Part shown: piece after piece, positions 1 through 64,000 of the stretch
Position numbering within the stretch: position 1 is the first letter of the stretch
Layout: every line of letters begins with the position of its first letter
DNA from: a virus
Lineage: Duplodnaviria; Caudoviricetes
Virus record (IMG/VR): IMGVR_UViG_3300043422_000045
Coordinates: 32,001 to 96,000 of that record
DNA length: 64,000 nt
Reading direction: 5' to 3' (one strand)
The notes under the pieces: generated by a model
The model's input: the letters and a program-made list of their open reading frames with translations, nothing else
What the model was told of the DNA's origin: nothing
The model's database searches: none
Translations under genes and position numbers: made by a program

Positions 1-919
1 TAAGATATTCTTATACTCTGATAATATATTTGTGTCTAAAGATGCAAATGACGAAAGCGAACCTACAGCTAAAGGTGAAACATTAAGAAAAACTTTAAGT
101 GATTTTATAGATGCTATCAATGCACATAAACATTTAACGCCTTCTGGTATTTCAGACGTGCCTATTAATAAAGCTGATTTTAAATTAATACAAGATGATT
201 TAGAAACTATAAAGCACGTCGGCGGAGTACAGTCTGTTGAAATGACAGAAGAAGAATTAGCTGCTGCAGATTCAGCGTCGTTAAGCGGAGGATCTATTAG
301 CTCTTCAACGTTATCTGCATTAGGTGGTAGTTCGAAGTTTGATCCTGACGCATCCAAGAAACTTAAAAAAGAAATAGATTCATATAAGACCGATAACATA
401 GTTTATAAATCTGGTTCTAAAAAACCTAAAGCTGTACCAAGATCTTTGATCATGGCTATGAAAAAATACGGTATTACTAGCCCCTTGCAAAGAGCTCACT
501 TTTTAGCTCAATGTGCGCATGAGTCTGGCGAATTTAAATGTCGTGAAGAATTTGCTTCAGGTTCAGCGTATGAAGGTAGAAAGGACCTTGGTAATATTCA
601 ACCAGGTGATGGCGTACGTTTTAAAGGTCGTGGCTTTGTTCAAATTACAGGACGTGCAAACTATAAACAATTTTCGAAATACTGCGGAGAAGATCTTACA
701 ACTAATCCAACTGCGTTAGCAACTAAGTATGCTGCAGATACTGCAACATGGTTTTGGCAAACTAGAAAATTAAATGCTTATGCTGTAGATGATTCACTTG
801 CAAGTATTAAAGCAATAACACGAAGAATTAATGGGGGTTTTAATGGTTTACAAGATCGTGTGAATAGATTTGCAGATTATTGGGCTATTCTAAAAGATAA
901 TCCAAACGCATTTACATAA
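1..919 (+). CDS. 5'-truncated baseplate spike (gp5/GpV-like) paralog with C-terminal glycoside hydrolase family 19 (peptidoglycan hydrolase) domain
   Basis: The frame is open from position 2 (KIFLYSDNIFVSKD...), so the gene starts before the window. Spike segment ESEPTAKGETLR...HKH matches the next gene. GH19 motifs: AHFLAQCAHESG, YEGRKDLGN, FKGRGFVQITGRANY, TRRINGG. Confidence 0.8.
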   Translation, partial: KIFLYSDNIFVSKDANDESEPTAKGETLRKTLSDFIDAINAHKHLTPSGISDVPINKADFKLIQDDLETIKHVGGVQSVEMTEEELAAADSASLSGGSISSSTLSALGGSSKFDPDASKKLKKEIDSYKTDNIVYKSGSKKPKAVPRSLIMAMKKYGITSPLQRAHFLAQCAHESGEFKCREEFASGSAYEGRKDLGNIQPGDGVRFKGRGFVQITGRANYKQFSKYCGEDLTTNPTALATKYAADTATWFWQTRKLNAYAVDDSLASIKAITRRINGGFNGLQDRVNRFADYWAILKDNPNAFT

Positions 920-936
920 TATAGATAAATATTCTA

Positions 937-1593
937 ATGAATTCATTTAGAGACGGACATTGGCTTGGAGAGGTTATTGATAATAAAGATCCTCTTAAAA
1001 ATGGCAGATGTAAGGTTAAAGTTTATGGAACTTTTGATAATCTTACAGCTGATACCATACCATGGGCTAGTGCAGGAAATAGAATGGCAGTTGGTCAGCA
1101 CTTAATACCAAATGTTGGCGATATAGTTGCTATTACTTTTGATAATGGTAATATCTATGCACCCGTTTATTCATATCAGATTAATCAAAATAAACAATTA
1201 AAGTCTGAGATTTTAGATAGCGCAGCAAAGCCAGAAGATGTAATAGCTTTAATATATGATGCAACTAGAAATTTTAGATTTTATAAGTCTGAAGAAGATG
1301 GATTAATCATCACAACAGGTAAAGATAAAAATTCTCAACCGATGATTAAATTTAAAGATGATAAAATCTATTTAAACTCTAACAATATTTTTATAGCAAC
1401 AAGCCCAACTGATGAATCAGAACCTGCTGTTAGAGGCGAAACATTAAGAGGTATTTTAGATGATTTTATGAATGCGTTTAATTCGCACACACATCCAACA
1501 CCGACTGGACCTTCAGGTCCACCGATTGCACCAGAATTACCTAAGGTAAAAGGTTTACAATCTAAATTAGAAAAGATTAAGCAGAAAAAGTAG
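937..1593 (+). CDS. Baseplate hub/spike protein, gp5 N-terminal OB-fold with HxH apex
   Basis: GEVIDNKDPLKNGRCKVKVYG...IPWA...P.VGD.V is the gp5/VgrG OB signature. C-terminal HTHPTPTGPSGPP is typical of metal-binding spike tips. Confidence 0.8.
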   Translation: MNSFRDGHWLGEVIDNKDPLKNGRCKVKVYGTFDNLTADTIPWASAGNRMAVGQHLIPNVGDIVAITFDNGNIYAPVYSYQINQNKQLKSEILDSAAKPEDVIALIYDATRNFRFYKSEEDGLIITTGKDKNSQPMIKFKDDKIYLNSNNIFIATSPTDESEPAVRGETLRGILDDFMNAFNSHTHPTPTGPSGPPIAPELPKVKGLQSKLEKIKQKK

Positions 1594-1620
1594 ATAGATA
1601 ATCTGTAAATAAAAATAACT

Positions 1621-3159
1621 ATGCCTGCACAGTGGCCATTATTCATAAATAACGTATCTTCAAAAATGGCGTCTAAAACTCTTAAGACGTCTGATGATAT
1701 GGCTATGCTTATTTCTCAAGAATATTTTAATGCAGTCAAAACTTCACAAACACCTTTCGGTAATATTCATCAATCTGGTCAAAAGGCAATTTTAGATGCT
1801 GGCTTTAAAGAAGCATTTAAACAACTTTATGAATCACAAACACCTTCATTAGAAGATAAAAAACTAGATCCTGCATTCAATGATCTTAAAGATACTTTGC
1901 CAATTCCTAACATAAATGCAAATATAGACAAAGAATTAGAAGCATGTTTGGCAACTAAACCAGAATATGTGTTTTATGATTTTGGGTTTGTAACAAGTCC
2001 TATAGTCACTAAAGAATTAATTACTGAAATTAAATACACAGAAGTTGAAGTTCCACAAATAATATTTAGTGGTATAGATGGTGAAGCACCTTATTCATTT
2101 ACATATTCAATAGATGGCGTAATTCAACCGAGCATACTATCTGATAATTCTGGTCAAATTATAATCGATATAGACAAATCAAAACCGGGTAGTTTTGAAT
2201 ATAGATTGATAGGTATTACAGATGCTAAAGATACTCGCAAAGAGATGGATTCTTCTGTTGTTGTAATAGTGCCTGAAAATAAGTATGAAGAAACTTATAT
2301 TAAAGAAACATCTGTTGATTTACCAAAACTAAAAGAAGAACAAATTATTGAATTGCTTGCCAATAAGGTTTATTATCAATATGATAAAAGCGAAGAATTT
2401 AGATTGTGGCTAGATAGATTAAAACACGGCACAAATGCTGGTTTAGGTAATAAAGTCGCATCTCTTGTTAAAAAATGGATTAGTGAAAATAAAAAAATTA
2501 CTTTAACATACAATAAGCATAAATTTCAATCTTCGCACGAAGATATTAAATCTTTACCAGATTTCGTAAAAGAAAAAGAAATTATCGTAAAATTCACATA
2601 TCATCCTATAAAAGACAGTGTTAAAAAAGCTGAGCATAAATTGTTAATGGTGTTACCAGCTGTTGTAAATCAACACGAATCTCGAATTGTAAATGAAAAG
2701 GTAGACTTGTGGAAAATTGAAAGAGACAGATGGAATAAAGATAGAATTGATTGTGTCAATAAAATAGCAGATTCTTATAAAAAAGAAGCAGATAAAGGAT
2801 CTGATGAAGCTTATGACAAAATAGCAAAAGCTGTTATTGATTATTGGATGTCAACTACAACTAAACCATTTCAACCTGGACCACCAATTCCTCCATGTAT
2901 GATACCGACACCCGGCACATACATGCCTGTTTATTATGGTTCACAAAAAAAATTAGCAGCCAATATAAAAAGAGCATTGAATAGCGGTAAATATTTTGAA
3001 TATCCACCAACAATTCAACCTGCTACAAAAGTAGTTGCATCAGCATTAGCTGTTGCATTTTCTTTACATTTATTAGAATTAAAATTTATTTACATGGGTC
3101 AAATATATGTTGGTGTTTCAACAGCACCAATGATAGGCTTTGTACCCGTAGTATTTTAA
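1621..3159 (+). CDS. Hypothetical, probably virion-associated protein with an internal Ig-like segment
   Basis: 512-aa ORF inside the baseplate cluster; GIDGEAPYSFTYSIDG beta-rich segment. Confidence 0.4.
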   Translation: MPAQWPLFINNVSSKMASKTLKTSDDMAMLISQEYFNAVKTSQTPFGNIHQSGQKAILDAGFKEAFKQLYESQTPSLEDKKLDPAFNDLKDTLPIPNINANIDKELEACLATKPEYVFYDFGFVTSPIVTKELITEIKYTEVEVPQIIFSGIDGEAPYSFTYSIDGVIQPSILSDNSGQIIIDIDKSKPGSFEYRLIGITDAKDTRKEMDSSVVVIVPENKYEETYIKETSVDLPKLKEEQIIELLANKVYYQYDKSEEFRLWLDRLKHGTNAGLGNKVASLVKKWISENKKITLTYNKHKFQSSHEDIKSLPDFVKEKEIIVKFTYHPIKDSVKKAEHKLLMVLPAVVNQHESRIVNEKVDLWKIERDRWNKDRIDCVNKIADSYKKEADKGSDEAYDKIAKAVIDYWMSTTTKPFQPGPPIPPCMIPTPGTYMPVYYGSQKKLAANIKRALNSGKYFEYPPTIQPATKVVASALAVAFSLHLLELKFIYMGQIYVGVSTAPMIGFVPVVF

Positions 3160-3195
3160 GAGCAATATATAACTTAATTATTTAAAAACAAAAAA

Positions 3196-4464
3196 ATGAC
3201 AACACAAAAAAGAACAAGACTTTCAGCTACTGTAGAATTAGAAGCTCCAGCAATTGAAGTTGTAAAAAAAGAAACAAAAGAAACTAATCGTTTCCTAAAC
3301 GCAAATCAATCTCTTGAAGATTTTGATTGGGACACGCATGCTGCAGATTGTCCAAGTAGAATGAGAAAGGGAAATCCTTTTGTAAAAACCAGCGGAGACA
3401 CAAAGGTTTATTACCAAGGTGCTGATGCACAAAAATGGTTTGATTTATACGAAGGTATTATGGCAGATTTCAAAGCTGTTATTGAACCAAGCGAGCATCA
3501 TGATGGTACAATTTACTCTATGAGTAACGATTGGGCTATGTTAGACGTAGGTCACAGAGAAATGGTTTATATCGATTTAGGTAGAGAACCATCTTCTATT
3601 AGAAGTCTTATTGAAGTTGGAGCTAAATTCACTGTTAGAATTTTAAGCACTAAAAATCAAAAAGGATTTATCTTAGGTTCTATTAGCGAAGGAATGCGTC
3701 AAACTATTATCAATGATTTGAAAAAATCAATTGAGACTGGAAATACAGCATACATCGGAACCGTTACCAGCATGATTCCAGGCGGTGGTTACATGGTTAA
3801 CATCCAGGGAATTGACTGTTTTATGCCAGGCTCATTAGCAGGTGCTAATAAATTAGCTAATTTTGAATCTATTATTGGTACTGAAATGTACGTTGTTCCA
3901 GTTTCTTATTCGCACGAAAAAGGTACAGTTGTCGTATCACATAGAAAGTATTTGCAAGCAATGATTCCTAACGAAGTTGAAAAACTTAAAACGGTTGCTA
4001 AAGATAAAACATTTACTGGAGAAGTTACAGGTTCTGCTAAATTTGGTATCTTTATTGAATTTAACGGATGTTTAACTGGTATGATTCACATCAATGACTT
4101 AAACGAAGAATGGGTTGCTAAATTAGAAGCCAAAGAAGTTAATCCAGGTGATGCAATAGGGTTTGGTATTAAAGAAATCATCTCTGAAAAGAAAATTATG
4201 TTAACTCAAAAAGAAGAAGTTGAAGTAATTAATCCATGGGACGGCTTAGCTGCTAAATATACAGTGCCTGTTTTAGTTCAAGGTACAGTTAAAGCTACGA
4301 AAGACTATGGTATCTTTATCACAATTGAAGAAGGTATAGTTGGTTTATTACACATTTCTGAATTAGAAGGCATTGATACTTCTACAATTAAAAAAGGAGA
4401 TCCTATTGCAGTTACTGTAACTAGAATTGATGAAGCTAGCAGAAAAGTTTTCTTAAAACTTTAA
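3196..4464 (+). CDS. rpsA: Phage-encoded 30S ribosomal protein bS1 homolog (about 4 S1 domains)
   Basis: Repeated S1/OB motifs: GTVTSMIPGGGYMVNIQGIDCFMPGS, GEVTGSAKFGIFIEF..LTGMIHINDL, GTVKATKDYGIFITIEEGIVGLLHISEL. Also has VVVSHRK and an N-terminal EDFDWD. Confidence 0.85.
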   Translation: MTTQKRTRLSATVELEAPAIEVVKKETKETNRFLNANQSLEDFDWDTHAADCPSRMRKGNPFVKTSGDTKVYYQGADAQKWFDLYEGIMADFKAVIEPSEHHDGTIYSMSNDWAMLDVGHREMVYIDLGREPSSIRSLIEVGAKFTVRILSTKNQKGFILGSISEGMRQTIINDLKKSIETGNTAYIGTVTSMIPGGGYMVNIQGIDCFMPGSLAGANKLANFESIIGTEMYVVPVSYSHEKGTVVVSHRKYLQAMIPNEVEKLKTVAKDKTFTGEVTGSAKFGIFIEFNGCLTGMIHINDLNEEWVAKLEAKEVNPGDAIGFGIKEIISEKKIMLTQKEEVEVINPWDGLAAKYTVPVLVQGTVKATKDYGIFITIEEGIVGLLHISELEGIDTSTIKKGDPIAVTVTRIDEASRKVFLKL

Positions 4465-4491
4465 TTGTTAATAACTTTATAAAATTAATTA

Positions 4492-4520
4492 GCCCGAGAT
4501 TTTTTAATCTCGGGTTTTTT
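4492..4520 (+). terminator. Intrinsic terminator after the S1 gene
   Basis: gcccgagat/atctcgggt stem followed by a T-run. Confidence 0.75.
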
Positions 4521-4523
4521 GTT

Positions 4524-4555
4524 TATATTTACATTATAATTAAAACCGATAAATA
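4524..4555 (+). promoter_or_regulatory. Early-type TATATTTAC motif plus late-type GATAAATA motif
   Basis: Both motifs recur before other genes in this window. Confidence 0.45.
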
Positions 4556-4559
4556 ACGT

Positions 4560-5369
4560 ATGAACAAAATTAAATCATATACTCAATTTTTGAATGAATC
4601 CAACTCTACGAATATAGTAAATGTGATATTGGATGCATTAGAACCAACTATTGTTAACATGTTATCTCAATCTGAAACCGCATATATTAAACAATTTGGT
4701 AAAGAGTTTTCTAAATATGAAAGAGAAATCACTAGACTTACTCTGATATATGATATGGTTAAATCTATCGAAACATACACAACGCCTTCTGATAATTTAC
4801 TTTCAATTAATGCTGGCGGAAGTCCTAAAGGAAATATAGAAATAACTGCGCAAATACAAAGAGAAGGCGTTACGTATAACTTTTCAACGGAAGTAATTTA
4901 CGCCGGAGGTTATAACATACAAAGATTACATTATCGTTATATTACCAAAACAAGTATTCCTAAAACTTCTAGTAAAACTATAACTCAAGAATATGGTGAC
5001 AAAATTAAAAAGATGTCAAAGCTTGAAAAAATCAATGATGAAATATCAATGTATGAATTTAGAATCAAAAGAGCCGAAGAATTATATGATAAAAATTCTA
5101 AGTTAAGCGATGATCAAATAATACAAGCCATAAAAAATGATCCTAAAGATTCTTGGTATGAATGGCCAACTTGGAAGGAAATAGTAAAGAGAGACGCTGC
5201 TAAAAATTACAATAACGACGAATCATATTACAACGACCAGCGAGAAGAAGGCATAGCTAAAAGAATTGAATCTTGGAAAAGAATCAATGTTCATGACAAA
5301 CCGCGCAACATAGCTGATTACAATAAAACAATCAAGAAGTTACAAACAAAGTTAGATGCTTTGTTATAG
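4560..5369 (+). CDS. Hypothetical protein with N-terminal capsid-targeting-like motif (putative internal head protein)
   Basis: MNKIKSYTQFLNE/S resembles the T4 internal-protein CTS MKTYQEFIAE. Confidence 0.5.
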   Translation: MNKIKSYTQFLNESNSTNIVNVILDALEPTIVNMLSQSETAYIKQFGKEFSKYEREITRLTLIYDMVKSIETYTTPSDNLLSINAGGSPKGNIEITAQIQREGVTYNFSTEVIYAGGYNIQRLHYRYITKTSIPKTSSKTITQEYGDKIKKMSKLEKINDEISMYEFRIKRAEELYDKNSKLSDDQIIQAIKNDPKDSWYEWPTWKEIVKRDAAKNYNNDESYYNDQREEGIAKRIESWKRINVHDKPRNIADYNKTIKKLQTKLDALL

Positions 5370-5381
5370 ATAATTTGTAAG

Positions 5382-5416
5382 GATATATATAGTGAACTAA
5401 TAACATTCATTATATA
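5382..5416 (+). promoter_or_regulatory. Late-type promoter GATATATA overlapped by a hairpin that ends at the start codon
   Basis: tatatagtgaa (5386-5396) pairs with ttcattatata (5406-5416); ATG at 5418. Confidence 0.45.
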
Positions 5417-5417
5417 A

Positions 5418-6719
5418 ATGATAAACCTTAAAGACTCAGACATTTTATCAAAAGGCTTGGTTGGGGTAGAATTCGAATTCTATTCTAATACGAGTATTGA
5501 AGATACAGCCAAAGAAGTTGGCAAATTACTTGGTAAGAAAATACGTGTAGAAAAGAAAGCCCATAGTGAATTTCAACCAACGCAGGATGAATTTAAAATG
5601 GAACCAGACATGTCCGGTGGAGCTGGATTAATTGAATTAGTTACAGGAGCTGTTCCTTATTCTGCAGGTAGATTAATGATTATCAAGATGTGCGACTGGA
5701 TTAAAAAGAATGGTTACACTACAGATAGATCTTCTATTCATTTAAATTTAAGTTTTAATCCAGAATTATCTGGTAATAAAAACTTACTTTCTAAAATGAA
5801 TCCTTTAAAATTTATCTTGGATTTTAATGAAGACAAAGTTTGGAAAGCATTTCCAAATAGACAAGATTCAACATACGCAAAATCAATAAAGTTTGTAATT
5901 CCTAGAATTGAAACATATTCTTATAACGGAGAGCAAATTAGCTCAAACAACTTTATATTTCCTAGAACAAAATATTATGGAGTTAACTTTGAAAAACTTC
6001 AAAAGAACTATCTTGAATTTAGATATTTAGGTGGTGAAAATTGGCATGAAAAATCTGCTAAGATTTTAAATCTTATGGATTATTTCTTGGTTCAATTGTG
6101 GACAACTGCAAGTGACAATCAAACATCTTTTAATGATTTAAATAAAATTGAGCTTAAAAAGATTTTAGCAGATAACAAAAAGGTAATTGATTTAAGAGTC
6201 GATTGGAGAAATATCGAAAAGAACTTTCCAAAATGTAAATTCACGGTGGACATGTCAAATGATCCTGGCGTTTTAGATTTATATTGGCCACAGATAAAAG
6301 AAAGAGTAGCTTTGTTATTTACTCAAGGCCAAATGGACAAAGGAAATATCAATTATGATTCTGATGCTGGTAGAATTCAAGTACAAGACGGACATTTACC
6401 GTATTGCTTTCAATTAGAAGCTTATGAATTTATTGGATGTTCATTACAAGGTGAATTTACATATTGTGATTTCTTTACATGTGATATACAGTCATCTGAT
6501 ATTAAAAATTGCAATATCTATTATAACACCCAAGTCAACAATTCAAAAGTAGGTTCATCACAAACAGCATGGAATGCAGTGCTTAAAAACTGTTACGTTT
6601 ATGGCACTGACACTATATTTAAAGGAACTATGCAAGGCGGAATCTTTAGAGAAGGTAAATATGATGCAAAATTTGCAAAATTCGATGACGTTGAGATAAT
6701 AAAATCTTACAAAATATAA
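5418..6719 (+). CDS. Putative amidoligase (COOH-NH2 ligase, Amidoligase_2-like) with C-terminal beta-helix-like repeats
   Basis: GVEFEF, ELVT, SSIHLNLS, KYYGVN and LEFRYLGG motifs; C-terminal spaced C/F/I repeats. Confidence 0.7.
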   Translation: MINLKDSDILSKGLVGVEFEFYSNTSIEDTAKEVGKLLGKKIRVEKKAHSEFQPTQDEFKMEPDMSGGAGLIELVTGAVPYSAGRLMIIKMCDWIKKNGYTTDRSSIHLNLSFNPELSGNKNLLSKMNPLKFILDFNEDKVWKAFPNRQDSTYAKSIKFVIPRIETYSYNGEQISSNNFIFPRTKYYGVNFEKLQKNYLEFRYLGGENWHEKSAKILNLMDYFLVQLWTTASDNQTSFNDLNKIELKKILADNKKVIDLRVDWRNIEKNFPKCKFTVDMSNDPGVLDLYWPQIKERVALLFTQGQMDKGNINYDSDAGRIQVQDGHLPYCFQLEAYEFIGCSLQGEFTYCDFFTCDIQSSDIKNCNIYYNTQVNNSKVGSSQTAWNAVLKNCYVYGTDTIFKGTMQGGIFREGKYDAKFAKFDDVEIIKSYKI

Positions 6720-6728
6720 TTAATAAGT

Positions 6729-7562
6729 ATGAGCACTATTAACAGCGGACAAACGCCTGGCATTTCTACTCCACCTTCATGGGATAGTTCATGTTCAAAT
6801 GATTTTTTAAATCAATTGGCAGAAGATATTACAGGGTCTTGTATGATTCCTATGAACTTACCCAAAAAAGAGGTTTATAACATTGTTCAAAGAGCTAAAA
6901 AATGGTTTTATAAAAATTACGAATACTCTATGAAAGAGAGTTTCTACATTTTACCATTGCCCCTATTCAAAACAGATTATTTTAAACATACAAGATCATT
7001 TACTCTACCAAAAGAAGATCCAACAACTGGCGGCGGTGAAGTGTATTCCGTATATGGTGTTAATATGATAGGCTCTAGATTTGGAGCAGGAACTTCTGTT
7101 ACCTTTACAACTGGTGACTTTGCCATGGAAAGAATGCTTTACGGTGGACTTTACGGTGGTACTGGTACTGTTGCAGGTGCTGAAAACTTACAATATTATG
7201 TAATTAATGAAAGTTACTTTGATATGACTAGACAGATTCTTCAGAATCCTATGTCTTTTAATTACAATCAATTGACACACGAACTTAGATTTACAGGTGA
7301 ATTACCTGTAAAAGACGTTGTTTTGCAGATATATGAAACTGTTCCAGAATGTGCTCTTTTTGCAGATGAAGCTTTCTTTAGATATTGCGCAGCAAAAATT
7401 AAAATAGCTTTAGGAAATAAAATGCAGATCTTCGGCTATAATTTACCAGGTGGAATCTCAGTTAATGCTGATGCAATTCAAAGTTTAGGCGAAAGTGAAT
7501 TAGAAGCAGTTATCGATGAAATCAAATCTGATGAGGGTACAGATTGGATGATGCATTCTTAA
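6729..7562 (+). CDS. Neck protein, T4 gp13-like
   Basis: C-terminal KIALG.KM..F.YNLPGGISVNADAI...GESELEA resembles gp13-type neck proteins; structural gene context. Confidence 0.65.
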   Translation: MSTINSGQTPGISTPPSWDSSCSNDFLNQLAEDITGSCMIPMNLPKKEVYNIVQRAKKWFYKNYEYSMKESFYILPLPLFKTDYFKHTRSFTLPKEDPTTGGGEVYSVYGVNMIGSRFGAGTSVTFTTGDFAMERMLYGGLYGGTGTVAGAENLQYYVINESYFDMTRQILQNPMSFNYNQLTHELRFTGELPVKDVVLQIYETVPECALFADEAFFRYCAAKIKIALGNKMQIFGYNLPGGISVNADAIQSLGESELEAVIDEIKSDEGTDWMMHS

Positions 7563-7577
7563 TAAAATATATACTTA

Positions 7578-7931
7578 ATGGAATTCTATATAAAATCTAT
7601 TGAAGATCCACATTTTGACAGGTATAAACTACAATCAGAAAGTGATATCGCACAAGCAATTACACAACTTGAAGTTCTTCTTTTTACTAAAAAAGGAGAA
7701 GTTTTAGGTGAACCTGATTTTGGTTGTGATTTAGAAAGTCTTATATTTGAATTCAGTTATAATGATTTTCAGTTAACTCGTGAAATAAACCAACAGATTG
7801 ACAGATATTGCCCATTGGCTAGAAGATTACGCACCGTCGTATCTACTACTTATGAAAGAGGTGAAGATAGGGATGCTATATTTATAGACGTAACTATCGA
7901 TTCTCAATATCAAATCAAAGTAATAATATAA
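7578..7931 (+). CDS. Baseplate wedge protein, gp25/GpW-like
   Basis: LLFTKKGEVLGEPDFGCDLESLIFE is the gp25 signature. Confidence 0.85.
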   Translation: MEFYIKSIEDPHFDRYKLQSESDIAQAITQLEVLLFTKKGEVLGEPDFGCDLESLIFEFSYNDFQLTREINQQIDRYCPLARRLRTVVSTTYERGEDRDAIFIDVTIDSQYQIKVII

Positions 7932-7946
7932 AACATTTAAAACTAA

Positions 7947-9764
7947 ATGGCAAATTTAAAATTTTTATCAACATCTAGAATTAAAGCAGCTGAGATGTTA
8001 GACGACACTAAGACTTATATAGGTCGAGTGTATGGTCGTTTAGGTGAATTGTTTACAACAGCATCACCTTTTTCACAAATTATACAAGTAGTTTCTGAAT
8101 TAGGGGAATTGATATTCTTTTACGTTGAAAATTCAACAGTTGAACAAAATATTATAACGGCCCAGCAACCTGAATCAGTGTATGGTTTGGCTAGATTAGC
8201 TGGCCATGATTCATATAGAGGTGCCAGCGCTATTGGTGAAATTAAGATTAGATTGAATACGTCTTCGGCCGGTGACATCTCTGGCAGCACGTTAAACATT
8301 CCAGCTAATGCAATTATTACATCTCAATCAAATGGTTTAAAATATACATTAAGAACCAATGCAGATCAATTTAGAATTGAAAAATCTAATTCTAATTATA
8401 TTTATATTCCAATTATACAAGGTGTTTTTGAAACACAAACAGTTACATCTAATGGAAATGACTTACAATCCTTTAATATTATAACTAGAAAGAGTGATCA
8501 TGATAACATTACAGTTTCTGTTAATGGTGAAAAATGGGAAAAGTATGATTCTTTATATGATATGAAACCAACAACTAAAGGTTATTTAATTAAAACTGGA
8601 ATTACAGGTGGTTTAGATCTTTATTTTGGTAATGGTAACTTTGGTGCAGTGCCTCAAACTGGTGCTTCTATTCAAGTTGAATATTTGGTTTCTAGAGGTG
8701 CATTAGGAAATTTAAATCACTCTAAAGATTTAACTTTTAAATTTGAAACGCAAGGCTTTGATTCTATGGGAAATTCTCATAATTTAAATGATGTCTTAGA
8801 TGTTCAGTGCACTGTTGCACCAATCATGGGCGCAGATGAAGAAAACTTAAGTTTAACTAAACTTATTGCTCCATTAGCTTCAAAATCATTTGTTCTTGCA
8901 ACACCTGAAAATTATGAATACTTTTTATCTAAATACGGAATGTTTTCTTATTTAGACGCTTATAATACAACCGACGATGGATATTTAGATGATGACAATA
9001 TCATTTACTTATTTATGCTGCCTGATGTTAAAAGAAAATTAACTAATAATCAAGATTACTTTAGTTTGCCAGTTGATGAATTCTTCTTTTCACAAGATGA
9101 GAAAACGGCAATTTTAACGACTTTAGAAAAATCAGGCCAACAAATGGTAACTACCGAAGTTCAAATTGTAAATCCTGAAGTTTTAAGATTTAGAATGGAC
9201 ATTAAAGTAAGATACTTTGAAAACTATACTAAACAAGATATTTTCACAGAGATTAGATCTAAAGTTTCAGATTATTTAATGAATATTACTAGAAGAGATC
9301 GTTTACCTAAGTCAGATATTATTGCTATAATTGAATCTGTTAATGGCGTTGACTCCGTGAATGTTAGATTTGTGTCTGAAACTGAAGAAATTGCTAGAAA
9401 AAATGGTTACTATACTGTAACTTCTACAACAGTTACTCCATCTACACCAACTTTACAGGATGTTGGAAATGGTCAATCTAAATTTGTATTCTTTAAAAAG
9501 ACTGTAACTAAAACAACGGTAAATTTTGCGCCTAATGATCCACTCCCAGAGTCGGTAATTGGTTTAGATTCATTTGGTGATATTATTTTAGGCAAAGAAC
9601 AAGTAGCTTTATTTAGAGGTGATTGGAATGATAGAGATGACGTCGCAGTTTTAGATAATGCTTTATTAGGAGAACAAGCTGCTCTTTCAGTTTATTTTGA
9701 TGAGCCTGCTAGACCTAATACTATTTTCTCTACGATACAAACACAAAATAGAAAGAAAATATAA
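7947..9764 (+). CDS. Baseplate wedge protein, gp6/Baseplate-J-like
   Basis: NIITAQQPESVYGLARLAG, LYFGNGNFG.VP, V.YLVSRGALGN, GADEE, TPENYE and VNGVDSV motifs; follows gp25. Confidence 0.8.
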   Translation: MANLKFLSTSRIKAAEMLDDTKTYIGRVYGRLGELFTTASPFSQIIQVVSELGELIFFYVENSTVEQNIITAQQPESVYGLARLAGHDSYRGASAIGEIKIRLNTSSAGDISGSTLNIPANAIITSQSNGLKYTLRTNADQFRIEKSNSNYIYIPIIQGVFETQTVTSNGNDLQSFNIITRKSDHDNITVSVNGEKWEKYDSLYDMKPTTKGYLIKTGITGGLDLYFGNGNFGAVPQTGASIQVEYLVSRGALGNLNHSKDLTFKFETQGFDSMGNSHNLNDVLDVQCTVAPIMGADEENLSLTKLIAPLASKSFVLATPENYEYFLSKYGMFSYLDAYNTTDDGYLDDDNIIYLFMLPDVKRKLTNNQDYFSLPVDEFFFSQDEKTAILTTLEKSGQQMVTTEVQIVNPEVLRFRMDIKVRYFENYTKQDIFTEIRSKVSDYLMNITRRDRLPKSDIIAIIESVNGVDSVNVRFVSETEEIARKNGYYTVTSTTVTPSTPTLQDVGNGQSKFVFFKKTVTKTTVNFAPNDPLPESVIGLDSFGDIILGKEQVALFRGDWNDRDDVAVLDNALLGEQAALSVYFDEPARPNTIFSTIQTQNRKKI

Positions 9765-10045
9765 TGGCACAAAACGAAGATATATTAGAAGGTTTATTTA
9801 AAAATACTAAAATAAGTATTTACGATGCAACTGATTCTGCAAAAGATAATAGAAAAAATACAGGTTATGATTTCTCTGAAGATCTAATGCGTAAAAATCT
9901 TTCACCATTATTATTTAAAAATGAATACTTAGCCAACTTTATCAATCTCATACAGTTACCGATAATAAAGTTTATAAATACAGTAACGACTCTTAGAGTA
10001 TACAAATCATATACTGTCAAAAAAGACTATACGAAAGTAAGATAA
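9764..10045 (+). CDS. Hypothetical baseplate-associated protein
   Basis: Translationally coupled (TAATG) to the gp6-like gene. Confidence 0.45.
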   Translation: MAQNEDILEGLFKNTKISIYDATDSAKDNRKNTGYDFSEDLMRKNLSPLLFKNEYLANFINLIQLPIIKFINTVTTLRVYKSYTVKKDYTKVR

Positions 10046-10046
10046 C

Positions 10047-12875
10047 ATGACAAAATACCAAAATTTAAGATTTTTTAACGGAGCTTCTGGAGAATTAGAT
10101 TTTTCTTATGATTCAACACTAGAACTTTGGACAGGTTCGATTTATCTGCCTAAAGTTTCGGTTGGTTTATACGAGACTGCTAATTTATTTATCTTTGAAG
10201 AAGTTGTTACGTCTTCTGGTGTTTTAGAATATGTTAGACCTATTTCAGAAAATACAGATGATAATTTATTCTTATTTGATTTAGAATCAGATTTTGATTT
10301 TAGCGAAGATATTAAATTATATGCAATAGATATTATTGATAACGAATATAATGTATTAGAATTTACAACTACATCTGAAGAAATCTTAACAAAGACAACT
10401 TCGACTAATAATATAACATATCAGCAAACCAATCATACATCAAATATAATTGGCGAATCTCAAGAATACAAAGAAGTTTCTGACTCTATTGACAAAACAC
10501 CGATTTCTTGTAACATTACGCTGCACTCTGATGTTGAAGGTATTCATACTAGAACATTAAATATATTCGCAGGTGAATCTGGAGATTTTGTCCATATTGC
10601 GAAGATTTTAATATATGGAGAAACAGAAGCCGAAGATGAGAGATTAAGTGTATTGCTTTCAAATATGGGAGCTTCTATCAAAGAAGAAGACGGTATTATC
10701 TTTAGAGATTCTGACATTAATGAAATCTCAACAGATTGGAAAATCATCAACAATAAAAGAAAAGAATTACTTTTAGAAGCGCATAACATAATGCCATTTA
10801 TAGGTACTTATAAAGCTCTTTTAAATGCTATGAAATTTTATGGTTATGACAATTTAACTATAAAAGAATACTGGTTAAACATCAACGAGCAAACGCCAGG
10901 TTTTGGTAAATTAATGGCTGTTGCAATACCTAACCAAGATACTCATGGATTTTTAGCGTCTAAAGCTGATAAAATAGAATTACCTAATTCTAATCATAAG
11001 AAAACTTCTAGATTTTCATTAGTCTATAGAATAAATGAACCGACTGGATCTTTAGACGAATGGGATTTACCTGTTGTAAAAGAAACATTTGATTTTACAC
11101 CAGACGAAGTCTTAATAAAATTATATGGCTTAAAAAGAAAGTTACAAACAGAATACTTGCCCTTACAAGCTAAGATTATAGACATCACAGCTGAAGGTGA
11201 TTTCTTTAGTCAATTTACGCAAAACGTTTGGAATAATCAAAACACAATTCAAGTACAAAGTGCAGGTATTGAAGTTGATTTTCATGTATTTCCAAAAAGA
11301 AGATTGTTTATAGAAGATTTAAGATTAGTTAGTCAAGACTTGGCAACTGATACCAATTCTTTTCCATTACAACCAAGTTTAAATACTAGCGTTATTGCAG
11401 ATATTAAAGATTTCTATAATCATTATTATGATAAAGAATTAAATACGTTTACTACTCTAAGTAATGTACCGATCGGTTGTCCTGTTGTTTTAGAAGCTAC
11501 CTCGCTGTCTGATTTCTATGAAGATGCAGATTATACGTGGAATGATACAGACTTAGCAGCGAATGACTATACTAATAATGGAGCATCTATTTATACATGG
11601 GACAATATTTGGTCTAGAGATGTTTATGAAATTGAATGGATTGTAAGTGGACCTAGAGATTATTTAGTAACTTATAGAGGCGCTGTCAAGGATCTTTATA
11701 ACATGGCTTTAGTATTGCCTTATTCTGGAATTTATAACGTTACATTAAACATGTATGACTTATATAATTCTAGATCATTTACGATTAAAGATTCTGAAAT
11801 AAAAGTTGAAAATAAATCTGTAGAGATTTATGGTTTATACGAATGGAAAAATCACAACGAATCTTGGGAAGATCAGGCATATACTTGGGATTTAGCAGGT
11901 GGATTCTATGATTTTTCACAAGATAGTCCAGTATTAGTAAATGATATGATGGCTTCTTGGTATTTAACATTGGACAGAAACAACTACATATATGATGATA
12001 CAGCTGGAGTAGAATTTTCTACAGTTAGAAGATACTTAGACGTTAATTCTCCAACTTCGTTTAGCGAAACAACCGGACCTTATATTTGGAATAGATTAAA
12101 ACAACAAACATGGAATGATGCTTTAAATAACACGTGGGATTCTACTAGAATTGGTTCAGATTTAGCTGCCTCATTTAAAATAGATGTTAGACAAAATCAC
12201 TTTCCAAATGGATATTATAATGGAACGCCGTTGACTATCAAATGGAGAATTCCAGGTACTCAAGAATTTATTTACGAGTCTTATACTATTCAAAATCCAT
12301 ATCCAACAGATCAAACAGATCTTGCAGCATGGATTGCAATATGTGATGAATTGAATGCCTTAACGCCTGCAACAAATCCTATTTTTTCTAAATTCACATG
12401 GAATCAAGTAATAATAGACGCGGACGCAGATGGTTTATATGACACTGATGATTTTGCATACGAAATTCTAGCAGTTGGTAAAGATTATTCTTCAACTTAT
12501 GATTTTGAAGATGCTTATTTTGAAAGTCAAACTGGTGGTGAAGTTATTGGTAAAGTACATTATACAGCATATAATCCAACGTGGAATGATGTTGTTGTGT
12601 TCGATGATCACGCAAAGGTAACTCTAATGACACACTTGACATTCGCGTTTGAAAAAACAAATATGCCGGGCGTAGTTTCTTGGAAATGGACTATAAATAA
12701 TACTTCAAATCCACTATTTGAAGAAGTTACTTGTTATAATCAATGGTTGACTTATTTGTTTTCAGAAAGAGGCGATTACGCTATAAAATTAGAATTAATA
12801 GATAGTAATGGAAACAAAAATGAAATCACCAGAAATATGCTTTCTATAGTCAAGGCTGAAGAATTGTATATTTAG
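10047..12875 (+). CDS. Large baseplate/structural protein (gp7-like position) with PKD-like domains
   Basis: GTYKALLNAMKFYGY..L.IKEYW resembles the P2-I/gp7 motif; G.Y.V.L...D PKD-type segments. Confidence 0.55.
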   Translation: MTKYQNLRFFNGASGELDFSYDSTLELWTGSIYLPKVSVGLYETANLFIFEEVVTSSGVLEYVRPISENTDDNLFLFDLESDFDFSEDIKLYAIDIIDNEYNVLEFTTTSEEILTKTTSTNNITYQQTNHTSNIIGESQEYKEVSDSIDKTPISCNITLHSDVEGIHTRTLNIFAGESGDFVHIAKILIYGETEAEDERLSVLLSNMGASIKEEDGIIFRDSDINEISTDWKIINNKRKELLLEAHNIMPFIGTYKALLNAMKFYGYDNLTIKEYWLNINEQTPGFGKLMAVAIPNQDTHGFLASKADKIELPNSNHKKTSRFSLVYRINEPTGSLDEWDLPVVKETFDFTPDEVLIKLYGLKRKLQTEYLPLQAKIIDITAEGDFFSQFTQNVWNNQNTIQVQSAGIEVDFHVFPKRRLFIEDLRLVSQDLATDTNSFPLQPSLNTSVIADIKDFYNHYYDKELNTFTTLSNVPIGCPVVLEATSLSDFYEDADYTWNDTDLAANDYTNNGASIYTWDNIWSRDVYEIEWIVSGPRDYLVTYRGAVKDLYNMALVLPYSGIYNVTLNMYDLYNSRSFTIKDSEIKVENKSVEIYGLYEWKNHNESWEDQAYTWDLAGGFYDFSQDSPVLVNDMMASWYLTLDRNNYIYDDTAGVEFSTVRRYLDVNSPTSFSETTGPYIWNRLKQQTWNDALNNTWDSTRIGSDLAASFKIDVRQNHFPNGYYNGTPLTIKWRIPGTQEFIYESYTIQNPYPTDQTDLAAWIAICDELNALTPATNPIFSKFTWNQVIIDADADGLYDTDDFAYEILAVGKDYSSTYDFEDAYFESQTGGEVIGKVHYTAYNPTWNDVVVFDDHAKVTLMTHLTFAFEKTNMPGVVSWKWTINNTSNPLFEEVTCYNQWLTYLFSERGDYAIKLELIDSNGNKNEITRNMLSIVKAEELYI

Positions 12876-12960
12876 TTTCAGGTTCAATTTTAAAGATGAT
12901 ATATAATACAATAATACGTGATAAAGCGTCACATTAAAATAACAAACAAACTGTTCAAAA

Positions 12961-13521
12961 ATGGCAAACATAACTTTAATTTTAGGTACTGACAGCGTTT
13001 CTTCGTCTAGAGTAACTATCAATGACAATTTCGCTAACGTTAATAACGATTTAGCCTCTATTGCTGGTGTATTAGACACTACAAACGAAACTATTACATT
13101 AGCTGGTGCTAGTGCATTCGGTTCATTAAACGTAGCATCTAATAAATTTATAGCAAATTCAACTGCTGTAACATCCGCTGTTCCTGTAACTATTAATAGT
13201 ACATTTACCGCTAATGCTGATGTTGCATATTCTATTAGAAAAATCGGACCAATTACCGGTACTTCTGATTTACCTGCAGCTAATGCGTTTTTGCATTCTA
13301 CTTATATTGTAGATGCTTCAACAATCAATAGCGTTAATTTACCTGTTGGTAATGCTGGACAAGAAATTACTATCATGGCAAATGGCGGAACATTAAGTAT
13401 TGATACAGCATACGTTTCTGGAGCTACATCAATCTCTTTAGCAGATAAAGCAACATTAACTGTTAGATTCGCTGAAGGTTTTTGGAATATCGTATCTAGT
13501 TATTTAGCTACTATTCTATAA
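12961..13521 (+). CDS. Structural protein with gp9/gp10-like N-terminal anchor
   Basis: GTDSVSSSRVTINDNF N-terminus; rich in Ser/Thr/Ala beta segments; late motif GATATATA at 12898. Confidence 0.5.
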   Translation: MANITLILGTDSVSSSRVTINDNFANVNNDLASIAGVLDTTNETITLAGASAFGSLNVASNKFIANSTAVTSAVPVTINSTFTANADVAYSIRKIGPITGTSDLPAANAFLHSTYIVDASTINSVNLPVGNAGQEITIMANGGTLSIDTAYVSGATSISLADKATLTVRFAEGFWNIVSSYLATIL

Positions 13522-13554
13522 TTGAATCACAAAACATAAAAGAAATTTCGCTCA

Positions 13555-15525
13555 ATGGCAACACCATTAATTAGAATACCACAGGAACAAGGAGGAACGC
13601 TATATGCCTTTTCTTCATCAGCAAGAGATTTAACAAGGTCTTATTATAACCCGGATTTAAACTTTGAGTTTTCAAAGTTTGCTTTGGTTAAAGTACCTGT
13701 GATGACTGCGCCTGCTCAGGGTTCTACAAACAACTACATACAATTTAATAAATTATTTGATGCTTCTGGTGCTGCATACGACGATACTACATTAAACGGT
13801 AATGCAAACATTCATTTTGCACAAACATTTCAAAATTATGCATTAAACCTTGAACAGTTGGTTTTAAACGATGATGATTTTGATAGTACAATTTTTAGTT
13901 CAGATGCCGAAAAGATTTTCTTTAAATATTTAAATAGAATTGGAGCATTTCAAGCTAGAACAGCAACTTCTCAAGAAGCTGTCGGTTCTTTAAGTAGAAT
14001 GGTCGAATTAGAAGATTCTGCTTTAACAGGCGCCGAATATGAAAGAGTTATTAAATATTTAGGAAACATAGACGTTTCTAATGACAAGAATTACAAAGGT
14101 GATGTTTATAATGAAATTTTCATTAACGTACCTTCTGCAGTTGGTTATACGCCAAATGTTTTATTAAAATCTGCAACTTATAATACCAATGCTTTACAAT
14201 ATGTTCCTGGAAGTTTTATCGAAGGTAGAGCTGGGCAAACACATCCCGATATTAATCTTAATTTAGAAAGCATTACAGATAATGCAAATTCTGAAATTAT
14301 AATTGATCCTAATGAATCTGGAATTGTTGAAAATGCTTTAGGTATTGATTTTAATGCATCCTCATACGCTAAAATAGTAAATGACGCTCAAATGAGTTCT
14401 CTTTTTGATTATTCTAAAAGAGGTGGAGATTTCACATTTAATGCTATTTTGGTTTACTATGACTTATATTCTAAGTCAACGCCAACAAATAGATCTACTA
14501 ATTTATATGGTGTTTTAATATTAGATAACTTTAAAGAAGATCCTAATGGTTCTGGTTGGTTTATTCCAACACAAACAAAATACAAACCTAACGATATTAC
14601 TGGTTTAAATGGTAATGCGTTCTCTTTGAAATTGAATGTTAAATTTAACAGTTCAATGGATAATGTGGGTGTTGAAAACAACATCAATGATTTTAGTACA
14701 TTTGGAATGGACATCTTTTTAGATACTGTTTCTGCACTTAGTAATGCTACTAAATTATTGAAAGATGCCGATACAAAATATACAGAAATGTTTGCAAGAG
14801 TTGCAGACATCGAAAGCTTAATTTTAACTTCAGCTGATATAGCAGATGTTAAAAATAGAATTTCTGAAGTTGAAAGGGACGTAGCTAACGCTAAATTAAA
14901 TATGTCACAGTCTAATACCTTATTAGCTTTGATCCAATCTACCAATTTTAAGATTAATCAAATGTTAGATGGTACTGTGCCAACTTCAGTTCAATATAAT
15001 ATTGACGTTATTAAGCCAGGCCCAGGTATAAATATTGACAAATCAACTAGCAATATTATTAAAATCACTAATACGGTAGATGGCTATGAAATATGTGAAC
15101 CTTATTTGTTTGACGTTACTCCAGTTTCATTTTTAAATTGGGTAGTTAGTTCTAAAATAGAAACAACTGCACCGTTTGATCCAACATTGGCTAATAATTA
15201 TGCTATTTGGTCTAGATTAAAACCGTATACTAATAGAATTGCTATCGATGTTAATTCGGCAAACACTGCTGTTAATGATGTTAATATATACATAGACGAC
15301 ACAGCAACAACATGGAAGAAAGGTCAAGTTGTTAAAATTAAATTTAACAATACCATTAACATGGCAGGTTTTAACGTTAAAATTTGGAGTTTAAAATCTT
15401 CTACTTTAGGTTGGACTTTGATTTCAACATTAAGCAGTTCAAACTTTATAACAACCAAACCATACGTTGAGTTAATATGCACTGATGCTGTTAATAAACA
15501 ATTTGAACTAGATATATTAAGATAA
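13555..15525 (+). CDS. Hypothetical virion structural protein
   Basis: 656-aa ORF in the tail cluster with a central coiled coil. Confidence 0.5.
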   Translation: MATPLIRIPQEQGGTLYAFSSSARDLTRSYYNPDLNFEFSKFALVKVPVMTAPAQGSTNNYIQFNKLFDASGAAYDDTTLNGNANIHFAQTFQNYALNLEQLVLNDDDFDSTIFSSDAEKIFFKYLNRIGAFQARTATSQEAVGSLSRMVELEDSALTGAEYERVIKYLGNIDVSNDKNYKGDVYNEIFINVPSAVGYTPNVLLKSATYNTNALQYVPGSFIEGRAGQTHPDINLNLESITDNANSEIIIDPNESGIVENALGIDFNASSYAKIVNDAQMSSLFDYSKRGGDFTFNAILVYYDLYSKSTPTNRSTNLYGVLILDNFKEDPNGSGWFIPTQTKYKPNDITGLNGNAFSLKLNVKFNSSMDNVGVENNINDFSTFGMDIFLDTVSALSNATKLLKDADTKYTEMFARVADIESLILTSADIADVKNRISEVERDVANAKLNMSQSNTLLALIQSTNFKINQMLDGTVPTSVQYNIDVIKPGPGINIDKSTSNIIKITNTVDGYEICEPYLFDVTPVSFLNWVVSSKIETTAPFDPTLANNYAIWSRLKPYTNRIAIDVNSANTAVNDVNIYIDDTATTWKKGQVVKIKFNNTINMAGFNVKIWSLKSSTLGWTLISTLSSSNFITTKPYVELICTDAVNKQFELDILR

Positions 15526-15526
15526 T

Positions 15527-18500
15527 ATGAGCGCTAATAATTCAATCTCTCAACTGCTTGAACAATTTATTGAACTTTACAATAATTCTTTAAGTACGTT
15601 TGAAAAAACTAACGAAGCTATAACAACAGACAAAGAAACTGTTGCTATAGATCTTTATGATCCTAAAAAAGGTTCAGTTAAAACAGTTCAGATTCCATCA
15701 TTTGGTTTTTTGAAAAGAGAAATTGAAAGATTAAATGGTAATTTAGATGCATTGGCTGGAACTACAAGTACAACGTCTAATGTTAAATTAAAGGATGGTT
15801 CTTTTAGAAGAATTATTACTTCTAAATTACAAGGACCAGCCCCTAGCATTACTAATCTAGCTGCACCTACTGCATTCAAAACTAAAGCTAATGAATTCTT
15901 TGAAGATTTTTTAAATCCTTTATTAACAGTTAGCTTAAACGTAAGTGGTCAAATTCCAACAACTACAGAAAAAGCGTATATTGAAAGATATGTTTTTGAT
16001 AGTAATGACGTAAATAGCATTCAAGCTTTTAATTCTTTATATAAAGGACTTAACAATATTGATTATGACACATTCATAAATGATATTGTACAAAACAAAT
16101 ATGTTTATAGAAAAGATGCTTCAGATATTGATATGCCGTCTAGATCTATGACATACTACGGTAACTTTGATGTTTTAGGTATAGATACGGCTGAGAAGAC
16201 GCTGGTTGTTGATGGGACTACTCAAACGGTAAACGTTAGATTATTTACGTTAAATCAATTGACGTACTCAGATTCATCTAAAACGCTAAAGAACACAGAG
16301 ACACTTAAAGTTGGAGATTTCTTGGTTGTTAATTCAAACCAATATTCAACTAGATATAAAATCACAGCATTAAATACTGATACTTTACAAGCTGAATTAG
16401 ATTTAATTGAAGGTTCAGAACCTATTAGAATTGGTGCTGGAGAATTAAAGATCTATAAAGATGTAGATGTTGCAGTTAATATTGATGTTAACGTAGCATT
16501 TAACGAATATCAAGTTGTGTTTGTTAAAGCAATTGATTCAGTATCTAAGATATTGTCTGAAAGCTTTTCACCAGGCGTTGCATTTTATTCTAATGAATTA
16601 CAAATAGCAACTGAAAACGGTACAGTTATGAATTTAGCTGACTATTACAGATTAGAAGTTGCAGACTTTGGTCAATTTATTAAAAGTTTTAAAATTGATT
16701 CTATTCCACCAGCTTCTGTTGGTTTAGTGCCTAATGCGCCTGTTTTAGAAACCACAAATTTTAAAGTAGTTCAAGTAAATAGACACTTAACAGATAATGA
16801 TTCTACTAATAAAATCAAACAACTTAAAAACGATAAGATTGCTTCTGAGCAAAATCTAAAAAAATTAGATGACGCAATTGCTAAAAAGAAATCATCGATT
16901 AATACTATAAAATATAAGTCTACCGTTGAAAGAGACAGAGACACTAACGAATTAAGTACACTAGCGCAAAAGAGAACGTCAGAGTCTGCTCTGTATTCTT
17001 CTGTTGTTAGTGAAATTAAATCTATTGCCAATTCTAATAATTTATCAAACGTTGCCCCTAAATATAAACTTAGAGGTTTTTGGTCTATTCCAAATCCTAA
17101 GAGTTCACAAGATATTGTAGAACAATCAGTAGTTCAATTTAAAATAAGATACCGTTACGTTTCATCTAATGGTAAAACTTCACAAATTGATCAAATACCG
17201 TTTCAAGACGGAAGCACTACAAAAACAGCTGCTTTTTCAAATTGGATTGAAGTAGATGGTCCTGTGAGAAAAAGAATCAAAGACGCATCTGGTAAATTTT
17301 ATTGGGGAACTGATAGTGAAGAAGATGCAAATGCTGTTAATTTTAATTCATTAGATATTGCTATTCAACCTGGAGAAAAGGTAGAGATTTCAGTTAAATC
17401 TTTATCAGAAGCTGGATTTCCAGCAAATCCAATAGAATCTGACTGGTCTGATATAATGACTTATGAATTCCCAGAAGGTGAATTTACGGGAGATACTTTA
17501 TTAGAAGCTATCAATGAAAATTCATTAGAAACTGTAAGAATTCAAATTACACAAGATTTAACAACAGCTGGTCTATACACACACTTAGATGATTCATTTA
17601 CAGCTAATTCTAAATATTTTTCACATACTGCAACATCGATCGCATCTGGTTTCTTAACAACTGAACAAAATCCAGTTAGTTTATTTGACAAGCTGGTTGA
17701 AATGCAAACTCAAATTGAGAAATTAAAAGCTCAAATAGCTGGAACTCTTGGAGAATTAGTGGTTTATATTGAAGATGAATCTGGAGCACAAACTTCAGTT
17801 TCTAATCATACGACTGTTAAATTATTTGCTGGTTACTATGTTGATGAAATTACAAATCAAATTGACAGAAAAGGAGCTATTGTTACTAAAAACTTTAAAT
17901 TAAAATTAAGTAATTCAAAAGCAACTGATTTAGAATTAATAGCTAGATTAGTAGGAGATAGAACTAAAGCTGCTTATGGATCTGGTGCATCTACTGTATT
18001 AGGTGTTGCACCTGGTGCAATTGATCCAGTTGTTTCTAGTGATACTTATTATGCAAATGAAGGTAGATATGATTTGGTTCCATTGCAATACCAAAACATA
18101 AGTTCTAATATGACAGGTGTAGATTACATGAACAGTACTCCATACCAATCTGGTCAATTAAGAGGTCAATTTCTTTATTCAAGATATAAAAATCTAGCCA
18201 ATGACGCTGAACTTTATTCAATGACAGCGCCAGATACAGATTATAGTGTTAATAACTGGACTATCGGAAATGGTGTAGATGATTTTGAATACGGTATTAA
18301 TTATAAATTCGGCACTAATCCTGCAATTGTAGGTTCTGGTGAATCTAGATATTTTAATTTTGCTAATGCAACATCAGCAGCATACGCAGCTAACAATGGA
18401 ACTGACGATTTTATTTGGTCAGGCGATTATGATAGTAATGGATTACCTAATAGAACTTCATTAAGTACTGCAACTAATACTGTTAGTAAAACTGACTATG

Positions 18501-19222
18501 ATAATGGTTTATTCTTACATAAAGATCACCCTTTATTAAATACCGGTAGTGTATTGACACCTTTAAATATTGCAGAAACTGGATTGGTTTCTATGTCAAA
18601 GAATGCTCCAAGAAGAGCTAACATGACAGACGGATTGTTTCAAAATCCATATAAAAGAGCTCATTGGCAAATGAAATCTAATACTTCAACACCGATTGAT
18701 GTATATAGAAGTTTAAAAATGTCATTTAACGCAGAAGATCAATTCTTATTAGGCGGACATTCATGCGGAGCTTATTTATTTTTAAGTCCTATTGAAACTA
18801 CAAGTTTAACAGTAGATGCTGATAATAAATTTGGTAAAAAGTCAATCTCACAAGGAGCTACTAATGCGATTTCAGTTGATTTAATATTCCAATATAGAAT
18901 GACTGATTATTTTGGAGTTACATCTAGCACAACATCTGCTAATAATGCAGGAAGAGTTGGTGGAATAGCTTCTACAAGTTTAACAAATCTAACATATTCT
19001 AAAAAGATAGGATTAGATATTTTAAAAGGAGAAAATGACGTATTCTCGTTTGATATTGAAGTTTATGCTAAATACAAACCAGAAGGTTCATCAGTGGCTA
19101 ATGTAACTAAAGAAATGATAGATACGTTTAGAGTACCTGGATTACATGGTCGTAGAGAATTTGTAGATTCTGAAAATGATTTCTCAACACCAGGTTCTAT
19201 AACTTCACTGAGATATATGTAA
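15527..19222 (+). CDS. Large hypothetical virion structural protein
   Basis: 1231 aa; coiled-coil and FN3-like beta segments; tail cluster context. Confidence 0.5.
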   Translation: MSANNSISQLLEQFIELYNNSLSTFEKTNEAITTDKETVAIDLYDPKKGSVKTVQIPSFGFLKREIERLNGNLDALAGTTSTTSNVKLKDGSFRRIITSKLQGPAPSITNLAAPTAFKTKANEFFEDFLNPLLTVSLNVSGQIPTTTEKAYIERYVFDSNDVNSIQAFNSLYKGLNNIDYDTFINDIVQNKYVYRKDASDIDMPSRSMTYYGNFDVLGIDTAEKTLVVDGTTQTVNVRLFTLNQLTYSDSSKTLKNTETLKVGDFLVVNSNQYSTRYKITALNTDTLQAELDLIEGSEPIRIGAGELKIYKDVDVAVNIDVNVAFNEYQVVFVKAIDSVSKILSESFSPGVAFYSNELQIATENGTVMNLADYYRLEVADFGQFIKSFKIDSIPPASVGLVPNAPVLETTNFKVVQVNRHLTDNDSTNKIKQLKNDKIASEQNLKKLDDAIAKKKSSINTIKYKSTVERDRDTNELSTLAQKRTSESALYSSVVSEIKSIANSNNLSNVAPKYKLRGFWSIPNPKSSQDIVEQSVVQFKIRYRYVSSNGKTSQIDQIPFQDGSTTKTAAFSNWIEVDGPVRKRIKDASGKFYWGTDSEEDANAVNFNSLDIAIQPGEKVEISVKSLSEAGFPANPIESDWSDIMTYEFPEGEFTGDTLLEAINENSLETVRIQITQDLTTAGLYTHLDDSFTANSKYFSHTATSIASGFLTTEQNPVSLFDKLVEMQTQIEKLKAQIAGTLGELVVYIEDESGAQTSVSNHTTVKLFAGYYVDEITNQIDRKGAIVTKNFKLKLSNSKATDLELIARLVGDRTKAAYGSGASTVLGVAPGAIDPVVSSDTYYANEGRYDLVPLQYQNISSNMTGVDYMNSTPYQSGQLRGQFLYSRYKNLANDAELYSMTAPDTDYSVNNWTIGNGVDDFEYGINYKFGTNPAIVGSGESRYFNFANATSAAYAANNGTDDFIWSGDYDSNGLPNRTSLSTATNTVSKTDYDNGLFLHKDHPLLNTGSVLTPLNIAETGLVSMSKNAPRRANMTDGLFQNPYKRAHWQMKSNTSTPIDVYRSLKMSFNAEDQFLLGGHSCGAYLFLSPIETTSLTVDADNKFGKKSISQGATNAISVDLIFQYRMTDYFGVTSSTTSANNAGRVGGIASTSLTNLTYSKKIGLDILKGENDVFSFDIEVYAKYKPEGSSVANVTKEMIDTFRVPGLHGRREFVDSENDFSTPGSITSLRYM

Positions 19223-19225
19223 ATC

Positions 19226-19274
19226 ATTAGTCCTTCTATTTAAGATATATAAACTAATAAATAGAAGGACTAAT
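19226..19274 (+). promoter_or_regulatory. 17-bp perfect inverted repeat with a late promoter in the loop, covering the downstream initiation region
   Basis: attagtccttctattta / taaatagaaggactaat; GATATATA at 19244-19251; ATG at 19277. Confidence 0.65.
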
Positions 19275-19276
19275 AC

Positions 19277-22200
19277 ATGAGTTTATCAACAAATTTTAAC
19301 ACTGCAAATAATCAAATTGACGATCTGTCATTTGGTATTTTAAGAACTAATCCAAAGTTAAGTACTAATATAAAATTGGTAGTTAACTCATCGGGTTCTT
19401 TATACATGGATTCAATTGATGCCAATGCTACATTAGCTAGTGCATCTTTTAAAAAGTTTCCAATCAATCCATCTGGTTTTTATTCAACTGACGTTTCTAG
19501 ATTTTATAGAGATTTGCCATTAAATTTAAGATATGATATTTTTAAACAAAATTCAGATCTTTCTGTATTTGGTGATTATTCAAAACAATTTGAAGATCAG
19601 TATCAATACGGTGCTTCCTTTAATTCAACTAAATTGTATGATGAGCAATATAAATTCTTAGCTCCTATTTGGTTAGATAAAAAGACACCAAATCATTTTG
19701 TGATATACCGCGTGGAAGCCACAGATTATGACACTTTATTAGATGATAGTTTAGTTTCTCAAAATAATAGAATAATGCAGCTTTTAAATAAAGCCACTAT
19801 TGTTAAAACTTTTGACATAACTAACACTTCTAATTTAGGAAAATATATCAACAATCACGTTAATAGCCCTTCTTTTCCAGTAGCACCTATTATTCAAAAT
19901 TTTGATGCAAACAGTCATACTACGTATTGCGGTATTGATATTGTTAAAGGCGGTTTTGTTGAAAAAAGAGAATATACAAACAAAGATCTATTAGTAGATA
20001 AAATAGAAATTCTCAACAATCAAATTATCACAGAAGGTTTTGAAAGAAATCAATTAGCTGTGGCTAATTTATTAAACATTGAATTTTTATTTGACGATGA
20101 ACTAGCAACTGATTACAAAATTTATAGATATTTTGGGCTATATGTTGATGCTTTATATGAAGGTGAATTTAAAGTAAATGATATTATAAATAATGATGCT
20201 GAACAAAGCATTATTATAGAAAACAACGGTATTTTATCTTACTATGATCTACCGAATGGAATATCGCATCAAGATATGTTTTTAAATACAAAAGATTTGA
20301 GTTATCCAACATTAAACTGGATCAAATCTCCATACAATAATTTCTTTCACGTAAAAAACGGTGTTAACTTCGATAACACTAAAAAATTACCAGTTAGTTT
20401 AGATAATAAGACAATAACTGAATTTACTGATGATGTTTTAGCTGGAACTCTTAAGATTAGTATTTTAACTAAAGATGCAAAAGACTTTATTAAATTTAAA
20501 ATTACTGAAGCGCCACATCATGGTGATAAATTATATTTAACTGCTATTTCTGAATTCAAAGCTGATAATTTCAATCTAACGCCATTTACTTATATGGCTG
20601 ATAATTATTTGCAAGCCGGTAAGTTTGAACAACAACGATATTCAACACAAGGAGATTTAAAGCATATTTTACATGCATTAGCTTCATGTATAACACATTC
20701 AGATAATCCTTTTGTAGCTACTATCGTTGATGATGCTATCGTAATAGAAGATTACGCGCAAGGATATGATAGAAATTCAGTTGCATTTGGAGTTAGAACT
20801 GGTAATATTTCAGATTTCATTAACGTTATATCTGGTAAAATATCTAATATCGATAATTCTATTTTACCGGTTAGTAGCTTAGTTGATTTTAATGATTGGA
20901 CTAACTATGCAATGACAGGCGGTAAAGACGAAAATAGATTTATATACTTAGAAAAACAACAATTAGGTAACCTTAGAAAAGGTCACATAATTAAAGATCC
21001 TGTGTTCAATACAAAATCAGAAGTTTTAGAAATCTTAGAAGATGCTTTCGATTCTAATTTTTACAGAGTGTGTTTATCTAAGAAAATTAATAAATTAAAT
21101 ACGTACACTAACTTAAATTATTATCAATCTCCGGTTACCTATTTTGGTAAATTCAGCGCATATAATTTAAAGGACTTTGATTTTGATTTCTACGATACTT
21201 CTAATTCAAATTATGCTGAATTAGCATTAGATGATTTAATAGTAGCATCTAGCGTTGAAGGTAGTTATTATAAATATTATAATTTAGCATGTTCTCAAGC
21301 ATTTTTAATAAATCACGATGAATATTATCCTGGATTATCTTCTTTATCAGAGGCTGATGTTGTAAACAGATTAGAAAATGTTGGTAATGATTTTGACAAA
21401 GACTCAAGTATTGTTATTAAGGATTTAAAAATATACTCAGAGTATGACAGATTACATGAAAATGAATTAAAAGAAACTGCTCTTTTGAGTAGAGTCGTAC
21501 CGCATATTAATAAATTTGCACTGAAAGATTCTTTTAATGCAAGAATGAATCCATATTTATTTACAGTGAGCGAAGCATTTGGTTCAGATAACATGTCACC
21601 TAACGTAGAATCTGGCCTTGAAAGAAATCCATTAGATTACAACATGGAATATTTTCATATCAATCAAATTCCAACATTATTTAAATATGATTCTAACAAT
21701 TTTAGCAAACTTAAGAGTTATGTTAATTTTCTAAATGACGGAGAATTAACTATAGACAATCTTAAAAGCATCGATAGAGATTATTTTAGCAAATATTTTG
21801 TATGGGAAGGTGCATATCTAGACTTTTCTAAAGTTATTAACATTTCTTCTGCAAACGGTGCTACATATATTACATTTGATAAACCAATAGATGGAAATAT
21901 TGTAACTAATACAGGTATTACTAAGAAGAACGGCGTATTTGTACCTCTTACTTTACCGTTTTTAAATGCTGATAAAACAATATTAACTTGTCTTGGTAAT
22001 ATACCAACACAAAATGGTATTGTTGTTGGTGATTTATTTCAAATCAATAATGCCAATGTGCAATTTATAAAAAACAAAACAAAAAAATTATACACTAAAT
22101 TTAACAAAGGAGATGCTTACAATTTCTCTGACACTATATTTAGGGGTTTAAAATATGTTTATAAATCAAGAAAGGAAAATGTAAAAATCATTCCTTCTGA

Positions 22201-24028
22201 ATATGTAAATGATAATCTAGCAAATGATTATAAGTTTGCTGTTATCGTAAATTTACAAAAAGATTCAAATGAAACTAGTACAAGTATTGATGTTATTAAA
22301 AATGACAAATTTAAATTTATTTGTGTCTATGTTAATATTTCTTTACAAGAAAATAACGTAAAAGAAATATCTCATAAAATTTTATATGAATTAAGACACT
22401 CATATATTGAAAATACATTATCGAATAGTAAGATTCAAGGCGCTTTAAACATATATGAAGCTTATGCCAATATAATTAATTTAACTCCTACTACTGAAGT
22501 TGTAATAGATGGTTTAGAGGATATTGATGGTAAATCTCCAGCTTTTGAAAAACAAATTAGTATCACAGAACAAGGTGCTTATTCATATTTGTTATTTGAC
22601 TATAATGGTAACACATACGCTTTTCAAATTTCTAAAGTATTAAGTGATACGTCTATTAGTGTGATAGGTTATCCTAAATTATGGGATAATATAACCAATA
22701 CCGTAGGTGCTGACGCACCAGCTATAATAGAAATCACACCAGTTGATCAATCTAATTTAACTTATACATATTATGGTGGTGGATGGGACGCATTCAAGCA
22801 AAACCTGGATGATATTAAAGCTAAATCATTTAAAGAAACCTTTAATGATTTTACTAGAAAGGTAAATTATGTTAATGTGACAGAATCTGGAGATGTTGCG
22901 TATAATTCTTTTGTTTTAGAAGTTGAAAACGGAACACCTTTTTATAAAAATGCATATATTAAAACCGCGGTAGACGAAGATAAACCAAAATCTTACAAAA
23001 TATCTTCAGCCGAAGTTGGTAAAAAAATAGTTGAATCAGAGACTCCATATAGAACAATTTTAAGAAGAATGAACGGCTATTATGTACCATTAACCAAAGA
23101 TGTTTTATACTTCACTGACATATATTCAGAAAACAAAGCTTTAAAAAATAATGCAGTTCCAAATAGAGAATTGTTGATTTACAATAAATTCAATAGAACT
23201 GGAATTGCGTTTAGTTCTTATTTTGACACATTGGGTTTAAATGATTATGGAATAATTAAAAATTATTTTTATCATAAAGTAAATACTGAAGCACCAGATA
23301 GTACATTAAAATTGTCTAGCGGTACAGATAAATTACCTTTATATCCAAAAATTGGTGAAATAGCAATTGACAAAAGAGATTTAAATATATTACAGTCTAA
23401 ATACGCTGAAAATTACTATATTAAATCAGGCGCAAACAATGAATATTCATTTGTGTATGGCACTGTTAATCCAATTGAAGAAAAGGCTTTCATGGCCTCA
23501 ACAGTAATGAAGGTTTCTAACGTTTATGAAATATCTTCTTTTAGTGAAATTAAACTATCTAATATAGATGAATTAAATTCATATAGAGAAAATAACAAAG
23601 GCTCATATTCGTTGGCATGGACAGAAGTTGAAGATAAAATCTATGCTGATTTCTATGTTAAAAAAGCAGTCTTAGATGAATTATTAGAAAAAGGCATTAA
23701 GTCTTCCTTTGATAGTTATATCAATCCTTCAAAATCTTATGGTGATTTAACAACAACGTCTGACGATTTACAAGTATATTCAGAACAAAATATAGTACCG
23801 AGATTTATTATACAAAGCATTAACATATATGCTAAAGAAGGTAAAAATATCAGTTCTTCGTTTTTAAATCAAGCTGATCCTTTATTAATAGACACTGATA
23901 TTTATAAAAAACAAACTAATTATTCTACAGAAGGCTTTGTACAAGAACGTCTTAATTTTAGATTAATATATAATAAAAAACCGTCTTATAACTATGAGTT
24001 TAAAGTCGTTGTCAAAATAATAGCGTAA
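19277..24028 (+). CDS. Very large hypothetical virion structural protein
   Basis: 1583-aa ORF between structural genes and the fibre genes. Confidence 0.5.
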   Translation: MSLSTNFNTANNQIDDLSFGILRTNPKLSTNIKLVVNSSGSLYMDSIDANATLASASFKKFPINPSGFYSTDVSRFYRDLPLNLRYDIFKQNSDLSVFGDYSKQFEDQYQYGASFNSTKLYDEQYKFLAPIWLDKKTPNHFVIYRVEATDYDTLLDDSLVSQNNRIMQLLNKATIVKTFDITNTSNLGKYINNHVNSPSFPVAPIIQNFDANSHTTYCGIDIVKGGFVEKREYTNKDLLVDKIEILNNQIITEGFERNQLAVANLLNIEFLFDDELATDYKIYRYFGLYVDALYEGEFKVNDIINNDAEQSIIIENNGILSYYDLPNGISHQDMFLNTKDLSYPTLNWIKSPYNNFFHVKNGVNFDNTKKLPVSLDNKTITEFTDDVLAGTLKISILTKDAKDFIKFKITEAPHHGDKLYLTAISEFKADNFNLTPFTYMADNYLQAGKFEQQRYSTQGDLKHILHALASCITHSDNPFVATIVDDAIVIEDYAQGYDRNSVAFGVRTGNISDFINVISGKISNIDNSILPVSSLVDFNDWTNYAMTGGKDENRFIYLEKQQLGNLRKGHIIKDPVFNTKSEVLEILEDAFDSNFYRVCLSKKINKLNTYTNLNYYQSPVTYFGKFSAYNLKDFDFDFYDTSNSNYAELALDDLIVASSVEGSYYKYYNLACSQAFLINHDEYYPGLSSLSEADVVNRLENVGNDFDKDSSIVIKDLKIYSEYDRLHENELKETALLSRVVPHINKFALKDSFNARMNPYLFTVSEAFGSDNMSPNVESGLERNPLDYNMEYFHINQIPTLFKYDSNNFSKLKSYVNFLNDGELTIDNLKSIDRDYFSKYFVWEGAYLDFSKVINISSANGATYITFDKPIDGNIVTNTGITKKNGVFVPLTLPFLNADKTILTCLGNIPTQNGIVVGDLFQINNANVQFIKNKTKKLYTKFNKGDAYNFSDTIFRGLKYVYKSRKENVKIIPSEYVNDNLANDYKFAVIVNLQKDSNETSTSIDVIKNDKFKFICVYVNISLQENNVKEISHKILYELRHSYIENTLSNSKIQGALNIYEAYANIINLTPTTEVVIDGLEDIDGKSPAFEKQISITEQGAYSYLLFDYNGNTYAFQISKVLSDTSISVIGYPKLWDNITNTVGADAPAIIEITPVDQSNLTYTYYGGGWDAFKQNLDDIKAKSFKETFNDFTRKVNYVNVTESGDVAYNSFVLEVENGTPFYKNAYIKTAVDEDKPKSYKISSAEVGKKIVESETPYRTILRRMNGYYVPLTKDVLYFTDIYSENKALKNNAVPNRELLIYNKFNRTGIAFSSYFDTLGLNDYGIIKNYFYHKVNTEAPDSTLKLSSGTDKLPLYPKIGEIAIDKRDLNILQSKYAENYYIKSGANNEYSFVYGTVNPIEEKAFMASTVMKVSNVYEISSFSEIKLSNIDELNSYRENNKGSYSLAWTEVEDKIYADFYVKKAVLDELLEKGIKSSFDSYINPSKSYGDLTTTSDDLQVYSEQNIVPRFIIQSINIYAKEGKNISSSFLNQADPLLIDTDIYKKQTNYSTEGFVQERLNFRLIYNKKPSYNYEFKVVVKIIA

Positions 24029-24029
24029 C

Positions 24030-26159
24030 ATGTCTATCATAATAAAAGAATTATTTGAAAGTGATTTAGATCAATATAACAATGATTGGTGGTCATCTAA
24101 AAAAATTGAAAAGTTAAATTTCAATTTTGATCAAATTCTAATATCCGGCGGTGGACCAATTGGACCTCATGGTTTTCCAGGAGATCAAGGTTTAGATGGA
24201 GCAAAAGGTCCAATTGGACCGCAAGGTGCTATCGGTTCTCAAGGCGCTATTGGTTCTCAAGGTGCAGATGGAGAAACTGTTTGGCTTAAAAATGAAAGCG
24301 AAACTATAGAAAATATCACTTTAAAAATAAATCAATTTGGTAAATACAATCCTACTAATTTTTTATTCGGTATTTCTAATAGTTCAGACGCGTTAAACGA
24401 ATATAACGTGCCTAAAATAGGTATTTTAGGTAAAATTCATACAAACGGAGGTTACAATCAAAAGAATGTTGTTTTTTCTGATGAAGAATCAGATCAAATA
24501 GTTTCATTAAATTTATTTAAAGAAAATCAAAATACAATATTAGAATATGGTTTTGATGACACTACTAATACTGAGTTTGAATTGATAAGTGATGAAGCAG
24601 TTTTAACGTATAACATTAATCCTAGTACAGCTTCTACATTTGGTAATTTTAAAGCATCATTATTTAAAATAAAATCTTTAGATTCAAAGTTTGGCGATAC
24701 AGCAGAAACCAACGAAATACAAGGTTCTACTAAATTTAATACTGAAACTCCAACCCCGAATTGGATTGCACAATCAATTGACACAAATGGTAAAATAAAA
24801 TGGGTAGATCCTCTTAAAGTTATACCTGGTTTTCCAGTTGGTAGTATTATTGCTATCAATGCTTCACAGTTTAATAGTAATAATTTTTTAATTAATGAGA
24901 CCAAAACTGTTACTATTGATTATTTACAAAACACAAATGGATCTGGTAAAACAGGTACAATGTATCAGGGCTGGTATATATGCAATGGTAAAACTTGGAA
25001 AAAGGGGGTTATCTCGTATGACTTGCCAAACTTAAATGCGTATAAATATGAAATAGGTGAAGACACTTCCGGAAATTCTAACCAAGAACATGCAATTTCA
25101 AATACAGCTAAATTAGCTATTTTAGGAGGTTCTGATTTAAAATTGAACATTACGCAATCAGGTGGTTCTTATAGTTCAAGCTACACTAATCACGAGACGT
25201 CTAATCAAATTGAAACATTTAATTCAGTTGGTTCAATATCGCAAGCTGATTCTAAATTAATTTATATATGTTATTTAAAAGAAACTGACATGCATTGGGA
25301 AGATGCTGCTGTCATTCCTCCAACACCTGCATTATACGATATAAATTTATCTTATAGCTCATCGTCAAATGCAAATGCTTGTTTAAATCAAACTACAGCT
25401 TTTAAAATAGATTTTGATCCTGTTTTATGGACTAATTTTACAGCTAATTTAACTGGTAAATTAATTTATAATAATTCAGGTACTGCTATAGCAGTTGATG
25501 GAATATACGCAAAAGATGGAGTAGTTAGAATATTTGTTGGAGGCACGTTTGTTCAAGTCCAAAGTTGTCCTATCGTAAACAGTTTTGTGGCTACTTTAGG
25601 TCCTAACATGTTTAACTTAAATGGTTCGACCGCGCCTTATTCTGGTACTAATATGACTTTGTATTCAGATAACGCTTCTTTTGCAAATGCAACTAAATTA
25701 TATACAAATGCAGCTTCTACACCTTTCTATTATGCGCCAAACGGCTGGTATAGAGTAGGTGCTTCTAGAAGATATTGGAGTCAAATTGATGGATCATTTG
25801 TTGGTCTAGATGTTTTTGGAGATTATATCTTTAATGTATTGGCTACACAATTAAGTCCAAGCGCTGAAGGATATTATATGGCTAAAGCAACATCTAGTTT
25901 TAATTATTGCAACGGAGTATATGATTCCACGATGTATCTTTATACTGATGATGATTCATTTATGAGTGCAGCTTCTTTTTTAGGACCTGTTTATAGAAAC
26001 ATGTATAGTTTAACGGGCAATGAGGGTTATGAACCTTTGATGTTGATAGAAAACAATGCAGTGTATGGTCCTGAGAATGACCTTTTCTATAGAAAATGTG
26101 ATAGCGATGGAGTATTACAAAGTAAAACTAAATGTAGTGGAACTAATAAGTTTGTTTGA
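24030..26159 (+). CDS. Collagen-repeat tail fibre with tail-collar-like domain
   Basis: Gly-X-Y repeats near the N-terminus; PVGSII...GWYICNG...LPNL collar motif. Confidence 0.7.
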   Translation: MSIIIKELFESDLDQYNNDWWSSKKIEKLNFNFDQILISGGGPIGPHGFPGDQGLDGAKGPIGPQGAIGSQGAIGSQGADGETVWLKNESETIENITLKINQFGKYNPTNFLFGISNSSDALNEYNVPKIGILGKIHTNGGYNQKNVVFSDEESDQIVSLNLFKENQNTILEYGFDDTTNTEFELISDEAVLTYNINPSTASTFGNFKASLFKIKSLDSKFGDTAETNEIQGSTKFNTETPTPNWIAQSIDTNGKIKWVDPLKVIPGFPVGSIIAINASQFNSNNFLINETKTVTIDYLQNTNGSGKTGTMYQGWYICNGKTWKKGVISYDLPNLNAYKYEIGEDTSGNSNQEHAISNTAKLAILGGSDLKLNITQSGGSYSSSYTNHETSNQIETFNSVGSISQADSKLIYICYLKETDMHWEDAAVIPPTPALYDINLSYSSSSNANACLNQTTAFKIDFDPVLWTNFTANLTGKLIYNNSGTAIAVDGIYAKDGVVRIFVGGTFVQVQSCPIVNSFVATLGPNMFNLNGSTAPYSGTNMTLYSDNASFANATKLYTNAASTPFYYAPNGWYRVGASRRYWSQIDGSFVGLDVFGDYIFNVLATQLSPSAEGYYMAKATSSFNYCNGVYDSTMYLYTDDDSFMSAASFLGPVYRNMYSLTGNEGYEPLMLIENNAVYGPENDLFYRKCDSDGVLQSKTKCSGTNKFV

Positions 26160-26205
26160 TAAAATATTAGACAGATAAATAGATAATAAAAAGACCAGTA
26201 TTATA

Positions 26206-28476
26206 ATGAATTTAAAACAAATATTCGTAATTGACACCGATAACGAGAAGTTAGACAAGGTTAATTATAACTTCGATCAGATTATTGCAAACGGAGCAGG
26301 CCCAATGGGTGCTCAAGGTGCAATAGGTGCTCAAGGTTTTACTGGTTTGACAGGTGATCAAGGACCTCAGGGTGCACAAGGACCACAAGGTGCTCAAGGA
26401 CCTTCAGGTAATGATGGCGATACTTCGTGGAAAATAAATGAAGGTACAAATAACGTAACTCTTGTACCTATTCATGATGATTCAGTATATACAAATCCAC
26501 CTTCTATTATAATAGGTATTGATAAAGCAGATCCAAGATATAATGATGTTTTGACAGACGCTACTTTGTGGATTCATAGAAAATCTAGTGTTTTCAACGA
26601 TAACTTTCAATTGACTGACGATAGTAGTGGTTCTACAAAAGTTTCTTTTAGATTATTTAAAAGTGCAGGCGTTGTTAAATATGCAGAAGGATTCTTTTCA
26701 GGCGGTGGAGCTATAAGATATGTTGCTGATAAATTTATTTACAAAAATGCAACTACTGAATTTGCTAATTTAAGTGCAACACAATTTAATGTCAAAGTAC
26801 CTTCTTTATTTGAAGGTAATTCTGAATTTAAAGGAGCTAATTTAAAAATCAATGTTGGTTCTCCAGCTGTTGATAAACTTTTAACGTCAACCGATAACCA
26901 AGGTACAGTTGCTTGGAAATCTATTACAGAGATACAGGCCGGTGTTCCAGTTGGAACTATAGTTCCAATTTTATCTTCTATTTTCAATGATTCAAATAAT
27001 TTTGATAAAGGTTTTAATTTGCCAAACTCTACTTCACCATTAGAAGTTTATTTTGGTAGAGGTAAAAATAATTATAGAGGATGGTACTTATGCCATGGTG
27101 AAAACTGGATTAAACCTAACACATCTAATACATATACTGTTCCAGATTTATCTTCTTTTACATATCATATCGATGCCAATCCCTCTGGAGCTGGTCAAGG
27201 TGTTGCCGGTAAAACAGATAATGTACAAACTATTGTAGGTGGAAGTGACATGTCAATGACGGCTGTTTTTGCAGGTGGACAATATAGTATCACATCATCG
27301 TTTGACACATCGTCAGTTTCTATATACAATCCAAGTTCAGGTGGAACTCAACTTGAAATGCAAAGATTTATATACGTTGTATTTTTAGGAGAAGATAATT
27401 TGTATTGGCAAGATAATGGAACAATATCAGGTAATAATTCTGATTTAGTATTTAATAACGTAACTTTTAAATATGCAGATAACAATGTAATAACGCCAAC
27501 ACAAACACTTATTCCTTCCAATTTAGGATCTTCTAGTTCTGGCGGAACTGCAATGGGTACACTAGTAGTACCAGGAAATAATCCATCATACAATGATTGG
27601 AATTCTGTTTATAATTCAGGTTCATGGACACAATCTACTTTAGATAATGCTTGGAAAAATCCAAGTTTACAATATTGGACAGGAGCCGCAGGAGAAGATG
27701 TTAAATTATATACAGATACAAATTTAAATTCATTCGTTCCTCAAGGAACTTGGATTAAAAATAGCTATTTAAGATTTGTTAAATCTTCAGATGGTAAAGT
27801 ATTTGACAACGGCACAGGATTTCAAGAAGGAGATGATGCTATGACAATATTAGTAGTTAGTAATACACACTCTAATGGTAGTACTGCAGCAACTTCTTTG
27901 ATAAATACCAATTTTACTTTAAATTCAAATGTTACATCGCCAACATGGAAAGGATCAGCAACTTACGCATATCAATGGCAAATTAGTACAGATAATACAA
28001 CGTGGTCTGACATTTCAGGCGCTACATCGGCTAGTTTAACAACTACTCAAGCTGGAACAGGTACTGTTTATTATAGAGTAACTGCAAAAATAAATGAGTC
28101 TGGAACTAATGGCGTTGGTAAATCTTTTTATGCGACTACGCCAATTATAATGACATTTTTAGGTAATACAATTTCTGGAAATACAGTAGTGAATTGTTCT
28201 ACACCAACAGTTGCAACTGGTTACATTACGATTAATGTTGCGCCTGCTACTATAAAATACTCAACAATAGGTGGATATTCATCTAATAATTGTTTTTGCG
28301 ATAGTTCTTTAGATATTCAAAATGTTGGATCTTATTCTACTTATAAATCAAATCAACAACAAGATGAACAGCTAATAACAATATCAAGCGTTGGAACTTA
28401 TTCATTCACATTAAATGCAATAGGGCCAGTATGTGGTACATGTGGAAGCTGGGACACTAGAATTCAATTACAATAA
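26206..28476 (+). CDS. Collagen-repeat tail fibre, paralog of the preceding gene, with Ig-like C-terminal domain
   Basis: GAQGPQG repeats; PVGTIV...GWYLCHG...VPDL; YAYQWQISTDNTTWSDISGATSASL Ig-like motif. Confidence 0.7.
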   Translation: MNLKQIFVIDTDNEKLDKVNYNFDQIIANGAGPMGAQGAIGAQGFTGLTGDQGPQGAQGPQGAQGPSGNDGDTSWKINEGTNNVTLVPIHDDSVYTNPPSIIIGIDKADPRYNDVLTDATLWIHRKSSVFNDNFQLTDDSSGSTKVSFRLFKSAGVVKYAEGFFSGGGAIRYVADKFIYKNATTEFANLSATQFNVKVPSLFEGNSEFKGANLKINVGSPAVDKLLTSTDNQGTVAWKSITEIQAGVPVGTIVPILSSIFNDSNNFDKGFNLPNSTSPLEVYFGRGKNNYRGWYLCHGENWIKPNTSNTYTVPDLSSFTYHIDANPSGAGQGVAGKTDNVQTIVGGSDMSMTAVFAGGQYSITSSFDTSSVSIYNPSSGGTQLEMQRFIYVVFLGEDNLYWQDNGTISGNNSDLVFNNVTFKYADNNVITPTQTLIPSNLGSSSSGGTAMGTLVVPGNNPSYNDWNSVYNSGSWTQSTLDNAWKNPSLQYWTGAAGEDVKLYTDTNLNSFVPQGTWIKNSYLRFVKSSDGKVFDNGTGFQEGDDAMTILVVSNTHSNGSTAATSLINTNFTLNSNVTSPTWKGSATYAYQWQISTDNTTWSDISGATSASLTTTQAGTGTVYYRVTAKINESGTNGVGKSFYATTPIIMTFLGNTISGNTVVNCSTPTVATGYITINVAPATIKYSTIGGYSSNNCFCDSSLDIQNVGSYSTYKSNQQQDEQLITISSVGTYSFTLNAIGPVCGTCGSWDTRIQLQ

Positions 28477-28488
28477 AATTTAATTAAA

Positions 28489-29319
28489 ATGAACTTTATT
28501 AATTCGATCTATAATTTTTTAAAAGGCTTAAATAAGAATACTATTATTTTTATTTTAGGAGCTTTATTTGTCTTATTGTTTTTAAAACAATGTAATGATA
28601 AAACAAATCTAAAGGCTGAATTAAATCAAGTTAAAATTGAAGCTGAAAGATCTCATAATAATTATGTAGCTGCTCAAGATACTATCAAATATTATAGAGC
28701 TGAAAACGGCGGCTTAATAGCAGAAAAAAGAGCCTTTGTTTTTACTCAAGATGAATTTGAAAAAAACTATAAAGATCTTAAAGCTGAATATACAAGTGCT
28801 TTAAACTTAGGTAAAAACTTGAGTAAGCAAAATGTTTTACTAAAATCACAGATAGAGATTTTATCTACTATTAAACCAGCCGGTACAGTAGCTCAGCTTA
28901 ACGATTCATCTACGTTTATTAATTTTACTAAGTTTGATGATTTTGGAATGGGTAATTCTAGAACATTTACAGGTAAAGCTAAGATTTTATATTTTGATAA
29001 AAAATTCTTATTAGATAGTACGCAAACTCAATTTGATATTAAGCAAAACATAAATTTATATGTATCTATAGATGAATCCAACGGATATAAGCAAGTTAAA
29101 ATGGCATCTTCATACCCAGGTTTAAATGTCTTAGATATTGAAAATATAAATTTGATAAATAATAAACTGAATGAAGCTCCTAAAAAGAGAGATCGTTGGG
29201 TTATGGGAGTTGGAGTTGGTTATGGCGTTTCATTAGTAAACGGATCAACTTTAAGTTTATCACCATGGATTGGCGCATCTTTACTATGGACACCTAAATG
29301 GTTACAATTCGGAAAATAA
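28489..29319 (+). CDS. Membrane-anchored coiled-coil protein with C-terminal amphipathic beta-hairpin (spanin-like)
   Basis: N-terminal TM helix ending LKQC, a coiled coil, and C-terminal RWVMGVGVGYG...PWIGASLLW of the type seen in Bacteroidota phages. Confidence 0.5.
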   Translation: MNFINSIYNFLKGLNKNTIIFILGALFVLLFLKQCNDKTNLKAELNQVKIEAERSHNNYVAAQDTIKYYRAENGGLIAEKRAFVFTQDEFEKNYKDLKAEYTSALNLGKNLSKQNVLLKSQIEILSTIKPAGTVAQLNDSSTFINFTKFDDFGMGNSRTFTGKAKILYFDKKFLLDSTQTQFDIKQNINLYVSIDESNGYKQVKMASSYPGLNVLDIENINLINNKLNEAPKKRDRWVMGVGVGYGVSLVNGSTLSLSPWIGASLLWTPKWLQFGK

Positions 29320-29331
29320 TAAATAATATAA

Positions 29332-31377
29332 ATGGCTAGATCATCAAAATTTTTAAGATTAGATAAAGACGTATTGCTGGAATTCATTTACCACGATCAG
29401 TCTAATCCTGCTTTGTCTACTATTGAAACTGATAATAATGGAAGCCATATTAAATTTTTAAATACGGTTGACGGAGATAATACAGCGCCAAGATACTTAA
29501 TTCACGAATTAGGTGGAGATGTTGTTAATTTTACTGTAGATATTTCAGGTATTTACATTGCAGTAAACAATTTTTCTAGAAGAGAATTACAATTACAAAA
29601 TGGCAAAACTTACGAGTTTGATTTATCTAATTTGGCAATACCTTCTAATTTTTCTATTAATGCAGGTGGTAGTTTTACTATAATTGGCTCTAAAGCTATT
29701 TATGTTCCTAATACAAATGGAACTTATTCATATTCATATAATGATAATGGTATCACTTATAACGGTGGTTCAATTGTAGTAAGTGATAAAGCTAATCCTT
29801 TATTTGCAACGCCAGATCAAGAAACTGGAAATACAATTAAAACCGGAACTGGTGAAGTTGGTAGATACTACGCAGTAGAATATAACACTGACGGAACTAA
29901 ATTTGCATTATTAGACAATACTTTAGGTTACTTAGCTACTCAAAATTGGAATGGTAGTACATCTATTTCTAATGAAGTTATTGCAAGTAATTTAGTTAAC
30001 TACGATACTATAAGATTGCACTTAAGAACTGGATTTTCATTCTCTAATAGAGGATATGAAGGTTTCTTATTTCAAGTAAAAGCTAAAAGAAATTCAGGTG
30101 TTTACAATTACTTTACTTCTTTAGCATATTTAAATTATTCAAACTACGAACTTCAAAATCCAACACCTTTTGTTTTAGGAGGAGTTGCATTTTCTAAATT
30201 CATTGAAGTTAAAGTACCTTCATTAGTTGACATGTATGATAATACATTAAACTTAGATTTTGAAGAAGCATTCTTTGGAACTCAAGGTACACAAGATGCT
30301 TTAAATCCTACTTCTAATTATGAAATAGTTTTTAAATTAATCGATAGTGTTTATGAAGTTAATAATGTAAAATATGTAGATGCTGCCGAAGTTCTATTAG
30401 TTACATTAGCTCAAGAAGATGAATATCAAGATATTTCAGCTGTTATTGAAGAAGCAGCTGACGGAGATTACTTTAAAATCTATGGATTAAAAGATGGATC
30501 TATTGATAATTTTGCTAGATATGTAAATCTAAGACATCAAACTTCAGGAGATGACATTACAGTATTTCATGATATAGAAGTTTTAGAACAATCTGGAAAT
30601 ACATTTAATCAAACTTCAAATGTAACTTATGCCCAAGTTGATAATTTAGACAAGCCTATTTTATTTAGACCTATTATACAATCTGCTAATATATCAAATT
30701 CTTTTTTAATTAATTATACATTAAGAATTTACAACGAAACAGATAATACTCAAATCGTAAAGCAAGCTTCTTTAATTTATAAGAAACCTAGCAAGTACGC
30801 TAAGAGAATGATTCAATTGAATAATGTTTTAGCAACTACTAAAGTTTACAATAAAATTGCTAGCACAGCTGCAAGTTCTTCTATTAATAATTTTGTTAAT
30901 TCTATTAGACCTTCAGTTGGCGAAACTAAATATGTACCAGTTGCAGTGAATACAACTAACATTAATGTATCAAGCACGAACGTACAATTAGATGGAGCAA
31001 ATGTAACTGCTTTAAATAATATGACATATTATGGAATGGGTCAGGGCTCTATAACGCTTTCTAAAGTTTCAGATAATTTTATCAAGTTTAGAATTGCACA
31101 ATTAGAAGCTGATACTTTAAAAGAAGTTTCATTGGTAAATGCTGAACAAATAGAATTGATATTAAAAAGTGGAAACATCGAACAAATCATATATGCAGAT
31201 CCTACATTTCCAAATGTAGATATGGGTAAAGGTGAAGTTTTATTTAAAATTGATAAATCTGTTGCAACAAGATTTGATCAACCAGATGCTAATATAGCAA
31301 GCGATACATTTTACATAAATATTAAAAACGGTTCAACATCATCTATGTTGTATCATGGAACAGTAAACATCATATAA
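29332..31377 (+). CDS. Hypothetical virion structural protein
   Basis: 681-aa beta-rich ORF coupled to the tail-completion gene. Confidence 0.45.
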   Translation: MARSSKFLRLDKDVLLEFIYHDQSNPALSTIETDNNGSHIKFLNTVDGDNTAPRYLIHELGGDVVNFTVDISGIYIAVNNFSRRELQLQNGKTYEFDLSNLAIPSNFSINAGGSFTIIGSKAIYVPNTNGTYSYSYNDNGITYNGGSIVVSDKANPLFATPDQETGNTIKTGTGEVGRYYAVEYNTDGTKFALLDNTLGYLATQNWNGSTSISNEVIASNLVNYDTIRLHLRTGFSFSNRGYEGFLFQVKAKRNSGVYNYFTSLAYLNYSNYELQNPTPFVLGGVAFSKFIEVKVPSLVDMYDNTLNLDFEEAFFGTQGTQDALNPTSNYEIVFKLIDSVYEVNNVKYVDAAEVLLVTLAQEDEYQDISAVIEEAADGDYFKIYGLKDGSIDNFARYVNLRHQTSGDDITVFHDIEVLEQSGNTFNQTSNVTYAQVDNLDKPILFRPIIQSANISNSFLINYTLRIYNETDNTQIVKQASLIYKKPSKYAKRMIQLNNVLATTKVYNKIASTAASSSINNFVNSIRPSVGETKYVPVAVNTTNINVSSTNVQLDGANVTALNNMTYYGMGQGSITLSKVSDNFIKFRIAQLEADTLKEVSLVNAEQIELILKSGNIEQIIYADPTFPNVDMGKGEVLFKIDKSVATRFDQPDANIASDTFYINIKNGSTSSMLYHGTVNII

Positions 31378-31928
31378 TGATTTTAAATAGTAGAAACAAT
31401 TTATTTAACTTTAAGTTACCTAGGACTTTTATTCCTAAGGAAGTTGCTGACAAATATAAAAAATATTTGAACAGAATTCCTGGTAATTTAATAACTGAGC
31501 CTATTGACTTTGTTAATTATTCTATTCAAGGTATCAATTTACCTGGTTTAAGTTTTGATCCTATTAGTCAAAATAATAATGATGGTACCACTAGATATTT
31601 TAGAGGAGCAATACCTATTCAAAATGTAATTGACAGAACATTTACAATTAAGATGCAAATGTTAGATGGATATATTAACTATTGGATTATGCAAGACACT
31701 CTTTTGTATTATTATTCAAAAGCTGTTAAAGAACCATATACTTCTGATTTAAAATTACAAATCATGGATGCAGAAGGAATTCATTTAGTTTCTGCAGTGT
31801 TTGAAAAACCAATATTACACCAAATTTCAGAGATTGATCTAAATATGAGTTCTAACATTGCTGAGTTTGATACTTTCGAATTATCATTCACGTATAATAA
31901 ATTTAATATCGAACTAGAAATAGACTAA
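31377..31928 (+). CDS. Tail tube-fold protein (gp3 tail completion / gp19-like)
   Basis: FNFKLPR...SIQGINLPGLSF...F.LSFTYNKF pattern; about 180 aa. Confidence 0.6.
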   Translation: MILNSRNNLFNFKLPRTFIPKEVADKYKKYLNRIPGNLITEPIDFVNYSIQGINLPGLSFDPISQNNNDGTTRYFRGAIPIQNVIDRTFTIKMQMLDGYINYWIMQDTLLYYYSKAVKEPYTSDLKLQIMDAEGIHLVSAVFEKPILHQISEIDLNMSSNIAEFDTFELSFTYNKFNIELEID

Positions 31929-31938
31929 TATATAGGAT

Positions 31939-32307
31939 ATGAAAACATTTGTACAACACTTAGAAGAGCAAAAAGTAACCGGTTCAGAATGGACTTTATT
32001 ACAAGAATCTTTAACTTCTGAACTTACACCAGAATTAGAAGAAAAAATAGATAGAGCTATTGATGAATTTATGGCTCAATACACCAATGAAGATGGTATC
32101 GTTGAAATCACAAGATTTAATGAAGACGTTACCAATGAAGGTTTCTTAGGTTCTATTTTAGGCGGTTTAACTGGCTTTGCATTAGGAACTACAGTTGGTA
32201 AAATAGTTGCTAAAGCTTTAGGTGTACAATCTGGTATTTTATACGATTTACTAACTTCTAGATTAGTTGGAGCCGCAGTAGGTTCTGCTCTTGGTACTAG
32301 ATTCTAA
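31939..32307 (+). CDS. Small protein with CTS-like N-terminus and glycine-zipper C-terminus
   Basis: MKTFVQHLEE; VTNE/GFLGSILGGLTGFALG...GAAVGSALG. Confidence 0.5.
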   Translation: MKTFVQHLEEQKVTGSEWTLLQESLTSELTPELEEKIDRAIDEFMAQYTNEDGIVEITRFNEDVTNEGFLGSILGGLTGFALGTTVGKIVAKALGVQSGILYDLLTSRLVGAAVGSALGTRF

Positions 32308-32317
32308 TTCATTTAAT

Positions 32318-32965
32318 ATGAACATAGTCGCTATTGACTTCTCACTTAATTCACCAGGTATTGTAATTTCAAAAAAAGATTCAGTTCACTTTATATCTTA
32401 TATTAAAGATGGAATTGGAACCAAAGCTGAAACTAAAATGAATGAAGAACTTGCTTTATGTAAGGACATTTCTTTTAAAATACAACCAACTTTTACAACT
32501 TCAAAAGACTTTTCTGAAAAAGAAATATCTAAGCTTCAACGTTTTATAACAATGGCTAAAGATATGATTGAAATGATTCAACCTCACATAGATCTTAATG
32601 AACCTATTGTTTTTGGGTTTGAAGGAGTTTCTTATGGTTCAGGCGGAGGTGGTACAAACAATCTAATTGATTTAGCGGCCGCTGCAGCTATCTTTAAATA
32701 TTCTCTTCTTTTGTATTATAGAGATTATAAAGTTAACATTGTGACAGTTGCTCCTACTACAATTAAAAAACATGCAGGCAATGGTAGACTCAAGAAAAGA
32801 GAATTGTGGGATGTGTTTGTTGAAAACCAACTTAATGATTCTTTGTTAAATGAAAATTCTGTGTGGGGCTTTGCCAACAATCTTAAAATTGGGGCCAAAG
32901 TTCCAAAGCCCTTTGATGACATAATAGATGCTTATTTTTTAGCGTCATACCTTAGGGCCCTTTAA
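32318..32965 (+). CDS. RuvC-like Holliday junction resolvase
   Basis: IVAIDFSLNSPG, FEG, PTTIKKHAGNG and DIIDA RNase-H-fold motifs; ATG at 32318 preferred over the track start. Confidence 0.75.
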   Translation: MNIVAIDFSLNSPGIVISKKDSVHFISYIKDGIGTKAETKMNEELALCKDISFKIQPTFTTSKDFSEKEISKLQRFITMAKDMIEMIQPHIDLNEPIVFGFEGVSYGSGGGGTNNLIDLAAAAAIFKYSLLLYYRDYKVNIVTVAPTTIKKHAGNGRLKKRELWDVFVENQLNDSLLNENSVWGFANNLKIGAKVPKPFDDIIDAYFLASYLRAL

Positions 32966-33079
32966 AGTTTTAAACCCTTCCCATAATAACCTTTCACCGA
33001 CGCTAAAGAACTTAACTTATATATGTTTGGCCCCGGTTTGTTTCAAAAAAAGTAAAAATAATTTAAAATAAATTAAAAA

Positions 33080-33107
33080 GAAACAAAATAAGGTTGAGAT
33101 ATATAAG
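33080..33107 (+). promoter_or_regulatory. Middle-type promoter GAAACA-N16-TATAA
   Basis: Same motif and spacing at 33316, 48719, 55836 and 61133, and with TAAACA at 47432. Confidence 0.6.
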
Positions 33108-33112
33108 ATAAT

Positions 33113-33325
33113 ATGATTCTTAATAACTACATTCAAGCTCAAGAAATGACAACAACAGATCATTTTGATTTACACAATGTCTTAAATAAGATGGTGTTAA
33201 TGGATAAAATTTCTCAAGAAGAAATGGATAATCTCTTAGCTAAATCGGGTTTAACTAAATTAGAAACTGGTGTATACGAAGATGCGAACGGTTCTGTTTT
33301 GGCCATGGCTAGTTTGAAACAGTAA
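33113..33325 (+). CDS. Hypothetical protein
   Basis: 70-aa ORF downstream of the promoter motif. Confidence 0.5.
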   Translation: MILNNYIQAQEMTTTDHFDLHNVLNKMVLMDKISQEEMDNLLAKSGLTKLETGVYEDANGSVLAMASLKQ

Positions 33326-33343
33326 TTTTTTATCATATATAAA
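33316..33343 (+). promoter_or_regulatory. Middle-type promoter GAAACA-N16-TATAA before the SSB gene
   Basis: gaaaca gtaatttttatcata-type 16-nt spacer, then tataaa. Confidence 0.6.
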
Positions 33344-33407
33344 AGGTATAAACAGTCTCACGAAGAGGCAAACTAAACAATTTAAACGTAATTAAAGTAT
33401 TAAAGAC

Positions 33408-34343
33408 ATGGCAGAATTTGACATTTTCAATCTGAGTGTAACCGACGTTGACACTCACGAAACCGCAACAGCATCATCTACAAATGATGTTTACAAACCA
33501 ACAGCCGATCAAGGCAAAGACGGAACTTACAAAGCACTTATTCGTTTTGTTCCAAACCCAGCAAATCCACGTAATTCATTAGTTAAAAAGTATGTACATT
33601 GGTTGACTGACGCTTCAGGCGAAGGTAAACTAGTTGACTCTCCAACTTCTATTGGTGAAAAGTGTCCTATTGCTGATGCATTTTTCAAACTACGTAAGTC
33701 TGATTCAGCAGTAGATCGTAAAATGAGTGAGAAATTAAAAAGACGTGAACAATACTACGCTCTTATTAAAGTAATCAAAGATCCTCAGTTCCCAGAAAAT
33801 GATGGTACTTACAAAATCTTCAAATTTGGTTATAAAATCAAAGAGAAAATTGATGAAGAATTAAAACCAGCATTCGGTGAACCAACGCAAGTATTCGATT
33901 TATTCGAAGGTAAAAACTTTGAATTGATTATTACTCGTCAAGGTGATTATAATAACTATGACAAATCTAAATTTTCAGCTTCTAAAAGCGCAATCAACAT
34001 TGATGGTAAAACAGCTGAAAAAACTAAAGAGGTTATGTCAGCTATCAAGGCAGAATTAGACAAAGCTCCATCATTAGAGCCTTATGAGTACAAACCATGG
34101 GACGATGAAGCAAGAGATTTTGTTAATTCAATCTTACGTCAGTATTTAAATCCAGGTTCAGCAATGGACGAGATCGTTAATACTAAGAAAGCAACAACTA
34201 AAGCTACAGCAACTGCAAAAGCACAAGAAAGTTCAGATGATTTCGATTTCGATACTACATCTGCACCAGCAGCAAGCTCTACAACTTCAAGTGTTGATTC
34301 TTCAGACGATTTAGATGCATTCTTGAATGACCTTGACATCTAA
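33408..34343 (+). CDS. gp32: Single-stranded DNA-binding protein, T4 gp32-like
   Basis: A.IRFVP, CPI, YY..I.VIKDP..PENDG..KIFKFG.KI..KI, FDLFEGKNF, NYDKSKF and an acidic tail DDLDAFLNDL. Confidence 0.9.
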   Translation: MAEFDIFNLSVTDVDTHETATASSTNDVYKPTADQGKDGTYKALIRFVPNPANPRNSLVKKYVHWLTDASGEGKLVDSPTSIGEKCPIADAFFKLRKSDSAVDRKMSEKLKRREQYYALIKVIKDPQFPENDGTYKIFKFGYKIKEKIDEELKPAFGEPTQVFDLFEGKNFELIITRQGDYNNYDKSKFSASKSAINIDGKTAEKTKEVMSAIKAELDKAPSLEPYEYKPWDDEARDFVNSILRQYLNPGSAMDEIVNTKKATTKATATAKAQESSDDFDFDTTSAPAASSTTSSVDSSDDLDAFLNDLDI

Positions 34344-35403
34344 AATATCAGAACAACTTAAAGGTAGAATTAAATTATTAGTTAAGCAAGTTATTACCAA
34401 AGAACATGCTCAACCAAATAAACACACTCTAAAAGACATGCCAGGGCGAATAACTCTGGCATGCCCTTATTGTGGCGATTCAACAACAGATGATAATAAG
34501 AAGCGTGGCAATCTTTATTGGGCTACGCTTCAATATCACTGTTTCAATTGTTCACATCACACCGACGTATATGGTCTTTTAAAAGATCACGGCATTAGAT
34601 TAAATACAGATGAGACCATTGAAATCATCGATTATGTTAAAGAACATAAATTAGAAACACGTGATGTAGAAGTTTTACAACACGGTATCTTTGCTAAAGT
34701 TTTAGAAATAGCACCAACCAAACAAGAGCTTAGACAAAAATTAGGATTTGTCGATATAGAGCCAGGTGATCCAGCTTTCTTTTATCTAAGAAAGAGATTA
34801 TTATCAAATAAATTAGAACATTTCATGTATTCGCCTAAAGATAAAAGGCTTTACATTTTAAATATAGGACCAGAAGAAAAAGTTATAGGTATGCAATCTA
34901 GAACTTTGGTCAAATCTGCGAATAGCAGATATTTAACATACGACTTAGGCAAACTTAAAGAATGGCTAGGCACTCCTTTAGAATTAACAGAAGAAGAATT
35001 AGTTCCTATTAACAAAATGTCAACATTGTTTGGTATTATGCAAGTTAATATGATGATTCCTGTTACGATCTTCGAAGGACCATTAGACAGATTATTCATG
35101 CATAATTCATTAGCATTAGCTTCAGCTCACAGAGACACTGAAGAATTAGATGAAATACCAACCATCAGATACATGTTTGATAATGATGAAACTGGTAAAA
35201 AGAAAATGATGCAAAAGCTTAAAAAAGGCAAAGGCGTATTTACTTGGAATAAATTTCTAACCGAAAATAAGTTAGATACATATTCTAAACAAATAAAAGA
35301 CTTAAATGACTTGGTATTAGTTGCTTTTCAAACAAAAAGCAAATGTCTAAAAGAATTAGAAACTTATTTTAGTGATTCACAATTAGACGCATATTACCTA
35401 TGA
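34327..35403 (+). CDS. gp61: DNA primase, T4 gp61-like
   Basis: Zn ribbon CPYCGDS...HCFNC; TOPRIM FEGPLD, FDND and KDLND. Confidence 0.85.
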   Translation: MTLTSKISEQLKGRIKLLVKQVITKEHAQPNKHTLKDMPGRITLACPYCGDSTTDDNKKRGNLYWATLQYHCFNCSHHTDVYGLLKDHGIRLNTDETIEIIDYVKEHKLETRDVEVLQHGIFAKVLEIAPTKQELRQKLGFVDIEPGDPAFFYLRKRLLSNKLEHFMYSPKDKRLYILNIGPEEKVIGMQSRTLVKSANSRYLTYDLGKLKEWLGTPLELTEEELVPINKMSTLFGIMQVNMMIPVTIFEGPLDRLFMHNSLALASAHRDTEELDEIPTIRYMFDNDETGKKKMMQKLKKGKGVFTWNKFLTENKLDTYSKQIKDLNDLVLVAFQTKSKCLKELETYFSDSQLDAYYL

Positions 35404-35621
35404 TTTTAGAAAGATTATTACAAATGGTTGACGAAGAACTAGAAGATTTTCAAAACGAAAAAGAAAAAAGAAAGGGCTTAAAATCTCTTGTCGATTTTAC
35501 TTCTACGAGCACGCAATATGATGGTAACGCTTTGGGATTTGAAATTAAACCAAAGTTTAAACAAAAGGTAAAATCTTCTGTTTATATTAAAGAAGACAAG
35601 AACAAGCGCTCACTATTTTAA
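35400..35621 (+). CDS. Hypothetical protein
   Basis: ATGA overlap with the primase gene. Confidence 0.5.
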   Translation: MILERLLQMVDEELEDFQNEKEKRKGLKSLVDFTSTSTQYDGNALGFEIKPKFKQKVKSSVYIKEDKNKRSLF

Positions 35622-35631
35622 AAAGTAACAC

Positions 35632-36075
35632 ATGCAAGATACACCAATATCAAAGGTAGTTAATAAAGTTGTACAATTAGACGAATTATTTGGCACACAA
35701 CGACTATCATGGACTAACAAAATCAAAGATTTAGCTGAAGATTTAAAACATGGAGAAAACTTACATGAAGTTGCTTCATATACTTTAAGTTATAGGCAAA
35801 TATTGGTTGAAAACATTGCATCGGTTTCGTCTAAGATTAGAACTAATAAAGCTAGAGTAGACAAAAACTTTAAAGAAGCTTGGATTCGTTATTATCAATA
35901 CGAATACAAACTAAACGATAAACAACGCGAGAAATTCATAGAAGCTGATATGGCTGAAGACCTACAAGTCCAAGATTTATTAGTATCTCACAAAGAATTT
36001 TTAACAGCGTCTATCAAAACTCTTGATAACATGGGCTTTGCAATAAAGCAGCGTATGGATATGAAGCAGATTTAA
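35632..36075 (+). CDS. uvsY: Recombination mediator UvsY-like
   Basis: Helical 147-aa protein, Y...Y.YKL...E.FIEAD and IK.LDNMGFAIK pattern; directly upstream of uvsW. Confidence 0.6.
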   Translation: MQDTPISKVVNKVVQLDELFGTQRLSWTNKIKDLAEDLKHGENLHEVASYTLSYRQILVENIASVSSKIRTNKARVDKNFKEAWIRYYQYEYKLNDKQREKFIEADMAEDLQVQDLLVSHKEFLTASIKTLDNMGFAIKQRMDMKQI

Positions 36076-36091
36076 AAATATCTAATATGTT

Positions 36092-37600
36092 TTGGTTCTA
36101 ACCCTAACAGAGGATAACAGATTTTTAAGGATTGATGAGGCTAATGAACTTGAGTTAGAGCAATTAAACATTTCACTAACAAAAAGAATTGATAGCTGGA
36201 GATTTAATCCACTTGTAAAGCGAGGCTTATGGGACGGTTATGTTTCTTATATTAAAGATGACAAATGGATTCCAGTGGGTTTATGGCGATATGTCATGAC
36301 GCTTTGTAAAGAATACAGATTCGAATTAAAAGTTAATGGTATCACAAGACTTTTTGATCCTAACATTACCATGGAATCTTTCGAGGCATGGGTTAATGAT
36401 TTCTTTAATGGATCAAAGATGGTTCCAAGGGACTATCAAGTAGAAGCAGCTTTCAATATACTTAAATTTAAAAGATGTTTAGCTGAATTGGCTACATCAG
36501 CAGGTAAGACTATGATTAGTTTCATGGTCGTTTCATATATGCTTGAAAAACAAAAAGCAACTAAGATTTTATTTATAGTGCCTAACGTATCTTTGGTAGT
36601 TCAAGCTACTGAAGATTTCTATGAGTACAATTGGCAAAATAGAGTTAAGATCAAAGTACAGCAGATATATGCTGGTCAAAAATTAAAACCAAACGCAAAT
36701 ATCGTTATAGGTACATATCAGTCACTTGTTAAAAAAGACAAAGATTATTTTGATGAGTTTGACGCAGTTATTGTCGATGAAACACACAAAGCTAAATCAC
36801 AATCTATTAAAGACATTTTAGCTAAGTGTAGAAATGCGCATTATAAGTTTGGTCTTTCGGGTACTTTGCCAAAAGATGGAACGCTTGATAAATTAACTTT
36901 AATGAGTCAAACTGGCCCAGTAATTACCGAGGTTAAAGCATCATTCTTGCAAAAAGAAGGACACATTGCAGGTTGTAAAGTTAAAATCATTGAAATGGAC
37001 TATGCTCCAGAATCAGCTAAAATTGCTTTTCAAGAATTGGCTCAAAATAAATACGAAAGTAAAGATGTTTTTCAACTTGAACAAAATTATGTGGTCAACA
37101 ATCAAGCACGTCTTGACTTTGTTGTGTCTGTTATATCCAGAATTCCAAGGAATTCTTTGGTACTTTTCCATAGAATCGAGCATGGCAAGAAAATATACGA
37201 CGCCCTTAGACAGAATAGCGATAAAAAAGTTTATTACGTCGATGGCTCTACAGACTCAGATATTAGAGAAGAACATAAAAAGAAGATGGAAAACGGTGAA
37301 GAGATCGTTATCGTAGCTTCTTATGGTACATTCTCAACAGGTATCTCTGTTAAGAAAATTCACAACATCTTTTTTACAGAGTCGTTTAAATCTGAAGTAA
37401 TTATTAGACAGTCTATTGGTCGTGGTTTAAGACAACATGAATCTAAAACAGATGTACTTATTATAGACTTTGTGGATAATATTTGCACATTAGAATGGGA
37501 AAACTATCTATACAAGCATGCTCTTGAAAGACAGCGTATATACAGACAGGAGCAATTTGAATATGATATTAAGAAAGTCAAATTCGAAGGAGATATATAA
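36092..37600 (+). CDS. uvsW: SF2 DNA helicase UvsW
   Basis: WDG, PRDYQ, ATSAGKT, DETH, GLSGT, ASYGTFSTGIS and QSIGRGLR motifs. Confidence 0.92.
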   Translation: MVLTLTEDNRFLRIDEANELELEQLNISLTKRIDSWRFNPLVKRGLWDGYVSYIKDDKWIPVGLWRYVMTLCKEYRFELKVNGITRLFDPNITMESFEAWVNDFFNGSKMVPRDYQVEAAFNILKFKRCLAELATSAGKTMISFMVVSYMLEKQKATKILFIVPNVSLVVQATEDFYEYNWQNRVKIKVQQIYAGQKLKPNANIVIGTYQSLVKKDKDYFDEFDAVIVDETHKAKSQSIKDILAKCRNAHYKFGLSGTLPKDGTLDKLTLMSQTGPVITEVKASFLQKEGHIAGCKVKIIEMDYAPESAKIAFQELAQNKYESKDVFQLEQNYVVNNQARLDFVVSVISRIPRNSLVLFHRIEHGKKIYDALRQNSDKKVYYVDGSTDSDIREEHKKKMENGEEIVIVASYGTFSTGISVKKIHNIFFTESFKSEVIIRQSIGRGLRQHESKTDVLIIDFVDNICTLEWENYLYKHALERQRIYRQEQFEYDIKKVKFEGDI

Positions 37601-37636
37601 TTAACATAATAACTTATTAAAAAATAAAAAAAGAAT

Positions 37637-39940
37637 ATGTCAGTACAAAAAATTTCATCATTTAAGTCCTTTACTGAGGTTAAAAACCAATCAAAGGCAG
37701 CTCAACTTCATGAAGAAGGTAAAGCCAAAAGAGCAGAAATAGTATCTAAAATTGGTGCAGCTCTTGAAGAAATGGGTGTTACTTCACTACAAGAATTAGA
37801 TGAAGAAAAAAGAAATGCCTTAGTTGCTAAAATCTTTAATGAAGACGAAGCAGAAGAAATTGAAAAAGATATTGTTAAATTAGGTGAACCTAAAAAAGAA
37901 GATCCTAAAAAAGGCGAAGAATTAACAAACGAGGCAGTTATCAACGAAGGGACAAGATCTCAAATTGGTAAAATTGACAAGTCAGGTAAAATCGTATCAA
38001 CTTACGTACACTATGATGGTTATCCAGAGAATATGGTGCCATTATTGAAAAATTACAAAGACACTAAATCAGTAGATCAATTATTAAAATTAGGTAAAGC
38101 GGGTATTTCATACTTAGATGCAAAGATTGGTGATAAACCATTGGATTTCAATAATCCAGAAAAAGGCATTACTTTATTCTACGGAAGAGATAGAAATGAA
38201 AAAGGTGACATGACTACTAAAGCAGACGTTAAAAACGTAGCTAAGTATTTAAAAGGTGTTGCAAACCAATCAGGTGCAGAATATGCTTATTTATACGATG
38301 AAAGAGACGGTAAATGGTACATGGCTGACACATACGAAGATAAAGAATTAAAACCAGTTGCAGAATCTTTGTTAACCGAAGGTAATGCTTTTGGAGCTGC
38401 AGTTACTAAAGCTAAAGAAGCTGGAGAAAAAGAATTTGAATTTGACGGTAAAATTTACAAAGTTAAAGAAGATAACGCATCTGAATTTGATGTAATTGAT
38501 GATGTATTCGAAGCAAACTATAATGTTTCTAGATCAGCTATCGGTAGAATGGGCGGTTTAGTACCAATCAAAGAAATGAAAGCTTTGATAGATTGTTCTA
38601 AAGCAGTCATCGAAGATCTATACGAAGAAGGCTTTGAATTAGACGAAATTATCGGCTACATCGCTTACAGAATCAATGATAAATTTGAAGGCGTGTATGA
38701 ATCAGCATTAACTGAAGGTTCACACGGAATGGCTACCAAATTACTTCAAGCTATTGTAGATGGAGATTCTTCTAAAGCAGATGGTGTTAAAATGTCAAAA
38801 GAATTAGCACAACACGCCATAGATTGGATTAAAACTTCTCCATTTGGTAAAAAATACGGAAATTTACCGCTGTATATGTTAATTAAAGCATCTATTAACT
38901 GGGGTATTGAAAGAGGTTTAGATTCAAGCTTAAAAGCTGAATTAAAATCTTTAGTAGATTCTTTAAAAGAATCCAATGAATCAATCGAAAGCGATGACGT
39001 AAACGAAGCTAGATCAATTAATAAAATTCAAACAGAATGGACTAAAGTTACTAATGCAATGAAAGACACTGCAGCTAGTTGGAAAGCAGCTGAAGGTGAT
39101 GCAAAAACTGCATTATTAACAACTTTAAAAGAAATGACAGCAAAAAAGAAAGCTTTAGAAGCTGAATTAGATGCAGTTGTTTCAGATAAAGACAAAGACT
39201 TAGAATTAGCAATGGAATCAATGACTTTAGTTTTACGATCAGTTGACGAAGGCTTTGAAGTTCATTATTCTGATGGCGTTAGAGCTATGAAGAAATTCGG
39301 TAATGAAAAACAAGCAATCGATTTTGCTAAAGATCTAATCAAAAACAAAAAAAGTTTACAATTCGTAGATGTTTTTAATGCAGGATCAGGATTTCACTCA
39401 ACATCTGATACAAATGCCATCGTAGCATTTTGGGGAGATGGTTCTTATACAGACAATGTTTCTAAGAGAGATACTAAATTAGCTGCTAAAAAAATTCAAG
39501 AATCTGTAGAAATTAACGAAGAAGACATCACGTCAGATGATCAATTTAAAGAATATGCGATGACAGTTTTAAAAGATGCATTCAAAGATGAATTCGATGA
39601 AGCTAAAGCAGAAGATGTTATCAAAGGAATTCTTAGTAAAGTTGATGGTGATTACGGCGCAGCTATCGGAATGCTAACAAGTTCTTTAGGAGAATCAGTT
39701 ACAAATGAAGCTACTGTTGAAGTAGATGCTACAGACCCTAAAGATAAAAACTTAGCTAAATTATTAAAGAAACACAATGTTACTTTAGAAGTAATTAACA
39801 AAAAGGGACCATCGGGTTATCCAGAAGTTAAATTAACCGGAGATACCAAAGATCTCAAAGCAGTTTTAGCAGATGATGAATATGGCTGGGACGATGAAGA
39901 TCTTGCAGATTATATTGAAGAATCAAACACTGAAAACTAA
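37637..39940 (+). CDS. Multi-module acidic protein, putative capsid-internal polyprotein
   Basis: CTS-like N-terminus (KISSFKSFTE); repeated (V/I/L)xE/(G/A) linkers; contains a TRSQIG...YVHYDGYP module. Confidence 0.55.
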   Translation: MSVQKISSFKSFTEVKNQSKAAQLHEEGKAKRAEIVSKIGAALEEMGVTSLQELDEEKRNALVAKIFNEDEAEEIEKDIVKLGEPKKEDPKKGEELTNEAVINEGTRSQIGKIDKSGKIVSTYVHYDGYPENMVPLLKNYKDTKSVDQLLKLGKAGISYLDAKIGDKPLDFNNPEKGITLFYGRDRNEKGDMTTKADVKNVAKYLKGVANQSGAEYAYLYDERDGKWYMADTYEDKELKPVAESLLTEGNAFGAAVTKAKEAGEKEFEFDGKIYKVKEDNASEFDVIDDVFEANYNVSRSAIGRMGGLVPIKEMKALIDCSKAVIEDLYEEGFELDEIIGYIAYRINDKFEGVYESALTEGSHGMATKLLQAIVDGDSSKADGVKMSKELAQHAIDWIKTSPFGKKYGNLPLYMLIKASINWGIERGLDSSLKAELKSLVDSLKESNESIESDDVNEARSINKIQTEWTKVTNAMKDTAASWKAAEGDAKTALLTTLKEMTAKKKALEAELDAVVSDKDKDLELAMESMTLVLRSVDEGFEVHYSDGVRAMKKFGNEKQAIDFAKDLIKNKKSLQFVDVFNAGSGFHSTSDTNAIVAFWGDGSYTDNVSKRDTKLAAKKIQESVEINEEDITSDDQFKEYAMTVLKDAFKDEFDEAKAEDVIKGILSKVDGDYGAAIGMLTSSLGESVTNEATVEVDATDPKDKNLAKLLKKHNVTLEVINKKGPSGYPEVKLTGDTKDLKAVLADDEYGWDDEDLADYIEESNTEN

Positions 39941-39956
39941 AATATCTATAAAATTA

Positions 39957-39984
39957 AAAAGACCCAATTAATCTTGGGTCTTTT
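39957..39984 (+). terminator. Intrinsic terminator-like hairpin
   Basis: aaaagacccaa / ttgggtctttt. Confidence 0.7.
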
Positions 39985-39998
39985 ATATTTCTCCTAAT

Positions 39999-41279
39999 AT
40001 GAAAACACTTTTAAACTATACAGAGTTCCTTATTGAAAAATGGAATCAACAATATCCAGACATTATCTTAGAAGGTGGAGCAGCAGGACACATGATGCAC
40101 CCATTTGATGATGAAACTCTTACATTTGGTGAAATCAAACACATTATTGATGGTGCTTTAGAAGGTCGTTTAGATTTCGAAGCGGCTCCTACTGAAAAAA
40201 CAGACGGACAAAATGTCTTTGTTACAGTTAAGAATGGTCAAGCAATGTTCGCTAGAAATAAAGGACAGATGAAACAACCAATAGATCTTAATGGAATCAC
40301 ACAGATGTTTCAGGATCATCCATCAACTGGCGTTAGAGATACATTTACGTTCGCTGCACAAGATTTGGCCAGTGCGCTGCAATCACTATCTGCAAAGGAC
40401 CAACAAGAATTTAATGATGGAACTTCATTTATGAATATGGAATTAATTTACTCTGGTAATTCAAATGTAATCGCTTATGGTAAAGATGTTATTCAATTTC
40501 ATGGTATGGTTCACACCGATGGAGAAGGTAATCAAATAGGTTCTGATTCTAAATTAGCTGGTAAAATAGCAAATGCCTTAAAATCAGTTAATTCACACGT
40601 ACAAAAAACATTTGAAATCATTCCACCTCAGGAATTACAAATAGGTAAATCAATAGATTTTGAAGAAAAGAAAGGTTATTTCTTAAATAAGATTAATGTT
40701 TTACAAAAAAGATATAACTTACAAGACACTGATCCAGTTTCTAAATATCACTCAATGTGGTGGAAAGAGCTTATCGATAAAGACTTTTCAAATTTAGATG
40801 AAATTGATAAAGCAGGCTTAGTACAAAGATGGGCATTTGATGATAAAAAGACTCTTAATATTAGAGACTTAGCAAAGAAAATGTCTGACTCTGAATATAA
40901 AGAATTTCAACGTTTTGATAAAGAAGATTCTAAAAAGAAATTTAAAGAAAACATTTTACCATTTGAAAATCTATTCTTAGAATTAGGTTCAGTTGTGTTA
41001 AAGAATGTTTCTAATCTTTTAGTTGCTAATCCAGCTCAAGAAATGCAAAGACTACATGCACAAATTAAAACAGAGGCTGATAAAATCAAACAAAACGGAG
41101 ATTTAACTCAATTAACTAAAGTAGAAAAAGAATTAGCTAGATTAGATTCTATCGGCGGTATTGATTCTATCGTACCTTCAGAAGGCTTAGTTTTTCAATA
41201 TAAAGGTAAATTATTTAAGCTTACTGGAACATTTGCTGCCATTAATCAGCTTATGGGTATTATAAAATACGGAAGATAA
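39999..41279 (+). CDS. ATP-dependent ligase-fold nucleotidyltransferase (DUF6267-like) with CTS-like leader
   Basis: Motif I TEKTDG, ARNK, MELIY, motif IV EGLV, motif V KLT; leader MKTLLNYTEFLIE...ILE/GGAAGH. Confidence 0.6.
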   Translation: MKTLLNYTEFLIEKWNQQYPDIILEGGAAGHMMHPFDDETLTFGEIKHIIDGALEGRLDFEAAPTEKTDGQNVFVTVKNGQAMFARNKGQMKQPIDLNGITQMFQDHPSTGVRDTFTFAAQDLASALQSLSAKDQQEFNDGTSFMNMELIYSGNSNVIAYGKDVIQFHGMVHTDGEGNQIGSDSKLAGKIANALKSVNSHVQKTFEIIPPQELQIGKSIDFEEKKGYFLNKINVLQKRYNLQDTDPVSKYHSMWWKELIDKDFSNLDEIDKAGLVQRWAFDDKKTLNIRDLAKKMSDSEYKEFQRFDKEDSKKKFKENILPFENLFLELGSVVLKNVSNLLVANPAQEMQRLHAQIKTEADKIKQNGDLTQLTKVEKELARLDSIGGIDSIVPSEGLVFQYKGKLFKLTGTFAAINQLMGIIKYGR

Positions 41280-41323
41280 ATAAAATAAATCTATAAATAT
41301 TTTCATATATCAAATAGATTTAG

Positions 41324-41331
41324 TATATTTG
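41324..41331 (+). promoter_or_regulatory. Bacteroidota-type -7 promoter element TAnnTTTG
   Basis: TATATTTG 20 nt before the start codon; also at 47941 and 60614. Confidence 0.5.
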
Positions 41332-41350
41332 TAAAACAAAAATAAGAAAA

Positions 41351-43231
41351 ATGGCATTACAAAAATTAAGAGATTTTTATCAAGGTACGAATCCCAATAC
41401 ATTTAACGACATGTTAAAGTCAAGAGTTGTTGTAACTGAAAAGATTGCAGGAGCTTCATTTCATGTTAGAAGAGCAATGGAAGGTTTTGAGTATTTCAAA
41501 TCTGGAAATAACGAAGCTATGAATATCATAGATAGAACGTTAACTTCAGTATATGAAAATGCAATTAAACACTTTCAAAGTTTAACATTAAACGAGAAAA
41601 ATCAAATGCCAAGTGATTGGAAGTTTGGATTTGAATATTTACCAGAAGCTAATATGTCTTCTATTGAATATGATTCAACGCCTTTCAATTTTATGATATT
41701 AACGCACATTCAAGTTTTAGGAACTAATGGCAAAGCTAAAAAGGTTTTAACAGATCCTAAGGTTCTAAAAGAATGGGCACAAAAACTACAAGTACAAGGA
41801 CCATCGATCGTTTTCGACGGTATGTTAAATGAGGATCAAAAGAGAAATTTAGTGACATTGCTTTCAATGTCAAACGAATCATACGCTAAAAGATTTGGAA
41901 ATGAAGCGTTCACCAACCACGTTTACAAACTATTTAATCCAGGTGCATATAAAACCGTTTTAAATGAAGATTTGGTTAAACCAATCGACGGTTTAATAGT
42001 TTCTTTCGTAGATTCAACACAAATTAAAAGTTTTAAATTAGAAGAGTTTAAACCAGCTAATGAAGCTGAAACTTCCAATAGAGAAGCAAGTCACATGTAT
42101 CAAATTACAATGGTTGATTTGTTAGAATTCTTTTCAACAGTAGACCTAGATAGTATTGAGCTTTTAGAAACAGCGTCAGATAAAAGATATATCGAGTTGA
42201 TTTCAGCAATGTACAATTCGTATGTTAAAGAAAATGCTACTAAATATGTAGGAGTTGATTTTGGAGCAGCTGATTTTTCTAAATCTGCATTATTCAATAT
42301 CAATACAAAATACATTGACAACGAAAAGACATTAGAATATTTAGACAATCCAGTTTTAGCTGAACTTTATAAAATCATGCTAAGCTCTTTTTCTAAAAAG
42401 AAAATAAAAGAATCTGCATTGTTAAATTCAAATATCTTAGAACAATTAAATCAGATTATTGATGTAATTGAACAAAAAGTATTTGTAGAAAACGCAGATG
42501 AAAATGCAATTCACAACTTCAATAATTTCTTAATGCACAATAAGATTTCTGCTAGTAAAACTAACATGAACGAAGCATTAAAAATTAATTATTCAGAACA
42601 AGGTAAAGAAAAAGTAAATATGTTTGTTGGTAGATTCCAACCATTTACTCTTGGACATGCTAAAGTTTTAGAAACAATCCACAAACAAAATGGTTATCCA
42701 GTCGTAGTATTTTTGGTTAAAGCTGCAAAGGCTCAAAAAGACGATGCTGTTAAAAGACCGTTTGATACAGAAACACAAATTGAAATGTTTATGCAAGTGC
42801 AAAAGCAATATCCTTTCTTAAAAGAGATTTTTGTAATTCCATCAGCTGGTATAGATTTGATGTTTAATGAAATGAGACCTAAATATGAACCAGTTTTATG
42901 GGGAACAGGCACAGATCGTTTCAAAACTTATGGCTATCAAGTAAACAATGACAAATATAGAGATGAACTTGGTGTTTTACCAGAGTTTGGTTTATATGAG
43001 ATCAAAAGAGACGATGAAGATATTTCAGCAACTAAAGTTAGAGAAGCTTTATTAGCTAATGATAAAAAGACTTTTGATAAAATGACACCTAAAGCGTTAG
43101 GTCCTTTATTTAATGAACTTAAACAAAAGTTAGAAACTTCATTAAAAATTTCAGAAGCTGTTGAAACAGAAGCAAGTACGGATGTATTAACTTTTGAACA
43201 ATTTAAATTAAATACTAATATTATTAAATAA
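41351..43231 (+). CDS. RNA-ligase-like N-terminal domain fused to a HIGH-family cytidylyl/adenylyltransferase
   Basis: TEKIAG, FEY, IDGLIV and FKL ligase-like motifs; GRFQPFTLGH, GTDR and ISATKVR nucleotidyltransferase motifs. Confidence 0.7.
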   Translation: MALQKLRDFYQGTNPNTFNDMLKSRVVVTEKIAGASFHVRRAMEGFEYFKSGNNEAMNIIDRTLTSVYENAIKHFQSLTLNEKNQMPSDWKFGFEYLPEANMSSIEYDSTPFNFMILTHIQVLGTNGKAKKVLTDPKVLKEWAQKLQVQGPSIVFDGMLNEDQKRNLVTLLSMSNESYAKRFGNEAFTNHVYKLFNPGAYKTVLNEDLVKPIDGLIVSFVDSTQIKSFKLEEFKPANEAETSNREASHMYQITMVDLLEFFSTVDLDSIELLETASDKRYIELISAMYNSYVKENATKYVGVDFGAADFSKSALFNINTKYIDNEKTLEYLDNPVLAELYKIMLSSFSKKKIKESALLNSNILEQLNQIIDVIEQKVFVENADENAIHNFNNFLMHNKISASKTNMNEALKINYSEQGKEKVNMFVGRFQPFTLGHAKVLETIHKQNGYPVVVFLVKAAKAQKDDAVKRPFDTETQIEMFMQVQKQYPFLKEIFVIPSAGIDLMFNEMRPKYEPVLWGTGTDRFKTYGYQVNNDKYRDELGVLPEFGLYEIKRDDEDISATKVREALLANDKKTFDKMTPKALGPLFNELKQKLETSLKISEAVETEASTDVLTFEQFKLNTNIIK

Positions 43232-43236
43232 TAAAA

Positions 43237-44373
43237 ATGGCACAAACGCACGGAGACATTAGAGCAAAATTTGCTAGTCAATTAAATAAAAACGAAATGT
43301 TTAGAGCAATAGATGAAGCTGCAAATGATTCATTAAATGGAGAAGTAAATGCTCCAGGTTCTCAGCATCGTAACATGGTTTTAATCGATCAAATCAAAAA
43401 GAATGGTAAAATTCAAGATTATATAAATTTTGCATCTTTGTACCCTAATGGACAAGCATCTGCAGCACTTATTAATTTTATAGCTAGTTTAAATCCAAAA
43501 GATTCAATTGAATTAGCAAACAGTTTAGCTTCTTTAAAATCTCCAAGTGAATTAACGATTTCGATGTATTCAAATAAAGGTAGTGTATTAGGTAGATTAT
43601 TCGATTGTATTCCTTCGAGAGGTTTAGGTCGTGGAGAACCATTAATCGCATGGATGATTAAAGGTGCTGAAATCCAAGGTGGTAGTGAAAGCTTTGACGT
43701 TAAAATCGGTAAAGATAAATACGAAGTTAAAGATTATTCAGGACAAGGAAATGCAGCTATTTTAGCAGGTGTTCGTTCTAAAGTAAGTAACTTTGAATTC
43801 TGGAAAGAATTAGTAGATACTCTAAGAAGACTTGATAAACTAACAGGGTTTTCAACACGTTCTAAATTTGATGTATCTTTATATTTTACACCAGAGCTAG
43901 TATCATCTATTAATGCTTTATTAAATAGACAACACGTTATTTTATCAGGAGAATGTAATCTTTCTGATTTAGCTAATTTTAGAAATTTTTATCAACAAGC
44001 TAGTCAAATTCAAAATTTCATGCATGGCTACACTAATGTTATTTTAAGAGGTCCAAATGTAAAACCAATTGAATTAAGCATTGATTTATTAGATCCATCT
44101 GATGTTTCTGGAGATACAATCACATTCCATATTGCTAAAGCAGATCAAACAGATACCTATGTTTTATCAGAATTAAAGCGTTTAAAATACGTTAGAAATC
44201 CAAAGGACTTAGATAATGATATGCAAAAAGCAGTTGATCAAATCCATGCAGGTTTAACATATATCGTATTTAGAAAAGATGCTATTAATGTAACAACTGA
44301 TTTTGTTCCAACTGCAATTTCAATTTCAAGTTTAAAATTTGTTGAAAGAAGCATTAAAAATCCAACAGAATAA
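43237..44373 (+). CDS. Putative PD-(D/E)xK nuclease-fold protein
   Basis: GRGE...FDVKIGKDKYEVK motif. Confidence 0.5.
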   Translation: MAQTHGDIRAKFASQLNKNEMFRAIDEAANDSLNGEVNAPGSQHRNMVLIDQIKKNGKIQDYINFASLYPNGQASAALINFIASLNPKDSIELANSLASLKSPSELTISMYSNKGSVLGRLFDCIPSRGLGRGEPLIAWMIKGAEIQGGSESFDVKIGKDKYEVKDYSGQGNAAILAGVRSKVSNFEFWKELVDTLRRLDKLTGFSTRSKFDVSLYFTPELVSSINALLNRQHVILSGECNLSDLANFRNFYQQASQIQNFMHGYTNVILRGPNVKPIELSIDLLDPSDVSGDTITFHIAKADQTDTYVLSELKRLKYVRNPKDLDNDMQKAVDQIHAGLTYIVFRKDAINVTTDFVPTAISISSLKFVERSIKNPTE

Positions 44374-44413
44374 TATTATCTTAATATATAGATAAAGAAA
44401 AATAATAAAAACT

Positions 44414-46420
44414 ATGAATTTTCAAAACTTTCTTAATGAGAAATATAGCAAAGATGACATCAATACAGCGTATGGCTTCTTTGGCGCTATGGAAGATGCG
44501 CATAATGAAAAAATAGCATACGAAATATTTGATGCAGCTGTTAAAGACTTGATGAAAGAATTTGGTCTTAAAGATGTTGAAGCTGTAGCTTTATTAAATA
44601 GCAAAGCGGGTAGACAAGCAGCTGATGCAATTATTGCAGGAGAATGCGATGACAGTGCGGTAGCAGGAATGTATTGGTATTTTGGTAAAAACAACAAATC
44701 AAAAATCGTTAGCGCTGCTAAAAGTGCAATTAGTGAATCTAACGAATTAGACGAAGCTTCTAAATTTGGAGCTCCAGCTGGTTTAACTAAAGCTCAAACT
44801 AAAAAGGTTGCAGAAACTTTAGCTAAAGCAATGTCAAAGACTGATAACGCTAAAGTAACGGTTAATCTTAGAACATTAGAAGAAGATTCTTTTGATTTAG
44901 ATTATAACGGAGAAGAATATGATGGCGGTTCATATAATATTTATGATGACGGTTCTGTTGTTAATCATGCAGTAACACCTAATGAAATTTATGGAACTTC
45001 TGATTCTTCAGTTGAAGATTTTATTAAAGGTTTAAAAAAGCCTATTAAAGAATCTGAAGAAGTAACAGAATCTAAAATTACTTTAAAGAGACAATATACT
45101 GAAAATTATCCAGCTAAAACAACTGGAAAGTATGCTGCTGTTAGAAATAAAATCATCGAAGCTTTAAAAGACGGTGAATTAACTAAAGAAGAATTTGACA
45201 CTTTAGTTTCTGGTTTAACAGAAGATTCTAAAAGATGGTTAAGAAGAAATTCAACCTTCTTTAATATACAAGAAGATAAAGTTGGTTTAACAAAATCTGG
45301 TCAAAAAATAGCAGCTGCTCTTTTTCAAGCGGAAGATGTTAATAGCAACTTAAAAACAAACGAAAATAACAATACAAATATGAAAACTAAATTCATTTAT
45401 GAATCATTTTCTGAATTCGTTAATTCAATTGATGAGTCTTTTGAATTAGTTTCAGAATCATTTAAATCATCTATGTTAGCTGGTTTATTTACAAGACAAG
45501 GTAAATTTGATGCTACATTAGCAAAAGCATTTTACGGAGCTACTAAATTAAAATTAGATCAAATTGAAGATGAAGATTTAATTACTACAACGCCTGCATT
45601 AGCATACAAAAACAAATTAGAAAGCTCTATTGTTTTTTATATCTCTGATGTAGAAAAACCAAATACGTATGCACCTTCAGATGCATATTATACAAGTAAA
45701 ACAATTCCAGGTGAAGGCTATTTATTGGCTGTAGCTTCAGGAGATAATAAATTCTATGATAACGTTTGGACTGGTGGAAGATGGGACAGAAATCCAAAAA
45801 ATAGAACATTAAAACAAGTTGATAATAATCCAAGTGATTCAATCGGTATTAATAAAAAATACAGCGGATGGGATGCAACAGGACTTTACAATGTTAAAAG
45901 AATTTCAGAAGTAGCTGATAGAGCAATTGTAATCAATACATCTTTATTGAGACAAAAATATTCAGCAGAAGCTGAAAGAGCAGAAAGAGCAGCAGCTAAA
46001 AAAGGTGCAATTGCATTTAAATCAGATAAAGATTTTAAAGCTGAAAACATGGCAAGATATAATCAAATCATTGCTCAGAAAGCCACTCAAATGCCAATGG
46101 ACAGTTTAGTTTCAAAAGCAATCGAAAGAATGTCTGAACAAATCAAAGACGGTTTAGCTAAACAAACTAAAGGACGTTATGGTGAAATTATCGTAGGTAC
46201 AAATGCAAAAGGCGCTGAAGCTAAATTAGCAGATGTTGCTAATCACATGCAGCGTATTTTAGATGATTATTCTGGATATGTTCGTGTTGTTGCACAACAA
46301 GAAGATTCAGTTGCTAAATATGGTGAAGCAGAATCTTGGTATAAAAGAGAAGTTGAACAAAAAGCTAAAGAACTTAAAGACAGACTTGATAAAATAGAAT
46401 CATTCTCTTATATCTGGTAA
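44414..46420 (+). CDS. Multi-module putative capsid-internal polyprotein
   Basis: MNFQNFLNE leader; internal linkers ESNELDE/A and ESEEVTE/S; second CTS-like motif IYESFSEFVN...LVSE/S. Confidence 0.5.
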   Translation: MNFQNFLNEKYSKDDINTAYGFFGAMEDAHNEKIAYEIFDAAVKDLMKEFGLKDVEAVALLNSKAGRQAADAIIAGECDDSAVAGMYWYFGKNNKSKIVSAAKSAISESNELDEASKFGAPAGLTKAQTKKVAETLAKAMSKTDNAKVTVNLRTLEEDSFDLDYNGEEYDGGSYNIYDDGSVVNHAVTPNEIYGTSDSSVEDFIKGLKKPIKESEEVTESKITLKRQYTENYPAKTTGKYAAVRNKIIEALKDGELTKEEFDTLVSGLTEDSKRWLRRNSTFFNIQEDKVGLTKSGQKIAAALFQAEDVNSNLKTNENNNTNMKTKFIYESFSEFVNSIDESFELVSESFKSSMLAGLFTRQGKFDATLAKAFYGATKLKLDQIEDEDLITTTPALAYKNKLESSIVFYISDVEKPNTYAPSDAYYTSKTIPGEGYLLAVASGDNKFYDNVWTGGRWDRNPKNRTLKQVDNNPSDSIGINKKYSGWDATGLYNVKRISEVADRAIVINTSLLRQKYSAEAERAERAAAKKGAIAFKSDKDFKAENMARYNQIIAQKATQMPMDSLVSKAIERMSEQIKDGLAKQTKGRYGEIIVGTNAKGAEAKLADVANHMQRILDDYSGYVRVVAQQEDSVAKYGEAESWYKREVEQKAKELKDRLDKIESFSYIW

Positions 46421-46450
46421 TAAACAAAGAACAAAATAGACAAATATAAA

Positions 46451-46969
46451 ATGAAACACATTCAATTATTCGAACAATTTATTAACGAAGCTAGAGCTGA
46501 AGTTAAATTAGGTAGAGTGACACCTAAAAACATAGATGAAAAGGCACAACAAGTGTTAGAAGTTTTACAAGACGCGGTTGGTAAAACTATCAACGGAGAA
46601 GAACTTAAAAAAATGGTTGGTAGAAACTGGGGAGGTCCAGGTGCAAGTAAAGGTCTTAAAAATGCTAAAATTGAAATTATTGCAGTTCACGTAGGACATA
46701 ATAATAGCTATATTTCTATGCAATTTATATATAAGACTGATTCAGATTTATTCGATAACCACGCCGAAGGTAATCAAAAATTAAAAGATCTTGAAGGTTG
46801 GGCCAAAGTAGCAGACGGTATGCGTTCTATGAAAGCAATTGACGGTAGTAATAAAGAATATAAAAGCGATGCATCGCACCAAGTCAAAGAACTTGTATTT
46901 AATAGTTTAAGTCCTAAAAACTTAGAAAATGCATTATCTATTTTAAAATTAGGTGATATTATCCTATAA
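46451..46969 (+). CDS. Putative internal head protein
   Basis: MKHIQLFEQFINE/A CTS-like leader. Confidence 0.55.
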   Translation: MKHIQLFEQFINEARAEVKLGRVTPKNIDEKAQQVLEVLQDAVGKTINGEELKKMVGRNWGGPGASKGLKNAKIEIIAVHVGHNNSYISMQFIYKTDSDLFDNHAEGNQKLKDLEGWAKVADGMRSMKAIDGSNKEYKSDASHQVKELVFNSLSPKNLENALSILKLGDIIL

Positions 46970-46983
46970 AATAAAACACAAAC

Positions 46984-47430
46984 ATGCCAGCAAAATCAAA
47001 AGCACAACAAAGATTAATGGGACTAGCTTATTCAGTTAAGCAGGGTTACATGGATATTGCTCAAGTCGGTGCAGAGTATAAAGATAAAGTTAAAGAACTT
47101 GTTAATTCAATGAGTATCGAACAACTTAAAGATTATGCTACTACGCCGCATGAAGGTTTACCAGACACTGTAGAATCAGACTCAAACGAATCTATGGGTT
47201 TTGCAACTGGTTCGAGCGGACCGCAATCTATTGGAATGCCAGGTATGGGTATGGGCAAAATAGCTTTGCCAGATTTAGGCACAGGTGCTGTTGGTTCTGG
47301 AGATAAACCAGCCGGTAGAGGTGATGCCGATGATGAATACGAAAAAGAAAAGAAGAAGAAAAAGAAACGCGAGAAAAAGCTAGCGAAATCATACGAATCT
47401 TTTATTTTCGAAAAGTATGGAAAGCTTTAA
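46984..47430 (+). CDS. DUF3008-like protein with C-terminal CTS-like motif
   Basis: MPAKSKAQQRLMG.A...MS..QLKDYA.T.H.GLP; C-terminal KSYESFIFE. Confidence 0.55.
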   Translation: MPAKSKAQQRLMGLAYSVKQGYMDIAQVGAEYKDKVKELVNSMSIEQLKDYATTPHEGLPDTVESDSNESMGFATGSSGPQSIGMPGMGMGKIALPDLGTGAVGSGDKPAGRGDADDEYEKEKKKKKKREKKLAKSYESFIFEKYGKL

Positions 47431-47431
47431 A

Positions 47432-47472
47432 TAAACAAATTAAAAAAACTCAGTATAAAAACTGAGTTTTTT
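47432..47472 (+). terminator. Terminator hairpin overlapping a middle-type promoter (TAAACA-N16-TATAA)
   Basis: aaaaaactcagt / actgagtttttt. Confidence 0.6.
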
Positions 47473-47485
47473 ATTTTATAAAGAT

Positions 47486-47728
47486 ATGGATATATTTAAA
47501 ATATTTAAAGTAGATTATGAAAGGTGGTCGCATGCAGCTATTGATAAAATAATCAAATGCGTAGATACTTCTAATACAGAAGAACATTTTGAAACTTGTA
47601 AAAGAATGATAGATCAATTCGTATTAGCTTCTGTTGTAAATTCTAATTTTAATGCAGATGAATTACAAAGAATTACTAAATTAATAAACACATATTTAAA
47701 TACTAAAAAAAGTCTAACCGTTGGTTAG
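47486..47728 (+). CDS. Hypothetical protein
   Basis: 80-aa ORF bracketed by a promoter motif and a terminator. Confidence 0.55.
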   Translation: MDIFKIFKVDYERWSHAAIDKIIKCVDTSNTEEHFETCKRMIDQFVLASVVNSNFNADELQRITKLINTYLNTKKSLTVG

Positions 47729-47736
47729 ACTTTTTT
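47705..47736. terminator. Bidirectional intrinsic terminator between convergent genes
   Basis: aaaaaaagtctaacc gtt ggttagactttttt. Confidence 0.75.
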
Positions 47737-47738
47737 AT

Positions 47739-47870
47739 TTAACGACCTTGTCCTCTATACTTTTTCTTGTAGTTTTTAGAGTGCTTGTTGTTAGATTGTT
47801 TCTTTGATGCTTTACCAGATTTTTTAGTCTTTTGAAAAGCGCCACCGTTTGGAGAAGAAGCTTTAGCCAT
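47739..47870 (-). CDS. Small basic protein (43 aa) ending YRGQGR, missed by the ORF track
   Basis: Manual translation MAKASSPNGGAFQKTKKSGKASKKQSNNKHSKNYKKKYRGQGR*; AATAAATA late-type motif upstream and a terminator downstream. Confidence 0.7.
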   Translation of the reverse strand: MAKASSPNGGAFQKTKKSGKASKKQSNNKHSKNYKKKYRGQGR

Positions 47871-47993
47871 TGGTTATCAATAGTTTATTTGAGTCGGTTA
47901 TTCGACAAACTATTTATTAAAAAAGTTGCTAAAATATTTTTATATTTGAGATTTTTTTTGTATATTTACTACATAATTAAAAGAAATAAAAAA

Positions 47994-48467
47994 ATGAATA
48001 CACAAGATAAAGATTTTGCACCTCTTATATGGACTGCAGTTCAATGCTATAATAAAGCAAGCGACGATTATTCTAAAAAGAAACTTAAAGAAGCTTTAAA
48101 AGATTGTTTAAAAAAATGGAGTGATCAACCTGTTAAAATGATTTCAGAGGCAGTTCAAAACTTAAATATAGATGGTACTAAAAATCCATTTGATTTAATG
48201 TGGACTGACAGAAATATTTTCGGTAAGATTAATAATAAATCTATGATCGTATGGGAACATACAACGCCTTTGAATGAATTTTATCAAACGTTGGTTAAAT
48301 GTAAATCTTTTGAAGAAATAGAAATGGCTCTATCAAATTATAGTGGAGTATGTTGGATTACTAGAGATGAAGATAATCTTTTAAATAAGAATAAATTTAG
48401 ATCTAATAGACCAGGTGGATGGGAGTCTTGTTATAGTTCATGTGGAATTAAACTTATTAAAAAATAA
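47994..48467 (+). CDS. Hypothetical protein, possible His-Me finger/HNH-like nuclease
   Basis: WEHTTP...CWITRDEDNLLN; ATG at 47994 follows early promoter motifs at 47941 and 47961. Confidence 0.45.
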   Translation: MNTQDKDFAPLIWTAVQCYNKASDDYSKKKLKEALKDCLKKWSDQPVKMISEAVQNLNIDGTKNPFDLMWTDRNIFGKINNKSMIVWEHTTPLNEFYQTLVKCKSFEEIEMALSNYSGVCWITRDEDNLLNKNKFRSNRPGGWESCYSSCGIKLIKK

Positions 48468-48730
48468 TGAAACCATATACAATTTATTATTTACATTACA
48501 AAGATGAAATGCTATTAGTTCCAAACTGGAGCAATAAGTCTGATTTCGTTGCTTGTGTAATGGCTGAAGATGCTCAAATGGCCATAGATAAAGTAAAAGC
48601 ATTTACATGTGGCTTTATTAAAGTTATGGGAGTTGCCTCGGGTAGAGAAGACTGGGTAAATGAAAATGGTCCAATCGACAATGGTAAAATTATGCCTTTA
48701 GGTGGTTGGCCAAAAACTGAAACAAATTAA
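48467..48730 (+). CDS. Hypothetical protein
   Basis: TAATG-coupled ORF. Confidence 0.5.
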   Translation: MKPYTIYYLHYKDEMLLVPNWSNKSDFVACVMAEDAQMAIDKVKAFTCGFIKVMGVASGREDWVNENGPIDNGKIMPLGGWPKTETN

Positions 48731-48746
48731 TTCGTATAAATATAAT
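48719..48746 (+). promoter_or_regulatory. Middle-type promoter GAAACA-N16-TATAAT heading the modification cluster
   Basis: Conserved motif and spacing. Confidence 0.6.
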
Positions 48747-48762
48747 ATCTAAAACATAATCT

Positions 48763-49062
48763 ATGAACATATTAGACCAAGCAAACAAGATTATTAATGA
48801 ACGCTCTGAAGAAAAAGAACGTCAATATGGTCCATTTGAAGAAGGTATGCGCAGAGCCGCACAAATTGCCAGCGGTATGACTGGTAAAGATTTTTCTGGT
48901 AGTGACATGTATGCAGCTTTAGTTGCATTAAAATTAAGTCGTCACTCATACAACTACAAACAAGATAATTTATTAGATGCAGTAGCTTACTTAGGTGCTC
49001 TAGATAATTATGTTGAAAAATTCGGTTATAAAGACACTGAAAAACCAGTTACGAATGAATAA
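48763..49062 (+). CDS. DUF6378-like all-alpha nucleotide pyrophosphatase-type protein
   Basis: IL..A..II..R...QYG...ALKLSR......DN..D...Y pattern. Confidence 0.65.
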   Translation: MNILDQANKIINERSEEKERQYGPFEEGMRRAAQIASGMTGKDFSGSDMYAALVALKLSRHSYNYKQDNLLDAVAYLGALDNYVEKFGYKDTEKPVTNE

Positions 49063-50134
49063 TCAAGAGTTTAGTTATTTTACAGACTACGTTACTGACA
49101 AATCAGCTAAGATTGGTATTTCAGCTCTTGTTGGTAAATTAAGCCCTAAGATTAGTTCACATAAATCTGCGTGGTGTTTTATGATTGCCAATCAATTGAC
49201 AAATGCTGGATTTGAAAGCGTAGATGTTATCACATCAAACGAAACTGATTGGAATAACTATGACATTATCTTAATCGATCATGGTATGGAATTCAAAGGC
49301 AACTTTAATATTTTTGGAGGAGCTAATGATGATTTATACAATCAAATAATTCGCATTAAGAGTAAAGTTAAGATGTACAGTTTACATCATGAGATGCCAT
49401 GTATTGGCGCTTTAATTGAACAACGATTAAAAACAGGTACAGATTTGTTTAAGACTTTAGAACAAGATATTGATTTGATCAAAGGTATTTGTGCCAATGA
49501 CATTCCTAAAATAGATCATATTGAAAAAACAGACAAGCTTTGTTTTGGTGATAGTCACTCATTTGGAATGTATCAAGCTGGTTATATGTGTCAAAGACAC
49601 GATGGTTTAACAATGCACGGCGCTCTTAAAAGAGGATTAGATTCTTACATTTATCCGTGGATAAAAACACTAACGTGTTATATGGGTAATATTGATGTTA
49701 GACATCACTTGATGAGACAAGCTAATCCTAAAAATGCAGTTGAAATCATGATGAAAAATTATGAGCAACAACTTAAATCATTACAAGAAAACGGAGTTAG
49801 TAACATCGAATTGATCCATGTTTTACCAATCGAAAATGAATCAAGAGTTTTACCAAAAACAGGTTATTATAAAGACACTCCATTTTATGGCTCTTGGTTA
49901 GAACGTACTCAATTGTCTAAAGAAATCAATAACTATATTGATGAAATGTGCAAAAGAAATAATTGGAAAGTTTACAAACATTCGGATGTTTATTTTAATG
50001 ATAAAGGTGAATTAACATTTGATGTGATGGAACAACCAAAATCTGTTCATATTTCTAGAGAGTATTATCGATGGGACATGGCAGCAAATTGCCCAAACAA
50101 AAGATTAGAAAAGAAAACAATGTCTTTATTTTAA
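49055..50134 (+). CDS. Two-domain protein with SGNH/GDSL-like hydrolase/acyltransferase domain
   Basis: FGDSHS, GNIDVRHH and C-terminal SVH; ATG at 49055 preferred. Confidence 0.55.
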   Translation: MNNQEFSYFTDYVTDKSAKIGISALVGKLSPKISSHKSAWCFMIANQLTNAGFESVDVITSNETDWNNYDIILIDHGMEFKGNFNIFGGANDDLYNQIIRIKSKVKMYSLHHEMPCIGALIEQRLKTGTDLFKTLEQDIDLIKGICANDIPKIDHIEKTDKLCFGDSHSFGMYQAGYMCQRHDGLTMHGALKRGLDSYIYPWIKTLTCYMGNIDVRHHLMRQANPKNAVEIMMKNYEQQLKSLQENGVSNIELIHVLPIENESRVLPKTGYYKDTPFYGSWLERTQLSKEINNYIDEMCKRNNWKVYKHSDVYFNDKGELTFDVMEQPKSVHISREYYRWDMAANCPNKRLEKKTMSLF

Positions 50135-50151
50135 GACGCAAACATAAATTT

Positions 50152-50406
50152 ATGAAATATTTATATTTTTCTGCACCTTGGTGTGGACCTTGTAGAACGT
50201 TAGGACCAATTATGGAAAAGGTTGGCCAAAAGTACACTGTTGAAAAAATTAACGTAGATGAGAACGAAGAGTTATCAGCACAATTTGGAATTAGAAGCGT
50301 GCCTACTGTTATTTTAGTAGATGAATCAAATAAAGAATTAGAGCGTACTGTCGGTGTAAAAGCTGAAGGAGACTATTACGATATTTTTGAAAAGCATAAC
50401 GCATAA
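50152..50406 (+). CDS. trxA: Thioredoxin
   Basis: FSAPWCGPC and IRSVPT; ATG at 50152. Confidence 0.9.
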   Translation: MKYLYFSAPWCGPCRTLGPIMEKVGQKYTVEKINVDENEELSAQFGIRSVPTVILVDESNKELERTVGVKAEGDYYDIFEKHNA

Positions 50407-51629
50407 TGAAAATTCAAACTACAAGATATTACGACGAGTTTATAAGATACTTTGATCTTGCACAAAAGCAGCAAGATCTTTGTAATTTAGGAACAGTTGG
50501 ATATATGGAAAGTAATATGGGCGATTCTTTAATGGAGCACATAGAACTTTATGATGTTGTTGAAAGAAAATATGCAGGTTTTTCTCAAATCGTAAACGAT
50601 ATTTTTTATGGTTGGACACCAGAGCATCCTTATTGGGATAAAATGAAAAATGGCATTTACACAACACAACGAGAAGAAGTTGCTAAAAACTGGACAGGAA
50701 AGCAGAAAATATTTGGATTAGAAGAATGGCTTTATCTTTTTATTCTACACAGAGTTACAGGTTCTGGCATTAATTATGCAACTAAACCTTCTGGTTATCA
50801 CAACACAATCTTATTTCATTTACATGAATGTGATACGATAGAAGATATGTGCGAAGTGATTAAATCACACCAATATCCATTTTATACTTCAGTTGGTTAT
50901 CAATTTCCAGCCTTTCCAAAGCCACCAGAAAATCAAACTAATTCAGAAGATTTGTTTGTCGGTATGACAGGCTTTTCTAATGAAGTAAAATACACTTACA
51001 AAAGAGGTGGAGATTATTATCTTTGCGAATTTGCGCCAAGATTAGCTAGAGAATTAGCAACATATTTAACAACTGGAGAAAAGAAACAACTTAGAGAATT
51101 AGGTGAATGGCTTTTTAAATGGAACTATGATAATGGTTTAAGAGCTTATAGATTTCAATATGCTGCAGTTATTGCAGACATCGCAGATTGGTACCCAGAA
51201 TATGTTGTTAGAGAATCTATGTTTTATTACGGAACAAACGCAGTAGAATGTATTGGTTATTTAGCAGATCCTGAAAGTGGCAAAGGTAATAAAAAAGGAG
51301 AAGAATTCTTAGACGCAGTTATGACTAAGATCTATAATGATACAGGATCGCTGCCATATAACGCAGAAGATGTGGCCTGTGATTATATCAGATGGATCGA
51401 AAACTACTTAAGACCAGGAAAAGATTACAACCACGTAGACATGGACACAGTCTGGAATAGCAGCGTAATAAAAGACCATCCATTTGGTAGACAAAAAGCC
51501 ATGTTAGATTTAGGTATAGTTAAGACGTTTAATGGAATGACTAGTCACCCATCAGATGATAAAATTTTAGTAGAAGCTGGTCTAACAGTAGATCAATATA
51601 AAGAAATGGTTAAAAAAATATACAAATAA
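50406..51629 (+). CDS. Putative amino acid:DNA transferase (aGPT-Pplase, HhH-glycosylase fold)
   Basis: FQYAAVIADI and AEDVACDYIR resemble the F....I..D and E...C...K motifs of this family; neighbours a PLP enzyme. Confidence 0.5.
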   Translation: MKIQTTRYYDEFIRYFDLAQKQQDLCNLGTVGYMESNMGDSLMEHIELYDVVERKYAGFSQIVNDIFYGWTPEHPYWDKMKNGIYTTQREEVAKNWTGKQKIFGLEEWLYLFILHRVTGSGINYATKPSGYHNTILFHLHECDTIEDMCEVIKSHQYPFYTSVGYQFPAFPKPPENQTNSEDLFVGMTGFSNEVKYTYKRGGDYYLCEFAPRLARELATYLTTGEKKQLRELGEWLFKWNYDNGLRAYRFQYAAVIADIADWYPEYVVRESMFYYGTNAVECIGYLADPESGKGNKKGEEFLDAVMTKIYNDTGSLPYNAEDVACDYIRWIENYLRPGKDYNHVDMDTVWNSSVIKDHPFGRQKAMLDLGIVKTFNGMTSHPSDDKILVEAGLTVDQYKEMVKKIYK

Positions 51630-52681
51630 TGAATACTCTATTAGCAGAAGATTTTATAAGACCAGATGCTTGCGAATTACCAAAAGCAAAAAAGAAATAT
51701 CAGCATGCAGAATCTTTGTTTGAAGACGAAGGTGTTCATTATACAAACATTGAATATCCAAATACGGCTGATGTTAAAATGAAAAATGGCAAGCCTATTG
51801 AATCTTGGATGAAAGATTGGACTCAAGAAGAACGTTTCGATAAATTCTTTGAGTTTTGTGAAGCCTTTGATAAAAGACAAGACAAATTATTAGCTGAAGA
51901 TTATCAGATATTTTCACACAGATTACACTGGCATGAACATCCTTTTTGCGATTTAATGAAAGATGTGACTGATCCAATGAAAAGACTTTGGTATACTTTG
52001 GTGTTTTCATTTACTAATGAGCATTGGGGAACTTTAACAATGTTAATCAATGATGGCGAAGAAGCTCTTAAGAAGCATTTTAAAGATAACAGACATGCAC
52101 GCAATGATTTGTTTCAGATATACTATCCAAAGGGCACAGATGTTAAGGAGTGGCTTCTATGGGGTCCAAAAAGAGCGGCAAAAAAAATGTCACACGTTCT
52201 AGAGAATTTAGACAGACCTTATACAATGATGGAGTTTGCTAAAATCATGGAGAAGTATTTTAAAGAGGATCAAAACTTTAGAAGTCCTTTATATCCATGT
52301 AAAAATGCAGCTAGATATTTAGCCATGGCGTATCCGCATATTATAGATCCAGAAACACCATTATATGGTGGAACAGGACACTTTGATGGCATGCAACAAG
52401 TTTTTAGCGGTGCTAATGTTAACGGTAAAGTTAAGTATACTATCGGTAAAAACGGCGAATTTATTGCCGAGAATAAATATGCTGAGTTGTGGTTAGAACA
52501 AATGGAAACTTTAGTTAATCATCCTAAGAATCCAATGACAAGCCAAAAATGGTTAAACATAGAAGATAAAACATGTTTCTTTTATAAACACATTGCAATT
52601 TCACACGGTGTTAAATCACCAACAAAAAGAATACCTTATACTTGGATATTTCCAGAATCATTTTCACTTAAAAAAGATTAA
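51629..52681 (+). CDS. Second putative amino acid:DNA transferase paralog
   Basis: FFEFC..FDKR..D.LL..DYQ.F N-terminus and IEDKTCFFYK C-terminal motif. Confidence 0.45.
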   Translation: MNTLLAEDFIRPDACELPKAKKKYQHAESLFEDEGVHYTNIEYPNTADVKMKNGKPIESWMKDWTQEERFDKFFEFCEAFDKRQDKLLAEDYQIFSHRLHWHEHPFCDLMKDVTDPMKRLWYTLVFSFTNEHWGTLTMLINDGEEALKKHFKDNRHARNDLFQIYYPKGTDVKEWLLWGPKRAAKKMSHVLENLDRPYTMMEFAKIMEKYFKEDQNFRSPLYPCKNAARYLAMAYPHIIDPETPLYGGTGHFDGMQQVFSGANVNGKVKYTIGKNGEFIAENKYAELWLEQMETLVNHPKNPMTSQKWLNIEDKTCFFYKHIAISHGVKSPTKRIPYTWIFPESFSLKKD

Positions 52682-53575
52682 ATGTCACACAATAATCATA
52701 CAAAAAGTAGTTTTAATCAAGACTTAAATTTAGCTTACCCAAACAGAGATGCTTGGTTGGAATTAGCAGGAGATTGGCAAGATCCATTTCCAGCTCCTAT
52801 TGTAAAAGAACACAATGGCTTTAATGTAGTTAGAGAAGATTTAATGGGCTTTGGTTCTAAGTGTCGCTTTGGCGATATTTTAGTTCAAAGTTGTCCATCA
52901 GATACTTTAGTTTATGTACAGCCAAGATACGGATTTGCTGGAATTTCTTTAGCTTATTTAGCTGAGAAATACAATAAAAAACTAGTTCTTTTTAGTCCAA
53001 GTCAAAAAGAAATTTCAGATCATCAAGCTATTTGTATTGAAAGAGGCGCAGATATGAAATTTCGTAGAATTGCAGCCATGCCAAATCTTAATAAGATTGC
53101 AGCTGATTGGGCCAAAGAAAACAATGGCTTTTTTATACCACTTGGTTTAAGACACGAATTAGTTACAGCAGCCGCAGTTAAAGTAGCTTATGACATGGCA
53201 CAAGTACATGGTGAACCTAAAGAAGTTTGGCATGCTATTTCAACTGGTGTTTTAGGCAGAGCTTTGCAAATTGCATGGCCTAACGCAGAATTTAATGGAG
53301 TTGCAGTAGCTAGAAATATCAAAGATGGCGAAAGAGGTAGAGCAACTATTTGGTCACATCCAAAAGAATTTAGCCAAAACGTAGCCACTGAATTTGAACC
53401 ACCATTTCCAAGTGCATTAAATTATGATGCTAAAGCTTGGGAATTAATGCTTAAAAATGGAAGCCCGGGAGCTTGGTTCTGGAATGTCGGTGGTAACCCT
53501 AAGCCAGAAAATGAAGATACTAAACAATCAATCAATGCCCAAAGAGAATGGGGCGAAATCATAGACGTAAAATAA
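52682..53575 (+). CDS. PLP-dependent enzyme, fold type II (Trp-synthase-beta/PALP-like)
   Basis: VVREDL..GSKCR (PLP lysine), STGVL..AL, YDAKAW and FWNVG. Confidence 0.75.
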   Translation: MSHNNHTKSSFNQDLNLAYPNRDAWLELAGDWQDPFPAPIVKEHNGFNVVREDLMGFGSKCRFGDILVQSCPSDTLVYVQPRYGFAGISLAYLAEKYNKKLVLFSPSQKEISDHQAICIERGADMKFRRIAAMPNLNKIAADWAKENNGFFIPLGLRHELVTAAAVKVAYDMAQVHGEPKEVWHAISTGVLGRALQIAWPNAEFNGVAVARNIKDGERGRATIWSHPKEFSQNVATEFEPPFPSALNYDAKAWELMLKNGSPGAWFWNVGGNPKPENEDTKQSINAQREWGEIIDVK

Positions 53576-53580
53576 TAATT

Positions 53581-54729
53581 ATGAACAGACCAACATTAGC
53601 ATTTGCAACCATGTGTAAAAACGAAGAACACGTCATAGGACAAGTTCTTGATGCTGTTGCACCCTACATTGATTATCTTGTAGTTGCCGACAACGGTTCT
53701 ACCGATAGAACATTAGAAATTGTCCAAGAATTTATGGATCGCACTGGAATTCCAGGAGAAATTCATAACGATGAATGGTTCGGTTTTGACAAGAATAAAA
53801 ACATGATGATGGAATATGTACATGGTAAAACAGACTATGTATTACACTTGGACGCTGATGATATTTTAGCAGGCGATTTTAGTTTTACCAACGATGATGC
53901 TGGTGAAGATGCATATCACATGACTATGAAACGTGGAACAGCAACTTATAAAGCAACCGTTATTTATAATAATAGATTGCATTGGAAATTCTGTGGAACA
54001 GCGCACACAATAATCAAATGCATTGAGAGACCTCATTTTTCAACAGGAGATTTATCAACCAGAGGTTGGGTTATATGTGATCCCGTTGGTTCAAGAGCAT
54101 TTGATCCTAAGAAATATTTTTACGATGCTGAAAGATTGAAAAAACAATTTTTCGATACTTTGGTAGATGATCCAGATGGATTAAATCATAGATCAGCTTT
54201 CTACTGTGCACAGAGTTATATGGATTCTAACATGATGATAGAAGGTTTACAATGGAATAGGCTTTACACAAGATTAAAAGATACTTGGAGCGAAGAAAGA
54301 TTTGAAGCACAAATGAGAATTTCAAGATGTTTGATGGCTATACCAGATTCAGATCCAAATTTAATTGTTGATGAAATGAATAAGGCTATAGAAATTTCAC
54401 CAGATAGAGCTGAACCATATTTTTATTTGGGTACTTATTTAAATAAAATAGGAAATCACGAATTGGCTTATGACTATTTGAAAAAAGCTAAAGACATCTC
54501 TTTAAAATATGCACAAAGTAAATATTTATTATTTGTAACATCTAATTGTTATGGTAAATATGTCAATGATGAATTATCAGTTGCTTGTTTTTGGACCAAT
54601 AGAGTTGAAGAAGGCGTTAAATTAATTAATCAAATTATTAATGATCCAGACTTTGAACACTCTAAGCCAAGACTTATTGACAATTTAAATCATTTTAAAA
54701 ATTTAGAAGCAAAATTACAAGATGCTTAA
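53581..54729 (+). CDS. Glycosyltransferase family 2 with C-terminal TPR
   Basis: KNEE, DNGSTDRT and LDADD; TPR-like PDRAEPYFYLG. Confidence 0.85.
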   Translation: MNRPTLAFATMCKNEEHVIGQVLDAVAPYIDYLVVADNGSTDRTLEIVQEFMDRTGIPGEIHNDEWFGFDKNKNMMMEYVHGKTDYVLHLDADDILAGDFSFTNDDAGEDAYHMTMKRGTATYKATVIYNNRLHWKFCGTAHTIIKCIERPHFSTGDLSTRGWVICDPVGSRAFDPKKYFYDAERLKKQFFDTLVDDPDGLNHRSAFYCAQSYMDSNMMIEGLQWNRLYTRLKDTWSEERFEAQMRISRCLMAIPDSDPNLIVDEMNKAIEISPDRAEPYFYLGTYLNKIGNHELAYDYLKKAKDISLKYAQSKYLLFVTSNCYGKYVNDELSVACFWTNRVEEGVKLINQIINDPDFEHSKPRLIDNLNHFKNLEAKLQDA

Positions 54730-55828
54730 TAAGAATTACGATTATTTAATAGTCGGCGCAGGTTTTTACGGCTCAGTTTGTGCATACGAACTGAGCCGTT
54801 TAGGCAAGAAAGTACTCGTGATTGATAAAAGAAATCACATTGGTGGAAATGCATATACCAAAAAAGTAAATGATATTGACGTTCACCAATACGGAGCTCA
54901 TATATTTCATACAAACGATAAAGCTATATGGCAATGGATCCAACAATTTGGAGAATTTAACAATTTTAAAAATTCGCCAATAGCTAATTATAAAGATGAG
55001 ATGTATTCTCTTCCATTTTCAATGTGGACTTTTTATAAATTATGGGGAACTAAAACACCAGAGGAAGCTAAAAAAATTATAGATTCACAAAGATACACTG
55101 GTCCGATTACAAATTTAGAAGAACAAGCGCTTTCTTTAGTAGGCACAGATATTTACGAAAAGCTAATTAAAGGTTACACTGAAAAGCAGTGGAAGAAATC
55201 AGCTAAACTTTTACCAGCTTCAATAATTAAAAGATTGCCAGTACGTTTTACATGGGATAATAATTATTTTAACGACAAATATCAGGGTATTCCAGTCGAT
55301 GGCTACACTAGTCTATTTGAAAAAATGTTAGAAGGTATAGACGTAGAATTAAATCAAGATTATCTAAAAGACAGAGATTATTGGAATTCTAAAGCAGATA
55401 AAATAATTTACACAGGACCAATAGATGCCTATTTTAATTACAAGTATGGCGATTTAGAATATAAGACAGTCAATTTTGTAACAGAGACCATAGAAAATAA
55501 AGACTTTCAAGGTAATGCTGTTGTAAATTATACAGATGCGACTATTCCATATACAAGAATTATAGAGCATAAGCATTTTAATTTTAAAAATCAAAAAGAT
55601 ACAGTAGTTTCTTGGGAATATCCAGTAGACTACAGAAGAGGCGTTGAACCTTATTATCCGGTCAATGATACGCGTAACGCATCTATTTTTAAAAAATATA
55701 AACAAAGCGCAAGTAATATAAAAAATATATTTTTTGGTGGAAGATTAGCAGAATACAAGTACTATGACATGCATCAAGTTATAGCATCTGCTTTGTCAGA
55801 TTTAAAAACCAATACATTTTTTAAATAA
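54722..55828 (+). CDS. glf: UDP-galactopyranose mutase
   Basis: IVGAGFYG, HIGGNAY, HQYGAHIFHT, YFNDKYQGIP, EPYYP and GRLAEYKYYDMHQ. Confidence 0.95.
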   Translation: MLNKNYDYLIVGAGFYGSVCAYELSRLGKKVLVIDKRNHIGGNAYTKKVNDIDVHQYGAHIFHTNDKAIWQWIQQFGEFNNFKNSPIANYKDEMYSLPFSMWTFYKLWGTKTPEEAKKIIDSQRYTGPITNLEEQALSLVGTDIYEKLIKGYTEKQWKKSAKLLPASIIKRLPVRFTWDNNYFNDKYQGIPVDGYTSLFEKMLEGIDVELNQDYLKDRDYWNSKADKIIYTGPIDAYFNYKYGDLEYKTVNFVTETIENKDFQGNAVVNYTDATIPYTRIIEHKHFNFKNQKDTVVSWEYPVDYRRGVEPYYPVNDTRNASIFKKYKQSASNIKNIFFGGRLAEYKYYDMHQVIASALSDLKTNTFFK

Positions 55829-55835
55829 TTCAATA

Positions 55836-55863
55836 GAAACAATTAAGCCTTTTTAAATATAAC
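55836..55863 (+). promoter_or_regulatory. Middle-type promoter GAAACA-N16-TATAAC
   Basis: Conserved motif and spacing. Confidence 0.6.
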
Positions 55864-55878
55864 CTGAAAAATAAGAAC

Positions 55879-56346
55879 ATGGCAAACATAGACAACGAAT
55901 GCAAAGATTTAGAAGTTAATGACTTCTATGATGAATCTACGACCCATTTAGCAGATATAATGGAGCATCAAAAAGAGATGCAGGAAAAGACTTATGGAAT
56001 TAAGTTTGAAGATATGACAATTAGAGAAGTCATGAATTTTTGGCATGTAAATACGCATGCTGTGATTGATGAAATTCACGAGATGACAGACGCTTTAGGT
56101 GGTATTAAAGACGGTAGCGGTAACGCAGTTTGGAAATACTGGAAAAAAGATTTCGCCAAGTATGACACTTTAAAAGTTGCAGATCTTTCTGAAGGTGATA
56201 AAAAAGAATTGTATATGGAATGGATCGATATTCTGCATTTCTTTATCAATTACGCAGCTTCCATTGGCTTAGACGCGAAAACAGCATATAACTATTACTT
56301 CACAAAGGCAGCTGAAAATAAAGCACGCCAACAACGCGGATATTAA
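55879..56346 (+). CDS. Dimeric all-alpha dUTPase/dCTPase (gp56/MazG-like)
   Basis: E..E...WKYWK, E.IDILHF and K..EN..RQ..GY. Confidence 0.8.
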   Translation: MANIDNECKDLEVNDFYDESTTHLADIMEHQKEMQEKTYGIKFEDMTIREVMNFWHVNTHAVIDEIHEMTDALGGIKDGSGNAVWKYWKKDFAKYDTLKVADLSEGDKKELYMEWIDILHFFINYAASIGLDAKTAYNYYFTKAAENKARQQRGY

Positions 56347-56347
56347 C

Positions 56348-57766
56348 ATGCTATTAGACATTGAACAAAGAGAGAAGGAAATTATAGTTTCATATTTCAA
56401 CAAAGAAGGCACAGTAGATTTTAAACGTTATCCAATAACACAATTTAAAAATTGGTATGTTTGTGATCCTAAAGAAGCTGGTGCTAGTCGAGATTTTAAA
56501 AACTGGGATGGACGTTCAGTGAAACTTTCACAAGCTAGACAATTTAATAAATTTTCATTAGTTTATTTTATGGACGGCTTACCAGAAAAAGACAAAGAAG
56601 TTATTTACGAATACAATTCACCTAGAACATATTTCGTCGATATTGAAACTGAAATTGTCGATGGCTTTCCAAAGGCCGAAGAAGCTAAATCAAGAATCTT
56701 AGCTTTTTCTATAGTTACACCAGACAAAAAGGTAATCGTATTAGGTTTAGAAGACTTAGAGTCTGATAAAATTAAAAAGATTGAAGATGACACTAATGAA
56801 TACATGAAAAAATTTGGTGATGAGTGGACCTTTCAATATATTAAATTTAAAACAGAGTATGACATGGTTTATACTTTCGTTTATAAATTTATGCCTAAGT
56901 TTCCTATGATGACTGGCTGGAACTTCATTAACTATGACTGGCAGTATATTGTAAATCGATGTAAACATCTACAGATCGATATAGTTGGTTCGTCCAGGAC
57001 AGGATCATTAGATCCAGAAGACAGTAGACCATTGCACATGGGAATTCTAGATTACATGCAGTTATATGACAAATATGATAGATCTGTTAAAGTAAAAGAG
57101 TCAAACTCTTTGGATTACGTTTCTAGTCAAGTATTAGGTACTAATAAAATTAAATTCACAGGATCATTACAGGATTTATACAGAGATAATTTTACCAAGT
57201 ACATCTATTATAACGTAATTGACTCCATCTTAGTTTATTACATTGATAAAAAATTAAAATCAATGGATGTACTTATCACTCTTGCATCTATTACAAAAAT
57301 GCCATTATATAAAGCAGCTTCTCCGGTGGCAGTAACTGAAGCTTTGATTGCAAGAAAAATTGCATCTGAAGGTAAACGTATTGGAACCGAAGCTAGAGAA
57401 GATAATAAAAAAGACGGTCAATTTGCTGGAGCATTTGTTAAAGAACCTATTGTTGGTTTTTATGAAGGAGTAAGTGCATTTGACTACGCTTCACTATATC
57501 CATCTATTATGAGGCAGTTTAATGTTTCTCCAGATGCTTTTATCGAAAAGGTGCCATCTTCTAAAATAGAAGAAAGACGTAAAGATAAAAATGTTATTGT
57601 TTGTGAAAACGGAGTTGTTTATAAAAACGAAGATTCTATTCTTAAAAAAATATTATCAGATCTTTATTCACAGCGAAAAGAGTATAAGGGAATGTCCTAT
57701 GAATATTTTCACAAAGCAGAAGAAATAAAAAAGAAAATAAAAGCACTTGAAAAAGCAGGTCAATAA
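56348..57766 (+). CDS. gp43A: Family B DNA polymerase, N-terminal subunit (exonuclease + motif A)
   Basis: DIET, GWN...YD, LDY, YN..D, GAFVKEP and DYASLYPS; ends after RKEYK in the fingers. Confidence 0.9.
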   Translation: MLLDIEQREKEIIVSYFNKEGTVDFKRYPITQFKNWYVCDPKEAGASRDFKNWDGRSVKLSQARQFNKFSLVYFMDGLPEKDKEVIYEYNSPRTYFVDIETEIVDGFPKAEEAKSRILAFSIVTPDKKVIVLGLEDLESDKIKKIEDDTNEYMKKFGDEWTFQYIKFKTEYDMVYTFVYKFMPKFPMMTGWNFINYDWQYIVNRCKHLQIDIVGSSRTGSLDPEDSRPLHMGILDYMQLYDKYDRSVKVKESNSLDYVSSQVLGTNKIKFTGSLQDLYRDNFTKYIYYNVIDSILVYYIDKKLKSMDVLITLASITKMPLYKAASPVAVTEALIARKIASEGKRIGTEAREDNKKDGQFAGAFVKEPIVGFYEGVSAFDYASLYPSIMRQFNVSPDAFIEKVPSSKIEERRKDKNVIVCENGVVYKNEDSILKKILSDLYSQRKEYKGMSYEYFHKAEEIKKKIKALEKAGQ

Positions 57767-57831
57767 GCTCATACATATTTAACAATAATATATAACTAAC
57801 ACCAACAAAAAACAAAAATCTTTACACAAAC

Positions 57832-58809
57832 ATGAGCAATATTTTTCAAAAAAGAGTAAATATTTTACCATACGAATACCCTTCTTTATTAGCATATAAG
57901 GATGCAATCAGACACTCATATTGGATCCATACTGAATTTAATTTTACAACAGACATTGATGATTTTAAAACTAAAATCACAGATCAAGAACGAGAAGTAA
58001 TTAAAAGATCGATGTTGGCTATTGCACAAATAGAGGTAAATGTTAAAACATTTTGGGCAGATCTTTATAAGAGAATGCCTATCACAGAAATCGGAGATGT
58101 TGGTATGACATTTGCAGAATCTGAAGTAAGACACAAAGACGCGTACGCTCAATTACTACGAGTTTTAGGTCTTGAAGAAGAATTCCAAAGCGTTGTAGAA
58201 ATTCCAGCTATTAAAGATAGAATCGCATATCTATCAAAATATTTAGACGGCACAAGAAGCAAAGACAATAAAATGTACACAAAATCAGTGTTATTATTTT
58301 CTTTATTCATCGAACACGTGAGTCTATTTAGTCAATTTTTAATCATGATGAGCTTTAACAAAGAGAAAAACCTATTTAAAGGTATCTCGAATGTAGTTGA
58401 GGCTACTTCAAAAGAAGAAGAAATTCATGGTAATTTTGGTTCAGAACTTATTAACATTATCAAAGAAGAAAATCCAGAATGGTTCGACGAAGAGTTTGAA
58501 CAATTAATTGATTCCGCATGTAAGAAAGCTTATATTGCCGAATGTAAGATTTTAGACTGGATCTTTGAGAAGGGTGAATTAAGCTTCTTGTCAAAAAACA
58601 CGATTCAACAGTTTATTCAAAACAGATTTAACAATTCATTACAAAGAATTGGTATGAAACCTGTATTTGATGTAGATTTTCAAGAGATTGAAAAGACGTT
58701 ATGGTTCGATGTAGAAATTCTTTCAACCAAAGAAGGCGATTTCTTTTACAAAAAACAAATCGATTATAACAAAAAAAGCAAGTCTATTACAGAAGACGAT
58801 TTATTCTAA
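57832..58809 (+). CDS. nrdB: Ribonucleotide reductase class I beta subunit
   Basis: ESEVRH..AY, EHVSLFSQF, EEEIH and DFF motifs. Confidence 0.92.
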   Translation: MSNIFQKRVNILPYEYPSLLAYKDAIRHSYWIHTEFNFTTDIDDFKTKITDQEREVIKRSMLAIAQIEVNVKTFWADLYKRMPITEIGDVGMTFAESEVRHKDAYAQLLRVLGLEEEFQSVVEIPAIKDRIAYLSKYLDGTRSKDNKMYTKSVLLFSLFIEHVSLFSQFLIMMSFNKEKNLFKGISNVVEATSKEEEIHGNFGSELINIIKEENPEWFDEEFEQLIDSACKKAYIAECKILDWIFEKGELSFLSKNTIQQFIQNRFNNSLQRIGMKPVFDVDFQEIEKTLWFDVEILSTKEGDFFYKKQIDYNKKSKSITEDDLF

Positions 58810-58829
58810 AAAACAAAACATAAAATTAA

Positions 58830-60455
58830 ATGGATTATAAGAAATACTACTGGCTAAATGAAGACAGTCGCACATTTTTATCAAGAGGCTACATCACTGA
58901 AACGCCTGAACAAAGAATCAAGGACATTGCTAACAAAGCAGAAAAGTATTTAAAAATTGAAGGTTTTGCTAACAAATTCGAAGACTACATGTCTAGAGGA
59001 TTTTACAGTCTTTCAACACCAGTTTGGATTAACTTCGGAAAAGACAAAGGACTTCCAATTAGCTGTTACGGATCAAACGTCGATGATACTTTAGATAGTA
59101 TCTTAAATGGTTCTAGAGAAATTGGAATGATGAGTAAATATGGAGGTGGAACTTCAATTTTCTTAGGAAACATTAGAGAAAGAGGAGCTAAAATTTCTAC
59201 AGGTGGAACAGCAGACGGACCAGTCCACTATGCTAGAATGTATGACACTACAGTTGATGTGTGTAAACAATCAGAAGCAAGAAGAGGTGCATGTGCAGCT
59301 TGGTTACCAGTAGAACACAATGATATTTTAGAATTCTTGGATATGGGAACAGAAGGAAATCCTATTCAAAATTTACAATACGGAGTTACTGTAACTGACA
59401 AATGGCTTGAAGAAATGAAAGCTGGAGATGCAGAAAAACGTAAAATTTGGGCTAAAGTAATTCAAAGACGTAATGAGTTTGGTTTTCCTTACATTATGTT
59501 TAAAGATAATTCCAATAACAATTCACCATACAAAGCATTAGGTCTTGAAATTACAGCTTCAAACTTATGTTCTGAAATTCAATTGCCAACAGACTCTTTT
59601 AATTCTTTTGTATGTTGTTTAGGTTCTATTAACCTATTACATTGGGATGAATTAAAAGACACAGATGCCATTGAAATCTACACATTGTTCTTAAACGCAG
59701 TAATGGATGAGTTTGTTAAGAAATCTTACAACATGCCAGGTATGTCAAGAGCACATAGATTTGCATCTCAACATAGAGCTTTAGGAGTAGGCGTATTAGG
59801 TTACCATTCATTATTTCAATCTAAATTGATTGAATTTGAATCTTTAGAGGCAAAACAATTAAATTATCAGATCTTTAAAACACTTAAAGAAAAAACTGAA
59901 TCAGCTTCTAAATTTTTGCATGACGAAAGAGGTTACACTTCTTTAAGAGAAGGATTTGCAAATACAACTTTAGTTGCAATTGCTCCAACAAAATCAAGTT
60001 CATTTATCCATGGTCAAGTTTCAATGGGAATTGAGCCAATTAAATCTAATTATTTTGTAAAAGATTTAGCTAAATCTAAAACAATCTATAAGAATCCTTT
60101 CTTAATTCAAGAATTAGAAAAGTATGGCTTAAATACAACAGACGTTTGGGAAGGAATCTTAAAGAAAGATGGTTCAGTTCAACACTTAGATTTTCCAACT
60201 AAAGCAGTTTTTAAATCATTTATTGAAATTACACCAAGAGAGTTGATTACACAAGCTGCTCAAAGACAACAGTTCATTGATCAGTCACAATCTTTAAATT
60301 TAATGATTCATCCAAGTGTACCAGCTAAAGATATTAATCAATTGTATTTAGCAGCACACGAAGAAGGTGTTAAAACTTTATATTATCAATTTAGTCAAAG
60401 TTCAGCACAATCATTCGCAAGAGACATTCTTGAATGCAGCAGCTGTGAGGCATAG
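58830..60455 (+). CDS. nrdA: Ribonucleotide reductase class I alpha subunit (no ATP cone)
   Basis: PISC, RRGA, SNLCSEI, IAPTKSSS, KTLYY and C-terminal CSSC. Confidence 0.93.
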   Translation: MDYKKYYWLNEDSRTFLSRGYITETPEQRIKDIANKAEKYLKIEGFANKFEDYMSRGFYSLSTPVWINFGKDKGLPISCYGSNVDDTLDSILNGSREIGMMSKYGGGTSIFLGNIRERGAKISTGGTADGPVHYARMYDTTVDVCKQSEARRGACAAWLPVEHNDILEFLDMGTEGNPIQNLQYGVTVTDKWLEEMKAGDAEKRKIWAKVIQRRNEFGFPYIMFKDNSNNNSPYKALGLEITASNLCSEIQLPTDSFNSFVCCLGSINLLHWDELKDTDAIEIYTLFLNAVMDEFVKKSYNMPGMSRAHRFASQHRALGVGVLGYHSLFQSKLIEFESLEAKQLNYQIFKTLKEKTESASKFLHDERGYTSLREGFANTTLVAIAPTKSSSFIHGQVSMGIEPIKSNYFVKDLAKSKTIYKNPFLIQELEKYGLNTTDVWEGILKKDGSVQHLDFPTKAVFKSFIEITPRELITQAAQRQQFIDQSQSLNLMIHPSVPAKDINQLYLAAHEEGVKTLYYQFSQSSAQSFARDILECSSCEA

Positions 60456-60460
60456 AAGAT

Positions 60461-60549
60461 CCGGTGGCTTGAAACACAGTCACGTTTTAGGACCGTTTTA
60501 GTTAACGGGTTGGGCAGGAAACAAGTTCGCTACTATTCCTGCCCTTTTT
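60461..60549 (+). ncRNA. Candidate structured RNA (three hairpins, the last terminator-like)
   Basis: GC-rich island; stems gtggct/agtcac, ccgtt/aacgg and gggcaggaa/ttcctgccc + T-run. Confidence 0.35.
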
Positions 60550-60642
60550 ATGTTTTAAGGAGATATATAATAAAATAATCTTAAATATATTTTTTTATTT
60601 CATATAAATTAATTATATTTGTATATCAAAAAAAACAAAATT

Positions 60643-61056
60643 ATGAAACACATTAAATTATTCGAACAGTTCGTAAACGAATCTGACGACATGAGTTTTG
60701 CGTCGGCAGCAGGAAATGGAAGATCTATTGGAAGATATAGTGGAAGCACCGGTGCTTCTGCCGAATGGGATAACCAAACTGTTATTTCAAATGCATCAGA
60801 GTATTCTACTGAAATTCTAACAAATGCTGCATCTGCATTAAGAGATCTTGGTATTCAAGTAAAAGAAAAACCAATACAAGATGGTATATTAACAACTAAA
60901 TTCGGAGGCACAACATGGACGTATCAATTTAAAGGTGGCAAATGGATCGCTACAGTCGGTGACGCAGAAGCTCCAAAAGACATCTATGAATTTATCAGAT
61001 TCATGGTAGCTCGAAAATATATAAAATTCAAAGATAAACTAGTAGGAAGTAAATAA
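60643..61056 (+). CDS. Putative internal head protein
   Basis: MKHIKLFEQFVNE/S leader; late motif at 60562 and early motif at 60614. Confidence 0.55.
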   Translation: MKHIKLFEQFVNESDDMSFASAAGNGRSIGRYSGSTGASAEWDNQTVISNASEYSTEILTNAASALRDLGIQVKEKPIQDGILTTKFGGTTWTYQFKGGKWIATVGDAEAPKDIYEFIRFMVARKYIKFKDKLVGSK

Positions 61057-61103
61057 GAACCCCTCCTCAGGATAGAATCGGAGGACCGACTCATAAGAGT
61101 TTC

Positions 61104-61130
61104 AACCTGTCAGTAATGACAGGTTTTTTT
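61104..61130 (+). terminator. Intrinsic terminator
   Basis: aacctgtca-gtaa-tgacaggtt + T-run. Confidence 0.8.
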
Positions 61131-61132
61131 AT

Positions 61133-61160
61133 GAAACAAAATGACTAATTCAATTATAAT
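61133..61160 (+). promoter_or_regulatory. Middle-type promoter GAAACA-N16-TATAAT
   Basis: Conserved motif and spacing, before the clamp gene. Confidence 0.6.
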
Positions 61161-61191
61161 GCTTAAATAATTTAATTTAAACACAAAAAAC

Positions 61192-61941
61192 ATGAAAGTA
61201 GTTATTAACAAAGTAGATCAGAACAACTTTGTAGCATTCATTAATCGTTTAAGAGTTATTGATTCTTTTGTCTATTTCAAAATTAAAGACGAACAAATCA
61301 TCTCTTCAGCTTATTTGCCACAACGTGACGCTGTAAAACACCACACACTTCCAATTTCAGAAGTATTTCAAATTGATGCTAGTCAATTAACAACAGACAA
61401 AGACCTTAAAGTGGCTTTCTTTGATGCTGGTAAAATTATCGAAGCATTCAAACAATTTGAATACGATTCTATTCAAGCAGAAATTGAATTCGTAGAAAAC
61501 GATGAAGACTGTGTAGCTTCTACATTTAAAATCTTTAATGACGAGTTAGAAATCGTTTTAGCTTGTTCAGAACCATCTTTAGGTTACAAAGACTTAACCG
61601 AGTCTCAATTACAAAATATCTTCATGACTGAAGGTGCTGAAGTTAACTTTGATTTATCATTCACTGATACATCTAAGATTAAATCTCTTTTCAACTTAGA
61701 TAAAGACGAGACTTTTGCAATTTCAACTTCTAAAGAAGGTGTTCGTATTAAAGGTAAATCTTACAACAAATTAATCAATTCAACTAGCGTTTCTAAGGCT
61801 AATGTGACTGTTTACAAAAAGTATTTGAACTTGTTTGACAAAGAAGATTATTCTACTTATGTCTTTAACAATAGAGTAGTTTTACGCTCTAAAGACTCAA
61901 ACACTCTTTTAACAATCGCAACTTGCCAAAGCACTGATTAA
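61192..61941 (+). CDS. Probable sliding clamp (gp45/PCNA-like)
   Basis: About 250 aa, two-domain alpha/beta pattern, coupled to the polymerase subunit; no strong motif. Confidence 0.5.
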   Translation: MKVVINKVDQNNFVAFINRLRVIDSFVYFKIKDEQIISSAYLPQRDAVKHHTLPISEVFQIDASQLTTDKDLKVAFFDAGKIIEAFKQFEYDSIQAEIEFVENDEDCVASTFKIFNDELEIVLACSEPSLGYKDLTESQLQNIFMTEGAEVNFDLSFTDTSKIKSLFNLDKDETFAISTSKEGVRIKGKSYNKLINSTSVSKANVTVYKKYLNLFDKEDYSTYVFNNRVVLRSKDSNTLLTIATCQSTD

Positions 61942-63137
61942 TGACTATTGAACAACTACTTAATAAACCAGAAGACCAACTAACTTTGGTTGAGCTTAAA
62001 TCCTTAGCAGACTTTTATTCAAACGAGTCTGCTAAGTTTACAGCTTATGAACAAGCAGTTAAGTTAACACTTAACTCGATCTACGGAGCCTTTGGTAATA
62101 AGTGGTTTCACTTCTTTAATATTGACATTGCTGAATCTATTACTTTACAAGGTCAAAATGCAATCTTATATTCCGAAAAGATACTTAATAAGTACTTTCA
62201 AGAATTCTTTGTCAAAGATACTAAAATTCATGAAGAATTAAATATCAAAGTTAAAAGAGCTTGCGTTAAACCGGCTGTAATTTATATCGATACGGATTCC
62301 AATTACGTCCAATTTCAAGAGATGTATGAATCTATCGAGTGGTTAGGTGAAAAGCTAGACATCGTAACGTTTATCCTTAAACTTTACAATTTACGTATCA
62401 AAGATTATATCGTTAAGTCGCTAGACAAATACGCTGAAAATAGAAACACTGATTCATTTTTAGAATTTGAATTAGAATCTATTGCATACTCAGGTATTTG
62501 GATGGCTAAAAAGAAATACTTGCAAAATTTAGCGTGGGACGATAAACTTGGCGTAAACGAAAGACATGCAATGTTAAAGAAGATCAAAACCATCGGTTAT
62601 GATACTATTCAATCTTCAACACCAATGTTTGCTCGTAAGAAACTATCAGAAGCTTTACAGATTCTTTTTGAAAAGAAGCCAACCCCAGAAACTTTAACAA
62701 CTATTGTTTCGTTTCTTAAAAAGGCAAAGAAAGAATTTAAGTTAGCGCCGATAGATGAAATCTCTTTTAACAAGAGAACAAACAATTTAGAGAAGTATAT
62801 CGTAGATGATCACGTTGAGTTTCAATATGGACTAAAATGTCCACCTAACGTTAAAGCTGCTGGATTTTATAATTACTTAATGAATAACAATCCTAAGTAT
62901 AAAAACAAATACAGAATGATTGGTAATGGTGAGAAGCTAAGATTATTCCATTGTGAACACAAGACATGTGAGATCTTTGCATATTTGCCAGGTGATCATC
63001 CTTATGAATTTGCACCAGCCGTAGATTATGAAACTCAATTTGAAAAATCAGTAATTGATCCATTGAATAGAGTTTTAGGCTGTATTGGTCTTCAGACATT
63101 AAACAGAAACTTAATTTATTCAACTTCATTATTTTAA
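61941..63137 (+). CDS. gp43B: Family B DNA polymerase, C-terminal subunit (motifs B, C, thumb)
   Basis: KLTLNSIYGAFGN, ITLQGQ, YIDTDS, KKKY and SSTP; C-terminal SLF clamp-binding-like tail. Confidence 0.9.
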   Translation: MTIEQLLNKPEDQLTLVELKSLADFYSNESAKFTAYEQAVKLTLNSIYGAFGNKWFHFFNIDIAESITLQGQNAILYSEKILNKYFQEFFVKDTKIHEELNIKVKRACVKPAVIYIDTDSNYVQFQEMYESIEWLGEKLDIVTFILKLYNLRIKDYIVKSLDKYAENRNTDSFLEFELESIAYSGIWMAKKKYLQNLAWDDKLGVNERHAMLKKIKTIGYDTIQSSTPMFARKKLSEALQILFEKKPTPETLTTIVSFLKKAKKEFKLAPIDEISFNKRTNNLEKYIVDDHVEFQYGLKCPPNVKAAGFYNYLMNNNPKYKNKYRMIGNGEKLRLFHCEHKTCEIFAYLPGDHPYEFAPAVDYETQFEKSVIDPLNRVLGCIGLQTLNRNLIYSTSLF

Positions 63138-63138
63138 T

Positions 63139-63321
63139 ATGGATCTTTTAAAAAACTACTCTGAAGAGCAGATCAATTTTGTTGAAAAATACACAGAATT
63201 GTATCATAGAATTGAAACCCTACAAACTAGAATGTCATTAGTTGAAACAGATTTGAATAATGCACTAGAAGAACTAGAACAATTACGAGAATTAGAAAAA
63301 AAACAAATACAAAATGGCTAA
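63139..63321 (+). CDS. Small coiled-coil hypothetical protein
   Basis: 60-aa ORF between the polymerase and uvsX. Confidence 0.5.
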   Translation: MDLLKNYSEEQINFVEKYTELYHRIETLQTRMSLVETDLNNALEELEQLRELEKKQIQNG

Positions 63322-64000
63322 AAGCAACAAAACGTTCACGTTCGATGATTTGAACAATGAATTAGCAAATTTAAACCCAATGGGTTCTGTAATGGAAATG
63401 TCAGATTTCAGTGAGATTACAGAATACTTAGACACTGGAAACTATCATTTAAACGCATGTGTTTCTGGATCTCTTTTTAAAGGATGGCCAAACAACAGAG
63501 CGTGTTCAGTAGCTGGACCATCAGGAACAGGTAAAACTTTCTTAATGTTAAATACAGTAAGAGAAGCTATCGAAAAGGGTTACAGTGTCATTTATTATGA
63601 CTCAGAAGCAGCTATCGATAAAGAACTTATGAAAAAGTTTGGCATTGATATTTCCAAAGTAAACTATCAACCAGTTAATACCGTGCAAGAGTTTAGAACT
63701 TCTGTAACTACAATTACTAAGAAGATGCAAGAAGCTAAAAGAAACGGCGCAGAATTACCTAAGGTGATGATATTGCTGGATTCTGCAGGTAACTTAGCTA
63801 CACAAAAAGAGATCGATGATGCAGCCTCAGGCTCTGATAAAGCAGATATGACTCGTTCTAAAGTTTTAAAATCAATCTTTAGAATTATCATGACTCCTTT
63901 AGCTGATTTAAAGATTCCTTTCTTATTTACAAACCACACTTACTTGTCACAAGACTTTATGCCAACACATACAGTTGGCGGTGGAACTGGACCAGAATAC
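63314..64000 (+). CDS. uvsX: RecA/UvsX recombinase (3'-truncated by the window; absent from the ORF track)
   Basis: Manual translation MAKSNKTFTFDDL...DTGNYHLNACVSGS...AGPSGTGKT...YDSEAA...LDSAGNL...DMTRSK...FTNHTY. Confidence 0.9.
   Translation, partial: MAKSNKTFTFDDLNNELANLNPMGSVMEMSDFSEITEYLDTGNYHLNACVSGSLFKGWPNNRACSVAGPSGTGKTFLMLNTVREAIEKGYSVIYYDSEAAIDKELMKKFGIDISKVNYQPVNTVQEFRTSVTTITKKMQEAKRNGAELPKVMILLDSAGNLATQKEIDDAASGSDKADMTRSKVLKSIFRIIMTPLADLKIPFLFTNHTYLSQDFMPTHTVGGGTGPEY

Follow-up and report, generated by a model that had tools for sequence, protein, structure and literature searches.

The 767-aa protein described here is probably a capsid-loaded cargo polyprotein that is cut by the prohead protease, a reading to which we assign a probability of about 60%. 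Its ORF (37637..39940, + strand, ATG start) lies in a window of 64,000 nt, the whole stretch of DNA analysed, and belongs to an uncultured large T4-like phage known from a 111-kb fragment (CheckV completeness estimate of the contig, 39%). ORF and sequence analysis resolved the protein into a string of nine modules with eight stereotyped linkers between them (arrows mark junctions and actual or predicted cleavage positions):

37592..37600, + strand: GATATATAA(T) motif, candidate late-type promoter, 44 nt upstream of the ATG and overlapping the UvsW stop codon
37637..37948, + strand: module 0 (aa 1-104), constant N-terminal module ending in tandem LTNE↓AVINE↓G (linker nt 37922-37948)
37949..38380, + strand: module 1 (aa 105-248), phrog_1987 family, ending PVAE↓SLLTE↓G (linker nt 38363-38380)
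38381..38512, + strand: module 2 (aa 249-292), 44-aa GNAFG...FEFDGKxYKV unit, ending DDVFE↓A (nt 38498-38512)
38513..38716, + strand: module 3 (aa 293-360), ending VYE↓SALTE↓G (nt 38699-38716)
38717..39007, + strand: module 4 (aa 361-457), GSHGMA..., ending SLKE↓SNESIE↓SDDVNE↓A (nt 38978-39007)
39008..39250, + strand: module 5 (aa 458-538), helical, ARSINK..., ending RSVDE↓G (nt 39236-39250)
39251..39520, + strand: module 6 (aa 539-628), GFEVHYSDG..., ending KIQE↓SVEINE↓E (nt 39500-39520)
39521..39709, + strand: module 7 (aa 629-691), acidic helical unit, ending SLGE↓SVTNE↓A (nt 39692-39709)
39710..39940, + strand: module 8 (aa 692-767 and stop codon), phrog_5922-like

All eight linkers quoted in the original prediction are present in the protein, with their P1 Glu residues at positions 104, 248, 292, 360, 457, 538, 628 and 691. 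Each junction conforms to the T4-type processing rule (PMC9026906, in excerpt), in which a P1 Glu has a hydrophobic residue at P3 and a small residue behind it, and the linker consensus reads (K)E↓S-phi-x-phi-N-E↓G/A, often as a tandem pair of sites. The motif [LIVF]xE[GAS] matched 13 times in the protein; 11 of these matches fell at a junction or at most 12 residues upstream of one, while the two off-junction matches lay within module 7 and 5 residues from the C-terminus. The expression E[SA][LIVA][LIVET][TNI]N?E had five matches in this protein, compared to a single one in the remaining contig ORFs (35,896-aa set). The linkers of the 767-aa protein exceed chance expectation.

The same residues recur at the junctions of related proteins. 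At 102 module starts from 17 non-redundant relatives, Glu occupied P1 in 96 cases and P1' was Gly or Ala in 84 (49 and 35, respectively); P3 was V, I, L, T, F or M in 95 and P2 was Asn in 42. Asp was never seen at P1, and in at least four of the six non-Glu cases the register is shifted, a Glu lying 1-3 residues away. A second E[SAG] was found 3-7 residues upstream of the junction in 67 of the 102 cases. The residue pattern was independent of which module stands upstream; module 5, missing from two of these 17 relatives, was preceded by ...E↓A or ...E↓G at 15 of 15 starts irrespective of its upstream neighbour.

It had been anticipated that modules would be shuffled at the linkers in related phages, and homology breakpoints do indeed cluster there. 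Comparison of 49 non-redundant relatives gave 2594 internal BLAST HSP starts, of which 68% fell within -12..+3 of [LIVFMT]xE[GAS] (vs. 25% of random positions); the corresponding share of HSP ends was 44% (vs. 17%). Modules were reordered, duplicated, lost or replaced, giving 42 architectures among the 120 relatives listed, with module 0 first in all 120. A module census (73 clusters from 323 segments; rough, with some segments under-cut) placed module 0 first (ordinal position 0) in all 37 members of its own cluster; an initial census by single linkage had merged into one cluster and was replaced by this stricter version. Module 7 was the most widely retained variable module (43 members at ordinal positions 2-10 in the 49-protein census). 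By per-module BLAST, module 3 was kept, missing or moved among relatives; module 2 occurs in 1-3 copies per protein, with ...E↓G before each copy, and module 8 stands directly behind module 0 in some relatives. INPHARED contained homologues of module 1 only (7 records) and no full-length relative.

A mismatch between domain boundaries and the xxE linkers would have counted against the original prediction, and the polyprotein reading came through this comparison. For modules 1, 4 and 6, homology to stand-alone proteins begins precisely with the residue that follows the junction Glu; these proteins lack a leader or have one of 13-28 residues that closes with the linker motif. Some stand-alone module 1 proteins start MGTRS or MATRS (including P0147); others have the leaders MKLKSLISESLLTE↓ATRSQ, MIKLTELLKEGVINE↓GTRSQ and MKNIKLFEEFINEKPINE↓GTRSQ, with ends of the type ...LLTE↓A, ...LITE↓G and ...VINE↓G. 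At the other extremity, stand-alone module 1 proteins stop just before the next linker of the 767-aa protein (P0001). A stand-alone form of module 4 (P0412) has the CTS-like leader MKNHIPTYDQFVNESSINE↓GSHGMA, and for module 6 (P0376, P0379, P0386) the leader is 28 aa long and ends VQE↓AYEVHYS. In stand-alone phrog_1987 proteins (e.g. CcrColossus gp083), residue 2, a Gly or Ala after Met, aligns with the post-junction residue; this family is a leaderless separate gene in cultured phages, whereas here it is an internal bead. At the sequence level, these comparisons show the interdomain linkers to be equivalent to N-terminal leaders.

The module containing TRSQIG...YVHYDGYPE...EYAYLY had been proposed to belong to a widespread family of stand-alone phage proteins, and this was borne out by the match of module 1 (residues 105-238) to positions 2-123 of the 128-position phrog_1987 profile (E 1.2e-19). 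The family is very large and phage-only, the module 1 profile retrieving 6153 representative clusters at E<=0.001. Module 1 was modelled by AF2 as a compact globular domain (pLDDT 96.1, pTM 0.90), and is the one module whose domain boundary has structural support. Its structural matches in BFVD were uncharacterised phage proteins (to E 5.7e-10), and those in the ESM Atlas were unnamed viral clusters only. No hit fell below E 0.07 in a PDB sequence profile search, Foldseek against the PDB reached a best E of 0.017 with a TM of 0.27, and the highest Z of VIA-align over 48,161 chains was 3.8. The fold predicted for module 1 is a confident one and has no counterpart among solved structures, which does not in itself prove it to be novel. 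The full-length AlphaFold2 model (22-row alignment) was poor, and its mean pLDDT of 45.9 made it unusable for domain boundaries or fold searches.

No Pfam family scored above threshold, whether the query was the whole protein or one of its nine modules; there was sub-threshold noise only, as in the weak WGR and DUF2188 matches of module 6, and no embedded peptidase was found in the 767 aa. Module 8 matched phrog_5922 (E 9e-7) and may be trimmed near its C-terminus, at YIEE↓SNTEN (aa 762). The protein has a pI of 4.78, and together with its modules spans 4.1-6.9, i.e. acidic to neutral (modules 0, 2, 3, 7 and 8, 4.1-4.9). Small effector domains had been predicted: the concatenated small modules are there, but no function could be assigned from Pfam for any of them or from the PDB, Foldseek and VIA-align searches for module 1, and their acidic to neutral character is unlike that of the basic internal proteins of T4.

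The contig encodes a T4 gp21-type prohead protease (Peptidase_S77, PF03420, at G000:C1:106751-107092; E 2.4e-13, 46 bits vs. a Pfam cut-off of 27) as well as a Gp23-type capsid protein; no S78 or ClpP protease was found in the 111-kb fragment. The S77 domain occupies residues 1-167 of a protease/scaffold protein (G000:C1:106679-108481), whose scaffold-like part spans aa 168-600. The closest capsid relatives, together with the source name of one homologue, give a weak hint of a Bacteroidota host. The sequence DPGFxNAELxR[VC]NE↓[AS] closes the protease domain in all 39 distinct variants (Val before Asn in 38, Cys in one), and VNE↓A/S is the predicted self-cleavage site of the S77 enzyme of this clade. 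According to excerpts of PMC9026906 and PMC5694885, the prohead proteases of T4, phiKZ and SPN3US all cut C-terminal to Glu, processing of the T4 CTS is governed by residues 8 and 10 (P3 and P1), and redundant sites are frequent in propeptides. The N-terminal LINE↓A of the capsid protein (residue 7), a candidate maturation site, was tried as a calibration of the protease and abandoned, the residue being Ser rather than Glu in 13 of 80 relatives.

Sequence comparison gave MKTYQEFIAE↓A as the N-termini of T4 IPII and IPIII, and MKTFKEFTST as that of IPI. A small protein encoded between portal and protease carries a T4 CTS-like ...KTFEQFIFE↓A, and its relatives are similar. The CTS-like pattern was found at ten N-termini on the contig, a frequency of 3.6 per 1000 aa vs. 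0.84 internally, and some of the putative leaders of stand-alone proteins closely resemble the T4 capsid targeting sequence. Module 0 begins MSVQKISSFKSFTE, similar to the IPI N-terminus, and has a conserved motif KISSFKSFTE at aa 5-14, whose Glu is replaced by Gln in 3 of 18 compared sequences (P0048, P0076, P0107). The register of this motif differs from that of the FEQFINE-type leaders of other contig genes. The original prediction of a packaging tag and release by the head protease is supported in part: a single conserved N-terminal module carries an IPI-like motif and an S77 enzyme is encoded; capsid entry and cleavage we infer.

The polyprotein gene lies between those for the UvsW helicase and a ligase-like protein, in the replication cluster and outside the head module. 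The frame gp32-primase-UvsW-polyprotein-ligase-like-cytidylyltransferase is present in most of 59 related loci, truncated contigs excepted. The GATATATAA(T) motif occurs 11 times on the + strand of the whole contig and 0 times on the - strand, and 10 of the 11 copies are at most 70 nt upstream of a + strand start. It precedes the portal, protease/scaffold, post-MCP and tail-fibre-like genes, with the core ATATATAA found 123 nt upstream of the MCP and, in 17 of 18 distinct related loci, upstream of the polyprotein gene. The window has 5 copies of GATATATAA(T) vs. 1.97 expected, a number reached in 4 of 100 shuffles; this enrichment is modest, and late timing may be presumed. The T4 late promoter TATAAATA was dropped in favour of GATATATAA(T), none of its 13 contig copies being within 80 nt upstream of the polyprotein gene.

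As a capsid cargo, the protein would function in the following way. The constant module 0, with its T4-IPI-like motif, would draw the whole chain into the core of the assembling prohead, where the S77 prohead protease would cut behind Glu at each of the eight junctions, tandem sites leading to excision of a 5-6-residue spacer. The products would be module 0 and eight small proteins of 5-16 kDa, and the released modules would remain in the head and reach the host together with the DNA. In T4 terms, every bead would correspond to one internal protein with its leader, joined in frame to the bead that follows, and a single tag would load modules that are open to evolutionary reshuffling at the linkers.

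It should be noted that the location in the replication cluster, the acidic to neutral pI and the module 0 motif being out of leader register are points against the cargo reading. So are the Gln in place of the module 0 Glu in some relatives, the variable LINE↓A of the capsid protein, the modest enrichment of the promoter-like motif, the poor full-length model and the restriction of INPHARED matches to module 1. The prohead protease could also cut the protein as a core or scaffold accessory, whose acidic pieces would leave together with scaffold fragments, ahead of or in the course of DNA packaging, without ever entering the host. The pI of the 767-aa protein and of five modules is near that of the protease/scaffold fusion (4.62) and of the small portal-protease protein (4.19), and modules 0 and 5 are predicted to be helical in the low-confidence full-length model. 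Hypervariability with free module swaps would be unexpected of filler, however, as would leaderless stand-alone module genes in unrelated phages that have no tag, and module 1 is compact and globular (pLDDT 96); we consider this explanation unlikely. Slightly less likely again is that the protein stays intact in the cytoplasm, perhaps with its replication and repair neighbours, the linkers serving as structural or interaction motifs (e.g. strands docking a common partner). Cleavage is so far a prediction, and the conserved frame of replication genes in most of the 59 related loci would fit this explanation. Flexible linkers are nonetheless rarely so conserved (P1 Glu in 96 of 102 cases, never Asp), and the motif also ends both the protease domain and the leaders of stand-alone homologues, where an interdomain role is impossible.

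That the cuts are made in the cytoplasm by another protease, either a host enzyme or one encoded in the missing 61% of the genome, as in a classical viral polyprotein with no role in the capsid, seems to us improbable. With the contig 39% complete, further proteases may exist, and the gene is outside the head module; the motif nevertheless agrees with the published Glu-specific rule of gp21-type proteases and with the predicted S77 self-cleavage site of the clade, it is shared by T4-like CTS leaders, and the fragment has neither S78 nor ClpP. Least probable is that the linkers are short DNA repeats acting as in-frame recombination joints, with the encoded peptide incidental. Shuffling breakpoints do fall at the linkers, but synonymous codons vary among the eight (Ser TCT/TCA/AGC, Val GTA/GTT, Gly GGG/GGT/GGC, Ala GCA/GCT) and the repeat search of the gene reported no DNA repeat family formed by them, suggesting that the peptide and not the DNA is under selection. 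On these two grounds the DNA-repeat explanation was rejected for the 767-aa gene; the peptide motif is, moreover, conserved in the leaders of unlinked genes.

The closest comparison is with T4 IPI, IPII, IPIII and Alt, which have a short N-terminal F-x-x-F-phi-x-E leader that is cut after Glu; cutting of the protein here is predicted. Both phages encode a gp21-type S77 protease, and the T4 ip genes, like the polyprotein gene, are outside the head module. T4 internal proteins carry diverse, fast-evolving payloads behind a conserved tag (PMC3012670 and PMC9026906, in excerpt), and diverse modules accompany a conserved putative tag here too. T4 internal proteins are described as basic (PMC9026906, in excerpt), whereas the putative payloads here are acidic to neutral. 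T4 has one CTS per protein per gene, compared to eight internal leader-like sites and nine modules here, the first being the 104-aa constant one. With more than one leader per protein, the polyprotein is a variant of the T4 internal-protein/CTS system and not a plain member of it.

Polyvalent proteins, known from phages and conjugative elements (Iyer et al. 2017, PMC5512222, in excerpt), combine many unrelated domains per polypeptide in combinatorial architectures, with predicted co-delivery with DNA; proteolytic release is considered possible, and the authors draw the analogy with RNA-virus polyproteins. Their domains are recognisable and enzymatic, often with an embedded peptidase (a zincin-like MPTase or a C-terminal assemblin-like one). 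The protein here, with nine modules and 42 architectures among the 120 relatives listed, falls within their range of 2-15 distinct domains in combinatorial arrangement, but their conflict domains (MPTase, ART, kinases, helicases, primases) had no Pfam match in it, and its predicted cuts would be made by a separate prohead protease at a stereotyped linker. Ejection or inner-body proteins of phiKZ, 201phi2-1 and SPN3US are cut after Glu by a gp21-related protease at an AXE/SXE motif, and have N-terminal propeptides of >100 residues with redundant cleavage sites (PMC5694885 and PMC9026906). The excerpts of these two papers describe single proteins that shed a propeptide, with no mention of strings of modules from one chain, and P3 in our protein is hydrophobic as in T4, vs. 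Ala or Ser in the giant-phage motif. A full-text literature search, whose reach ended at subscription journals, found no paper on polyproteins joined by prohead-protease sites.

A wider proposal, to which we give somewhat less than even odds, is that the prohead-protease site serves throughout this clade as a universal in-frame connector. Small proteins placed behind a 6-10-residue linker would be delivered by the capsid and individually released, and effector cassettes would be reshuffled at two hypervariable loci, forming an analogue of RNA-virus polyproteins with unsolved folds such as that of module 1. Should the cuts be real, a single tag with a single protease site would provide plug-in delivery of ready-made proteins at infection, and the T4 principle of expression, packaging and processing would extend from single proteins to multi-protein strings. 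It would also account for the two hypervariable genes inside an otherwise rigid gene order, and hundreds of small module families would become candidates for immediate-early host-takeover or anti-defence proteins.

The candidate capsid-cargo polyprotein (hereafter POLY) is encoded by one uninterrupted frame:

37637-39940, + strand, single ORF of 767 aa with an ATG start

All eight linkers named in the original prediction were found in this ORF. Their P1 Glu, the residue preceding the predicted cut (shown here as a slash), is at positions 104, 248, 292, 360, 457, 538, 628 and 691, splitting the chain into nine modules (0 to 8) of 44-144 residues each. The linker regular expression matched five times in POLY vs. 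once in the remaining ~35,000 residues of the contig ORF set, and 11 of the 13 [LIVF]xE[GAS] matches in POLY fell at a junction or at most 12 residues upstream of one, the other two lying within module 7 and five residues from the C-terminus. Tandem sites occur in the linkers PVAE/SLLTE/G, VYE/SALTE/G, KIQE/SVEINE/E and SLGE/SVTNE/A; cuts at both would excise a spacer of 5-6 residues. Selection acts on the linker peptide: synonymous codon usage varies among the eight linkers, which make up no repeat family at the DNA level.

The window covers bases 32001-96000 of a 111,650-bp IMG/VR viral contig with a GC content of 32% and an estimated completeness of 39% (CheckV). By its gene content, the phage is a distant relative of T4:

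on the contig, genes for baseplate wedge and hub, a gp32-like SSB, primase, UvsW helicase and RNR
on the contig, Gp23-type capsid protein
56348-57766 and 61941-63137, + strand, family-B DNA polymerase split in two ORFs, N- and C-terminal halves of phrog_262

RNR genes and other ORFs fill the ~4 kb between the two polymerase ORFs. The capsid protein is closest to that of an uncultured 462-kb phage (51% identity), with Lak phages at 38%. No full-length relative of POLY was found in INPHARED, where seven records match, all within residues 99-245.

A word-indexed search yielded 540 related proteins at E<=0.001, and a scan of IMG/VR gave 59 related loci. The gene order in complete loci was gp32, primase, a small ORF, a 147-aa ORF, UvsW (502 aa) and POLY, with a ligase-like gene (~426 aa) and then a cytidylyltransferase-like gene (~620 aa) downstream of it. 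POLY is a hypervariable gene within this fixed order, its complete ORFs ranging from ~460 to 1016 aa across the related loci. Per-module BLAST of the 120 listed relatives whose architectures were read revealed 42 distinct architectures. Module 0 came first in every one of the 120, module 7 was almost always kept on the C-terminal side and module 2 was present in one to three copies per protein, the remaining modules being reordered, lost or swapped for unrelated inserts (e.g. 0-8-5-2-2-4-2-X-7-X, 0-1-3-2-5-6-7 and 0-2-1-5-X-7-8). When 49 non-redundant proteins were divided at predicted sites in a rough census, the 323 resulting segments fell into 73 clusters, and in the same approximate count the module 0 cluster held ordinal position 0 in 37/37 cases.

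The junctions, for their part, are conserved regardless of the modules they join. Among 102 module starts projected in 17 non-redundant relatives, P1 was Glu in 96 (in at least four of the six exceptions the register is shifted and a Glu is found one to three residues off), P1' was Gly (49/102), Ala (35/102) or Glu (10/102) and P3 was V, I, L, T, F or M in 95/102. Asn at P2 (42/102), Glu at P6 (41/102) and Ser at P5 (27/102) were also seen, and a second E[SAG] lay 3-7 residues upstream in 67/102 junctions. Internal HSP starts were within -12..+3 of [LIVFMT]xE[GAS] in 68% of 2594 cases vs. 25% for random positions, and HSP ends were near such sites in 44% vs. 17%. The computational outcome that would have refuted the original prediction, domain boundaries away from the xxE linkers, was not observed, and homology between relatives breaks at the sites.

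As far as their sequences can tell, the linker of POLY is also the leader of its stand-alone homologues. The module 1 homologues of the cultured phages CcrColossus (gp083), S-T4 and Kaldavass start MATRS or MGTRS, exactly at the residue after the junction Glu. Some metagenomic stand-alone homologues are leaderless (P0147 in our list); a second group has leaders of 13-20 residues terminating in the linker motif (e.g. MKLKSLISESLLTE/ATRSQ, MIKLKNLLSENLITE/GTRSQ, MIKLTELLKEGVINE/GTRSQ and MKNIKLFEEFINEKPINE/GTRSQ), and a third consists of minimal strings in which module 1 is joined to module 0 or to a module 4-like unit. The metagenomic stand-alone forms stop at ...DKELKLL, just ahead of the ESLLTE linker of POLY. 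Module 4 was found behind the leader MKNHIPTYDQFVNESSINE/GSHGMA, and module 6 behind a 28-residue leader terminating in VQE/AYEVHYS.

Pfam returned no family at threshold for the whole protein or any module. At E<=0.001 the module 1 family (phrog_1987) comprises 6153 representative clusters, of which 2247 remain at E<=1e-10, the module being N-terminal, internal or C-terminal in proteins of 100-954 aa. Module 1 (37949-38380) was modelled by AF2 from a 58-row alignment with a pLDDT of 96.1 and a pTM of 0.90, confidence dropping only at the last four residues, which are the linker. The model matches uncharacterised phage proteins in BFVD and no solved structure resembling it was found (Foldseek best E 0.017, TM 0.27; VIA best Z 3.8), consistent with a large phage family whose predicted fold has no solved counterpart that we could find.

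To judge from their N-termini, the stand-alone leaders are T4-like capsid targeting sequences (CTS). Encoded between portal and protease, the place of gp67/gp68 in T4, is a small protein that starts ..KTFEQFIFE/A on this contig and KTFEQFINE/A, KTFEEFVAE/A or KTFEEFTSSLQE/D in relatives. The T4 internal proteins IPII and IPIII start MKTYQEFIAE/A and IPI starts MKTFKEFTST... (NC_000866). Excerpts of PMC9026906 and PMC5694885 state that the first 10 residues of IPIII are enough for capsid loading, that residues 8 and 10 govern processing of the T4 CTS, with Asp at 10 blocking it, that the T4, phiKZ, 201phi2-1 and SPN3US proteases share a cut after Glu, and that redundant sites are frequent in propeptides. 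On our contig, the CTS-like pattern occurs at ten N-termini (3.6 per 1000 residues vs. 0.84 internally), among them those of POLY and two further genes:

39999-41279, + strand, 426-aa ligase-like neighbour with the CTS-like start MKTLLNYTEFLIE/K
44414-46420, + strand, another hypervariable gene encoding a string of modules, 668 aa, with the CTS-like start MNFQNFLNE/K

The 426-aa neighbour is conserved (~423-442 aa where complete in related loci) and had no match in Pfam or PHROG; it contains EKTDGQN, a K-x-DG motif of the type characteristic of ligases and nucleotidyltransferases. The 668-aa protein has tandem-site linkers (AISE/SNELDE/A and PIKE/SEEVTE/S) and an internal CTS-like stretch near aa 322 (MKTKFIYESFSEFVNSIDE/S), and its counterparts in related loci range from ~300 to 817 aa, sometimes with modules in common with POLY. 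T4-CTS-like starts are also seen in unrelated proteins at 46451-46969, 60619-61056 and 4560-5369 (+ strand; MKHIQLFEQFINE/A, ..MKHIKLFEQFVNE/S and MNKIKSYTQFLNE/S, respectively) and, in whole-contig coordinates, at G000:C1:13557-14507 and 22530-23249 (..IMLFEQFLNE/A and MAKLKTFEQYVSE/M); such a tag seems to be common among the proteins of this phage. A DUF3008 protein (148 aa, 46984-47430, + strand) has a CTS-like stretch, ..SYESFIFEKYGKL, at its C-terminus rather than its N-terminus.

The putative processing enzyme is encoded outside the window:

G000:C1:106679-108481 (whole-contig coordinates), Peptidase_S77 (gp21-type prohead protease) with a ~430-aa acidic, helical, scaffold-like C-terminal region

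In T4, protease and scaffold are encoded separately. On our contig, the junction between protease and scaffold-like region fits the linker pattern as well: DPGFxNAELxR[VC]NE/[AS][FY]G closes the S77 domain in 39/39 distinct variants among relatives, with Val (38) or Cys (1) before the Asn; beyond this site the sequence is variable and scaffold-like. A position-weight scan of the contig gave 19 sites, of which POLY has eight, vs. 7.65 in shuffles; other top-scoring ones are in the gene that follows the capsid gene (ESLVLE/G) and in a CTS-like leader. The capsid protein did not serve to calibrate the specificity of the protease; its N-terminal LINE/A, a candidate maturation site, is LINS in 13/80 relatives. 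S78 and ClpP were absent from the sequenced fragment, 61% of the genome lying outside it.

A promoter-like motif also lies upstream of POLY:

12898, 19244, 33098, 37592, 60562, plus six others elsewhere on the contig, + strand, matches to GATATATAA(T)

All 11 copies on the whole contig are on the + strand, with none on the - strand. Ten of them are at most 70 nt upstream of a start, among them those of portal, protease/scaffold, the gene after the major capsid protein gene (MCP) and tail-fibre-like genes; one is 44 nt upstream of POLY, and the ATATATAA core is also found 123 nt upstream of MCP. The 18 distinct related loci compared were those whose ORF opens with the module 0 motif; in 17 of them ATATATAA likewise precedes POLY, in four of these without overlap with the UvsW stop. 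Enrichment in the window is modest (5 copies vs. 1.97 expected, with 4/100 shuffles reaching 5). We consider GATATATAA(T), which differs from the T4 consensus TATAAATA, a candidate late-promoter consensus of the clade, with a putative role late in infection.

The string of modules put forward in the original prediction has held up, both in its linkers and in its boundaries; protease release, packaging, ejection and an effector role are inferred. With pI values of 4.1-6.9, the modules range from acidic to neutral and differ in this from T4 internal proteins; their charge would also suit the less likely alternative that the pieces are core filler expelled from the capsid. Excerpts of Iyer et al. 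(PMC5512222) describe polyvalent proteins that are conceptually close to POLY but possess recognisable domains and embedded peptidases, which POLY lacks. We found no published description of polyproteins of this kind in the literature. The reading we favour, at a probability of about 0.6, is that POLY is loaded into the capsid and cut by the S77 protease into nine pieces, which may be ejected and serve as effectors. POLY would then be a concatenated version of the T4 'CTS plus internal protein' unit.
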